Origin: a virus
Lineage: Duplodnaviria > Caudoviricetes
Direction: 5' to 3' (one strand)
IMG/VR virus record: IMGVR_UViG_3300046788_000343
Coordinates: 1 to 26,512 of that record
DNA: 26,512 nt
In this document: positions 1-26,512 of the stretch, piece after piece
Numbering within the stretch: the first letter of the stretch is position 1
Layout of the letters: the number at the start of each line of letters is the position of its first letter
Notes under the pieces: model-generated
Told to the model about the DNA's origin: nothing
Databases searched by the model: none
The model's input: only the letters and a program-made list of their open reading frames with translations
Translations under genes and position numbers: made by a program

Positions 1-99
1 CATAATGTTATCCAAGTTTTGTATAGATAAAAAAAACGGCTTATTGTATGAGCCTATCATTCGTATAGTAAATTTTTAAATTAAGGAATAGGAGATTTT

Positions 100-351
100 A
101 TGGCTGAGAAAAAACATCATCATTCTAAGGCGGCAATGAAGCATCCAGATAAACCAGGAGCAGGAGCTGCGAAGAGAGCTCATATTAAAGATCCTAAAAG
201 CAAAATAGCTACCGTTCAAGAAGAGTTTAAAAGAGGTACACTTCGTAGTGGATCAGGTCAAAAGGTCACAAATCCAAAACAGAGTATAGCAATTGCTCTT
301 TCGGAGGCAAGAAAATCAGGGGCAAAAATTCCAAAGAAAGGAAAGAAGTAA
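100..351 (+). CDS. Small basic protein, DUF6496-like
   Basis: Lys-rich 83 aa with the motif EFKRGTLRSGSGQKVTNPKQSIAIALSEAR, recalled as DUF6496-like; SD AGGAG upstream. Confidence 0.7.
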   Translation: MAEKKHHHSKAAMKHPDKPGAGAAKRAHIKDPKSKIATVQEEFKRGTLRSGSGQKVTNPKQSIAIALSEARKSGAKIPKKGKK

Positions 352-545
352 TGGACAAACCAATGCATCAAGTGACAAAAAGAATGAAGACGGCAGAAAA
401 AGATATTCAACTCGGAAAAAAGAAAGCAGCAGCAAAAGTGCTTAAAAAAGCTGAGAAAAAGAATGAGAAGCTCGTCAAAATCGATAGGGAAGTTAGAGAT
501 CCTAAGATCGAAAAATATGATAAAATGATGAAGAAAAAAAGATAA
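351..545 (+). CDS. Small Lys-rich hypothetical protein
   Basis: ORF track; TAATG stop/start overlap with the upstream gene. Confidence 0.7.
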   Translation: MDKPMHQVTKRMKTAEKDIQLGKKKAAAKVLKKAEKKNEKLVKIDREVRDPKIEKYDKMMKKKR

Positions 546-549
546 ATCA

Positions 550-571
550 GGGCCGCCATGAAAAGCGGCCC
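550..571. terminator. Hairpin between convergent genes, probable terminator
   Basis: GGGCCGC(550-556)/GCGGCCC(565-571) stem between the stops at 545 (+) and 579 (-); no strong U-tract. Confidence 0.5.
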
Positions 572-578
572 CAATATT

Positions 579-1454
579 TTAGATTCCTACCTTATTGCAT
601 AACCAAACATCTAGAGACTTTCTAGTTTTTTCCTTATTTCTTTCAACAGTTTCTACGCATTTTTTGTATGTAAAATCTTTCCTCCAACTTTCCACCCACT
701 CTTTGAAAATAGAATGATATGCCATCCATTCTTGCTGAATATAGGCATCGAGTTCTTCCATGGTTAGGTCTTTTTCAACGATCTGTCCTGTCATCTCCAC
801 CGTTGAAATGTTGACAATATCCGAATTTTCCTGAGTGGGTGTATTGACAACATTTGAACTATCTGCTTGGGTCATTTCTTCCGTTGTGTAAATTCCAGAG
901 AAATCGGCAGGAAACGCTTTTCTCAAAGCAATTGCCTCAGCACATTTTGCCAACATTACATGCGGCATCTTTGCCCAAAACTGAGACGGTTTCCCATTAA
1001 ATACTTGGGCATACTCGCTCCAATGAGCTTTAGCAGAAACTTCATGCCATGTACCGTCAGGTGTTTGTTTTTTGATATATGAGGTCGCGGAAACTAGCTT
1101 TCCTTGTGCGTCATATTCATAAGTAGGCTCTTTCCCCGGCGCATACCGCTCAGTCCTCTCCGCGACAAGCCTAAATCCGTCTATGCCTGTTTGTATCGTC
1201 ATGCGCGCACCTTCTTTGGTGTTGCGCTTGATTGCGTAAATTTGATTGCGAAACGGATCTAATCCAGTTCTAGAACAGACATGTAAAAAGAGCTGCAATT
1301 CATCATTCGTAGCACCTTTACAGACAGTGTTCTTCAACAATTGCACCTTATCATCGCTAAAATCCATCGCAACAACTTTAGGTGCGTGTAATGCTAAACT
1401 CATATTTTTCTCCTTGCCTTTTTCAAAATTATCTTTTATTACTTGGTTATTCAT
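579..1454 (-). CDS. bet: Phage ssDNA-annealing recombinase, RecT/Bet family
   Basis: Motifs GLDPFRNQIYAIKR, TGIDGFRLVA and W.KMPHVMLAKCAE..ALRKAFP..FSGIYT.EEM; start set at ATG 1454 behind SD AAGGAG (track starts at 1469). Confidence 0.92.
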   Translation of the reverse strand: MNNQVIKDNFEKGKEKNMSLALHAPKVVAMDFSDDKVQLLKNTVCKGATNDELQLFLHVCSRTGLDPFRNQIYAIKRNTKEGARMTIQTGIDGFRLVAERTERYAPGKEPTYEYDAQGKLVSATSYIKKQTPDGTWHEVSAKAHWSEYAQVFNGKPSQFWAKMPHVMLAKCAEAIALRKAFPADFSGIYTTEEMTQADSSNVVNTPTQENSDIVNISTVEMTGQIVEKDLTMEELDAYIQQEWMAYHSIFKEWVESWRKDFTYKKCVETVERNKEKTRKSLDVWLCNKVGI

Positions 1455-1487
1455 GTAAACTCCTTGCATGAGTTGTTGGGTTTTTAA

Positions 1488-1509
1488 GGGCCGGGATCAC
1501 TGCCGGCCC
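1488..1509. promoter_or_regulatory. GC-rich intergenic hairpin
   Basis: GGGCCGG/CCGGCCC stem between the nuclease and bet genes. Confidence 0.4.
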
Positions 1510-1513
1510 ACCT

Positions 1514-2131
1514 TTAAATGTAGTCCATCTGACTAACTTCTACCCAATCCTTATACTGATATTTGTAGACATCCAAATGCGCTTTAAAAAGCCGGAAATC
1601 TTCTTTGTAATGATGAATCTTTGGTCTTGCTCCAGTTCGAGAGAGCTGTACAAACTCAATGACATCGATATTATGTCCCACTTGCTTGGCAAGATAAGAA
1701 TAAGCAGATCCTTGCAGCATCCAATTCTTTGATTCACTAGCAGGAGTTTTAAGATCGACTAATACAAGGCGTTTCTCCTTGTCTCTGTAGAGAAGATCGC
1801 ATTCACCGGTTAGCATCAGTTCGTCATCAAAGAACCTTTCAGGCTTTTTAAGAAAAACTTTTCCTTCTTGCCATTTCTGGAAGCTAACAACAAAATGAAG
1901 AACCAAATCTTTTTCTTTTTGGAAATGTTCTTCGTTTCTTGCGTACTCTCTGATCATTTGATCAATTGTTTCATCATCAAATGGGAATTGAAGCACGATA
2001 GAATCACAAATACGGTGAACGACTGTGCCTCGATCTCCAGCACTTTTGACAATTTCCGGATCAATTCCGGATAATCCGGAAAATGGTCCTAAAACTTGCG
2101 TAACTGTAAGGTAGAGTGATTTGTTCTTCAT
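1514..2131 (-). CDS. PD-(D/E)XK nuclease, probable exonuclease partner of Bet
   Basis: RGTVVH...TGECDLL...LVDLKT...Q..AY motifs; adjacent to the recombinase. Confidence 0.8.
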   Translation of the reverse strand: MKNKSLYLTVTQVLGPFSGLSGIDPEIVKSAGDRGTVVHRICDSIVLQFPFDDETIDQMIREYARNEEHFQKEKDLVLHFVVSFQKWQEGKVFLKKPERFFDDELMLTGECDLLYRDKEKRLVLVDLKTPASESKNWMLQGSAYSYLAKQVGHNIDVIEFVQLSRTGARPKIHHYKEDFRLFKAHLDVYKYQYKDWVEVSQMDYI

Positions 2132-2307
2132 ATAAACATGCTCCGTGTTAGGCCATATTCATACATGGGATTGTGTACACAATTTCTTTCACATTCTAAA
2201 ATATTGGACATTGCAATATCTTCTTCATCTTCGCGGACGGAGGCGATCTTTTTACCCTGCCAAGAGTCGAGATCGTCCCTGTCCCATTGTTTCCAATAGG
2301 CATTCAT
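2128..2307 (-). CDS. Hypothetical protein (59 aa, MNAYWKQWDRDD...)
   Basis: Translated by hand, below the track cutoff; SD AGGAG; ATGA overlap with the nuclease start. Confidence 0.6.
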   Translation of the reverse strand: MNAYWKQWDRDDLDSWQGKKIASVREDEEDIAMSNILECERNCVHNPMYEYGLTRSMFI

Positions 2308-2308
2308 T

Positions 2309-2488
2309 TTAAACTCCTTGATACTCCATTATTTCCTTAATATCGTTAGAGATTCGAAGAGCTTCCCAGCTCATTCTTTCTAACTCATTCAGCACATTGT
2401 GACAAAACTTTTTTTCATTATTTGCAGCTTCGTCCAAAGAAGCGCACAATCTTTCGGCACTAACCCTCAATTCTTCTAGATTGCTCAT
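2309..2488 (-). CDS. Hypothetical protein (59 aa, MSNLEELRVSAERL...)
   Basis: Translated by hand; fills the gap in the leftward operon; helical composition. Confidence 0.6.
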   Translation of the reverse strand: MSNLEELRVSAERLCASLDEAANNEKKFCHNVLNELERMSWEALRISNDIKEIMEYQGV

Positions 2489-2651
2489 TTTCCCACTCCT
2501 TTTCTAATTGGTATTCTTCATAAAACCGTCTCTCGCCCGCCAAGTATTTCTCGACCAAATCCCAAGGGACTCCTCGAATTTCCGATTCTAGATATTCCAT
2601 ATAGGATTCAAACTCTCCTCTATCCATTTCTTTGGTGCATACTTCATCCAT
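2460..2651 (-). CDS. Acidic hypothetical protein
   Basis: ORF track; SD AGGAG; operon context. Confidence 0.65.
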   Translation of the reverse strand: MDEVCTKEMDRGEFESYMEYLESEIRGVPWDLVEKYLAGERRFYEEYQLEKEWENEQSRRIEG

Positions 2652-2832
2652 CTTTCTTCTCCTTTGTGATTAACTTTTGTCCGCAACCTAAACCAAGCCC
2701 AATACCATTTCTAGCAAAGCACGCTTCGCACATGTAGGCCCAAGGGCCCTCTACTGTTTTTCCATCGAAAACAGCTTTTGCTTTTCTACATATATTGCAT
2801 TGAAAATCTTCGTGTATGATTCTTTCTTTCAT
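2644..2832 (-). CDS. Small zinc-binding hypothetical protein
   Basis: CxxC...DGKT..GPWAYMCxxC...GIGLGLG.GQ pattern; SD AGGAG. Confidence 0.75.
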   Translation of the reverse strand: MKERIIHEDFQCNICRKAKAVFDGKTVEGPWAYMCEACFARNGIGLGLGCGQKLITKEKKDG

Positions 2833-2942
2833 GTTCTCCTTGCTTTTTTATAACCCTTTCCGTATCTTGATAACACAAACATATCTTATCGTTGATATTT
2901 CCGTCAACGAAAAAAGAAAAGAAGTAAAAAAAAAGAGGTTTT
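2833..2942. promoter_or_regulatory. Divergent promoter/operator region
   Basis: Lies between divergent operons; palindrome CGTTGA-N8-TCAACG (2890-2909) overlaps a leftward TTGACG -35. Confidence 0.5.
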
Positions 2943-3152
2943 ATGAATTTGAAAGACTATATGGAAGACACGGGGATTAGCGTCGCAAAGCTAGCCAGGA
3001 GATCAAATGTGACTACTCAAACACTGTACAATATATTAAACGGGAAAGATGTGAGAGGGAGTGTCCTCGTCAAAGTTCACCTAGGGACAAAGAAACAAGT
3101 TCCCTGCGAAGAAATACTAGATCCTATCTTGCTGCAACAAAAATCTGATTGA
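2943..3152 (+). CDS. Cro/XRE-like HTH regulator
   Basis: GISVAKLARRSNVTTQTLYNILNG HTH; first gene of the rightward operon. Confidence 0.8.
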   Translation: MNLKDYMEDTGISVAKLARRSNVTTQTLYNILNGKDVRGSVLVKVHLGTKKQVPCEEILDPILLQQKSD

Positions 3153-3266
3153 TCTTTTATCTTAAAAGATTTTATATAGAATGAAAATGAGTTGCGCCAG
3201 TACCACCTAACGCAACCCTACACATATTCACAGACACATTTACCGTGAAAAACTCAGAATCAATTA

Positions 3267-3557
3267 ATGAAAAAACTTATAGATTACCCCTCCTATTCTA
3301 ATGTAGTTTCTGTTTTAGAGGAATGCCCCTCTTCTATTTTTATCTATCTACTTTTATGGAAAAATCGCATAGGCTACCGGACCATCGCCATAAAAGAGTT
3401 CATTGAAGAAAAGTATTTTATTCACGAAGACATTTTTTTGGAACATCTTTTTGCGCTCCAAGCGACAAACGTTCTTTTTTTCGACGAAAGAAAATCCGCC
3501 TTTGTAATCACACACCAAAACGCCGAAGTCAACGCAGAGGGATACATGCTATGTTAA
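3267..3557 (+). CDS. Hypothetical protein
   Basis: ORF track. Confidence 0.6.
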   Translation: MKKLIDYPSYSNVVSVLEECPSSIFIYLLLWKNRIGYRTIAIKEFIEEKYFIHEDIFLEHLFALQATNVLFFDERKSAFVITHQNAEVNAEGYMLC

Positions 3558-3862
3558 CGATTATCTATTGCGAATGCTGCAAGAAGAAAATGTTTGTGGA
3601 TAGAGGCTATGCTTTTGAGGTCTTTGAAACGATAAGTGATTTTTATCACATGACGGGATGTCCTTTTGAGATGTCTTCCAATCCTTCATTAGATCCTCAC
3701 AAATTTATCCCTAATGTAGAATGGCTCGAGCACAACGGTTTTGTTGTAACTTGTGAGACTGACAGCGAATTCATTCAGGTTAAACCATTAGGATTTGAGT
3801 ATTACTACGGAGAGGAAGAAACGATAGGCCACTTCTGTCTACATGGCAAGGAATATGCATAA
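3551..3862 (+). CDS. Hypothetical protein
   Basis: ORF track; overlaps the upstream stop. Confidence 0.6.
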   Translation: MLTIIYCECCKKKMFVDRGYAFEVFETISDFYHMTGCPFEMSSNPSLDPHKFIPNVEWLEHNGFVVTCETDSEFIQVKPLGFEYYYGEEETIGHFCLHGKEYA

Positions 3863-3904
3863 GAACTTGTTTACTAGAATGATAAGAGAGTGTACTGTGA
3901 AAGT

Positions 3905-3934
3905 GAAAAAGCCAGTTTGTAGACTGGCTTTTTC
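3905..3934. terminator. Bidirectional intrinsic terminator-like hairpin
   Basis: GAAAAAGCCAGT/ACTGGCTTTTTC 12-bp inverted repeat including A and T tracts. Confidence 0.7.
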
Positions 3935-3938
3935 GAAG

Positions 3939-3979
3939 AGCTACGCTGAGAGGAACATGTAATACCTCCCAGCGTAGCT
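3939..3979. promoter_or_regulatory. Second long hairpin upstream of the replication genes
   Basis: AGCTACGCTG-a-GAGG pairs with CCTC-c-CAGCGTAGCT. Confidence 0.5.
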
Positions 3980-4007
3980 AAAATAACCCATTTATTACAA
4001 TAGGATT

Positions 4008-4241
4008 TTGGCTATGTTTGAAAAAATCTACGCACACCCCATCAAAGATATAATAATAGAACGAGAAGGCCGACAGTATATTCCAATGGATTTGGAGTTT
4101 TTAAAATCAAATTCGATTTCTTTAGAGGGTAAAGGATATTACTGTGAATATCGCGCTGGAAATATCCTCTATGAGGATATCCCGATATTATATAGACATC
4201 AATTTGAAGCGTGGTTTGGTATTCATGGAGGTGAACTATGA
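4008..4241 (+). CDS. Hypothetical protein
   Basis: ORF track; ATGA coupling to the replication gene; start may be ATG 4014. Confidence 0.55.
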   Translation: MAMFEKIYAHPIKDIIIEREGRQYIPMDLEFLKSNSISLEGKGYYCEYRAGNILYEDIPILYRHQFEAWFGIHGGEL

Positions 4242-5101
4242 GAATTGTAGCCCCAACTTTTACCCAAACACCCAATGATCTTTTCGACCATTGGCTGCCC
4301 CTTTTAAATGAATCTGAATTAAAAGTTTTACTTGTCATATTACGCAAGACATTTGGCTGGAATAAAATACGTGATCATATCAGCACTTCTCAATTAGTTC
4401 AGCTGACCGGACAGTCACGAAGGGCTGTTATATATGCTACCCAATCTCTTCAAGATAAAGGGTTGGTTTTGAAAGAATTAGTTGGTAAAGAAGGCTTACA
4501 AGAAGCTTACTACGAGTTAGTTGTAGACGATAATTCAAATAAGTCTTACCCGTGCAACGAACGCACCGGGGGGGGTGCAACGAACGCACCGGGGGGGGTG
4601 CAACAGATGCACCCACAAAATAAAGAGTTAAAGAAAGAAGAAAAACAACAGCAGCAAACCTGTTGTACAGAGCCTGCTGCTGTTTCTTTTTCAAAAAGTA
4701 TTCCTGAACTCGAAAGCCTCGATATCCCGGACTCCGATAAGCAATGGCTCGCCAAAAACTACAAGCCCAAAGAAATCGTTGAAGCAATCGGTTGGGCCAC
4801 TCATCCATCAGTTTCTCTCAGCAAGTCACTAGCAGCCGCTATCAAATGGGCCTGCAAGGAAAAGCCTAAAGTTCCAGAGACGCAACAAGATACCATTGAA
4901 AAAAATAAGAAATACGCCCAGGAACTCCAAAAAAATCATGAGGGAAGATTAGACGGACATCAAATAAACGCTTTGTCCAAATACATCGAAATAACCTGCT
5001 ATCCTTACGAATTCTGCTTGGAATATGAAGAAAATGGATTTAAGGAACAGTTAGACAGTGAGTTACGCAAAAGAAATATAATAAAATCACAAAAGGAATG
5101 A
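4238..5101 (+). CDS. Phage replication initiator (lambda O-like N-terminal wHTH)
   Basis: FTQTPNDLFD..L..SELKVLLVILRKTFGWNK..D.IS.SQL..LTG pattern; internal iterons. Confidence 0.85.
   Translation: MRIVAPTFTQTPNDLFDHWLPLLNESELKVLLVILRKTFGWNKIRDHISTSQLVQLTGQSRRAVIYATQSLQDKGLVLKELVGKEGLQEAYYELVVDDNSNKSYPCNERTGGGATNAPGGVQQMHPQNKELKKEEKQQQQTCCTEPAAVSFSKSIPELESLDIPDSDKQWLAKNYKPKEIVEAIGWATHPSVSLSKSLAAAIKWACKEKPKVPETQQDTIEKNKKYAQELQKNHEGRLDGHQINALSKYIEITCYPYEFCLEYEENGFKEQLDSELRKRNIIKSQKE
4552..4613 (+). repeat. Iterons, probable replication origin
   Basis: 23-bp unit GTGCAACGAACGCACCGGGGGGG twice exactly plus a third variant GTGCAACAGATGCACC; each has GTGC/GCAC dyad symmetry; an A-rich tract follows. 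Confidence 0.8.
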
Positions 5102-5106
5102 TATAA

Positions 5107-5313
5107 ATGGTTGATTATGAATACCTAACAATTAGGCAGGTGGCAGAAAACAAGCGATATCCTTTTAGTCTTCCGTCTTTAAGGACATTAGTTTTCAAAA
5201 GAGAAAAAAACGGGCTAGGCAAGGCCATTAGAAAAATTGGCGGTAAAATTTATGTTAGAAGAGATCTATTTGAAAAATGGATTGAATCTCATGCAATAAC
5301 AAAAGAGGAGTAA
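5107..5313 (+). CDS. Excisionase/AlpA-like wHTH DNA-binding protein
   Basis: YLTIRQVAE...SLRTL...RKIGGKIYVRRDLFEKWIE. Confidence 0.7.
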   Translation: MVDYEYLTIRQVAENKRYPFSLPSLRTLVFKREKNGLGKAIRKIGGKIYVRRDLFEKWIESHAITKEE

Positions 5314-5316
5314 ATC

Positions 5317-5505
5317 ATGAAGTTGGAAGAAGCTTTGACACACCTCCGCCTAGGTAGTAAAATATTTTTGGAATCATCTCCAGATCGAGGACATCTTCGG
5401 TGGTCGCCAGAACACGACATGCCATTAGGAAGCTTCTATATCACGGTATTTGACGTTCTGTCAGAGGATTGGAAAGTCGAAGAAGAAACAAACAGCAAGG
5501 AGTAA
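5317..5505 (+). CDS. DUF2829 / Tad2-like small protein
   Basis: N-terminal MKLEEALTHLRLGSKI and C-terminal DVLSEDWKV resemble the DUF2829 pattern (F.EAL..LK.GKK...D.LA.DW.V). Confidence 0.6.
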   Translation: MKLEEALTHLRLGSKIFLESSPDRGHLRWSPEHDMPLGSFYITVFDVLSEDWKVEEETNSKE

Positions 5506-5508
5506 ACC

Positions 5509-5853
5509 ATGGAAATCACGAAGTATCAAAAGATGGAAGGCAAAGGTGCACTGCTTGCCTATCTAAGTATCAAGTTCTCAATCTCAGGATCGCCAGACTT
5601 CTTCATCAATGACATGAAGCTATTTCAAAAGAACGGCCGTCGTTGGGTGGGATTTCCAGATAAGAAATACGAAAAAGATGGAGAAACAAAATACGCACCC
5701 TACTGCGGATTTACGGAACGATGTGATGAATTTAGCAATAAGGTCATCAAAGCGCTAGATGCTTATTGCGCCAGGGGTCACAACCAATCACCACAAAATG
5801 CAGCACAACAGAAACAGGATCACAGGCCTTCAATGGAGGAGTGCCCTTTTTGA
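5509..5853 (+). CDS. SpoVG-like nucleic-acid-binding protein (putative SSB)
   Basis: INDMKLFQKNGRRWVGFPDKKYEKDGETKY; disordered tail ending EECPF, like SSB C-termini. Confidence 0.7.
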   Translation: MEITKYQKMEGKGALLAYLSIKFSISGSPDFFINDMKLFQKNGRRWVGFPDKKYEKDGETKYAPYCGFTERCDEFSNKVIKALDAYCARGHNQSPQNAAQQKQDHRPSMEECPF

Positions 5854-6227
5854 AAATAGAATTCATTATCCCTTTAGGAAAAAAGCTTATGGTGTCGGAG
5901 GCTAATACCTCCGAGCATTGGCTTAAAAGAAGCAAACGACACAAAAAGCAAAAAGGATATGTAAATATTTTCTTTAATCAATACAGGCATCTCGCGGAAT
6001 TGCCCGTTTCGATAACAATGTGTCGTATTTCGCCTAGGAAGCTAGATTTTGACAACCTTGTGTACTCACTCAAGTGGATACGCGATGCGCTTGCCGACGG
6101 CTTAATAGAGGGCTTGGCGGCGGGTCGGGCGGATGAGGACGAACGCATCACATGGATTTACGCACAAGAAAAGGGTCGCCCCAATGAATACGCCATTAGA
6201 ATTGAATTGCTGGGTGGTAAGCGATAA
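5850..6227 (+). CDS. RusA-like Holliday junction resolvase
   Basis: RKLDFDNLVYSLKWIRDALAD...DED motif; start TTG 5850 behind SD GGAGGA (track starts at 5766). Confidence 0.75.
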   Translation: MKIEFIIPLGKKLMVSEANTSEHWLKRSKRHKKQKGYVNIFFNQYRHLAELPVSITMCRISPRKLDFDNLVYSLKWIRDALADGLIEGLAAGRADEDERITWIYAQEKGRPNEYAIRIELLGGKR

Positions 6228-6363
6228 ACGCATAGAACAATCCATCTTCTTTTCTAAATTCGATTTTATCAATCAGCAATTTTCCGTCATTCTCTTCCAA
6301 AAAGTGGTTGACCCGATCTTCCAACATCATGACGCAAGTAGCGTTAAATATTTTAACCTTCAT
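6196..6363 (-). CDS. Small protein, possibly Cse60/DUF2758-like
   Basis: Translated by hand: MKVKIFNATCVMMLEDRVNHFLEENDGKLLIDKIEFRKEDGLFYAFIAYHPAIQF. Confidence 0.5.
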   Translation of the reverse strand: MKVKIFNATCVMMLEDRVNHFLEENDGKLLIDKIEFRKEDGLFYAFIAYHPAIQF

Positions 6364-6531
6364 CTAACTTTCCCCGATAAATTAATCTCCGCCTTTAGAT
6401 TAATTGATTCTTTGTATTTCCCGGGAGATAACACAATTGTATCTTCGCCGGCAGGCAAATGTTTTATCATATAATTTATCGACCCTTTCTTCGGAAAATA
6501 AGTCCGAAAACTTAGAAAACGCAACAACTTC

Positions 6532-6741
6532 CTATAAAGTAAAATCCACTTTTCCATTGCAAATGTTCCTTTCTAAAATCTCGAGTCTACATTTCAAATC
6601 ATAGTTCTCTTTCTTCAACTCATTGATCGAAGCGTATGTACCACGTCTGACCTTATCTAGTGAAGTGCGAACTGCTTTGACCTCAATTTGACATACTTGG
6701 ATATCATCAGGGATAGGCTTAAATAGGTCGTATTGAATCAT
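6532..6741 (-). CDS. Hypothetical coiled-coil protein
   Basis: 3' part of track ORF 6532-6846, from MIQYDLF. Confidence 0.5.
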   Translation of the reverse strand: MIQYDLFKPIPDDIQVCQIEVKAVRTSLDKVRRGTYASINELKKENYDLKCRLEILERNICNGKVDFTL

Positions 6742-6881
6742 TTTTTTACTCTTTTTAGATTTATGTCGTTCAATTCGGGAACGAACATAGCAAAACATCA
6801 CTTTCAAGTCACCTAAAATAAAGATTGACACATATAGGAAATGCAACTAAAAATTTGATTATAACCAATGTTGGAGGAGCT

Positions 6882-6983
6882 ATGAAACAACAACAGGAAT
6901 ATGAACCAGGAATGAAATTCGCTTTTCTAGTGTTCGGGATGATGGCATTCACGCTATTTCTCTTCTACAAGTTCATTGTGTGA
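6882..6983 (+). CDS. Small membrane peptide (33 aa)
   Basis: MKQQQEYEPGMKFAFLVFGMMAFTLFLFYKFIV; strong SD GGAGG; TTGACA at 6825. Confidence 0.55.
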   Translation: MKQQQEYEPGMKFAFLVFGMMAFTLFLFYKFIV

Positions 6984-6989
6984 GTACAC

Positions 6990-7433
6990 ATGGGGAGACA
7001 TCAAAAACACAATCTAGATGATCTAGCCGATGAAATAATCGAATGGTCTCAACACGCAACATCTTTGAATCTGATCGGCTTTTCCTCTCCAAAGCGTATG
7101 AGCGTCACAAAGTTGCCTGAATATGCCAACAAACATAAGAAATTTCGGGAGGCCTTGCAGCTAGCGAAGGAAAATATCTCTCAAAATAGATTTGATGCAG
7201 CATGTGCCGAAGTGATGCCTGAGAAATTCTATTCTCGTTGTGAAGGTCAATATGATCCGCTTTATCATAAATACGATAGAGAAGAGAGAAAATATGATGC
7301 TGATATCAAAGCTAAAGCAGAAGGCAACAACAGAAATCAAAAAATTATAGTTAAGGTGAAAAATGACCTTGCCCGTGGAGTTAACGTTCGAGCCAAGAAG
7401 TTATCAAATTCCAATAATAGAGGCTCTAAATAG
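6990..7433 (+). CDS. terS: Putative terminase small subunit
   Basis: Immediately upstream of and overlapping terL; size and MGR start are typical; assignment mainly positional. Confidence 0.65.
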   Translation: MGRHQKHNLDDLADEIIEWSQHATSLNLIGFSSPKRMSVTKLPEYANKHKKFREALQLAKENISQNRFDAACAEVMPEKFYSRCEGQYDPLYHKYDREERKYDADIKAKAEGNNRNQKIIVKVKNDLARGVNVRAKKLSNSNNRGSK

Positions 7434-9573
7434 TGGAACCAAACGCGCTGTCTGGGTGGTGCATAGGCGAGGAGGCAAGGACATTACTGCTTTTAACTGG
7501 TGCATTCTCCAGCTTTTGCTTAATAGTGGGTGGACTGCTTTTCATATTTTACCTACTTATAGTCAAGCTAAGAAAGTAATCTGGGATTCGTCTACGAATG
7601 ACGGCAAACGCATTCTTGATTACATTCCTCGAGAGGTAATCGAATCCAAGAACGGTCATGAGATGAAGATTCGATTCACAAATGGATCTCTTTATCAGCT
7701 TATCGGCTCGGATAACATTGATAGCCTAGTCGGCTCTAATCCTAAGATCATTATCTTCTCAGAATATGCTATTCAATCTCCTAACGCGTGGGCATATCTC
7801 AGCCCAATTCTAGAGGTTAATAAAGGCTATGCAATCTTTATCTCTACCCCGCGTGGTAAAAACCATTTCTATGATCTTGTGAATAATGCAAAAGCTAATC
7901 CTGACTGGTTTTGCGAGGTGCTATCAGTCAAAGATACTGGTGTATTGACCGAAGAAGACTTAAAAAGGATTCAAGCCGATAATGGATTCTCAGATGAACA
8001 TATGCATCAGGAGTATTACTGCAGTTTTAATCGCGGCGTGGAGGGTAGTTATTATGGGCGCATCATCGAAAAAGCGAGAGAAGAAAAAAGAATATGTAAT
8101 GTCCCATATGATACGCGCTGCCCGGTACACACTGCGTGGGACATTGGTTATGGGGACAGTACTAGTATCACCTTCTGGCAAGAGGTTGGGGGCGAATTGC
8201 GTATCATCGATTTTTATGAAGCACAAGGAGAAGGAATAGCGCATTATGCCAAAGTCATACAAAACAAGCCCTATGTATACGGCACACATTATATGCCGCA
8301 TGATGCGGGCTCGGGATCTATACAGACTGGAAGAACGTTGCAAGATGTTGCGTGGGAACAAGGCCTCAAGACAACGGTATTGGAAAGGGAAACAGATATT
8401 GCCATTGGCATTGAAGCCACTCGTTCACTATTAAGTATTGCATTCATCGATGAAACCAAATGCAAGCATCTCATCAAATGCTTAGAAAACTATCACAAAA
8501 AGTTTAATGAAAAGACCCAAGCGTATAGCGAAACGCCTATGCACGATTGGTGCTTTACTGGTGACACAAAAATATTGACGCATAACGGAACGTGTCGCAT
8601 AATGGATCTACCTAAAACAGGGAGTATTAAAACATTATGCGGATTCAAACCGTACACAAATCCACGAATAACGCGGAAAAATGCCCAACTTGTGGAGGTG
8701 AAGTTTGTCGACGGGACTATAGTGAAATGTACGCCGGAGCATTTATTTTTAACGGTAAACGGTTGGAAATCCGCAGAATCCCTAATGCCTTATACAGAGA
8801 TCCAATCATCCTTGATGAACTCACCCAATATTTCGATGGTGGATTATACCGAATATGGCCAAATGAAACATATTTCACTCGCGGAGGAAAGAAATTACAT
8901 CGAGATGTTTGGAAATCTGCGTTTGGTGAAATACCTGCAAAATGCCATATCCATCATAAAGACAGCAATCCAAGAAATAATTTACTTGAAAACCTTGAAT
9001 GTTTGCCCGCATCTGAACATTTATCAACAACTTGGAAAGATATCCCATCAAGAAAATTTGGTGATAAGGCTAGAGAAAAAGCAGCCGAATGGCATAGATC
9101 AGAAGAGGGTAGGTTGTGGCATAAAAGAAATGCAGAAAGAACAAAAAATTGGACTAAATGGAAAAGGGAGCCAAGGAATTGTTTGTTCTGTAATAAAGAA
9201 TTCATGGCAATGGTTCGTAAAAATGGTCACCAATCGAAATATTGTCACCCAAACTGTAAAGCAGCCTATTATAGAAAGCGTAAAGCATCTGGATTATAAG
9301 GAAGATGTTTGGTGTCTTACAGTTCCAGATCATGAGCATTTTAGTCTTTTCAATGGTGCTATAGTTCATAACTGTTCTCATGCTGCCGATTCTGTTCGCT
9401 ACATGGCGAATGCTCGCACGCAATTTGGGCGTGGGCCAGGATCGTTGACACAAGATAAGCTCAATCAGCTTAAAACCAACGCAGGCTATGGGCCCAAGCC
9501 AGGACCAAGATTAGGACCGCAGACGCCATTTATAGGCCCAAATAACAATAATCCATATTCAATGAGGAGATAG
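7363..9573 (+). CDS. terL: Terminase large subunit, intein-containing (462 aa after splicing)
   Basis: HRRGGKD Walker A, IIFSE Walker B, ISTPRGKNHFY, WDIGYGD; nuclease motif HDW|CSHAADSVRY is split by the intein. Confidence 0.95.
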   Translation: MTLPVELTFEPRSYQIPIIEALNSGTKRAVWVVHRRGGKDITAFNWCILQLLLNSGWTAFHILPTYSQAKKVIWDSSTNDGKRILDYIPREVIESKNGHEMKIRFTNGSLYQLIGSDNIDSLVGSNPKIIIFSEYAIQSPNAWAYLSPILEVNKGYAIFISTPRGKNHFYDLVNNAKANPDWFCEVLSVKDTGVLTEEDLKRIQADNGFSDEHMHQEYYCSFNRGVEGSYYGRIIEKAREEKRICNVPYDTRCPVHTAWDIGYGDSTSITFWQEVGGELRIIDFYEAQGEGIAHYAKVIQNKPYVYGTHYMPHDAGSGSIQTGRTLQDVAWEQGLKTTVLERETDIAIGIEATRSLLSIAFIDETKCKHLIKCLENYHKKFNEKTQAYSETPMHDWCFTGDTKILTHNGTCRIMDLPKTGSIKTLCGFKPYTNPRITRKNAQLVEVKFVDGTIVKCTPEHLFLTVNGWKSAESLMPYTEIQSSLMNSPNISMVDYTEYGQMKHISLAEERNYIEMFGNLRLVKYLQNAISIIKTAIQEIIYLKTLNVCPHLNIYQQLGKISHQENLVIRLEKKQPNGIDQKRVGCGIKEMQKEQKIGLNGKGSQGIVCSVIKNSWQWFVKMVTNRNIVTQTVKQPIIESVKHLDYKEDVWCLTVPDHEHFSLFNGAIVHNCSHAADSVRYMANARTQFGRGPGSLTQDKLNQLKTNAGYGPKPGPRLGPQTPFIGPNNNNPYSMRR
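8551..9372 (+). mobile_element. Intein (274 aa) in TerL
   Basis: Block A CFTGDTKI, block B KCTPEHLF, block F VWCLTVPDHEHF, block G IVHN followed by Cys+1. Confidence 0.93.
8637..9299 (+). CDS. HNH homing endonuclease in an alternative frame inside the intein
   Basis: LHRDVW...GEIPAKCHIHHKDSNPRNNLLENLECL...EH (HNH_3-like) plus C-terminal CxxC...CxxxC; true start uncertain. Confidence 0.85.
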   Translation: MRIQTVHKSTNNAEKCPTCGGEVCRRDYSEMYAGAFIFNGKRLEIRRIPNALYRDPIILDELTQYFDGGLYRIWPNETYFTRGGKKLHRDVWKSAFGEIPAKCHIHHKDSNPRNNLLENLECLPASEHLSTTWKDIPSRKFGDKAREKAAEWHRSEEGRLWHKRNAERTKNWTKWKREPRNCLFCNKEFMAMVRKNGHQSKYCHPNCKAAYYRKRKASGL

Positions 9574-9574
9574 T

Positions 9575-9823
9575 GTGGAAAAATGTTGCTGCTGTTCATT
9601 GGGAAACGCCAACGAACAGATTCTCCAATTGAGAAAAGAAATTTATGATCTTCTTCGCGGAGATTTGATAAATTTTTATCATCAAGAGAGGGAAGATGTG
9701 GACAAATCTATAATCTATTTTTATGCAATGCCGATCAGTTCCACTTATAACAAGCGAACTATAGACGTGCTGTTAGAGTGCTGCAGGGTAGCAAAAATGT
9801 ATAGAGATTCAATAAGGAGATAA
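9575..9823 (+). CDS. Hypothetical protein
   Basis: ORF track; GTG start with SD GAGGAG. Confidence 0.6.
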   Translation: MEKCCCCSLGNANEQILQLRKEIYDLLRGDLINFYHQEREDVDKSIIYFYAMPISSTYNKRTIDVLLECCRVAKMYRDSIRR

Positions 9824-9824
9824 T

Positions 9825-10004
9825 ATGTCAGGTGAATGCGACAAGTGCGGAGAGCATGCGATGGATTGTAAGTGTGATAATCCATTTACAGTATACGAAG
9901 AAATTGAGAATCTCATGATTGGAATGGGACTTTCTCAACTAGAAAAAGTTGAAAACATTTTACGTCATAAAATGAAAATTCAGCGTGCATTTGAGGGGAA
10001 ATAG
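9825..10004 (+). CDS. Hypothetical Cys-motif protein (59 aa, MSGECDKCGEHAMDCKC...)
   Basis: Translated by hand; SD AAGGAG. Confidence 0.65.
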   Translation: MSGECDKCGEHAMDCKCDNPFTVYEEIENLMIGMGLSQLEKVENILRHKMKIQRAFEGK

Positions 10005-10019
10005 AAATTAAAATAAGAC

Positions 10020-10052
10020 CGGTCAAGTTAAGCTCGCGGCTAAACTTGACCG
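10020..10052. promoter_or_regulatory. Long hairpin upstream of the portal gene
   Basis: CGGTCAAGTT-a-AGC pairs with GCT-a-AACTTGACCG. Confidence 0.5.
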
Positions 10053-10139
10053 AAAAGTAGTTTTCACAGTTCTACTTGTAAATCCAGTGTAGGGAAAAAG
10101 AAATATTGTGTATAGTAAAGTTTTTATTATAGGTGAATC

Positions 10140-12176
10140 GTGACTAGCGGAATGCTCGAAAGGTCTCAGGTTGTCGGAAATGTCTATCAGACCTTCTATG
10201 AAGATGGCAAACCCGATATCGTAGCAGAAGCAGATTCGCGTTATCAGTCTAATCTTTCAGCATGGCAGCTCTTCTTTTGGGAACAGCTTATCGACAGGAA
10301 GGTCTATCTTGGCGATCAGCGTTACCTCAATCTCTATTCTGGGCTGAATTATGAGCATCAAAAGTACATTTTTAACGCTGCTATGCCAGTCGTCAATATG
10401 GTCTGTGGCAGGCAGAGACAGCATCGTAAGGCCACTCAAATGGTGCCAGTGCACGGAAGCTCTAATCAAACAGCTTCACAAGCCACCAAAGCACTACAGT
10501 CGGCTTATTATTTTGATGATACGTATAATACAATCAGCAGTTGTTTTAAAGAGGCTGCAGGCATCACAGGATTGAGCTTGATGCACTCTTGGATTGACTA
10601 TAGGCGTGATCCTATCTGCGGCGATCTCAAGACAGAATGCTTTAGTGCTGATATGGTCATGATGGATGCTTTCTGGCGTGAAATGGATTTGAGCGATTGT
10701 CAGTTCATACGCACGCGCAAGTATCTGTGGAGGGAACAAGTCAAGCAAATGCTTCCAGGACGCGCTAACGATATTGATTTACTCAACGATCAAGCCTACT
10801 TCGATACCAAGTTCACATTCATGCCACAGCAATACAACATTCGCCGAAAAGGCTTTCTTGCCTATGATGAGTATTGGTACTTGACAGAACGGATGGCCAC
10901 ATTTATTGTCGATCCTCAGACATATGAATCAACGGAAGTGGATTTTGATAAGGAAGATTTAGCCAACCTGAAAGCTAGATTTCCCGATGTCGTTGTAGTT
11001 AAAGAAAAAGTCCCAACGGTGCACCTTGCGATCATTGTTAACAATACTTGCATGTATAACGGACCTAATCCTCTGGGCGTTGATTTTTATCCCTTTACTC
11101 CTTTTGTTGGCTATCACGATCTTGCTAACAATAATTATAGCTTCCGCTATCAAGGAATTATTAGAAATATTAGGGACCCGCAATATCTTTACTCGTATCG
11201 TAAGCAACTCGAACTCGATCTCCTCGCTGCTCAGTTCAGCGGTGTCGACGTGGAGGAAGACGCTCTTATTGACGATCAAGACGCTTTCAAAGTAGGCCCG
11301 GGTAAAGTTAGATTCTTCAAAAAGGGCCGTTTACAATCTCTTGTAGACAAGCCAGGGGCCAATATCAACCCCGCTAATTTCCAGGCCACACAATTTCTTA
11401 AAGAGGATGTTCAATCAAATGCAGGTGTCACTCCAGAATTATTGGGGCAAGCGGAAGATAGCGACGTTGGCATTACTGAGCAGTTACGTCAGGGTGCCGC
11501 ACTTACGACTCTCCAGGAGCTCTTTGATAACCTCGATTTATCTCAACGTAACGCGGGCAGACTCCATTGGGCGCTTATTCAGAAAAACTATACCCTTGGC
11601 AAAATCCGAAGAATGATCGAGGAGGAGCCTACGAATGAGTTCAGAGACAAGTCATTCCAGAGATATGATGCTGTGGTCACAAATGCACCGCTTACCGCGA
11701 CTACTAAGCAACTTAGTTTCCTACAAAAATACACGCTTTGGAAGGATGGTCTTCCTATTCCTCCGGCACAGTTACTCGAAGACCTTGTCATTCAAGACAA
11801 GGACAAACTTATCAAAGCTATCGAAGAAAATCAAAAGCAAGAACAACAGCAACAGCAGCAAATGGCGCAGCTTCAAATGCAGAATCAACAAGTTGTTAAC
11901 GAATCCTTACAATCTAAGGCTGCGAGCGACCGTGCATTGGCGGAAGAGCGCATTCAAAAGGGACATCTCGAACAATTCCAAATAGCGACAGCGCATAACA
12001 AATCCGAGCATGAAAAGGCAGCAGCAACGCTTGACATGGTCAAAGCTGCGAAAGAAGTAGAGTCTATGAAAGTAGACGATATCGTCAAGGTATTTACCTT
12101 GATAGAAAATATTAGAAAAGGGCAGGATGAAACTGCTATCAAAAAACAAGAGGTTACCAATGGGACACAGTCATAA
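10140..12176 (+). CDS. Portal protein (P22-like)
   Basis: 678 aa after terL; N...VVNMVCGRQRQ, YPFTPF, GIIRNIRDPQ..Y, GVTPELLG motifs; Gln-rich C-terminal coiled coil. Confidence 0.88.
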   Translation: MTSGMLERSQVVGNVYQTFYEDGKPDIVAEADSRYQSNLSAWQLFFWEQLIDRKVYLGDQRYLNLYSGLNYEHQKYIFNAAMPVVNMVCGRQRQHRKATQMVPVHGSSNQTASQATKALQSAYYFDDTYNTISSCFKEAAGITGLSLMHSWIDYRRDPICGDLKTECFSADMVMMDAFWREMDLSDCQFIRTRKYLWREQVKQMLPGRANDIDLLNDQAYFDTKFTFMPQQYNIRRKGFLAYDEYWYLTERMATFIVDPQTYESTEVDFDKEDLANLKARFPDVVVVKEKVPTVHLAIIVNNTCMYNGPNPLGVDFYPFTPFVGYHDLANNNYSFRYQGIIRNIRDPQYLYSYRKQLELDLLAAQFSGVDVEEDALIDDQDAFKVGPGKVRFFKKGRLQSLVDKPGANINPANFQATQFLKEDVQSNAGVTPELLGQAEDSDVGITEQLRQGAALTTLQELFDNLDLSQRNAGRLHWALIQKNYTLGKIRRMIEEEPTNEFRDKSFQRYDAVVTNAPLTATTKQLSFLQKYTLWKDGLPIPPAQLLEDLVIQDKDKLIKAIEENQKQEQQQQQQMAQLQMQNQQVVNESLQSKAASDRALAEERIQKGHLEQFQIATAHNKSEHEKAAATLDMVKAAKEVESMKVDDIVKVFTLIENIRKGQDETAIKKQEVTNGTQS

Positions 12177-12372
12177 AAACACCTCCATGGGAGGGCGCGA
12201 AGGAAGAGGGAATAGCGGAGCCGACTATTCTAAGATTAAGGAAAATCATGATCCAAAACCACCAGCAGGTGCTAGCAATAGCTATGAATCTATTCGCAAG
12301 AAAATCGATAGTCATGATTCAGCTTCACTAGCGAAGAAGCCATATACTCGCGAAAAGATGATGAATAAATAA
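12160..12372 (+). CDS. Small basic hypothetical protein
   Basis: Start set at ATG 12160 (SD GAGG) within track ORF 12127-12372. Confidence 0.6.
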   Translation: MGHSHKNTSMGGREGRGNSGADYSKIKENHDPKPPAGASNSYESIRKKIDSHDSASLAKKPYTREKMMNK

Positions 12373-12459
12373 TTTTAGAGTTCAAATATTTGGGCTCTCA
12401 TTAAAGGTTTTTCCCGTTTGACCAGCCTGGCAAATAAACGGATTTATAAAGGATAAATA

Positions 12460-12657
12460 ATGCCATGTAGATGTTGCGGGGCTTCAAGACCATCCAAAGG
12501 TTTCAAAGAACCAGGAGAAGAGAAAATCAACAGTCTTCTTGCAGAAGCGGCGAGACTTATTTTAGATAAAAGTAAATATGGATACGATGACATTGATGAA
12601 TGGAAAAAAGGCTGGCAAGAAGCATTTGACCATCATTTAAACGGATGTAAAGGATAA
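12460..12657 (+). CDS. Hypothetical protein
   Basis: ORF track; SD AAGGA. Confidence 0.6.
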   Translation: MPCRCCGASRPSKGFKEPGEEKINSLLAEAARLILDKSKYGYDDIDEWKKGWQEAFDHHLNGCKG

Positions 12658-12660
12658 ACT

Positions 12661-12840
12661 ATGTCAAGAATCAAGATCATACCAGAGATTAAGAAGCCAA
12701 TGGTGCCAAAGAATAAGAATCTAAGCGATACAAGGCCTAGATTCACACCACCAGGCGGAAAGCCACCATTGCCATTGCAAGAGTCGTATAATCGGCAAGG
12801 AACGGATGGCGCAAAAGCTAACAAGAAAAATGTAGGATAA
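12661..12840 (+). CDS. Small Pro/Lys-rich protein (59 aa, MSRIKIIPEIKKP...)
   Basis: Translated by hand; SD AAGGA. Confidence 0.6.
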   Translation: MSRIKIIPEIKKPMVPKNKNLSDTRPRFTPPGGKPPLPLQESYNRQGTDGAKANKKNVG

Positions 12841-12844
12841 GCTT

Positions 12845-12985
12845 ATGAAAAAGCACGAACATGAAAAGCATATGAAAGACGAGATGATGAAACATTCTAA
12901 GAAGAAGAAAAAGCATCATTCTGTTAAGCATTCCAAAGAAGAACTTCACGAGGCGCATAAGCACATGAAGAAACACGGTGGCTAA
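12845..12985 (+). CDS. His/Lys-rich peptide (46 aa)
   Basis: MKKHEHEKHMKDEMMKHSKKKKKHHSVKHSKEELHEAHKHMKKHGG; SD AGGA. Confidence 0.6.
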   Translation: MKKHEHEKHMKDEMMKHSKKKKKHHSVKHSKEELHEAHKHMKKHGG

Positions 12986-13123
12986 ATGACAATGATACCC
13001 CCAAAGATCAAGAAGCTCCCGAAACTCCATAAACCTCCAGTTGGCTATATCGAAAAGCCTCAGCAGAGTTCGTCTAATAGCAATCGAAGCCTTTATATGG
13101 GCGGGGCGAAGATGGTGAAGTAA
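12986..13123 (+). CDS. Small basic protein (45 aa, MTMIPPKIKKLPK...)
   Basis: Translated by hand; abuts both flanking genes. Confidence 0.55.
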   Translation: MTMIPPKIKKLPKLHKPPVGYIEKPQQSSSNSNRSLYMGGAKMVK

Positions 13124-13124
13124 A

Positions 13125-13553
13125 ATGACTAAAATCATGCATATTTTGGAAAAATCTGTAGACGGGGCAGAAGTCGGAGAAATGCTGAAATATGCAAATA
13201 GAAGACTGTTGCATGTCATTAATAACATTGTCCAAATGAGCTACGATAAAGGAATAAGAGGGAAATATTATATTCATTTTTGGTTTCAATCTACATCTGA
13301 GGGGTATGCTCCGAAATTTCTTTGTCGCCGTATTAGGCCTAGTCCATATCAAATGGAAGATCATTATCTGTGGTCTGTTGAGGATGGTGGAAAGGTTAAT
13401 TTTGAATGGTGCATACCGAAAAAAGAGATACGCACATATATTCTCGGGCATCCTTATGAATTTGATTCGAAGTTTGTAGAAATGCTTAAAAAATATATGG
13501 CAGGTACTTTAGATCAGATTTCAGACTATGTTGTGAAAAGTAAAGTTATTTAA
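13125..13553 (+). CDS. Hypothetical protein
   Basis: ORF track, 142 aa. Confidence 0.7.
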   Translation: MTKIMHILEKSVDGAEVGEMLKYANRRLLHVINNIVQMSYDKGIRGKYYIHFWFQSTSEGYAPKFLCRRIRPSPYQMEDHYLWSVEDGGKVNFEWCIPKKEIRTYILGHPYEFDSKFVEMLKKYMAGTLDQISDYVVKSKVI

Positions 13554-13776
13554 TTACAAACGTGTCGTCTACTCCAGGAAGTGGAATCCAACCTATAACT
13601 TTCCCCGTTGACGAATGTATTCCAAATGGATGCTTTAACCAGGACCTATAAGTTCTAAAATTATATTCCATCATAGATTGCTCAGATCTTCTCCAAAGTA
13701 CAACAATCTTCTGTCCATCTAGTGGTGTAAATTCTAAGGAGAGCCACTTCATTTCTATTGCAGTATATTTATTCAT
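13546..13776 (-). CDS. DUF551-like protein
   Basis: MKWLS...P.DGQKIVVL...VIGWIPLP. Confidence 0.65.
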   Translation of the reverse strand: MNKYTAIEMKWLSLEFTPLDGQKIVVLWRRSEQSMMEYNFRTYRSWLKHPFGIHSSTGKVIGWIPLPGVDDTFVIK

Positions 13777-13786
13777 TTAAACATCT

Positions 13787-14023
13787 TTATTGATATATGT
13801 GAGTTACTTCCAAAGGAGGAAAAAACATAAAATGATCTTCTGGATTTATTGGATGACATGTATTATGTTCCGTTACCCACTCTATTTCTTCTGTAAGTGT
13901 TCCATCTTCATCTCTTGAGATCAGATTAGCAGTCGCTATCGTGTATTTTTTATTCTTAAATCTCCATATCAATAACTTGCTTTTAAGTGGAGGATCACAA
14001 TCTTTTATCTTATTCCACTTCAT
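13787..14023 (-). CDS. DUF551-like protein
   Basis: MKWNKIKDCDPP...LLIW...DHFMFFPP. Confidence 0.6.
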   Translation of the reverse strand: MKWNKIKDCDPPLKSKLLIWRFKNKKYTIATANLISRDEDGTLTEEIEWVTEHNTCHPINPEDHFMFFPPLEVTHIYQ

Positions 14024-14196
14024 TTTCTATTCCTTTCTTCGATAGCGCATAGACGTCCGTGGAAGTCTTTCATTTCCTTGTTTATTTCTTCTTTCCATCC
14101 TCGTATTTCAGATTCGAAAGATTTAACATCGCTCTTTATCCAAGTAATGAGTCCAATATTTGTTGCAGCAATCGCTAAGACGGTTGGCCAATCCAT
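14020..14196 (-). CDS. Small TM plus coiled-coil protein (58 aa)
   Basis: Translated by hand: MDWPTVLAIAATNIGLITWIKSDVKSFESEIRGWKEEINKEMKDFHGRLCAIEERNRK; ATGA coupling to the next gene. Confidence 0.75.
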   Translation of the reverse strand: MDWPTVLAIAATNIGLITWIKSDVKSFESEIRGWKEEINKEMKDFHGRLCAIEERNRK

Positions 14197-14204
14197 ATTA
14201 TTTT

Positions 14205-14471
14205 CTATTCCTTATGGCAATGCATTAAGTGCGCTTTGAATTCGGCATCTTGTAGAGCCATTCTTCCTTTAAATTCGGCATCTTGTCTTTCTAATTTACC
14301 ATGGAAGTCTTTAATCTCTTCCTTGATTTCGCGGATTAATTGCAGAATGTCTCTTCGATCTGCTGCTGCTGTATTTGCTTGGTCTCTGCGATCTGCGTTT
14401 GCTTCTGTTCTTAACCAGAAGAACATTCCCAACATCGTGACTAAAAATACAGCGAATTGTGTCCATTCCAT
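14205..14471 (-). CDS. Small TM plus coiled-coil protein, paralog of 14020-14196
   Basis: MEW plus hydrophobic helix; shared E.KDFHG.L; internal repeats ADRRD x2 and QDAEFK x2. Confidence 0.8.
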   Translation of the reverse strand: MEWTQFAVFLVTMLGMFFWLRTEANADRRDQANTAAADRRDILQLIREIKEEIKDFHGKLERQDAEFKGRMALQDAEFKAHLMHCHKE

Positions 14472-14480
14472 GTTTACTCC

Positions 14481-14657
14481 TTATTTGATCCATTGTTGCA
14501 TCTGTTCTATCAGAGGTTTTAACGCTTTCTTGACTTCTTCGTCAGGTTTGATCTGATATTCTACCATAAATTCCATGGTTTGTTCAACTGTAGATATCAT
14601 ACTGACCATTTTTTCCGCAGCCATCATGTATGCAAAAGTGTCAATCTCTTGTTTCAT
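14481..14657 (-). CDS. Hypothetical protein (58 aa, MKQEIDTFAYMM...)
   Basis: Translated by hand; SD GGAG; first gene of the leftward operon. Confidence 0.6.
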   Translation of the reverse strand: MKQEIDTFAYMMAAEKMVSMISTVEQTMEFMVEYQIKPDEEVKKALKPLIEQMQQWIK

Positions 14658-14678
14658 TCACAAACTCCAATTTTTAAT

Positions 14679-14707
14679 TTGATATAAATTCAAACTTTAA
14701 TTATACG
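14679..14707 (+). promoter_or_regulatory. Putative sigma70-type promoter for scaffold/capsid
   Basis: TTGATA-17 bp-TATACG. Confidence 0.45.
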
Positions 14708-14776
14708 TCAAGCAACGGATCATAACGACCCGTTTCATACGGCGCAATAGAGATCTCGCCAATCTCAAAGGAAAGC

Positions 14777-15493
14777 ATGGAAAACACAGAGCAGACCCAA
14801 ACTCCTGAAGTGGTCGATCAGGCTGTACAAACCCATGAGAAGACTCCGAAAGAAAGTTTCGCGGAGCTTCGAAAAGCCAAAGAGGACCTAGAACGTCAGC
14901 TATGGCAGGCTCAAAAAGAAAAGGAAATGATTGAGAAGCATGCTCAGTTGCAAGCGCAGCAACGGCAGCCTCAACCAGAACCCGAAGAAGAATTTGATTT
15001 TAGACAGCTTGAGAATGAGGATTTTCCTGACGGGAAGAAACTCTCCAAAGCTTTTGGTTCGATAAATAAAAAAATGTCGGGCTATGAGCAGCAGCTAGCT
15101 GAAAAGAATCAAAAAATTCAAATTTTGGAGACTGCTACAGAATTTCCTGACTTCAAAGAGGTCGTCACGGCTGAGAATATTGAAAAATATATCAAAAGTG
15201 ACGAAGACAACCGAGAGGCTGTCGAGAAAGCCGCTAATCCTTTGAGAAAGGTGTATAACCTCATAAAAAAGAGCGCCGCCTACCAAGCAGATAAAGCCGA
15301 AAAGACGGTGAAAGATAAACCTGTATCGCAGGAACAGAAACGAGTCGATGAAAAGGAAGGAAAGCCAAAGACGGGCAGCCTAGGGGTAAGATCCGAAGCC
15401 GTCTCTACTGCGGCCCAAGTATCCAATTCAAAGATGAGTAAAGAGCAAAAAAATGCTCTTTGGAAAGAAACGATGGCATTAGCTCGCAAGTGA
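14777..15493 (+). CDS. Putative capsid scaffolding protein
   Basis: Charged helical/coiled-coil 238 aa directly upstream of the capsid gene. Confidence 0.7.
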   Translation: MENTEQTQTPEVVDQAVQTHEKTPKESFAELRKAKEDLERQLWQAQKEKEMIEKHAQLQAQQRQPQPEPEEEFDFRQLENEDFPDGKKLSKAFGSINKKMSGYEQQLAEKNQKIQILETATEFPDFKEVVTAENIEKYIKSDEDNREAVEKAANPLRKVYNLIKKSAAYQADKAEKTVKDKPVSQEQKRVDEKEGKPKTGSLGVRSEAVSTAAQVSNSKMSKEQKNALWKETMALARK

Positions 15494-15523
15494 TCTTCGT
15501 CTCCAAATCATGGAGACTAAAAA

Positions 15524-18431
15524 ATGAGCGGCCCTACAACAACAAGCATTCTGCCTCCGGCTGTCCAACAGCAGTTGAGCATGAAACTGCTTGCTCGTCC
15601 AATGCCAGATCTGATCCATACTACAATGGGTAAAGAATAGGGATTGCCCATATAAAATTTGGCTATTTGCTGGAAACTCCTAAAGCTTTCTGGTACACTG
15701 TATGCGACAGTCAATTACAGTGTAAAAATCCAGGAGATGAAACAATGGACAATCAGCAGGAAAGATTAGAATTAAGCCCGCAATGGTTTGCAGGATTTTT
15801 TGAAGCAGAAGGATGGTTAAGTTTGATGGATACAAAGAGAGTTGAAAAGGGTGAAAGAATCTCAAGATATGTTCCAACTTGTGGCATATGTAACACAGAT
15901 TTTCATATTTTATCTTTGATTCATGACTTATTCTATCAGAATGGAATCGAATATCAGTCATATGTAAGGAAACCAAGGAAAAAAGGATATAAATTAAGTT
16001 GGCAGATACATATTTCAGGGATGAAAAAATGTATAAAATTTATAGAATTTATTACCCCGCATATGATTGGAGAGAAAAAAATAAAAGCTCAAAAAATCTT
16101 GGAATTTTGCATAAATAGGAAAAATAAGATAAATGGATTTTGTGGAGTTTCGTATTCACAGTCCGATATCGAACTATTTTGTAATATTAATTCTAAAATC
16201 CTCAACGACTACACGCCAAACACCGAAAAGGTGATGATATAGTCTGAACATACGTGAGAACGTATGAGAGGGGAATAACAAGACCCTCCGCTATGTAGGT
16301 AGCTAATATAGGTAGCTACATAGTCATAAAGTAACAGCTAGTATCCGATCACAATGGATCAGCAAGCTGGCGATATTCTGAGACGACGACGTTATCAGAA
16401 TCTACAAACGGCTCCGGTACCACTTGGTAATGGAATCGTCGACCCACCAGCGCAGCAATTGACTGCTCTGGATATTGACGCACGCATTGATTGGTTACAA
16501 GCAGCATAAGCCATGCCAATCATCTTGAAGGGGTATGAATTTGATGGTACATACCTAATCCTTCAAGAGCAGGTAGACAAAATTGCCTGCTATAAACCAG
16601 CCCTAATTGACTTGGAACTCTGACCGCGTCAAGGCGAAGAAGACAAGGCGGAAGTGTTTGAAAATAAATGATAAACGAGATATAATCTTTCCAAAAAAGG
16701 GGTTATATGGAGTGGGTACAAGTTTTAACAATTATTGTTACGTTGTTAGGTGGAATTTTTTATATTCACTCAGATGTGCGAGATATTAAAAAAGATATGC
16801 AACAACACAATGCGAGAATGGATCAACTGAGTAACAGAATTGACAAATTGTACGAGATGTTTATCGATTTATTAAAATCAAAAAACACGCCGTGAGAGAC
16901 TTAAGCGGGTAGGAACCGAAAGGTTAAGCGAAAGTCCGATCTGTGCAGGAAACGCGCAGAGAGGGGAATAACAAGACCCTCCGCCAAGAATTAACATTTT
17001 TCGAGATGAACTCGATAAAATTAATTAACATAATCCTTGGTCAACAAGTAACAGTGTGAATGCTCATAAACGAAGATCCCGTGCTCAATTCAGCGGTATC
17101 TGTCCTTGGCCAATCTCTTCGGGAAACTGAAGATCAATTGGCACGTTCGATGATGGAAGGGGGTAAAATGTGTGCTCCCTATAAATCTTGGGTGATTGAC
17201 TTGGAACTCCTAGCTGCCTAGGCAGAAGGAAGACAAGGCGGAACTGTTACTCCACGTTGGTTTAAGATTTTCATTTGTCCATATAGAGATCGTCTAAGAT
17301 CCAGAGTTTTTTGGGATACAGGACACTCTCTCCGGACAAATGTTTCCCTAAACTGAATGGCAAGCAAACATTGTTGTTTTTTAACTATGAGGTAAGGAAG
17401 AACTTGTTTAAGGAATGATAAAGTATCATTGTTGTTGGAACGCCAAATATATTGTGGCTTCCAGTTAATGTGAATCTTTTTACTTGGAGCTTTGATTTCA
17501 CGATGATCACCAGGAAAATTATCACTTAACCATTCTAACAATTCTAAAGATGAATTGTAGATATCAACAGTAAGATAATGACGATTAAGACGCTTGGAAT
17601 AGTACATTCCGAAGCAGCCTTCGCCGTCTATCAGTCCGGCAACGTAAGCAAGTTTTTCAATCATAAGGCTCCAATGTTATATGTTACGTACATTATACAA
17701 TGATGATGCGTAGAATGCAACAACAGACCGTGAACGACTAAGTCCCGAGACGCCGAAAGGTGAAGCGATAGTCTGAACAGTATAGTAATATATTGAGAGT
17801 GATCCGAAGAGATTGCTCCGCCATAGAAATATGGTCAGTAGGTTGGGAACCGAAAGTAACAGAACTGGCACCTCCGATTAACTGTACTTCAGGTACAAAC
17901 GGGGACAACCCAACCAACATTAGTCCATTGGATTGCTCAAAAGCCGTGCGCCTCTTGCGTACAGCCAATGCTCAATTCATCATGGATATTATTGAAGGTG
18001 AAAATAAATTTGGTACAGCTCCAGTCCGTACAGCATTCTTTGGTCTAGGCCACACGAATCTGTCGGCAGATCTTGACCAAATGCTTGGATTTATTAACGT
18101 AGCAAACTACGCTAATCAGTCCAATTTACTTCAACCCGAATGGGGTACCGTAAGGAACTTACGTTTCTTGCTCTCTTCCGTCGGGTCAATTACTCCAAAT
18201 GCTTCTGCCAATGGTGCAGACGTTTACAACGTTTTCATTCCAGGGCAAGAATCTTATGACATGGTTGATTTGGACGGATACTCCGCTCAATTCTGCTATG
18301 CTCCGCCTGAAATTGCATCCCCACGCTTGAGACTCTACCAGACTGCTGGTTGGAAAATGGCTCAAGTATTCAACATCACCAACACCTCTTGGATTGTCAA
18401 CCTACGTTGCACTCTCCAAGTAGCACTATAG
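15524..18431 (+). CDS. Major capsid protein (N4-gp56-like), spliced: join(15524..15631,16342..16495,16544..16574,17059..17164,17868..18431), 320 aa
   Basis: Joined exons give an uninterrupted 963-nt ORF: MSGPTTTSILPPAVQQ..HTTMG|YPITMDQQAGDILRRRRY..IDARIDW|YGTYLILQEQV|MLINEDPVLN..RETEDQLAR..GG|APPINC..FGTAPV..EWGTVRNLRF..TAGWK. Confidence 0.9.
15632..16341 (+). ncRNA. Group I intron 1 in the capsid gene (710 nt)
   Basis: P1 AUGGGU/GCCCAU with U.G at the splice site; P4 UUGCUG/CAGCAG; P3 UUUGGC/GCCAAA; P7 GACUA(16207)/UAGUC(16240); P8 with GAAA loop; terminal G. Confidence 0.93.
15745..16242 (+). CDS. LAGLIDADG homing endonuclease (single motif) in intron 1
   Basis: WFAGFFEAEGW motif; start ATG 15745 with SD AGGAG (track starts at 15667). 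Confidence 0.9.
   Translation: MDNQQERLELSPQWFAGFFEAEGWLSLMDTKRVEKGERISRYVPTCGICNTDFHILSLIHDLFYQNGIEYQSYVRKPRKKGYKLSWQIHISGMKKCIKFIEFITPHMIGEKKIKAQKILEFCINRKNKINGFCGVSYSQSDIELFCNINSKILNDYTPNTEKVMI
16496..16543 (+). ncRNA. 48-nt core-less group I-like mini-intron
   Basis: Contains an in-frame TAA; removal restores W-Y-G-T-Y; P1 UGAUUGGU/GCCAAUCA with U.G; P10 GCCAU/AUGGU; ends in G. Confidence 0.8.
16658..16686 (+). promoter_or_regulatory. Sigma70-type promoter inside intron 3
   Basis: TTGAAA-17 bp-TATAAT, 20 nt upstream of ATG 16707. Confidence 0.75.
16707..16895 (+). CDS. Intron-encoded small TM plus coiled-coil protein (not an endonuclease)
   Basis: MEWVQVLTIIVTLLGGIFYIHSD hydrophobic helix followed by heptads; SD AAGGGG; own promoter. 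Confidence 0.8.
   Translation: MEWVQVLTIIVTLLGGIFYIHSDVRDIKKDMQQHNARMDQLSNRIDKLYEMFIDLLKSKNTP
17218..17664 (-). CDS. LAGLIDADG homing endonuclease, antisense within intron 4
   Basis: LAYVAGLIDGEGCF motif; LPYLIVKKQQ; SD GGAG. Confidence 0.92.
   Translation of the reverse strand: MIEKLAYVAGLIDGEGCFGMYYSKRLNRHYLTVDIYNSSLELLEWLSDNFPGDHREIKAPSKKIHINWKPQYIWRSNNNDTLSFLKQVLPYLIVKKQQCLLAIQFRETFVRRECPVSQKTLDLRRSLYGQMKILNQRGVTVPPCLPSA
17692..17720 (-). promoter_or_regulatory. Sigma70-type promoter for the antisense endonuclease
   Basis: Minus-strand TTGCAT-17 bp-TATAAT. Confidence 0.75.
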
Positions 18432-18441
18432 GAGGTAGTAT

Positions 18442-19530
18442 ATGACTCAAATTACTACTGGAAGCTTTATCAATACGGCTTCTACTCCTCAATTTGTTCC
18501 TGTACCGAATTTTATTAATAGATTTTCATTAAGAAATCTAACTAGATCCGGCCAGACAGCACTTGGTATTAGTGGTTCTTTAACATCTGATAGGATCGTC
18601 AGAGCCTATTATACTCCCCTGTATGCAGCGGGCACCGCTCTCATTGAACAGAACGGCACCGTCGCAGGCATCCTGGCTCCATTGCAAAACGGGATATGCG
18701 CAATCAATGGTTTCACTATTGTTAACGCAGCGTTGCCAACGCTAGGACCCGTCATTGCAATTTCTTCATATACGCCCGGTTCTACAACCGTTTGGACTAC
18801 TGGTACAAACCACGGATTCCAAGTAGGCGATAATGTAAGAGTGTATGGATTGGTAAGTGCACCTGAATTCAGCGGCCTTGTCATGACAGTAACGGCAACA
18901 AATGGAACAAATCAATTTACTACATTGTTGGTAAGTACAGGTCATGCGACCTCGGTTGGTTCTGTACAGAAAGTTGGTAATGTCAATATACCTTCAAGAT
19001 CTCTCTATTACCCAAGTCTTAGATCGATTGCGAAGATTACATTGGCTAATCCAATGGTTGTAACTACTTTGGTACAACAAAACTACCAAGTTGGCGATGT
19101 GGTTAGATTTGCTATTCCTTCCGTGTATGGAATGCAAAATCTTAATAGCACTTCCAATGGTCTTCCTGTTCAGCTCACAGTATCGGCAGTTAATAATGCT
19201 GTAGGTACTCAGACTGTTACTTTTGCTAATGTTGACAGCACAAACTTCACAGCTTTTGCATGGCCAGCAGTTAGCAAGTATCCTTTCACTTTTGCCGAAA
19301 TGATTCCTCAAGGCGAAGGGAATTTGAACTCCCTCGCGGGAATTACTCCATCGCCATTGCCTTATGCGAACCAAGACATTCTTGGCTTTGCTAAGCAAAA
19401 TCAAGGTGTCAACGGCATTTTGGTAGGGGCTGGAGATGGCACGAACTCAGCTTCGGTTGGGGGTATCATTGGAAGTACAGCAGATGCTTGGGAGTGGATA
19501 GCGGAAACTTCACTTCAGTCTTTCCCATAA
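18442..19530 (+). CDS. Virion structural protein (possible capsid decoration) with two E1-FCCH-like beta domains
   Basis: Follows the capsid gene, before the terminator; SD GGAGG; repeats TTGTNHGFQVGDNVR and ITLANPMVVTT...YQVGDVVRF. Confidence 0.7.
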   Translation: MTQITTGSFINTASTPQFVPVPNFINRFSLRNLTRSGQTALGISGSLTSDRIVRAYYTPLYAAGTALIEQNGTVAGILAPLQNGICAINGFTIVNAALPTLGPVIAISSYTPGSTTVWTTGTNHGFQVGDNVRVYGLVSAPEFSGLVMTVTATNGTNQFTTLLVSTGHATSVGSVQKVGNVNIPSRSLYYPSLRSIAKITLANPMVVTTLVQQNYQVGDVVRFAIPSVYGMQNLNSTSNGLPVQLTVSAVNNAVGTQTVTFANVDSTNFTAFAWPAVSKYPFTFAEMIPQGEGNLNSLAGITPSPLPYANQDILGFAKQNQGVNGILVGAGDGTNSASVGGIIGSTADAWEWIAETSLQSFP

Positions 19531-19539
19531 AACAGGGTG

Positions 19540-19573
19540 AGAGTAGAGATAAATCGTCTCTACTCTTTTTTTT
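19540..19573 (+). terminator. Intrinsic terminator after the capsid/decoration genes
   Basis: AGAGTAGAGA/TCTCTACTCT stem followed by a T-tract. Confidence 0.85.
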
Positions 19574-19586
19574 AAAAGGAATAAAT

Positions 19587-20150
19587 ATGCCAAGACAAAA
19601 AAAAACTTTAAGTTTACAAGTAGAAGAAAAACAAGAGGTGAATATGTCAGGTGCTCAGACATTAGAATCATTAGAAACAGAAATTGATAAAGCTCGTCTA
19701 GAATTAGAAAAAACCAAGTCAGAACTTGAAGAAAAGAAAGTTCAACTTAAAACAATGCCGGCGAGAGAGGTGACAGAAGACGAAATGATCATCGTTAAAA
19801 AACAAATTAGCATGTCTTCAGAAAAGATGGCTTTGAAAGCAAAGATTGAAAAACAAAAAGCCTATGACAGTGAAATAGTGACGGGTAAGTTTATAAACCG
19901 TAGAGCCCCGGGACAATCTGTAAAATTAACTTATATGAAATATGAAACTGATCCTGTTAAATGGTATAATCTGGAAGATGGTAAGGTTTATCCACTTCCA
20001 CGCGGATTTGCCGATCAAATTAACGATCATTACTACACTCCTCATTTTATACAAAAACAAGGGCCGATGGATCCAAATGCACCAATGAGTCAGATTCATG
20101 ACATAGATACCTCAAATAAAAAATATGCATTTGTGCCAGTTAACTTTTAG
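19587..20150 (+). CDS. Hypothetical protein with N-terminal coiled coil
   Basis: Start set at ATG 19587 (SD AAGGA), downstream of the terminator. Confidence 0.7.
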   Translation: MPRQKKTLSLQVEEKQEVNMSGAQTLESLETEIDKARLELEKTKSELEEKKVQLKTMPAREVTEDEMIIVKKQISMSSEKMALKAKIEKQKAYDSEIVTGKFINRRAPGQSVKLTYMKYETDPVKWYNLEDGKVYPLPRGFADQINDHYYTPHFIQKQGPMDPNAPMSQIHDIDTSNKKYAFVPVNF

Positions 20151-20156
20151 GCTTGT

Positions 20157-20570
20157 ATGAGTTCAGTCATATATTATCCTGGATACTCGCAAGTTCAGGT
20201 TCAAGAAAAACTGAGAGTACAAACGATTGCATCCATAACCAATGCAAATCCCATGGTCGTTACAACGGTTAACGATCATGGTTATGTGACCGGCATGGAG
20301 GTGAGATTCTTGATTCCCACTCAATTTAAGATGACGCAGCTGAATGATGTCAATGCGAGGGTATTACAAGTCACCAGCGACACGTTAACAATTAATTTGG
20401 ATTCAACTAATTTTTCTGTATTTTCTTATCCCAGTCCGTTGCCTTCTGCATATACTCCGCCTTCAGTAATACCAAATAGCTCTGGTCCATATTTACCACC
20501 TTTGCCTTTACCGTATGGAAATGAGAATTCATTTGAAGGAGTGAATTATAACAATGGAAAAATTCCATAA
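20157..20570 (+). CDS. Virion protein with an E1-FCCH-like domain
   Basis: IASITNANPMVVTTVNDHGYVTGMEVRF...MTQLN; similar to the C-terminal domain of 18442-19530. Confidence 0.7.
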   Translation: MSSVIYYPGYSQVQVQEKLRVQTIASITNANPMVVTTVNDHGYVTGMEVRFLIPTQFKMTQLNDVNARVLQVTSDTLTINLDSTNFSVFSYPSPLPSAYTPPSVIPNSSGPYLPPLPLPYGNENSFEGVNYNNGKIP

Positions 20571-20618
20571 TTTCTAGACTTATAAACACCCGTCTTATAC
20601 TATATTTAAGAGGTGTTT

Positions 20619-21152
20619 ATGGGAATAAAAGATAGCGGACTTAGTCTTAAAGAGAGACTTCTTAAAAAAAAGAAAATAAAAAAATCATGTTGGGAATGGC
20701 AAGGATTTATAATGCCAAATGGATATGGAAGAATGTCATTCAAAGGAAAAGATCAGTATGTTCATAGATTAAGTTTTGCGGCATTTATAGGAGAGATTCC
20801 TAAAGGAAAAATAATTTGTCATTCATGTGATAATCGAAAATGTATAAATCCAAAGCATTTATGGATAGGAACATTTAAAGAAAATACACAGGATGCTTGC
20901 ACGAAAGGAAAAATGAAAGGGTTTTCAAGAAAAGTTCATTCTGAAGAAAGTAAAAATAAAATGAGAAAACCTCATAATATAAATAGAAAAGGTGAAAAAC
21001 ACCCAAATGCGATTTTGGATGAAAATAAGGTAAAAGAAATTAGAAATTTATTTTCGCAAGGATTGACCAGGAAAGAAATAAGTGAGATATTTAAAATTAC
21101 GAAAAATTGTGTTAAGGATGTAGTTTTAAGGCGATCTTGGAAACACATATAA
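20619..21152 (+). CDS. Free-standing HNH homing endonuclease
   Basis: CWEWQG...GYG...HRLSF...ICHSCDNRKCINPKHL...NTQD; NUMOD3-like HSEESKNKM; C-terminal HTH; AT-rich; start GTG 20613 or ATG 20619. Confidence 0.9.
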   Translation: MGIKDSGLSLKERLLKKKKIKKSCWEWQGFIMPNGYGRMSFKGKDQYVHRLSFAAFIGEIPKGKIICHSCDNRKCINPKHLWIGTFKENTQDACTKGKMKGFSRKVHSEESKNKMRKPHNINRKGEKHPNAILDENKVKEIRNLFSQGLTRKEISEIFKITKNCVKDVVLRRSWKHI

Positions 21153-21190
21153 ATTGAGAAATATAAGATAGTCAAATTAATGGGTTTGAT

Positions 21191-22246
21191 ATGAGCACTC
21201 AAATTGTCAGTCTAGATCAGATGGAAAATACCGTTAGACGTATGACAGCCAGGTATACTCCGCAGCAAATGACAAGCACCCAGGTTCAAAATTATATTAA
21301 CTTGTTTTATACTCTCCATTTCCCCGAGCAATTCAAGAACTTGAAATTAACGAAACCTTATGTTTTCACTACTACTCCTAATGTTGATACTTATGATTTT
21401 GTATATGAGGCGGGATTAGTTACCAATCCTGCCGGCAATCCTGTCCCCGGGAACGTACAAATCACCCCACCGGTCTATTGTCAGGGATATATTTTAAGAT
21501 ATTTTCAAGACAAAACCACGTTTTATAATCGTTGGCCTAATCTAAGCGTTAATCAACAAATCAATACAGGGAACGGAACCTCAGGGCCATATACAGGAAC
21601 AATTCCTTCCACGCCATTCTACAGAGCACAACTGGATATTTTTGGGAATGTCACTGAAGCAGCTGTTATTATCTCAGCATTTGATAATTCAGGTTTTACT
21701 TATACAATTTCAGATGTGCCGCAACCTGCATCTAATACAGGCAATCTCGTAGACGATGCCGCTAATACTGTAGGAACGGTTAATTATTTGACTGGTGCAT
21801 ATACGTTCACAGCAGCTGGAGCAACTGTAATTCCGAGTGGAGCTACAATTTTTGCTGCTGTTGTTCCTTATCAAGCTTCAAGGCCAACAGATGTACTCTT
21901 CTACAATCAGCAGATTGTGTTTAGACCATGCCCCATGCAAGTTTATCAAGTGGAATTTCAGATTAGCCAGCAACCAACACAATTGATTGCAGCTAATCAA
22001 GCACCTGAATTGGATGAGTGGTATCTATTCATATGTGCGGGAGCTGCAAAACTCATCTACACAGATTTCCCAGATGAGCAGGGAATGGCTTATCTGACGC
22101 CTATCTGGCAGGAACAACTTCAGATAGCGCAAAGACGGACATTGAGGCAATTAGGAAGTCAAAGAGCAAGTACTATTTTCAGCCAGCCGGGCAGGCCATT
22201 GGCATCATGGTTTAATGGGACTGAATACAGTGGAACTTCAGGATAA
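21191..22246 (+). CDS. Putative head-tail adaptor / tail tubular protein A-like
   Basis: Position; helical N-terminus (VRRMT...YINLFY) and C-terminus (PELDEW..FI..GAA); beta-rich insert. Confidence 0.55.
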   Translation: MSTQIVSLDQMENTVRRMTARYTPQQMTSTQVQNYINLFYTLHFPEQFKNLKLTKPYVFTTTPNVDTYDFVYEAGLVTNPAGNPVPGNVQITPPVYCQGYILRYFQDKTTFYNRWPNLSVNQQINTGNGTSGPYTGTIPSTPFYRAQLDIFGNVTEAAVIISAFDNSGFTYTISDVPQPASNTGNLVDDAANTVGTVNYLTGAYTFTAAGATVIPSGATIFAAVVPYQASRPTDVLFYNQQIVFRPCPMQVYQVEFQISQQPTQLIAANQAPELDEWYLFICAGAAKLIYTDFPDEQGMAYLTPIWQEQLQIAQRRTLRQLGSQRASTIFSQPGRPLASWFNGTEYSGTSG

Positions 22247-22249
22247 AAC

Positions 22250-22825
22250 ATGTCTTATAATCCAAATATTCCTCAGGTAACAGACCCCATTTTACAGTCA
22301 TTCGGGCAACTTCGCGCTAATTTCCAGGCTATAAATAATTCATTCGGCGACAATCACGTGGGATTAACTGAAGATCCCGAATTTTCCGGCATGCATAGTG
22401 TTTTGACAATGCGCCCTCAAGCAGGTGCGCCTTCTACAAACACCACTCAGGTAGGATTATATAATAAATTGGTGAGTTCGGTTCCCGAACTGTTTTATCA
22501 GCCTAGCAACAATCAAACTCCAATTCAATTGACATATCCTTCGTTAGTAAACACGACATTGACTCAATACACGTTTGTGGCAGGTCCTTTTATTATTTAT
22601 ACGGGATTCATCAACACGCCAACAAACGGACAAGTCGTCACACTTTCTCCGGGAACTTCTCTTATTTACGCAGATCTGACAGTAGCTCATCTGACTTTCC
22701 AAGGACTATTTGTAGCTATGGCAATTCCAACCAATTTAAATGCTCCGGCAAATTCTTTTACCATCAGGTTTGAGGCTATATCTACAGGGACTTTCGGGGT
22801 TTATTATTTTGCAGTAGGTGTATAA
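22250..22825 (+). CDS. Putative tail/virion protein, paralog 1
   Basis: YNPNIP...QLRANF...F..NHV...G.H; C-terminal YYFAVG. Confidence 0.65.
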   Translation: MSYNPNIPQVTDPILQSFGQLRANFQAINNSFGDNHVGLTEDPEFSGMHSVLTMRPQAGAPSTNTTQVGLYNKLVSSVPELFYQPSNNQTPIQLTYPSLVNTTLTQYTFVAGPFIIYTGFINTPTNGQVVTLSPGTSLIYADLTVAHLTFQGLFVAMAIPTNLNAPANSFTIRFEAISTGTFGVYYFAVGV

Positions 22826-23436
22826 TGCAGTCAGATGGATACAATCCTAATGTCCCGGAAAATCCAAGCGACAGTCTATCCGATTCACAGCCTGAACTAT
22901 TGCAGAATTTCTTGACCCTTTACAATACTTTCATGGCAAATCATGTTTCATTAGATGATCCTACAGCTGCCATTAGGGGCAATCACACTATCGTCGAATT
23001 GCTAGAGCAGGATCATCAATTTCAAACTGATGTAGGGGAAATTTCAGTTTATACAAAAGATGTTCCAGGACAGACCGATCAGATCTTTTTACAATATCAA
23101 GGAAACCCTGGACAAGAGTTTCAGTTTACGAATTATCAGATTTACTCCGTTAACCCAACGAATTTCTTTACATTTCTCCCCGGGAAAACCCTACTGTATT
23201 TCGGAAGTTTTACAAATCTTCCTAATAATATTCTTACACTGACTCCTCCAATTGCTAAAGGAATAATTTCAATTAACTTTTGTCCTATTGGAGCCGCGTC
23301 GAGTTCAAAAAACTATAAGCCGTGGGCGGGATTGATTGAATCGCCCCCAGGATTTTTGAGTAAAATTATAGTGACATCAGCTGTTTTTAATGCTCCTATA
23401 CCTCCTTGCTTTTATATGGTGGTGGCAAATTTATGA
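22825..23436 (+). CDS. Putative tail/virion protein, paralog 2
   Basis: YNPNVP...LLQNF...F.ANHV...GNH...TFLPG..LLYFG. Confidence 0.65.
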   Translation: MQSDGYNPNVPENPSDSLSDSQPELLQNFLTLYNTFMANHVSLDDPTAAIRGNHTIVELLEQDHQFQTDVGEISVYTKDVPGQTDQIFLQYQGNPGQEFQFTNYQIYSVNPTNFFTFLPGKTLLYFGSFTNLPNNILTLTPPIAKGIISINFCPIGAASSSKNYKPWAGLIESPPGFLSKIIVTSAVFNAPIPPCFYMVVANL

Positions 23437-24041
23437 CCTATTCTCATATTAAACCGGACGCAGGCCCAAGTCCTGCTTTGGATGCATCAACGATACAAAC
23501 GAATTTTTCCCAATTTGCAACTATTTTTGCCGTAAATCACACTCTAATAAATGATGCTAGTCAAGGAGAGCATGAAGGAATGGTATTTCAGCTCCAAAGT
23601 GCTGACCCTGGAGTTACGCAAGATTTAGCGGTTCTTTACTGCAAAAACGCCACCTCTAAGTCGGGAACCCAACCACAACTTTTTGTTCAAATTCCAAAAT
23701 TCCTTCCCAATCAAAACGATACAACTCAAGCGGAAAATACTGGCATGCAGCTGACATACAATTCAGTGAATACTGCAGGACCAGTTTATCAAAGCTTTCT
23801 TCCTGGGGGATATCTTCTTTATTTTGGATCTACTTCTAATATTGCCGTCAACATCACATTATCTCCGGCACCTACACAAATTGTGATGGCAATAGCGACT
23901 CCTAATAATCTTACCTCAATTGGAACTCCTATTCCTTTCGACGTCTCTACACAAATTCTAAGCAATAGTACGTTCAAAATAAATTCCGCTCTTGCTTCAG
24001 GTATTTACACTTTTGGATGGATAGCCATAGCACTACAATGA
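23433..24041 (+). CDS. Putative tail/virion protein, paralog 3
   Basis: IQTNF...F.VNH...GEH...SFLPGGYLLYFG...GWIAIA; start ATG 23433 (ATGA overlap). Confidence 0.65.
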   Translation: MTYSHIKPDAGPSPALDASTIQTNFSQFATIFAVNHTLINDASQGEHEGMVFQLQSADPGVTQDLAVLYCKNATSKSGTQPQLFVQIPKFLPNQNDTTQAENTGMQLTYNSVNTAGPVYQSFLPGGYLLYFGSTSNIAVNITLSPAPTQIVMAIATPNNLTSIGTPIPFDVSTQILSNSTFKINSALASGIYTFGWIAIALQ

Positions 24042-26512
24042 CAACACAAAATTTTATGATCGGCCCGATAAAAGACGGTTTGCGTAAAGATACGAGACCA
24101 TATGCTATTCCCGAAGATGCATTTGATACGATGACGAACGCTTATCAATTTAGAGGTCGAGTTATCAAGAGATCTGCATATACTCTTTTAGGAAACTTAG
24201 CTAATGGTACGCCATGCATGGGTTTAAGAACACAGGAGGGTTTCAATGTCGACGTTCAAACACTTATCGCTTTTGATCTTACACAGGCTTATAAATATAA
24301 TGGTGCAGCTTTTATACCTCTTTCATCAGTAATGCCAGTCACATGGAGCGGTACAGATTACCAATTCTTTTTTTCTACAAATTATGCGGGAGCGTTCTGG
24401 GCTACAAATTCTAAGCCGGGATTAAACGGATGGAACGTAAGTTTGTTCGCTGGTTCCGCTGGAGTTGGAAATGCGGCAACCGTACAAGTAACTTCTGCGG
24501 GCAATAACGTGAAGGTTGGGGACTATGTTTATTTTATCAATCTTTCCGCCGCTGTCGCTGCAAATGCCGCTGTTTTAGCTATCGTTACAGTTGCAGGAAA
24601 TCCATTTACAGTACAAGCAGTTAATCAGCCCTCGACATCGACATTTACCTGGACGAACGGTCCAACACTTACTGGCATGGTTTTAGATTCCATGCAAACA
24701 GTCGCCGGGAAAGACGGAATACGTTATTATGGAGCGTTGACAAATGGTACAGGCTGGGCTAATTATAATCCTCCTATCGATCCTAATAATGCTTTGGCAG
24801 GAGCCTTATTGATTTTTCCTTATCGTGGATATCTTGTATTTTTGAATACAACAGAGGGAAACGATGCTGGAGTATTCAATTATGGAAATAGAGCAAGATG
24901 GACGCAAATCGGAACCCCCTATTACTCTTTCCCTGTTCCTTCTACTCCAAGCCCGCAAGGAGTCGATGTAAAAACCGCCAGGGACGATTTATTTGGTCGA
25001 GGCGGGGCTAATGATGCCCCTACCAACGAAGTTATCGTAGCGGCCAGTTTTATTCGAGATATCCTAGTTGTCTATTTCGAGCGTAGCACATGGCGACTTA
25101 GATTCGTCAATAACGCCCAGAATCCTTTCGTTTGGGAAAGAGTGAATGTTGAGTTGGGCAGTGATTGCACCTTCAGCACAATTCCTTTTGATAAAGGAGT
25201 GATGGCGATAGGAAATAGAGGTATTGTCATCAGCGACGGTAACGATACCAAAAGATTTGATGAAAAAATCCCTGACACGATTTTTGAGATTAGGCAGAAG
25301 AATAACGGATTTAATCGCGTTCAAGGAATAAGAACGTTCGAAACTAAATTGAATTATTGGACCTATCCCAGTGATGATAATCCTAATGGTGTTTATCCCG
25401 ACAAAGTTTTGGTGTTCAATTATGACACACAGAATTGGAGCTTTTTCGATGATTGCTTCACCTGTTTTGGATATTATTACCCAATATTAAGCGGTGTTGG
25501 ATACACATGGGCCGATTTGACAAGATCATGGTCCTCTTATACAGATGTTACCTGGGACGGTGGAATCTCGCAATCTGGTGAAGAACTTATCATTGCCGGA
25601 AATCAGCAAGGATTTGTTTTTATCTTAGAACAAGGGCAAGGGCAAAACGCTCCTTCTCTCAACATTTCGGCAATTACAACGGCAAATCCAGGTGTTTTTA
25701 CAAGTACAAATAATAACCTCCCAGATGGAACATGGATATCATTAACCGGAGTGACTGGGACGACTTCAGCCGATGGGGTATCGCTTAACGGCAGAAATTT
25801 TAAACTTTCCAATCCCACGCTAAATGCGAATACTTTCACTCTGAATGAATTCACATCTATCGATGGGGGAGCAGCCGTTGGAACTTCTTATCAATATACT
25901 GACAATTATCAAAATATCCTTCCCGGCTCAGTGCAGATTAACGTTGGCTCTTTAGTTTTTAAAGACACAAATCTAGACGGAATCCTTTATGAAGCATCTA
26001 GCCTTGGCACAGGAACGATTAACTACTCTACTGGATTAATCAATTTGACTTTCTCTCCGGCTATTTTATCTACTGAAGTTTATATCAGAGCGGTTTCATT
26101 AGATCCTACTCAAGGATTATCTCCGGTGGCTACGACAACAGCATATACAGGAGGAGGGCAAATTATAAAAATCAGCGGAATCGACATTCAAACAAAATTG
26201 TTTAACTTCTTCAATGATGATCAGCGCGCACGATTAAGTAAGATAGATTTTTATGTCGACAGTACATCTAACGGGCAATTTACGTGCAATGTATTTGCAG
26301 ACAGCAGCAATTCTCCTGTAAATACTCCCCTTCTAGATAATCCTCAAAGCAATGTGGTGCTCACTTCAATCAATCCTTATCAGGTTGGTCAAGGAGATGA
26401 AACAATTTATAGATTGTATTGTGATGCAATAGCTCAGACACTCCAATTGCAATTGACTTATACCGATCAGCAAATGGCTATCAATGCATATAATTCAGCA
26501 GATATTCAGTTA
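24038..26512 (+). CDS. Large virion protein (tail tubular B / stabilization-protein-like), truncated by the window end
   Basis: Absent from the track, as expected for an ORF with no stop in the window. Starts MTTQNFMIGPIKDGLRKD...PEDAF..M.NAYQFRGRVIKR and the same frame reads open at 26512 (825 codons; both ends and spot segments translated); beta-rich. Confidence 0.75.
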   Translation, partial: MTTQNFMIGPIKDGLRKDTRPYAIPEDAFDTMTNAYQFRGRVIKRSAYTLLGNLANGTPCMGLRTQEGFNVDVQTLIAFDLTQAYKYNGAAFIPLSSVMPVTWSGTDYQFFFSTNYAGAFWATNSKPGLNGWNVSLFAGSAGVGNAATVQVTSAGNNVKVGDYVYFINLSAAVAANAAVLAIVTVAGNPFTVQAVNQPSTSTFTWTNGPTLTGMVLDSMQTVAGKDGIRYYGALTNGTGWANYNPPIDPNNALAGALLIFPYRGYLVFLNTTEGNDAGVFNYGNRARWTQIGTPYYSFPVPSTPSPQGVDVKTARDDLFGRGGANDAPTNEVIVAASFIRDILVVYFERSTWRLRFVNNAQNPFVWERVNVELGSDCTFSTIPFDKGVMAIGNRGIVISDGNDTKRFDEKIPDTIFEIRQKNNGFNRVQGIRTFETKLNYWTYPSDDNPNGVYPDKVLVFNYDTQNWSFFDDCFTCFGYYYPILSGVGYTWADLTRSWSSYTDVTWDGGISQSGEELIIAGNQQGFVFILEQGQGQNAPSLNISAITTANPGVFTSTNNNLPDGTWISLTGVTGTTSADGVSLNGRNFKLSNPTLNANTFTLNEFTSIDGGAAVGTSYQYTDNYQNILPGSVQINVGSLVFKDTNLDGILYEASSLGTGTINYSTGLINLTFSPAILSTEVYIRAVSLDPTQGLSPVATTTAYTGGGQIIKISGIDIQTKLFNFFNDDQRARLSKIDFYVDSTSNGQFTCNVFADSSNSPVNTPLLDNPQSNVVLTSINPYQVGQGDETIYRLYCDAIAQTLQLQLTYTDQQMAINAYNSADIQL

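Follow-up and report, generated by a model that had tools for sequence, protein, structure and literature searches.

The locus analysed here raises the question of how an endonuclease gene that is nested out of frame within an intein can be expressed. The window, a stretch of 26,512 nucleotides (positions 1 to 26,512 of IMG/VR record IMGVR_UViG_3300046788_000343), comprises a gene for the large terminase subunit that is interrupted by an intein. The reading that we favour, with fair confidence, is that of a terminase intein harboring an intact HNH gene in the -1 frame, whose product is made from its own short transcript through a predicted promoter in codons of the splicing domain.

7363-9573, plus strand: terL, open reading frame of the terminase large subunit precursor (736 aa)
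8551-9372, plus strand: intein (274 aa) in the terL frame, at HDW/CSHAAD
8551-8817, plus strand: N-terminal splicing domain (intein aa 1-89; pLDDT 89-98 per block of ten)
9271-9372, plus strand: C-terminal splicing domain (intein aa 241-274; pLDDT 96-98)

The N-extein matches the PHROG terminase large subunit (E 5e-25), and terL is flanked by an ORF of 147 aa, likely terS, and by a portal gene of the P22 type (Pfam P22_portal, E 8e-58). On an intein-less relative, the Terminase_6C match stops at residue 385, slightly short of the insertion site, where HDW/CSHAAD is presumably the catalytic motif of the terminase nuclease. The intein reads stop-free as C...HN in the TerL frame, with HDW before it and CSHAAD after it, and matches Pfam Intein_splicing (E 9e-13). 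Class 1 inteins are marked by an N-terminal Cys or Ser, a block B TxxH, a C-terminal His-Asn and a Cys, Ser or Thr at position +1. All motifs of a class 1 cis-splicing intein are present here: C1, T61, H64 and N274 are invariant in 76/76 aligned inteins, H273 is conserved in at least 90%, and the +1 residue is Cys. The AlphaFold model reached pLDDT 96-98 at residues 1-80 and 241-274 and stayed below 50 for most of 92-234. It adopts a Hint fold, with 39 Foldseek matches at E <= 0.001, headed by the gp41-1 intein (E 1e-5). TerL being essential to the phage, we infer from this and from the motifs that the intein splices. A Pfam search of the intein frame returned no endonuclease family. Used as a query, the intein-frame protein retrieved one locus only, as expected because the intein middle is unconstrained.

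8637-9299, plus strand: HNH endonuclease gene (220 aa), in the -1 frame relative to terL and the intein; frame open from 8631
8637-8801, plus strand: N-terminal extension of the HNH protein (aa 1-55), overprinted on the splicing domain
8889-9020, plus strand: HNH catalytic core (aa 85-128), HNH_3
9180-9257, plus strand: four-Cys C-terminal zinc module (C182, C185, C203, C207), invariant in 118/118 proteins

The protein encoded in the -1 frame, for which 211 homologues were found, carries an HNH_3 domain at residues 85-128 (Pfam, E 1.8e-14) and is likewise assigned as HNH by PHROG. H106, N119 and H128 are present in 118/118 aligned proteins and H107 in 117/118; we take these four to be the residues of the HNH catalytic motif. 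The predicted structure has a pLDDT of 87.9. Its top match in both structural searches was I-HmuI, an intron-encoded enzyme, at a middling level (Foldseek E 0.12; Z 6.5, rmsd 2.8, 79 aligned), while the four-Cys module weakly resembled YacG in structure (Z 4.0). Searched against PDB sequences, the HNH profile found weak unrelated matches only. No cultured phage of the close clade was found: blastn gave no match and tblastn only distant ones (<60%). The HNH reading frame stops 73 nt short of the end of the intein, directly ahead of the DVWCL block.

Selection was compared between the two frames after removal of near-duplicates, which reduced the close viral inteins from 35 to 25 and the metagenome inteins from 76 to 51. 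Across the HNH core, pN/pS was 0.33 in the HNH frame and 1.10 in the TerL frame, while the TerL frame over the HNH contained 0 stops against 76 expected in the 25 non-redundant close inteins. The HNH is a gene in its own right, under selection, and the TerL frame is selected for its lack of stops. The preliminary description of this DNA had proposed intact splicing blocks in an open TerL frame, a middle devoid of an endonuclease in that frame, some 660 nt open in two frames, and a clear HNH with a Cys-rich C-terminal finger that ends just ahead of block F. It had further expected constraint on the HNH frame together with stop avoidance in the other, and all of this was borne out.

The ATG at 8637 corresponds to intein codon 29/30, so that it is the splicing domain, not the central linker, that shares its DNA with the first ~55 HNH codons. 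The DNA of the N-terminal splicing domain also holds a predicted promoter, a predicted hairpin, the HNH start and the HNH extension, and its synonymous sites are frozen (8551-8817). The C-terminal splicing domain is single-coding past 9299, with a synonymous identity over its last 22 codons of 0.35 (0.34 expected). Within the extension, C16-x-x-C19 (8682-8693) is invariant, the third codon position is T at both cysteines in 25/25 inteins (11.1 and 4.9 expected), and 0 stops were counted against 68 expected (25 inteins). The 55-residue extension is absent from distant HNH relatives. Neither a word-based search of shorter proteins, which returned no match, nor an Atlas search, with a best score of 0.75, establishes its novelty. 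C103 and C122, possible partners of the CxxC, are at least 90% conserved in the clade, yet they also occur in relatives that have no extension.

8620-8624, plus strand: Shine-Dalgarno-like GGGAG, 12 nt upstream of the ATG
8595-8642, plus strand: predicted RNA hairpin spanning the Shine-Dalgarno and AUG of the HNH gene (-14.3 kcal/mol, z -3.08)
8575-8603, plus strand: predicted sigma70-type promoter, TTGACG-17-CATAAT, in intein codons 9-18
8576-8597: imperfect inverted repeat across the -35 box and spacer, a possible operator (synonymous positions kept in 45-48 of 51)

An ATG or GTG occupies the position of 8637 in 65/76 relatives, and a match of at least 4 nt to AAGGAGG accompanies this start in 64/76, compared to 9/76 and 16/76 at two later candidates. 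Candidate starts further downstream (HNH M31 and the GW codon of the intein) were rejected: start-type codons are common there, but with weak Shine-Dalgarno support; they may serve as secondary or ancestral starts. Four of the 25 viral members lack a start codon at the 8637 position and have an ATG five codons later.

The hairpin is predicted to mask this ribosome-binding site on the long terL transcript. Across the family, its core helix is 92.3% paired with 15 two-sided changes, a result matched in 0/500 shuffles; two-sided change affects only 2/7 helix pairs, the sequences are related, and the shuffle figure does not amount to a probability. Pair 55/78 covaries (Fisher p 0.004), with five control sites not significant. 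Pro21, whose codon forms the stem, is found in 62/65 members with a start at the 8637 position and in 2/11 members without it. In the window itself the core Shine-Dalgarno helix is weak (-2.8 kcal/mol), and masking there leans on an extra arm of its own; Rfam at gathering threshold gave 0 matches in the window.

The 5' arm of the hairpin overlaps the -10 box and the predicted transcription start. When the transcript was truncated at this start, the cost of opening fell by 4.4 kcal/mol, compared to no more than 0.5 when it was cut at any of seven control positions, although it varies with the assumed start (7.9 at 8604, 4.9 at 8612). With the start site assumed, this geometry fits a transcript that lacks the 5' arm. 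The promoter was the sole scan match within 7300-9700, where shuffling predicts 6.5, and is thus not significant alone; use of sigma70 is assumed. A match at the same position was nonetheless found in 53/76 close inteins against 10/277 control windows. Both boxes are spelled with rare synonymous codons (TTG in 23/25 inteins, 3.4 expected; ATA in 21/25, 5.5 expected), and TTGAC is kept in 47/51 further inteins from metagenomes. Distant inteins display strong promoter-like matches elsewhere, just upstream of their own HNH start, in 7/21 cases against 3/251 control windows, while 13/21 have none. Over the promoter, an operator resembling the homing site was absent (best 14-mer identity 9.7, control windows 9.1; 25 inteins). 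The palindrome in the spacer was also considered as an RNA hairpin and rejected, since G-U (22) and A-C (21) were balanced and covariation was not significant (89/500 shuffles).

Taken together, the predicted promoter and hairpin likely account for how such hidden nucleases are expressed. The nuclease could instead be initiated internally on ordinary terL mRNA, from a hairpin sometimes opened by ribosomes translating TerL, with the promoter-like boxes weak or otherwise used. The conservation of Shine-Dalgarno and ATG independently of the promoter would suit this explanation, as would the 23/76 members that fail the promoter scan and a conserved spacer carrying its own unexplained constraint. 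It leaves aside, however, the rare codons of both boxes at a 17-nt spacing and the near-consensus promoters at unrelated positions in distant inteins. Furthermore, the first T of the -35 box stands opposite G in 60/76 inteins, where C would pair better, and RNA pairing therefore does not explain it. We regard internal initiation of this kind as unlikely. Of the two routes proposed in the preliminary description, internal initiation appears incomplete, since the evidence also points to a promoter of the nuclease's own and to a hairpin that masks its start, and frameshifting is not supported, as discussed below.

Expression from a promoter of its own would then proceed as follows. Translation of terL mRNA would yield the precursor, from which the intein would splice out and its nonsense middle be discarded, while the hairpin on this long mRNA would hide the HNH ribosome-binding site. 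Host sigma70 polymerase would start at ~8610 (range 8606-8614), inside the 5' arm, producing a short transcript with a freer ribosome-binding site and, from it, the 220-aa HNH. This I-HmuI-like nuclease would nick or cut intein-less terL near HDW-x-SH-x-x-D in a co-resident phage, and repair would copy intein, promoter and nuclease together.

Indirect signs of such homing come from empty sites, from mismatched identities of intein and extein, and from a switch within a contig. The insertion site is patchily filled, with 37/42 close TerL relatives lacking an intein there; intein-less alleles that read HDW/CSH occur, for example, in loci L082, L110 and L114. Inteins that are 80-88% identical at the DNA level sit in exteins of 34-44% identity, and one contig has 6 listed differences within the intein, followed by 12 differences within the next 30 nt, in the C-extein. 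The point of insertion lies 0, 1, 3 or 4 residues after HDW in 18, 8, 6 and 17 of 51 inteins, respectively. These empty sites, mismatched exteins and shifting positions argue against the HNH having been domesticated, with its main role in the phage itself, for example in packaging DNA or in keeping out competitors. Every family member examined is found in or beside terminase genes, and both the strong conservation and the dedicated control signals would agree with domestication, which we nevertheless hold to be improbable. Homing and the exclusion of competitors could also go together, as the two are not mutually exclusive. Free-standing members of the HNH family adjoin terL in four cultured phages and, in a fifth, lie between the halves of a split intein. 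These arrangements would fit the invasion of an intein by a free-standing HNH. A distant member, nested in the -1 frame, occurs in the cultured phage TJE1.

A programmed -1 ribosomal frameshift in the N-terminal domain of the intein, yielding a TerL-HNH fusion, would be in keeping with an HNH that lies in the -1 frame and is open over ~55 splicing-domain codons. This is very improbable: the XXXYYYZ heptamer is absent from the window and occurs at scattered places in 13/76 relatives, and the open stretch begins at the conserved Shine-Dalgarno and ATG, with a stop closely upstream in 64/76.

The -1 layout was found in all 114 close loci (34/34 viral and 80/80 from metagenomes). Among all 80 viral loci, 69 are in -1, five in +1 and one in frame (L077); the 5/80 without a host ORF were dropped, as were 4/80 metagenome loci without an in-register intein start. 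Contigs from two other runs aligned without gaps, with 0 differences over 8698-9468 and 15 differences over 8560-9407; these are low-depth contigs and not raw reads, and a third run did not cover the intein. Despite the in-frame relative and the five +1 loci, an assembly error, or the decay of a formerly in-frame HNH intein with compensating indels, an artefact that the preliminary description had asked about, appears already refuted by the homologues and is practically excluded, given the layout of the close loci, the gap-free assemblies and the invariant catalytic residues.

A broader reading, which we offer tentatively and consider less likely to hold than not in full, is that the splicing domain is triply coded, for splicing, for a host-polymerase promoter with a riboregulatory hairpin, and for a zinc-binding N-terminal domain of the nuclease born by overprinting. 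The sigma70 promoter would uncouple the nuclease from the late programme, such that a prophage or an early-infection genome could cut the terL of intein-less phages as they enter. A single HNH family would then span free-standing, split-intein, -1, +1 and in-frame stages.

Beyond this reading, the family provides an instance of overprinting upon a conserved catalytic fold that can be dated, as it has relatives from before and after the event. Mobility is also probable for many phage inteins that have been annotated as decayed.

Out-of-frame endonucleases within inteins have been described in preprints of 2025-2026; the dual-frame element of the preliminary description is real, but its layout is not new. 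No paper describing the candidate promoter-hairpin control written in intein codons was found in the literature searched. Gosselin et al. 2025 describe non-canonical inteins with an out-of-frame HEN, with terminase among the hosts, and a model of invasion. As in those inteins, the ORF found here is on the same strand, in frame 3 relative to the intein, the host frame is open and the middle is unstructured in the intein frame. The HEN described in that text is endonuclease VII-like and its HNH inteins are in frame, whereas the HNH here is out of frame and HNH_3/I-HmuI-like, with no Endonuclease VII family reported by Pfam. The secondary ORF is there typically outside the splicing domain; here it starts at codon 29/30 and overlaps the confidently modelled half of the Hint fold for 55 codons. 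The word "promoter" occurs 0 times in the main text of that study, and 0 times in the preprint on a cyanobacterial dnaX intein with a +2 LAGLIDADG ORF (Phillips, DeSimone, Gogarten; bioRxiv 10.64898/2026.09.14.751524). The latter shares with our locus an out-of-frame endonuclease, frame-dependent dN/dS, a putative Shine-Dalgarno and a patchy distribution, but it resides in a cellular gene, with its ORF located over the disordered stretch that separates the splicing domains.

The ShiLan domain (Arsenault et al. 2025, PMC11855218) similarly combines an out-of-frame HNH and zinc fingers in frame 3 with a stop-free host frame. Unlike the complete intein described here, it is located in a methylase without a splicing domain, and leaderless initiation was proposed as no RBS was found. 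Section 4.3 of that paper states as open how nested out-of-frame endonucleases are expressed, to which the present family gives a testable answer at the level of single bases. In contrast to canonical bifunctional inteins, with the endonuclease in frame, HNH_3 is here in the -1 frame. I-HmuI (PDB 1u3e) matches HNH residues 50-136 with 19% identity and does not match the extension or the four-Cys module. In fractured genes (Dassa et al. 2009, PMC2677866), an endonuclease gene lies between split-intein halves, with hairpins and promoter elements upstream; in Lactobacillus phage CL2, such a split intein encloses a relative from the HNH family described here, whereas our intein is contiguous and its endonuclease nested in a different frame. 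Finally, for T4 I-TevI/II/III, segB and Aeh1 mobE, a hairpin masks the RBS on long transcripts and the transcript of a nearby internal promoter frees it (PMC2988022, section 12). The predicted masking of the RBS resembles this control, and the candidate internal promoter would fit it; no operator resembling the homing site was found. The T4 signals lie in non-coding intron or intergenic DNA and use a late promoter, while those predicted here are sigma70-type and lie in protein-coding intein codons, which suggests that the T4 intron device of a masked start and an own promoter can be rebuilt within protein-coding sequence.

The virus record (26.5 kb) carries RecT-like, O-like and RusA-like genes and a P22-like portal. 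Its terminase gene is interrupted by an intein in which a second gene and two predicted expression signals are embedded:

7363-9573: terL ORF, encoding TerL
8551-9372: intein of 274 aa (C...HN), translated in frame between the flanks HDW and CSHAAD
8637-9299 (+): HNH ORF, -1 relative to the intein; HNH_3 E 1.8e-14 (Pfam)
8575-8603: predicted sigma70-type promoter, TTGACG-17-CATAAT, in intein codons 9-18
8595-8642: longer predicted stem covering the Shine-Dalgarno (SD) and AUG; -14.3 kcal/mol, z -3.08

Intein_splicing is the sole Pfam family found in the intein frame, whereas HNH_3 is found at -1, confirming the preliminary description, which placed the endonuclease outside the intein frame. 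In the structure model of the intein both splicing halves are confident and most of the middle has a pLDDT below 50. The HNH model reaches a mean pLDDT of 87.9, and its top structural match is I-HmuI, but with a middling score. A free-standing second HNH_3 gene lies at 20613-21152. Elsewhere in the window, the major capsid gene (15521-18431) seems split into 15521-15640, 16342-16509, 17060-17221 and 17772-18431; this region shows weak group I intron matches (E 1e-4, 0.016 and 0.54, under the Rfam cut-off) and LAGLIDADG-like ORFs at 15667-16242 (sense) and 17218-17664 (antisense), both under the Pfam cut-off. At 24043-26512, one + frame is stop-free through the window end, forming a long unannotated ORF.

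The dual-frame layout is real, widespread and under selection. A search using only the HNH core retrieved 80 viral loci, where the HNH frame is at -1 relative to the intein in 69, at +1 in five and in frame in one, the other five having no host ORF; all 34 close viral loci have the -1 layout. So do all of the metagenome loci retained (best 80 of 140 relatives), in which both frames are open across the match. The two frames were compared across the HNH core in a non-redundant set of 25 close inteins: pN/pS reaches 1.10 for the TerL frame and 0.33 for the HNH frame, and no stop interrupts the TerL frame where 76 are expected. This is the constraint on one frame and stop avoidance in the other that had been anticipated. 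Furthermore, the four HNH-core substitutions listed for X3, another sequencing run, are silent for HNH and change the TerL frame, as read from the frames. An assembly artefact with compensating indels can practically be dismissed, contigs from two other runs spanning the HNH gene without gaps.

Among the relative loci, the intein carries an HNH of the same family in the +1 frame at L039, L040, L041, L069 and L071. The TerL-like ORF L077:1007-3196, a single locus, has the family in frame. L127:2415-3217, an element of the close clade found in an Acidobacteriaceae MAG on a contig of 305 kb, has broken terL and HNH frames, through decay or assembly error.

The HNH gene begins within the splicing domain. 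In the single-coding parts of the intein the same codon is kept about as often as expected (codons 1-8, 0.42 vs 0.38; last 22 codons, 0.35 vs 0.34) and synonymous positions are saturated, whereas they are frozen in codons 29-60 (0.61 vs 0.35) and 61-81 (0.70 vs 0.32). The frozen bases give an ATG at codon 29/30 in 21 of the 25 close inteins (five codons later in the remaining four) and two cysteines, each in 25/25 (11.1 and 4.9 expected); this stretch holds 0 stops against 68 expected. These inteins having been collected with the HNH core only, search bias does not account for the result. A scan using one pattern taken from the extension yielded 51 further inteins, with the ATG in 43 and both cysteines in 49, the other two having CxxC one codon off. 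The close 25 group in a single clade (support 100/99). In distant relatives the HNH begins later, in ten of them at the Trp codon of the intein's GWK motif and in the rest at nt 228-296. The 55-residue extension thus appears to have arisen by overprinting. Its residues 31-47 are modeled as a confident β-hairpin, residues 1-30 less confidently.

The most frozen stretch is codons 9-18 (0.76 vs 0.29 expected), despite stops in the -1 frame there. The predicted promoter in these codons is the one sigma70-type match in 2.4 kb, which proves nothing by itself since shuffles give 6.5. Conservation, on the other hand, supports it as a probable signal: the -35 TTG is kept in 23/25 close inteins (3.4 expected), the -10 ATA in 21/25 (5.5 expected) and TTGAC in 47/51 further inteins. 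A match at the identical base occurs in 53 of all 76 close inteins and in 10/277 extein windows; of the distant inteins, 7/21 have a match of at least 10/12 no farther than 100 nt from where their HNH begins, compared with 3/251 controls. The spacer (8576-8597) contains a conserved imperfect palindrome with frozen synonymous bases, a candidate operator, for which neither covariation nor likeness to the homing site was found.

In the 65 inteins with a start (ATG or GTG) at codon 29/30, intein nt 55-62 are predicted to pair with the SD at nt 70-78. In this helix 92.3% of cells are paired, with 15 two-sided changes (0/500 shuffles; slid controls 32-64%), and pair 55/78 covaries (p 0.004), which five control sites do not; as just 2/7 pairs change on both sides and the sequences are related, support is good, not conclusive. 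Of the 7-mers along the region, opening costs most at the SD (8.7 vs 2.4-6.2 kcal/mol; 22 sequences). In 17 sequences, truncating the RNA at the predicted start reduces this cost by 4.4 kcal/mol, and truncation at any of seven control positions by no more than 0.5. The stem residue Pro21 is present in 62/65 of these inteins and 2/11 members lacking this start, most of which also lack the stem residues. The core SD helix of the window itself is weak (-2.8).

The intein therefore contains two selected frames and conserved signals. Judging by these, we consider it probable that the TerL precursor splices to remove the intein, that on terL mRNA the hairpin blocks initiation at the HNH start, and that the internal promoter gives a short transcript from which HNH is translated; the nuclease would then cut terL alleles that lack the intein, and the unit would be copied in its entirety. 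Internal initiation without a promoter is unlikely, although 23/76 close and 13/21 distant inteins lack a promoter match. Of the separate expression proposed earlier, internal initiation would hold in part, with promoter and hairpin favoured. Domestication of HNH is somewhat less likely still; intein pairs with 80-88% identical DNA have exteins only 34-44% identical. Frameshifting, the other route proposed, is very improbable.

Homing of the whole unit would fit a patchy distribution: a search with the N-extein gave 42 TerL relatives, 37 of them with an empty site; of the others, four have a distant HNH intein inserted four residues further on, and one has a short intein. In 51 close inteins the site follows HDW by 0, 1, 3 or 4 residues in 18, 8, 6 and 17 cases (other, two). 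An X3 contig carries a near-identical intein whose adjoining C-extein differs at 12/30 nt (hand count), and an intein-less terL allele occurs in X3 as well. The close TerL relatives L087-L090 and L104 have a different intein four residues downstream. It is either a distant intein with its HNH at -1, which in L088 shows two promoter-like matches, or, in L104, a short one without HNH match.

Phages PAE1, BP10, EauM-23 and Shemara carry members of this HNH family as free-standing genes next to terminase genes, and phage TJE1 has one nested at -1. In the tree, L077, whose HNH is in frame, has a -1 member as its sister (99/91), and a -1 member also falls in a group with two +1 members (98/97); midpoint rooting makes any order of events conjectural.

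The dual-frame layout is already known, as the literature check proposed earlier brought out: inteins with endonuclease VII-like HENs in frame 3 (bioRxiv 10.1101/2025.01.02.630785) and with LAGLIDADG at +2, including SD and per-frame dN/dS (bioRxiv 10.64898/2026.09.14.751524), are described in the main texts of two preprints, whose supplements may contain HNH cases or give the positions of starts. In literature mostly outside subscription journals, we found no paper that places a promoter or a masking hairpin in intein codons, or an extension overprinted on them. The new part is the predicted expression unit and the extension written over the splicing domain, which make expression of nested nucleases, an open question, directly testable. 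An out-of-frame HNH without intein has been reported with its translation mode left open (PMC11855218), and T4 endonucleases are under hairpin and promoter control (PMC2988022). Finally, fractured genes combine split inteins with free-standing endonucleases (PMC2677866), a layout present in the cultured Lactobacillus phage CL2 (L222:506-2590), where the 3' part of terL encodes an intein N-half and a free HNH gene of the same family comes next, then an intein C-end motif.

Follow-up and report, generated by a model that had tools for sequence, protein, structure and literature searches.

The window analysed here, a stretch of 26,512 nucleotides, is part of a tailed phage genome with genes for a terminase, a P22-like portal and a major capsid protein of the N4-gp56 family. 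The capsid gene is interrupted by three long introns and by an insert of 48 nt that carries an in-frame stop, raising the question of how so short an insert would leave the capsid RNA. In nature, group I introns are regarded as excising themselves. The first-pass annotation had proposed that the insert is a non-autonomous intron that borrows the core of intron 3, or of intron 1. The gene is laid out as follows:

15524..15631, + strand: capsid exon 1, 36 codons
15632..16341, + strand: intron 1, a full group I intron (RF00028 in Rfam with 28.7 bits, under the gathering threshold)
15667-16242: endonuclease-like ORF within intron 1
16342..16495, + strand: capsid exon 2, of which the final 8 nt form the 5' strand in P1 of the insert
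16496..16543, + strand: coreless mini-intron of 48 nt, after a U and with a terminal G
16495..16509, + strand: Leu-Gln-Ala-Ala-stop in frame, a predicted ssrA-like C-terminal degradation tag
16510..16522, + strand: internal guide, made of the P10 strand (16510-14, with 16544-48) and the P1 strand (16515-22, with 16488-95)
16524..16537, + strand: bridge strand, which pairs with exon 3 at 16550-55 and 16560-67
16544..16574, + strand: capsid exon 3, 31 nt
16575..17058, + strand: intron 3 (the partner), with a full group I core that has no P2; both core halves match model R1
16707..16895, + strand: 62-codon ORF inside intron 3, not an endonuclease, with weak holin/spanin-like matches
17059..17164, + strand: capsid exon 4
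17165..17867, + strand: intron 4, full group I (Rfam match below gathering)
17218-17664, - strand: endonuclease-like ORF in intron 4
17868..18431, + strand: capsid exon 5 (TIGR04387, N4-gp56 family, above cut-off)

Taking out the insert and the three long introns joins the five capsid exons into 320 codons; at all four interruptions, a U stands immediately before and a G at the end. The joined capsid is identical at 281-286 of 320 positions to four natural uninterrupted capsids, each with the contiguous D-W-Y-G-T-Y reading that exact removal of the insert had been predicted to restore, and no 16-residue insertion at the insert site was found among the capsid relatives. Rfam matches in the window are confined to introns 1 and 4, intron 3 being missed. 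A genome scan for the host returned just two short contigs, both in a single bin labelled uncultured Legionellaceae, which is too weak for host assignment.

The coordinates first proposed for the insert and its helices all proved correct on recheck. The insert (16496-16543, 48 nt) follows U16495, ends in G16543 and contains an in-frame TAA at 16507-16509. Its P1 (16488-95/16515-22, with a U.G pair at the cut), the bridge (16524-37 with 16550-55 and 16560-67) and the P1 of intron 3 (16568-75/16584-91) are all present in the minimum-energy fold, and the complementarity of P10 (16510-14/16544-48) was confirmed by inspection. The fold of 16480-16600 has an energy of -39.8 kcal/mol (z -4.63), a value reached by none of 200 shuffles, and the three helices persist in a longer fold (16342-17100). 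A single base separates the bridge from the insert's P1, and the bridge is flush with the P1 of intron 3.

Viral loci for comparison were chosen by their last exon only (the best 80 of 112, the best 80 of 245 and the best 80 of 611). Capsid proteins were aligned to the DNA with introns allowed, and 208 genes were kept after duplicates, two poorly aligned loci and genes without codons 80-115 had been dropped; a search for the partner's P1 contributed extra viral and metagenome loci. The idea that related phages might carry similar short inserts with covariation, or full-length introns at the same site, was borne out. N4-gp56-type capsid genes yielded 73 distinct inserts, which measure 28-79 nt. 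Two sites are involved: the one occupied in the window, with 30 inserts, and a second, five bases beyond it, with 43 inserts from two other groups of capsids. Partners occupy three sites, with intervening exons of 26, 31, 32 or 39 nt. The lengths of the inserts are spread across all three frames, and the spliced capsid frames are intact in all 208 genes. As in group I introns, P1 places a U.G pair where the 5' splice site lies (29 of 29 inserts), and a terminal G goes with a P10 to the 3' exon; the terminal G was a search requirement for 34 second-site inserts, and the other 39 end in G unrequired. In the shortest inserts, of 28-30 nt, the guide, the bridge and the terminal G take up the whole length. 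Full introns stand at both insert sites, in loci L059 (689 nt, the window's site) and L221 (the second site), and the inserts therefore likely arose by loss of the core from full introns. With a loose insert pattern, 113 of the 136 rows examined in viral contigs were non-capsid, and a search with the insert pattern alone returned 23 capsid rows, overlapping the earlier loci, with a partner P1 in 23 of 23.

Covariation with the exon is seen in P10 and in the bridge. At the window's site, the alignment comprises 29 of the 30 inserts (L302 was omitted for its length), and 98% of its 696 cells are paired, compared to 31-44% in slid controls. Eight of 24 pairs changed on both sides, with a covariation score reached by 0 of 500 shuffles, while seven of the eight P1 pairs are invariant. 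The P10 pair that varies reads A-U in 11 of the 30 inserts and G-C in the other 19, and in all 30 the guide tracks the silent third base of the Tyr codon. The equivalent P10 pair at the second site is paired in 42 of 43 inserts, with four pair types; the MAFFT alignment of that site misplaced P1 and was excluded from the pair counts. Overall, P10 has at least 4 bp in 72 of 73 inserts. Independent P10 changes are few (6-7 per side), with four concordant pairs on well-supported branches (p 0.125).

The bridge has a median length of 12 bp. By a rule set after the observed gaps were known, a bridge of at least 6 bp, no more than 3 nt from the insert's P1 and no more than 1 nt from the partner's P1, is present in 70 of 73 inserts and in 23 of 1460 shuffles; a looser control that accepts any insert-exon pairing is uninformative, with 666 of 1460 shuffles qualifying. 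Where the exon is 39 nt long, the bridge shifts to its later part, once more ending flush against the P1 of the partner (4 of 4). The three exceptions are L307, with no folded bridge, and L417 and L466, with bridges that are not flush with the partner. Locus L309 has an extra intron inside exon 3, and its bridge matches the spliced exon and the usual partner. Taken together, these substitution patterns indicate that the structure of the insert is under selection.

The first-pass annotation had seen no room for a P3-P9 core, and the family agrees: with profiles built from 15 short introns of the same family, either core half was matched by 0 of 73 inserts, and Rfam and R1 gave no match over the window's insert except intron 3's own P1. 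A P3-P9 core with a P7 guanosine site is thus absent from the insert. Intron 3 has a complete core with an intact P7 G-C pair (hand-assigned helices P3 16596-601/16905-10, P4 16608-14/16644-50 and P7 16896-902/16932-37). Among partners with complete sequence, the 3' core half was detected in 55 of 55 and the 5' half in 41 of 55, a count that includes four partners from the profile training set and leaves aside 18 that run past the available DNA or whose end was not located. Across the 15 aligned introns, a short A-rich linker joins P1 to P3, with no P2. A conserved motif just before the 3' end is present in 111 of 122 full introns versus 0 of 73 inserts, and the inserts were searched without success for a P9.0-like element mimicking the 3' end of the partner. 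Judged by its helices and ends, the insert is related to group I introns but has no core, and it interrupts the reading frame of the capsid gene.

Which core, then, would serve it? Among the 208 genes, a full group I intron lies no more than 45 nt downstream in 33 of 33 insert carriers versus 2 of 175 non-carriers. Nine more non-carriers have a full intron 46-60 nt away, and 46 of the 175 have one elsewhere in the gene; no insert in the 208 genes is accompanied only by distant introns. Of the 33 carriers, 17 have a complete capsid gene in which no full intron other than the partner occurs; intron 1 was therefore rejected as a needed donor. Within the window's group, an occupied partner site always comes with the insert; in other capsid groups, 29 introns stand at the partner site alone. 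A stop-free frame of at least 100 codons is found in 21 of 33 partners, the other 12 having no long frame. These pairing counts overstate independence, because insert and partner have a scattered distribution on the capsid tree (18 changes for the 21 carriers in a set of 66) and joint homing alone would also give co-occurrence. Co-homing also contributes to the pairing, and insert and partner likely spread as one homing cassette. The proposal of a borrowed core is supported, with a correction on the donor: the constant pairing, the covariation, the moving bridge and the absence of a core from the inserts argue for intron 3, and intron 1 is not needed.

The first-pass annotation had overlooked that two Ala codons precede the insert's stop. 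Unspliced read-through of the window's insert gives a 91-residue fragment ending in Leu-Gln-Ala-Ala. Across the family, translation of the unspliced RNA stops after Ala-Ala for 60 of 73 inserts (29 of 30 where the site is the window's), compared to 4.9% of shuffles; counting Val-Ala and Thr-Ala endings as well, the number rises to 69 of 73, and four inserts of the third capsid group have no tag. The Ala codons vary, all three stops are used, and the location of the motif varies between the P1 loop, the bridge strand and the next exon, where it is read out of frame; all 20 inserts whose stop is inside the exon have a length of 3n+2. This is the pattern of a C-terminal Ala-Ala kept by selection on the peptide. 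According to an excerpt of bioRxiv 10.1101/2024.01.29.576913, a terminal Ala-Ala is critical for ClpXP-dependent ssrA-like degrons in E. coli, being necessary and not sufficient. The fragment made from unspliced RNA is predicted to be destroyed by ClpXP.

The tag is distributed unevenly among introns. In the window, read-through of intron 1 meets a stop after 2 codons, with no Ala-Ala, that of intron 3 gives no Ala-Ala, and that of intron 4 gives Leu-Leu-Ala-Ala-stop. In the window's group, read-through of 40 of the 42 other introns located beyond codon 78 ends in Ala-Ala, against 1 of 21 partners and 0 of 24 first introns. Across groups, the count is 1 of 63 partners versus 15 of 29 unpartnered introns at the same site, a comparison in which five unpartnered rows were hand-reassigned, one partner has no stop in range, 14 of the 29 unpartnered introns are without Ala-Ala and the unpartnered set comes mostly from other capsid groups. 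Loss of the tag from partners is expected if the insert cannot leave before the partner is active. We infer that ribosomes rarely reach the partner, and that RNA with the insert out and the partner still in is therefore rare; early self-removal of the insert would leave the partner unshielded. In L309, the extra intron inside exon 3 carries no tag, and the insert's bridge forms only after that intron is gone, a single case that fits this reading of tag and order. In L221, a full second-site intron stands beside the same partner site with no tag in either intron, which is uninformative on order.

Group I cores can dock P1 as a separate helix. Given the patterns above, intron 3's ribozyme, kept next to the insert by the predicted bridge, probably excises both the insert and itself, with no need for intron 1. 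Ahead of P3, the P1 of the insert, the bridge and the P1 of intron 3 would abut as three helices, and the insert's P1 would take the position that P1 has in introns with P2 and P2.1; the present intron family has no P2 of its own. Intron 3's core would dock the insert's P1, and a guanosine-driven cut would follow after U16495. P10 would then align exon 3, G16543 would enter the P7 site, and exons 2 and 3 would be joined. For recognition of the insert's 3' G by the core, the model offers P10 alone. Before splicing, ribosomes would stop in the insert and release the fragment ending in Ala-Ala, followed by its destruction by ClpXP.

Two orders of excision are compatible with this scheme. Judging from the tag pattern, the likelier order has the insert going last, or at nearly the same moment as intron 3, a version that we hold tentatively and, taken by itself, at somewhat under an even chance; the spliced intron 3 would then stay bound through its guide. 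Departure of the insert first, with intron 3 still attached, has the simpler geometry and takes the rest of the probability given to excision by intron 3. More generally, it seems rather likely that the inserts form a natural class of satellite introns, in which guide-only RNAs dock on an adjacent group I ribozyme via an exon bridge and one ribozyme removes two introns in a set order, the order being written into which intron carries the degradation tag.

Excision by the attached neighbour has to be weighed against other readings. Any free core, from excised introns 1, 3 or 4 or from others, might splice the insert in trans, in which case the pairing with intron 3 would reflect joint homing and the bridge would just present the 3' splice site. 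Such a reading would agree with a pair that moves as a unit across the capsid tree, with the stop-free frames of at least 100 codons in 21 of 33 partners, and with partner cores that are diverse and seemingly exchangeable. However, it leaves unaccounted for a bridge that is flush with the partner's P1 in 70 of 73 inserts and moves along with the partner site, the absence of inserts accompanied by distant introns alone although 46 of 175 non-carriers have such introns, and the retention of 12 of 33 partners without a long frame. We consider service by a free core unlikely. Removal by the insert itself, as a minimal ribozyme like the fungal PaSSU introns, or by a protein endonuclease and a ligase, is highly improbable: the shortest inserts, at 28-30 nt, are filled by guide, bridge and terminal G, a core match was obtained in 0 of 73, and an independent insert would need no neighbour, yet 33 of 33 have one; early exit would moreover expose the partner, which has lost its tag. 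What speaks for self-removal is that PaSSU-type inserts (63-75 nt) have P1, P10 and a pairing between intron and 3' exon, and that one is reported to splice in vitro (excerpt of PMC3160393).

The insert might also stay in the RNA, through ribosomal bypass, through two chains made by re-initiation, or in defective carriers, and we give this a very slim chance. The window's insert does have a length that is a multiple of 3 and an in-frame ATG at 16513, yet the family occupies all three frames, and re-initiation was rejected since an in-frame start codon after the last stop is missing in 52 of 73 inserts. Bypass was rejected too. In the T4 gene 60 type, take-off and landing codons match and a stop comes immediately after take-off. 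A formal Asp-to-Asp hop exists at the window's site, but a sense codon follows the one Asp codon that matches; the insert splits a Tyr codon, such a hop would lose the conserved Trp-Tyr, and the last exon codon is repeated at the insert end in 0 of 43 second-site inserts. Decay of the carriers is contradicted by the P10 covariation and by the intact spliced frames in all 208 genes. To a sequencing or assembly artefact, or a chance structure, we assign practically no weight. The 13 sequencing runs listed for the sequence include none from RNA; in four DNA runs, pieces of contigs match the window on both sides and, among the matches listed, none bridges 16489-16532; nevertheless, a sequencing error is rejected because 30 distinct inserts occupy the same site, and an artefact is refuted by relatives that supply 73 distinct inserts in public contigs, with compensatory changes.

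Excision by intron 3 combines features of several known systems, compared here through excerpts of the cited sources. Like introns in phage protein genes (Rfam RF00028; the capsid intron of mycobacteriophage LittleE, PMC3706429), the insert has a U.G pair in P1, a P10, a terminal G and a location in a capsid gene, and it shares with phage group I introns the early in-frame stop (PMC3984707); unlike them, it has no P3-P9 core or G-binding site, and has a bridge to the downstream exon and a constant adjacent full intron. The PaSSU introns of fungal SSU rDNA (Phialophora; 63-75 nt) are likewise short, with a G.U pair in P1, a P10 and a pairing between mid-intron and 3' exon, all of which the inserts have. 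As described in that excerpt (PMC3160393), however, they possess their own P7 and a terminal U and are self-splicing, whereas the inserts end in G, have no P7 (the 28-nt members have no room for one), can be as short as 28 nt, and stand in bacterial-virus mRNA beside a full intron. The insert therefore resembles both the group I ribozyme and the PaSSU class and lacks what defines either.

In its proposed mode of action, the insert would resemble the substrate of a spliceozyme, a man-made system. In spliceozymes and trans-excision-splicing ribozymes, an engineered group I core removes a short coreless intron or segment and joins the flanks (PMC4094466; PMC2532722); there, in the parts of these papers drawn on, the ribozyme supplies the guide, whereas the insert is natural and brings its own P1/P10 guide and a tether. 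In the tandem introns of Twort orf142, two introns lie 23-34 nt apart (23-nt exon) and a group I core can use its neighbour's splice site across the short exon (excerpt of PMC10136302). Both of those introns are complete and the cross-reaction skips the exon, whereas here one intron is coreless and exon 3 must stay, skipping it being a shift of the capsid frame. The tag resembles ssrA-like degrons, with a terminal Ala-Ala mostly after Leu (excerpt of bioRxiv 10.1101/2024.01.29.576913), but the ssrA degron is added by tmRNA, while the predicted tag of the insert is encoded in the intron's own frame. A literature search, mostly outside subscription journals, turned up neither a natural case of a coreless intron that a neighbour serves nor a degron encoded by an intron; excerpts of PMC8565351, where an engineered tag was placed after an intron, and of PMC12880540 have no bearing on novelty.

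If intron 3 does serve the insert, a coreless intron relying on its neighbour separates substrate from catalyst. Such a separation is a step proposed for the origin of spliceosomal introns. The pair would then be a natural spliceozyme, a living model of catalysis separated from the intron that needs it, and the loss of the tag in partner introns may allow the order of splicing to be read out from genomes. The system spans about 700 nt, small enough for quick transcription and testing, and its 73 natural variants are a ready supply of compensatory pairs; a guide of its own combined with an exon tether could also be a template for RNA-editing ribozymes. The inserts are too short for intron models, and such capsid genes would therefore be annotated as broken. 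Two further inserts, in L245 and L309, were noticed outside the 73.

Three consecutive inserts interrupt the related capsid locus L309 (L309:1203-1508):

First insert: mini-intron (a coreless element), 51 nt
Second insert: full intron, 224 nt, located within the 31-nt exon
Third insert: the usual partner, the group I intron just downstream

The bridge of L309, the predicted helix between the mini-intron and the downstream exon, is complementary to the spliced exon only, which, from sequence pairing, would imply that the three introns are removed in a set order. In the 79-nt inserts of L302, L232, L333 and L341, an additional hairpin, which may be left over from P9, separates the bridge strand from the terminal G. 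Long extensions separate the 5' splice site from the core in some full introns (L364:3546-3794, L387:3546-3794, L037, L043 and L055). For L021, spliced alignment put ~130 nt of unexplained inserted sequence close to codon 40, adjoining a 342-nt intron; this row may be misaligned, since its branch is very long.

Inserts at the second site, five bases beyond the site used in the window, include L205, L224, L230, L265 and others with a length of 3n+2. Their predicted read-through peptides end in Leu-Ala-Ala or Leu-Val-Ala, an ending that comes from out-of-frame reading of the following exon, and 13 exon bases therefore code in two frames. Within the close capsid group (window 17165-17218 and related loci), read-through of nearly all full introns beyond codon 78 ends in Ala-Ala, often within the P5 region of the ribozyme; read-through of the first intron halts immediately, without a tag.

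Introns 3 and 4 of the window carry the following ORFs:

16707-16895, plus strand: intron 3 ORF, 62 codons, hydrophobic start
17218-17664, minus strand: intron 4 endonuclease-like ORF

The intron 3 ORF, which stands in place of an endonuclease, resembles a small upstream minus-strand ORF (14205-14471; 33% over 40 residues) and weakly matches holin and spanin families. The intron 4 ORF displayed a below-cut-off Pfam match to a LAGLIDADG-like family, and its family is labeled HNH in PHROGs. Elsewhere in the window, the large terminase (7363-9573) contains an intein.

Follow-up and report, generated by a model that had tools for sequence, protein, structure and literature searches.

A coreless 48-nt intron in a phage major capsid gene and its predicted removal by the neighboring group I intron

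Described introns and the capsid gene

In published descriptions, a natural group I intron is a cis-splicing ribozyme that removes itself. Multiple introns in a single gene have precedent: Twort orf142, by the account in PMC10136302, holds three introns, with one exon of 23 nt, and the accessible part of the account of LittleE describes a capsid-gene intron that is efficiently spliced (PMC3706429). As far as the available portions of these accounts go, the LittleE and Twort introns resemble introns 1, 3 and 4 of the gene studied here in having a U at the 5' junction, a terminal G and a LAGLIDADG-type ORF, which in LittleE lies on the opposite strand as it does in our intron 4, and the likeness extends to multiple introns per gene and very short internal exons. 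The same portions describe the introns as whole, with neither a coreless neighbor nor a helix running from one P1 to another, and the cross-talk reported for Twort leads to exon skipping, whereas the arrangement considered here leads to inclusion.

Much smaller introns are known from fungal SSU rDNA, where the "degenerate" intron PaSSU and its relatives (56-81 nt) are reported to splice using P1, P7, P10 and a pairing with the 3' exon, to retain P7, to end in U and to need only flanking rRNA for splicing in vitro (PMC3160393). Their intron-to-3'-exon helix has a counterpart in the tether helix of the short introns described below, which we call stubs. Stubs, however, lack P7, end in G, sit in mRNA and are always followed by a full intron, whereas PaSSU-type introns have no partner intron. 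Engineered group I cores also cut a stretch out of the middle of a substrate, its limits set by P1, P10 and a G (PMC6155759). According to the part of that account available, these trans excision-splicing ribozymes and spliceozymes share with the stubs the use of P1, P10 and a terminal G, but they are laboratory designs working in trans, in which the ribozyme carries the guide, whereas the stub, as substrate, carries its own guide and the core is predicted to act in cis, with two junction pairs. A literature search that covered main texts, few of them from subscription papers, found no coreless or neighbor-spliced group I intron in print.

The window, meaning the whole 26,512-nt stretch of phage DNA that was analyzed, comes from a record that is a 26.5-kb fragment with its completeness rated at 67%. 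When the five exons of its capsid gene (Table 1) are joined, they give 963 nt of coding sequence and a 320-aa protein with zero internal stops. This protein aligns without gaps to four intronless 320-aa homologues (281-286 of 320 residues identical, all four junctions in register), and alignment to two further homologues of the six tested takes 1 and 5 gaps. The five-exon map in an earlier note on this DNA, which had proposed such an end-to-end alignment as a check, is therefore exact. The gene product is an N4-gp56-type major capsid protein, as that note had named it: against TIGR04387 (capsid_maj_N4, cut-off 60 bits), exon 5 alone scores 71.3 bits and the intronless homologue P0007, identical to the joined protein at 285 of 320 positions, scores 147.4 bits. 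Two more of its observations were borne out, namely that every 5' site presents a U.G in a P1 hairpin with every intron ending in G, and that joining exon 2 straight to exon 4 produces Trp followed by a stop. Skipping of exon 3 as the usual product is ruled out by this stop. The statement that an ORF caller finds only the last exon is right for 17793-18431, which begins with a TTG within intron 4, but short ORFs are also listed across exons 2 and 4.

The core elements P3-P8, with the G-binding pair in P7, are present in introns 1, 3 and 4 only, as judged from motifs and from our own profile (E 1e-7 to 2e-18), and all three cores are interrupted by ORFs. This profile is sequence-only, was built on 12 short introns and contains the window's intron family by construction. 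It matches intron 1 at 16199-16344 (E=1e-7) and intron 3 at 16567-16657 (E=1e-15) and 16884-17062 (E=2e-18). In the search with group I models suggested earlier, Rfam RF00028 matches intron 1 (28.7 bits, E=0.001) and intron 4 (21.3 bits), all introns miss its gathering score of 50 bits, and intron 3 gives no RF00028 match. The first P7 strand of intron 1 was taken from the Rfam alignment. On this sequence evidence introns 1, 3 and 4 are complete group I ribozymes and are predicted to be self-splicing; the earlier count of four group I introns holds for these three and fails for intron 2, which lacks a catalytic core.

Table 1. Coordinates of the capsid gene and its introns in the window, with roles assigned from sequence
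Feature	Position	Strand	Description
Exon 1	15524..15631	+	108 nt, codons 1-36
Intron 1	15632..16341	+	Complete group I, 710 nt; P7 strands 16207-16211 / 16240-16244
Intron 1 ORF	15745..16242	+	LAGLIDADG-like homing endonuclease, 165 aa from ATG; open frame from 15667
Exon 2	16342..16495	+	154 nt; 16489-16495 supply the 5' side of the stub's P1
Intron 2 (stub)	16496..16543	+	48 nt, coreless; terminal G 16543; retention gives an in-frame stop
Stub parts	16510-16514; 16515-16521; 16524-16537		P10 strand; guide; tether
Exon 3	16544..16574	+	31 nt; 16544-16548 in P10
Exon 3 sub-parts	16550-16555 and 16560-16567; 16568-16574		Tether-paired; contributes to P1 of intron 3
Intron 3	16575..17058	+	Complete group I, 484 nt; predicted partner core for the stub
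Intron 3 parts	16585-16591; 16896-16902 with 16932-16937		Guide; P7, with G-binding pair G16898-C16936
Intron 3 ORF	16707..16895	+	Passenger, 62 aa, in P6 loop; hydrophobic N-terminus; not an endonuclease
Exon 4	17059..17164	+	106 nt
Intron 4	17165..17867	+	Complete group I, 703 nt; own-profile matches 17167-17254, 17724-17863
Intron 4 ORF	17218..17664	-	LAGLIDADG-like endonuclease; PF00961 E=0.005 (weak); phrog_5046 E=8e-22
Exon 5	17868..18431	+	564 nt, codons 134-320 and stop; TIGR04387 above cut-off; phrog_1357

The stub and its relatives

The signals present in the stub are a P1 with U.G, a P10 of 4-5 bp and the terminal G, and its 48 nt contain no core motif, no match to our own profile and no Rfam match. 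With this composition it would behave like a group I substrate, yet it does not appear to be a group I ribozyme. Its 3' half pairs with exon 3 as far as the opening base of intron 3's P1, and is predicted to put the two P1 helices right beside each other; in the window this junction folds at z -5.1. We think it probable that the stub is a non-autonomous intron that is removed by the core of intron 3 and held in place by this predicted tether helix. Translation through the stub is ruled out by its in-frame stop.

Relatives contain 79 stubs of 32-82 nt at two sites, 29 of type A and 50 of type B. Every one of them breaks the reading frame, 45 by shifting it and all 34 in-frame ones by a stop, so the stub has to be removed. 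The terminal G is present in 79 of 79; the base before it is U in 29/29 type-A but only 24/50 type-B stubs. A short motif in the P1 loop is found in 37 of 45 stubs of at least 47 nt versus 1 of 34 shorter ones. As to how the set was drawn up, 22 of 133 stretches were removed for low score, among them chance matches, truncated loci and true cases (L170, L247, L250, L270); four type-B stubs first put at an 18-nt exon were moved by rule to a 26-nt exon; and a set of 80 loci, taken from 585 by rank of whole-protein match and nearly all intronless, was left out of the counts.

Programmed ribosomal bypass of the T4 gene 60 type relies on matched take-off and landing codons and restores the full protein. 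A ribosome that hopped the stub in this way would leave from Asp codon 86 and land on an Asp-reading triplet spanning the 3' junction, and a length of ~50 nt, an early stop past the junction and a strong hairpin would all suit it. This only codon match, however, loses Trp87-Tyr88, residues present in all four intronless homologues that align without gaps; type-B stubs lie at a different site and phase, and the U.G, the terminal G and the covarying P10 are marks of splicing. We therefore regard hopping as extremely improbable.

The covariation is seen in both types. In type A, P10 changes in step with a silent codon position: 11 of the 29 stubs have A-U there, the other 18 have G-C, and there are zero mismatches. 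Position 3 of the type-B P10 shows four different pairs with 1 mismatch in 50. When 28 type-A loci are aligned, pairing holds in 97.8% of 896 cells and both sides have changed in 38 cells, a tally of sequences rather than events since several loci are near-copies; this level of pairing was matched by 0/500 shuffles, and slid controls gave 30-44%. The tether is likewise stronger with a stub's own exon (-13.9 kcal/mol in type A, -11.9 in type B) than with other exons (-9.8 and -8.3) or shuffles (-6.1 and -4.5), and the ends of 59 full introns reach -5.3 kcal/mol by the same measure. Only 9/29 type-A and 15/50 type-B stubs pair with their own exon at least as well as with any other. Were the stub a dead remnant or an assembly error in a broken capsid gene, as the fragmentary record and a likely origin by deletion might suggest, one would hardly expect two sites to hold 79 distinct stubs among which compensatory changes occur, or flanking exons ~90% identical to intronless capsids. 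Conservation largely refutes this view, to which we give next to no credence.

Stubs are comparable in size to PaSSU-type introns and form a comparable helix with the 3' exon, and the P1-loop motif of the longer ones could bind a factor, so that removal by the stub itself or by a protein might be envisaged. In stubs of 32-36 nt, however, P1, P10 and the tether use almost all bases, which leaves no room for P7, and there is no match to a core motif or profile. Such autonomy or protein-driven removal would also leave unexplained the obligate partner and the re-addressed tether described below, and we consider it very unlikely.

Dependence on the downstream intron

Among 71 informative loci found via the last exon, 20 have a stub together with an intron at codon 98, 50 have neither, one carries a full intron where the stub would be, and none has a stub without the codon-98 intron. 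The partner was also present for 22/22 stubs found by a partner-blind pattern, and in a second lineage it accompanies 8/8 stubs, versus an intron within the next 57 codons at 1/72 stub-less loci. Partner introns occur without a stub at 31 loci and full introns occupy both stub sites (L059, L103, L450), which indicates that the dependence is one-way, of stub on partner.

The partner may lie 26, 39, 96, 102 or 168 nt away. At least five bases are paired just 5' of the partner's P1 for 19/20 stubs, versus 52/286 between-site swaps, and matched changes are seen in L455/L457 and L452/L470; the partner lies at 96 nt in L457 and at 168 nt in L452. L456 has a mere four unbroken tether pairs, and in 2 of 22 type-B stubs (L439 and L463, read by eye) the tether stops ~7 nt short of the partner's P1. 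Tethers to the six distant partners span 5-9 bp, and 5-20 of 78-150 exon positions score equally well. In L250 the micro-exon is itself interrupted by another full intron, so the tether there requires earlier splicing or long-range pairing. In L095, L185 and L005 the partner intron has no ORF and is as short as ~200 nt.

These data also bear on whether the stub might be spliced by whichever core is at hand, be it that of intron 1, that of intron 4 or that of an excised intron in trans, with the exon 3 pairing merely presenting the 3' site. The stub's P1 and P10 are self-contained, three related cores reside in the same gene, and the two out-of-register tethers would be easier to accommodate. 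Nevertheless, the upstream intron is absent at many stub loci (such as L003, L004 and L005), the tether tracks the downstream partner's P1 over five distances, and no stub was found without a downstream partner. We judge such promiscuous splicing to be unlikely and favor the core of intron 3.

In the mechanism that we propose, the bases of both P1 helices would meet at a single junction, connected by a short linker to the core. The linker of intron 3 is A-rich and runs straight from the guide to P3, as P2 is absent from these cores; because both P1 bases would lie at one junction beside this short linker, either P1 could dock. The route that we favor, which carries somewhat over half of the explanation, is that the core takes in the stub's P1 before its own. 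The stub would then be cleaved open by free guanosine, its terminal G would enter the G site, and P10 would choose the start of exon 3, a choice that we propose protects against a skip to exon 4. Finally, the core of intron 3 would remove itself. Alternatively, and with a sizeable but smaller share, intron 3 may be excised before the stub, in which case its terminal G would attack the stub's P1 and yield one joined intron 3-stub RNA.

Spread, mobility and implications

Close relatives carry anywhere from zero to four or more interruptions over ~10 sites, and 7 of 80 have four or more. Several introns per capsid gene are ordinary; what is unusual here is the coreless intron 2. On the capsid tree the stub cassette requires 18 changes versus 17.9 when shuffled, which is random; together with the variable sites, this fits selfish mobile elements. 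That note had further suggested that the introns time or gate virion assembly, and slow or ordered splicing on a late mRNA with four events, where mis-splicing leads to a stop, might be retained for timing capsid production. Yet many close relatives are intronless, and the LittleE capsid intron is, in the part of its account cited above, efficiently spliced. Given also the variable sites and random presence, we find no support for such a role and think it quite improbable. Two relatives sit in one bin labelled uncultured Legionellaceae, but a pair of short contigs in a single bin is too little to assign a host.

Stub and partner are scattered across the tree together, as one unit. The full intron at the stub site of L059 has 69-83% DNA identity to eight partners of type A, and the endonucleases of all these introns fall into one cluster with its own; we consider it likely that the stub arose by deletion from a full intron. 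The intron 1 endonuclease (PF14528, E=0.0095, weak; phrog_5046, E=1e-13) groups with those of other codon-36 introns. One type-B endonuclease cluster covers partners at both 26 and 96 nt, but most clusters are restricted to a single partner site, so the target of the partner enzyme is not decided by clusters; endonucleases listed under L030 and L051 belong to the next downstream intron rather than to the partner. From these sequence relationships we suspect that the partner's LAGLIDADG enzyme probably cuts at the stub's site, and that stub, micro-exon and partner would move jointly by homing. Collaborative or trans homing in phages similarly moves an endonuclease-less intron with the help of an enzyme whose gene lies elsewhere, and flanking DNA is co-converted (PMC2988022). 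In that case, however, the intron self-splices and the enzyme is free-standing, whereas the stub would owe both catalysis and, presumably, mobility to the next intron.

More generally, it seems reasonably probable that stubs of 32-82 nt form a class of non-autonomous group I introns, each with a guide and an address strand that pairs with the exon immediately ahead of any downstream intron's P1 and can be rewritten when the partner shifts position. One core would perform two splicings, and stub, partner and an endonuclease aimed at the stub site would make up one mobile element split by a host exon. If this is true, a stub served by its neighbor parasitizes a ribozyme and provides a natural example of one core acting on two substrates within a single transcript. 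It would also show how splice signals can part from the catalytic machine, a step assumed in ideas on the origin of non-autonomous introns, and supply a small, naturally occurring blueprint for targeted RNA excision. The arrangement matters for annotation because such capsid genes look broken.

The window's intron 3 has a small passenger ORF where an endonuclease would be. Its 62-aa product has no Pfam or NCBIfam match; weak PHROG matches include spanin and holin families, and among its Atlas neighbors at 0.92 is one auto-named holin.

The capsid gene and its introns

The record, a 26.5-kb phage with a completeness rating of 67%, includes terminase, P22-like portal and head genes, and the five-exon map of its capsid gene in the earlier note proved exact: the joined exons form 963 nt encoding 320 aa, with no internal stop. 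The joined protein, of family TIGR04387, aligns end-to-end with intronless homologues, gap-free with four of 320 aa (281-286 identities, junction residues in register) and with 1 and 5 gaps with two others. As also described there, each 5′ splice site is a U.G pair in a P1 hairpin and each intron ends in G (4/4 for both).

The reading built on this observation, that all four are group I introns, was right in part. Rfam gave weak matches for introns 1 and 4 only, and a core profile that we derived from relatives' short introns (n = 12) detected a core in each of introns 1, 3 and 4 (E 1e-7 to 2e-18), in agreement with a motif scan; neither profile nor scan found a core in the 48-nt intron 2. Four splicing events had been called unusual, and here we disagree, since published cases include a capsid-gene intron (LittleE; PMC3706429) and a phage gene with three introns (Twort; via PMC10136302), and at least four interruptions occur in 7 of 80 relatives, these being the 80 of 112 confirmed relatives that a last-exon query retrieved.

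Introns 1 and 4 enclose LAGLIDADG-like ORFs (Pfam matches weak, PHROG matches stronger), and in intron 3 the place of an endonuclease is taken by an ORF of 62 aa whose N-terminus is hydrophobic. Upstream, two small free-standing ORFs align with it over 40-55 aa at ~31-33% identity, and ORFs like it occur at the relatives' capsid loci L068, L025, L008 and L250, as well as in L187's codon-98 intron. Many partners, as we call the full introns downstream of a stub such as intron 2, are 295-432 nt long and hold unrelated short ORFs in their P6 loop, which suggests that partners acquire varied passengers; such ORFs were seen in the codon-98 introns of L022, L036, L044, L052, L054, L071, L091, L216 and L237.

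Capsid gene features and related ORFs (window positions)
Feature	Position	Strand	Detail
Exon 1	15524-15631
Exon 2	16342-16495
Exon 3	16544-16574
Exon 4	17059-17164
Exon 5	17868-18431
Intron 1			710 nt
Intron 2 (stub)	16496-16543		48 nt
Intron 3 (partner)	16575-17058		484 nt
Intron 4			703 nt
Stub P1	16489-16495 with 16515-16521
GC-W-GC motif	16501-16508		in stub P1 loop
Stub P10	16510-16514 with 16544-16548		five pairs
Intron 3 passenger ORF	16707-16895	+	62 aa
Small ORF resembling it	14020-14196	-
Small ORF resembling it	14205-14471	-

Predicted splicing of the 48-nt intron

We think it likely, from its sequence and setting, that intron 2 is a non-autonomous stub spliced by the core of intron 3. 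Left unspliced, it leads to a stop. Its leftover bases, 16524-16537, form a predicted tether that pairs with exon 3 as far as 16567, and the next base is the start of intron 3 P1; the predicted fold of the stub/exon 3 junction has an energy of -39.8 kcal/mol (z -5.1), a value reached by 0 of 200 shuffles. Partner cores lack P2, and a short A-rich linker connects their P1 and P3. With the tether ending at the partner's P1 and this linker so short, both P1 helices would be anchored at one place, where either could dock. The loop closed by the tether contains the terminal G of the stub together with the 5′ end of exon 3, and allows P10 to form. We favor a route in which the stub would go first, opened by free guanosine. 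Nearly as likely is a route in which the partner goes first and its terminal G acts as the nucleophile; an RNA in which the two introns are joined would then be expected. Excision of internal pieces delimited by a G together with P1 and P10 is described for engineered cores (PMC6155759), and in tandem constructs a second intron was able to use a distal 5′ site (PMC10136302).

A search of the main text of part of the literature found no published report of a coreless intron spliced by a neighbor. Closest to the stub are the small fungal introns of the PaSSU group, in which the exon-pairing helix is also present; unlike stubs, these introns are reported to keep P7, end in U and require no partner (PMC3160393). 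Further comparison literature is PMC11878797, PMC3984707 and PMC3073962.

Stubs among relatives

Codons 87-98 are uninterrupted in 50 of the 80 retrieved relatives, 20 carry a stub of 36-51 nt followed 31 nt on by a full intron, L059 lacks an intron at codon 98 and has a full one, of 689 nt, at the stub site, and 9 lack coverage of the region. A codon-98 intron pattern gave 133 distinct stretches, of which 22 low-scoring ones were removed. Among the 111 kept, 31 have the intron without a stub, 29 (the window included) have type-A stubs with a 31-nt exon, 50, from more distant capsid lineages, have type-B stubs at another site and phase with a 26-nt exon, and one has two full introns. All 79 stubs break the frame and end in G. 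Among stubs of at least 47 nt, 37 of 45 have the GC-W-GC motif in the P1 loop, as does 1 of 34 shorter ones; several full introns show a similar motif, by eye, in their P5 extension. At L250 (1-330) a full intron is inserted in the micro-exon between type-A stub and partner, leaving exons of ~14 and 17 nt, and at L450 the type-B site holds a full intron (1216-1927, oriented copy) in which much of the core is tandemly duplicated. Two close capsid relatives, L168 and L169, belong to a genome bin with the label uncultured Legionellaceae, which may hint at the host.

The stub's pairings, P10 and tether, are under selection, judging from the following counts, which are of sequences and not of independent events. 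Position 2 of type-A P10 is A-U in 11 of 29 and G-C in 18, tracking the silent third base of Tyr88; position 3 of type-B P10 takes four pair types with a mismatch in 1 of 50; and P10 is paired 4/4 in 74 of 79 stubs versus 27 of 60 full codon-98 introns. In the 28 type-A loci other than L241, which has a long insert, 97.8% of aligned cells are paired, 38 of them altered on both sides, a level reached by 0 of 500 shuffles, with slid controls at 30-44%. A tether's duplex with its own exon beats the mean of other exons in 28/29 type-A and 50/50 type-B cases, the own exon being best or tied target in only 9 and 15, respectively.

Partner-blind searches found no stub without a downstream full intron: one follows in 22/22 type-A matches, largely on the contigs of the last-exon set, and in 22/22 distinct type-B stubs. 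In stub-less loci of the second lineage, an intron lies within the next 57 codons in only 1 of 72. Type-B partners lie at 26 nt (6 loci), 39 (8), 96 (3), 102 (1) or 168 (2), and the bases just past the stub guide form at least five pairs with the exon just 5′ of the partner's P1 in 19 of 20 loci, compared with 52 of 286 swaps between sites; distant-partner cases are modest singly, with 5-20 of 78-150 positions scoring equally well. Matched changes in tether and exon distinguish L455 from L457 and L452 from L470. At L439 and L463 the partner is at 32 nt and the tether stops ~7 nt short; their partner differs from the others in that a P2-like stem between P1 and the core holds an endonuclease on the opposite strand. 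As far as sequence can speak, these comparisons show the parts of the stub, their conservation and its one-way dependence on a partner.

Proposed spread of the stub, and HNH endonuclease genes

On a last-exon tree of 67 rows, stub-plus-partner requires 18 changes, equal to the 17.9 with shuffled labels, so the two are gained or lost as a unit. L059 keeps an intact codon-98 site and has its full intron at the stub site. At the DNA level this intron matches the partners of L061 and L003 at 83% identity, with 69-83% across eight type-A partners and 50-57% across twelve of type B, and its endonuclease clusters with those of the eight type-A partners. One type-B endonuclease cluster includes partners at both 26 and 96 nt. 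Because the stub's site is the only one interrupted in every member of both clusters, the comparison suggests that their endonuclease targets that site. A stub in place would then keep the enzyme from cutting its own phage, and co-conversion would carry the stub along. Spread of this proposed kind resembles collaborative homing (PMC2988022).

Elsewhere in the window, the terminase large subunit gene (7363-9573, +) contains an intein at about 8551-9372 (PF14890), residues 397-670 by its end motifs, and another frame of the intein DNA encodes a 220-aa HNH endonuclease (8637-9299, +) while the terminase frame remains open. This insert recalls the out-of-frame HNH inserts described in PMC11855218 but additionally has an intein domain. 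A free-standing HNH endonuclease gene (20613-21152, +) lies amid head and tail genes.

Follow-up and report, generated by a model that had tools for sequence, protein, structure and literature searches.

Organization of the capsid locus

The window, i.e. the whole 26,512-nt stretch of DNA analysed here (IMGVR_UViG_3300046788_000343), is a partial tailed-phage genome, in which profile searches identified genes for RecT, a PD-(D/E)XK nuclease, replication protein O, an intein-split terminase and a P22-like portal. The gene at 15524-18431 encodes the major capsid protein, and its last exon matches the phrog_1357 major head protein (E 3e-14). Removal of four segments (15632-16341, 16496-16543, 16575-17058 and 17165-17867), each preceded by a T and ending in G, yields a 320-aa capsid protein that is identical at 305 of 320 positions to that of an intron-less capsid allele (L012). 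The parts of the gene are the following:

15524..15631, + strand: capsid exon 1, from the capsid gene comparison
15632..16341, + strand: intron 1, group I, with a sense single-motif LAGLIDADG ORF (about 15745-16242)
16342..16495, + strand: capsid exon 2, the final 8 nt of which form P1' with the guide sequence of the mini-intron
16496..16543, + strand: 48-nt core-less mini-intron ("intron 2"), with a terminal G and an in-frame TAA
16544..16574, + strand: micro-exon 3 (31 nt), engaged in P10' and helix X with the mini-intron and in P1 with intron 3
16575..17058, + strand: intron 3, group I-type, at position 293 of the capsid CDS
17059..17164, + strand: capsid exon 4
17165..17867, + strand: intron 4, group I-type, with an antisense LAGLIDADG ORF (17218-17664)
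17868..18431, + strand: capsid exon 5, with the phrog_1357 match

LAGLIDADG genes had originally been assigned to introns 1 and 4. Both are present, but that of intron 4 lies in antisense, with a promoter-like site of its own. Their Pfam LAGLIDADG matches are both under the curated cut-off, and their PHROG endonuclease matches have E-values of 1e-13 and 8e-22. Searching the whole window with Rfam RF00028 gave a sole match, to part of intron 1 (E 0.001).

The capsid protein shows a match of less than 29% to cultured phages. A GTDB scan returned three loci, probably co-binned: a Legionellaceae MAG contributed two short contigs, and an Ignavibacteria MAG a contig of 38 kb. The region is also present in public soil and rhizosphere assemblies (four DNA runs).

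Intron 3 and its 62-aa gene

Intron 3 combines ribozyme elements with the elements of a small gene, as follows:

16568-16591, + strand: P1, with 7 of 7 pairs, including a U.G at the 5' splice site
16597-16603/16907-16913, + strand: P3, with 6 of 7 pairs
16611-16614/16644-16647, + strand: P4
16648-16651/16890-16893, + strand: P6
16654..16659, + strand: 5' strand of P6a, pairing with 16883-16888 (6 of 6 pairs) and overlapping the start of the -35 hexamer
16658..16686, + strand: sigma70-type promoter-like site TTGAAA-17-TATAAT (-35 at 16658-16663, -10 at 16681-16686)
16680..16708, + strand: 11-bp hairpin, in which the -10 region is paired with the SD-like motif and the start codon
16698-16702, + strand: SD-like motif AGGGG
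16707..16895, + strand: ORF of 62 aa, with a hydrophobic helix at the N-terminus and a coiled coil, filling L6 between the P6a strands
16896-16902/16932-16937, + strand: P7, with the G-C pair and a bulged A
16914-16925, + strand: P8

With P10 and the terminal G also found, the segment has the U.G-containing P1, the P3-P7 core with its G-binding site, the P4-P6 domain and P8. Together with the 320-aa protein obtained on removal of the insertions, these elements agree with its original description as a group I intron. Among 46 parsed relatives, 44 have a P7 of the intron-3 type, in one of three compensatory forms. RF00028 matched neither intron 3 nor a cargo-free relative (L005); because the cargo-free relative is missed too, this model likely does not cover the intron-3 clade, and the group I assignment therefore rests on anatomy. 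The lack of P2 and P7.1 and the short P5 suggest an IB-like class.

The last residues of the 62-aa ORF are encoded by P6a/P6 and its TGA (16893-16895) overlaps the P6/J6-7 strand, so that the overlap proposed with the segment leading into P7 does exist. The ORF lies where endonuclease genes are usually found, and could be what remains of a decayed endonuclease, or a frame open by chance. However, no similarity was detected to 38 intron LAGLIDADG ORFs of related loci (best E 0.19), no homing endonuclease motif or similarity (LAGLIDADG, HNH, GIY-YIG) was found, and the ORF is under strong purifying selection: among the 15 pairs formed by six intron-borne copies, pS ranges from 0.44 to 0.94 and pN from 0.07 to 0.39, synonymous sites being saturated. 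The probability of decay or chance is negligible, and the gene is, as had been proposed, conserved and of a non-endonuclease nature. In a profile search, 47 of 67 candidate proteins joined its family (E 0.001), the members of which differ in length in frame, often by seven residues.

In the six intron-borne copies, N-terminal hydrophobicity is 1.6-1.8 and heptad a/d positions are hydrophobic in 10/11. A three-copy model gives a parallel coiled coil that scores 0.55, against 0.00 for the best control; at least 95% of contacts are shared between runs, and pLDDT is 79 or higher. Of solved homo-pairs, 20 of 30 attained the mark used, as did 1 of 23 single chains; the trimer, however, lies outside this calibration (three copies, own alignment) and may owe its score to similarity with coiled coils of known structure. 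The protein is thus predicted to be a membrane-anchored coiled-coil oligomer. It may resemble proteins of environmental Chlamydiae. Profile searches with the family gave no known family above curated cut-off, holin and spanin families included; the ORF had no match among phage and plasmid records, and a cluster look-up gave no informative names. PADLOC anti-phage defence profiles gave no match for the window protein, the best for the family being ZorA (E 0.002, in 9 of 47 members). A 34% look-alike occurs in a prophage-like patch at another locus (L183, a contig of 304 kb) and is uninformative.

Could this protein be a lysis accessory, of the BhlA-type holin-like or spanin-like kind, timed by the internal promoter? 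PHROG matches to an Rz-like spanin (E 1.7e-4) and a holin (E 0.008), LysB matches in 2 of 47 family members (E 9e-4) and a top Atlas cluster auto-named "Holin family protein" (0.92, no common Pfam) point in this direction. Yet none of these matches is strong, such matches being typically given by any transmembrane helix plus a coiled coil, no lysis genes are adjacent, and genomes carry several dispersed copies, so that we consider a lysis role unlikely. Inner-membrane superinfection exclusion, or another effect on the host membrane, would be the likeliest role, a tentative guess from the architecture and expression design only, although the weak profile matches lean toward lysis proteins rather than exclusion.

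Regarding expression, the near-consensus promoter proposed for this gene is the best (11/12) of the 15 promoter-like sites in 13500-18500, a scan which at its 9/12 cut-off gives 12.7 sites in shuffled sequence. The same promoter block precedes the intronic copies at all sites (window, L166, L068, L161, L164 and L175). A TAYAAT motif lies 15-45 nt upstream of the ORF in five of six intronic copies, compared with 10 of 50 free ones. L164 and L166 have a weak -35, and L175 has neither the hairpin nor a perfect -10. Mean start-region energy is -9.2 kcal/mol for intronic and -3.2 kcal/mol for free copies. The SD-hiding hairpin has z-scores of -1.8 to -3.9 in five of the six intronic copies and is gone from an RNA starting at 16693, while its alignment (n=5) shows a two-sided change at only 1 of 10 pairs. 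No terminator-like site was found on the + strand after the ORF, so that transcription would be expected to continue in the direction of intron 4 and its antisense endonuclease gene. The promoter-like and SD-like elements originally described are present, and the 62-aa gene is likely transcribed from its own internal promoter.

Intron-internal promoters are standard for T4 intron endonucleases, and loss of the RBS hairpin impairs td splicing in T4, according to the available portion of PMC2988022. By analogy, in the long capsid pre-mRNA, the hairpin would hide the SD and keep ribosomes out of P6/P7, letting the ribozyme fold, whereas a transcript starting near 16693 would lack the 5' arm of the hairpin and be translated. 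The cargo would thus be a "moron" inside an intron, with the control design of T4 I-TevI. Judging from the sequence, this cargo architecture with regulated, separate expression is highly probable.

The gene is not confined to introns. Only six of 218 HMM matches to its family in the fetched loci are intronic, the other 212 lying outside introns (matches not deduplicated). The intronic copies are found at capsid site 293 (window and L166), at site 108 (L068) and in other genes or sites (L161, L164 and L175). Two distant free-standing paralogues lie in tandem in the window itself:

14020..14196, - strand: first paralogue, 58 aa (HMM E 2e-9)
14205..14471, - strand: second paralogue, 88 aa (HMM E 1e-6)

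Tandem copies occur in 12 of 80 viral loci. The tail encoded by P6a/P6 also ends 21 of the 47 database proteins of the family, which are therefore probably intronic too. Intronic and free copies are interleaved on the family tree (8 changes, at least 2 forced), which suggests repeated exchange, but this is a quick, weak tree of 58 columns that cannot fix the number of captures.

These observations bear on the proposal that the intron is a neutral landing site for an accessory gene which in return benefits the intron. Comparison of orthologous introns, the check suggested for cargo swapping, revealed that contents do vary: at site 293, where the 3' end was mapped for 64 introns, a LAGLIDADG gene is present in 37, the 62-aa gene in one and other contents in 13, the remaining 13 being short. 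The cassette also occurs at several insertion sites. The landing-site part of the proposal is thus supported, but the gene usually stands on its own, and the window contains two of its paralogues, which weakens the argument for a benefit to the intron. The same points favour a real but redundant hitch-hiker, swapped by recombination and selected like its free relatives with no advantage to the intron. Conversely, it is specifically the intronic copies that retain the hairpin and -10, and their synonymous sites are saturated, which indicates that the cassette has been maintained for long. We regard the hitch-hiker as a serious explanation, if the less probable one.

The original prediction overlooked that small non-endonuclease cargo is common in the intron-3 clade, and that intron 3 is a probable catalyst for an upstream core-less intron. 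Among 93 distinct introns parsed by motif, L6 is empty in 37, holds a LAGLIDADG gene in 17, a long unclassified content in seven and a 40-400 nt insert in 32. A sense ORF spans the insert in 29 of 31 endonuclease-free L6 inserts of at least 90 nt, vs a mean of 3.2 and a maximum of 9 in 300 shuffles, and 6 in antisense. Most of these ORFs start within 3 nt of P6, the purine run of P4/P6 serving as SD, and only one of the 28 scanned gave a match above the Pfam cut-off (DUF551). Apparent free-standing relatives of other cargo ORFs were seen in L531 and L100, where the free or intronic label is unreliable.

The consulted papers on phages bear out the premise that the ORFs of group I introns are, as a rule, endonucleases; a survey of Bastillevirinae introns lists endonucleases in the portion available (PMC11878797). 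Organellar introns, however, carry rps3, aminotransferases and N-acetyltransferases, as stated in the accessible part of PMC8393795. IStrons provide another case of non-homing-endonuclease cargo in self-splicing introns (PMC3984707, available part).

A core-less mini-intron upstream of intron 3

The 48-nt mini-intron sits 31 nt upstream of intron 3. Its retention in the mRNA would truncate the capsid protein after aa 91 at the in-frame stop. It consists of a guide sequence (16510-16522, forming P10' and P1'), a helix-X strand (16523-16537) and the terminal G. All its pairings are complete: 8 of 8 for P1', 5 of 5 for P10', and 9 of 9 plus 6 of 6 for helix X with the micro-exon. Helix X ends where P1 of intron 3 begins. 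RNAalifold recovered P1' and X unprompted, with two-sided changes at 6 of 21 pairs. Across 19 of the 21-23 known loci with a mini-intron at capsid site 262 (mini-262), 98.3% of cells in the P1'+X+P10' structure are paired, vs 33-46% in slid controls, and 7 pairs change on both sides.

In total, 79 distinct mini-introns of 28-68 nt were found at two capsid sites (262 and 267). None can be read through: 47 are not a multiple of 3 in length, 32 have an in-frame stop and none is open. P10 is fully paired in 74 of the 79, with compensatory variants. The linker fits its own micro-exon better than it fits others on average in 78 of 79, and none of 5000 permutations fitted as well, at either site. The mini-intron has a U.G P1, P10 and the terminal G, but no P7 motif was found in any of the 79, nor a P3-P9 catalytic core. 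It is thus a group I-like substrate and is not classed as a group I ribozyme.

The occurrence of mini-introns follows that of full introns. Among 70 loci of the closest clade that span the region, mini-262 and the 293 intron are both found in 21 and both absent from 49, and the pair is scattered on the capsid tree (20 changes, at least 12 forced). The second site (mini-267) lies five bases downstream, in sister clades, and was detected with a pattern that ignores the downstream intron. A pattern search gave 66 distinct matches; 22, mostly due to chance, had no capsid exon by pattern, three of which were re-read as true minis. One of 46 mini-267 loci ends early, and in all 45 evaluable ones a full intron follows downstream (41 recognized by motif, four by eye), at position 293, about 283 or about 315. 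As many 293 introns of the sister clades have no mini, dependence is one-way. Site 262 itself is occupied in L059 by a full 689-nt intron, 83-86% identical over about 620 nt, core and endonuclease included, to three mini-bearing 293 introns. This likeness suggests that the core may have moved across the micro-exon, leaving the guide sequence behind.

How, then, could a core-less intron be removed? We lean toward splicing in cis by the core of the next intron, from the pairings and linkage above. The chain P1'-X-P1-P3 would present P1' to the core, in the way that larger introns present P1 across P2/P2.1. The core would cut at 16495/16496 with free G, bind G16543 and join exon 2 to exon 3; helix X would then be gone and intron 3 would splice itself.

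A first alternative is self-splicing of the mini-intron, as reported for the 67-nt fungal PaSSU intron, which shares the same outline of P1, P10 and an intron-to-3'-exon helix in the available part of PMC3160393. We consider it very improbable, as minis go down to 28 nt, are nearly all exon-paired, have no P7 motif and never occur alone. Removal in trans by any released phage group I ribozyme, linkage reflecting only co-homing, is less far-fetched, but still improbable in our view. Engineered group I ribozymes do excise internal segments in trans (available portions of PMC2532722 and PMC4094466). Linkage by itself could stem from co-homing instead of catalysis, and the likeness of L059 to 293 introns means that a shared endonuclease could tie the sites. 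However, the 49 pair-less loci include many with other full introns and none with a mini, the partner of site 267 varies in position but is always close downstream, and helix X ends at the P1 of the partner.

The core-less arrangement, which occurs at two sites of the capsid gene and whose partners occupy several positions, may thus be a natural two-for-one ribozyme, in which the core would splice a satellite docked via the micro-exon helix and then itself, within a clade carrying swappable accessory genes; we favour this reading moderately. For the locus itself, we think it probable that intron 3 bears a gene for a predicted membrane coiled-coil protein with a likely promoter of its own, and that its core likely also excises the 48-nt mini-intron.

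Comparison with known systems

The importance of the locus lies in the satellite intron more than in the cargo. If confirmed, a core serving a second, core-less intron would be a living example of a split between catalyst and substrate, a step that has been proposed in the origin of splicing machines acting in trans and that, for group I introns, has until now been achieved by engineering. It would also mean that stop-bearing insertions of 28-68 nt in phage structural genes, which annotation would label as pseudogenes, can be functional introns. As for the cargo, phage group I introns with regulated non-nuclease genes offer a possible persistence route for endonuclease-free introns. We found no report of phage introns with small non-nuclease cargo, or of a natural core-less intron linked to its neighbour, in the open literature (subscription journals being largely uncovered).

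The cargo design is closest to that of the T4 td, nrdB and nrdD introns (I-TevI, II and III). These likewise have an ORF in a loop running into the core, an internal promoter (putative in intron 3), and an RBS that a hairpin masks in long transcripts but not in the internal transcript, which lacks the hairpin. The differences are that the T4 cargo is a nuclease while that of intron 3 is a predicted membrane coiled coil, and that the promoter is T4-late there and sigma70-like here (available part of PMC2988022). Phage morons such as HK97 gp15 also encode a small predicted membrane protein in a structural operon from their own promoter (putative in our case), as described in the accessible portion of PMC3594210, but the 62-aa gene lies in an intron within a gene, and neither a terminator nor any sequence likeness was found. 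Compared with organellar introns (PMC8393795, as far as available), the setting is a phage and many cargos of 30-80 aa are swapped within one intron clade; the cargo of IStrons is mobility machinery in the consulted part of PMC3984707.

For mini-introns, the nearest precedent is small degenerate fungal rDNA introns. The PaSSU introns of fungal SSU rDNA (56-81 nt) share the U.G in P1, P10 and a helix that links the intron's middle to the 3' exon; in the available text of PMC3160393, they retain P7, have a terminal U and reportedly self-splice. The PaSSU-type features, i.e. P7 with a G site and a terminal U, were not found in the minis, which are 28-68 nt long, have no P7, end in G and are located within a protein gene, in every case ahead of a full intron. 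A core acting on splice sites that are foreign or not its own is also known from engineered trans excision-splicing ribozymes and spliceozymes (PMC2532722 and PMC4094466, available parts) and from exon skipping at the Twort and Coxiella tandem introns (PMC10136302, available part). Exon skipping in the capsid gene would shift the frame, with a stop after aa 87. Unlike the engineered systems, the arrangement proposed here is natural, and its substrate would bring its own guide sequence.

Insertion sites and mini-introns in the capsid gene

Across the related loci L001-L080, introns have entered the capsid gene, which is 960 nt long, at ten or more different sites, each allele carrying five introns at most, and these introns have related cores retargeted through new P1 guides. 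Site 262 has a single full-length intron (L059, 3669-4357), and it shares both its core and its LAGLIDADG gene with the introns at site 293.

The 48-nt mini-intron of the window (16496-16543), which has no core, is linked to intron 3; its relatives (79 distinct) are spread over two capsid sites. At site 293, the introns of L510, L519, L534, L562, and L573 have a long P1 loop with a strand complementary to the following exon, and this pairing is an extended P10-like helix. This long-loop form accompanies mini-267, the mini-intron at capsid site 267.

Genes carried by introns

In L166 (1318-1968), mini-262 is followed by an additional full intron within the micro-exon and then by the 293 intron, which bears the same membrane gene as intron 3 of the window. 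In L161 (1500-2600), introns are tightly packed in a host gene different from the capsid gene, with exons of a few dozen bases each, and one of them also contains the membrane gene. In L403, L431, L043, L048, and L502, small ORFs also lie in loop L5, which separates the strands of P4.

The intron cargo at L570 1684-1917 (-) is a DUF551 gene.
In intron 4 of the window, the LAGLIDADG gene, which is antisense, has a promoter-like site (TTGCAT-17-TATAAT) and a GGAG SD at 17665-17720 (-).

Compared by eye, window ORFs 13546-13776 and 13787-14023 resemble the DUF551 gene; a Pfam scan of both returned no match. The upstream signals of the antisense LAGLIDADG gene begin at the P6a stem.

Intein and HNH genes elsewhere in the window

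7363-9573: terminase containing an intein (PF14890)
8637-9299, antisense: HNH gene (PF13392) inside the terminase intein
20613-21152: free-standing HNH endonuclease amid structural genes

The antisense HNH gene overlaps the open terminase frame.
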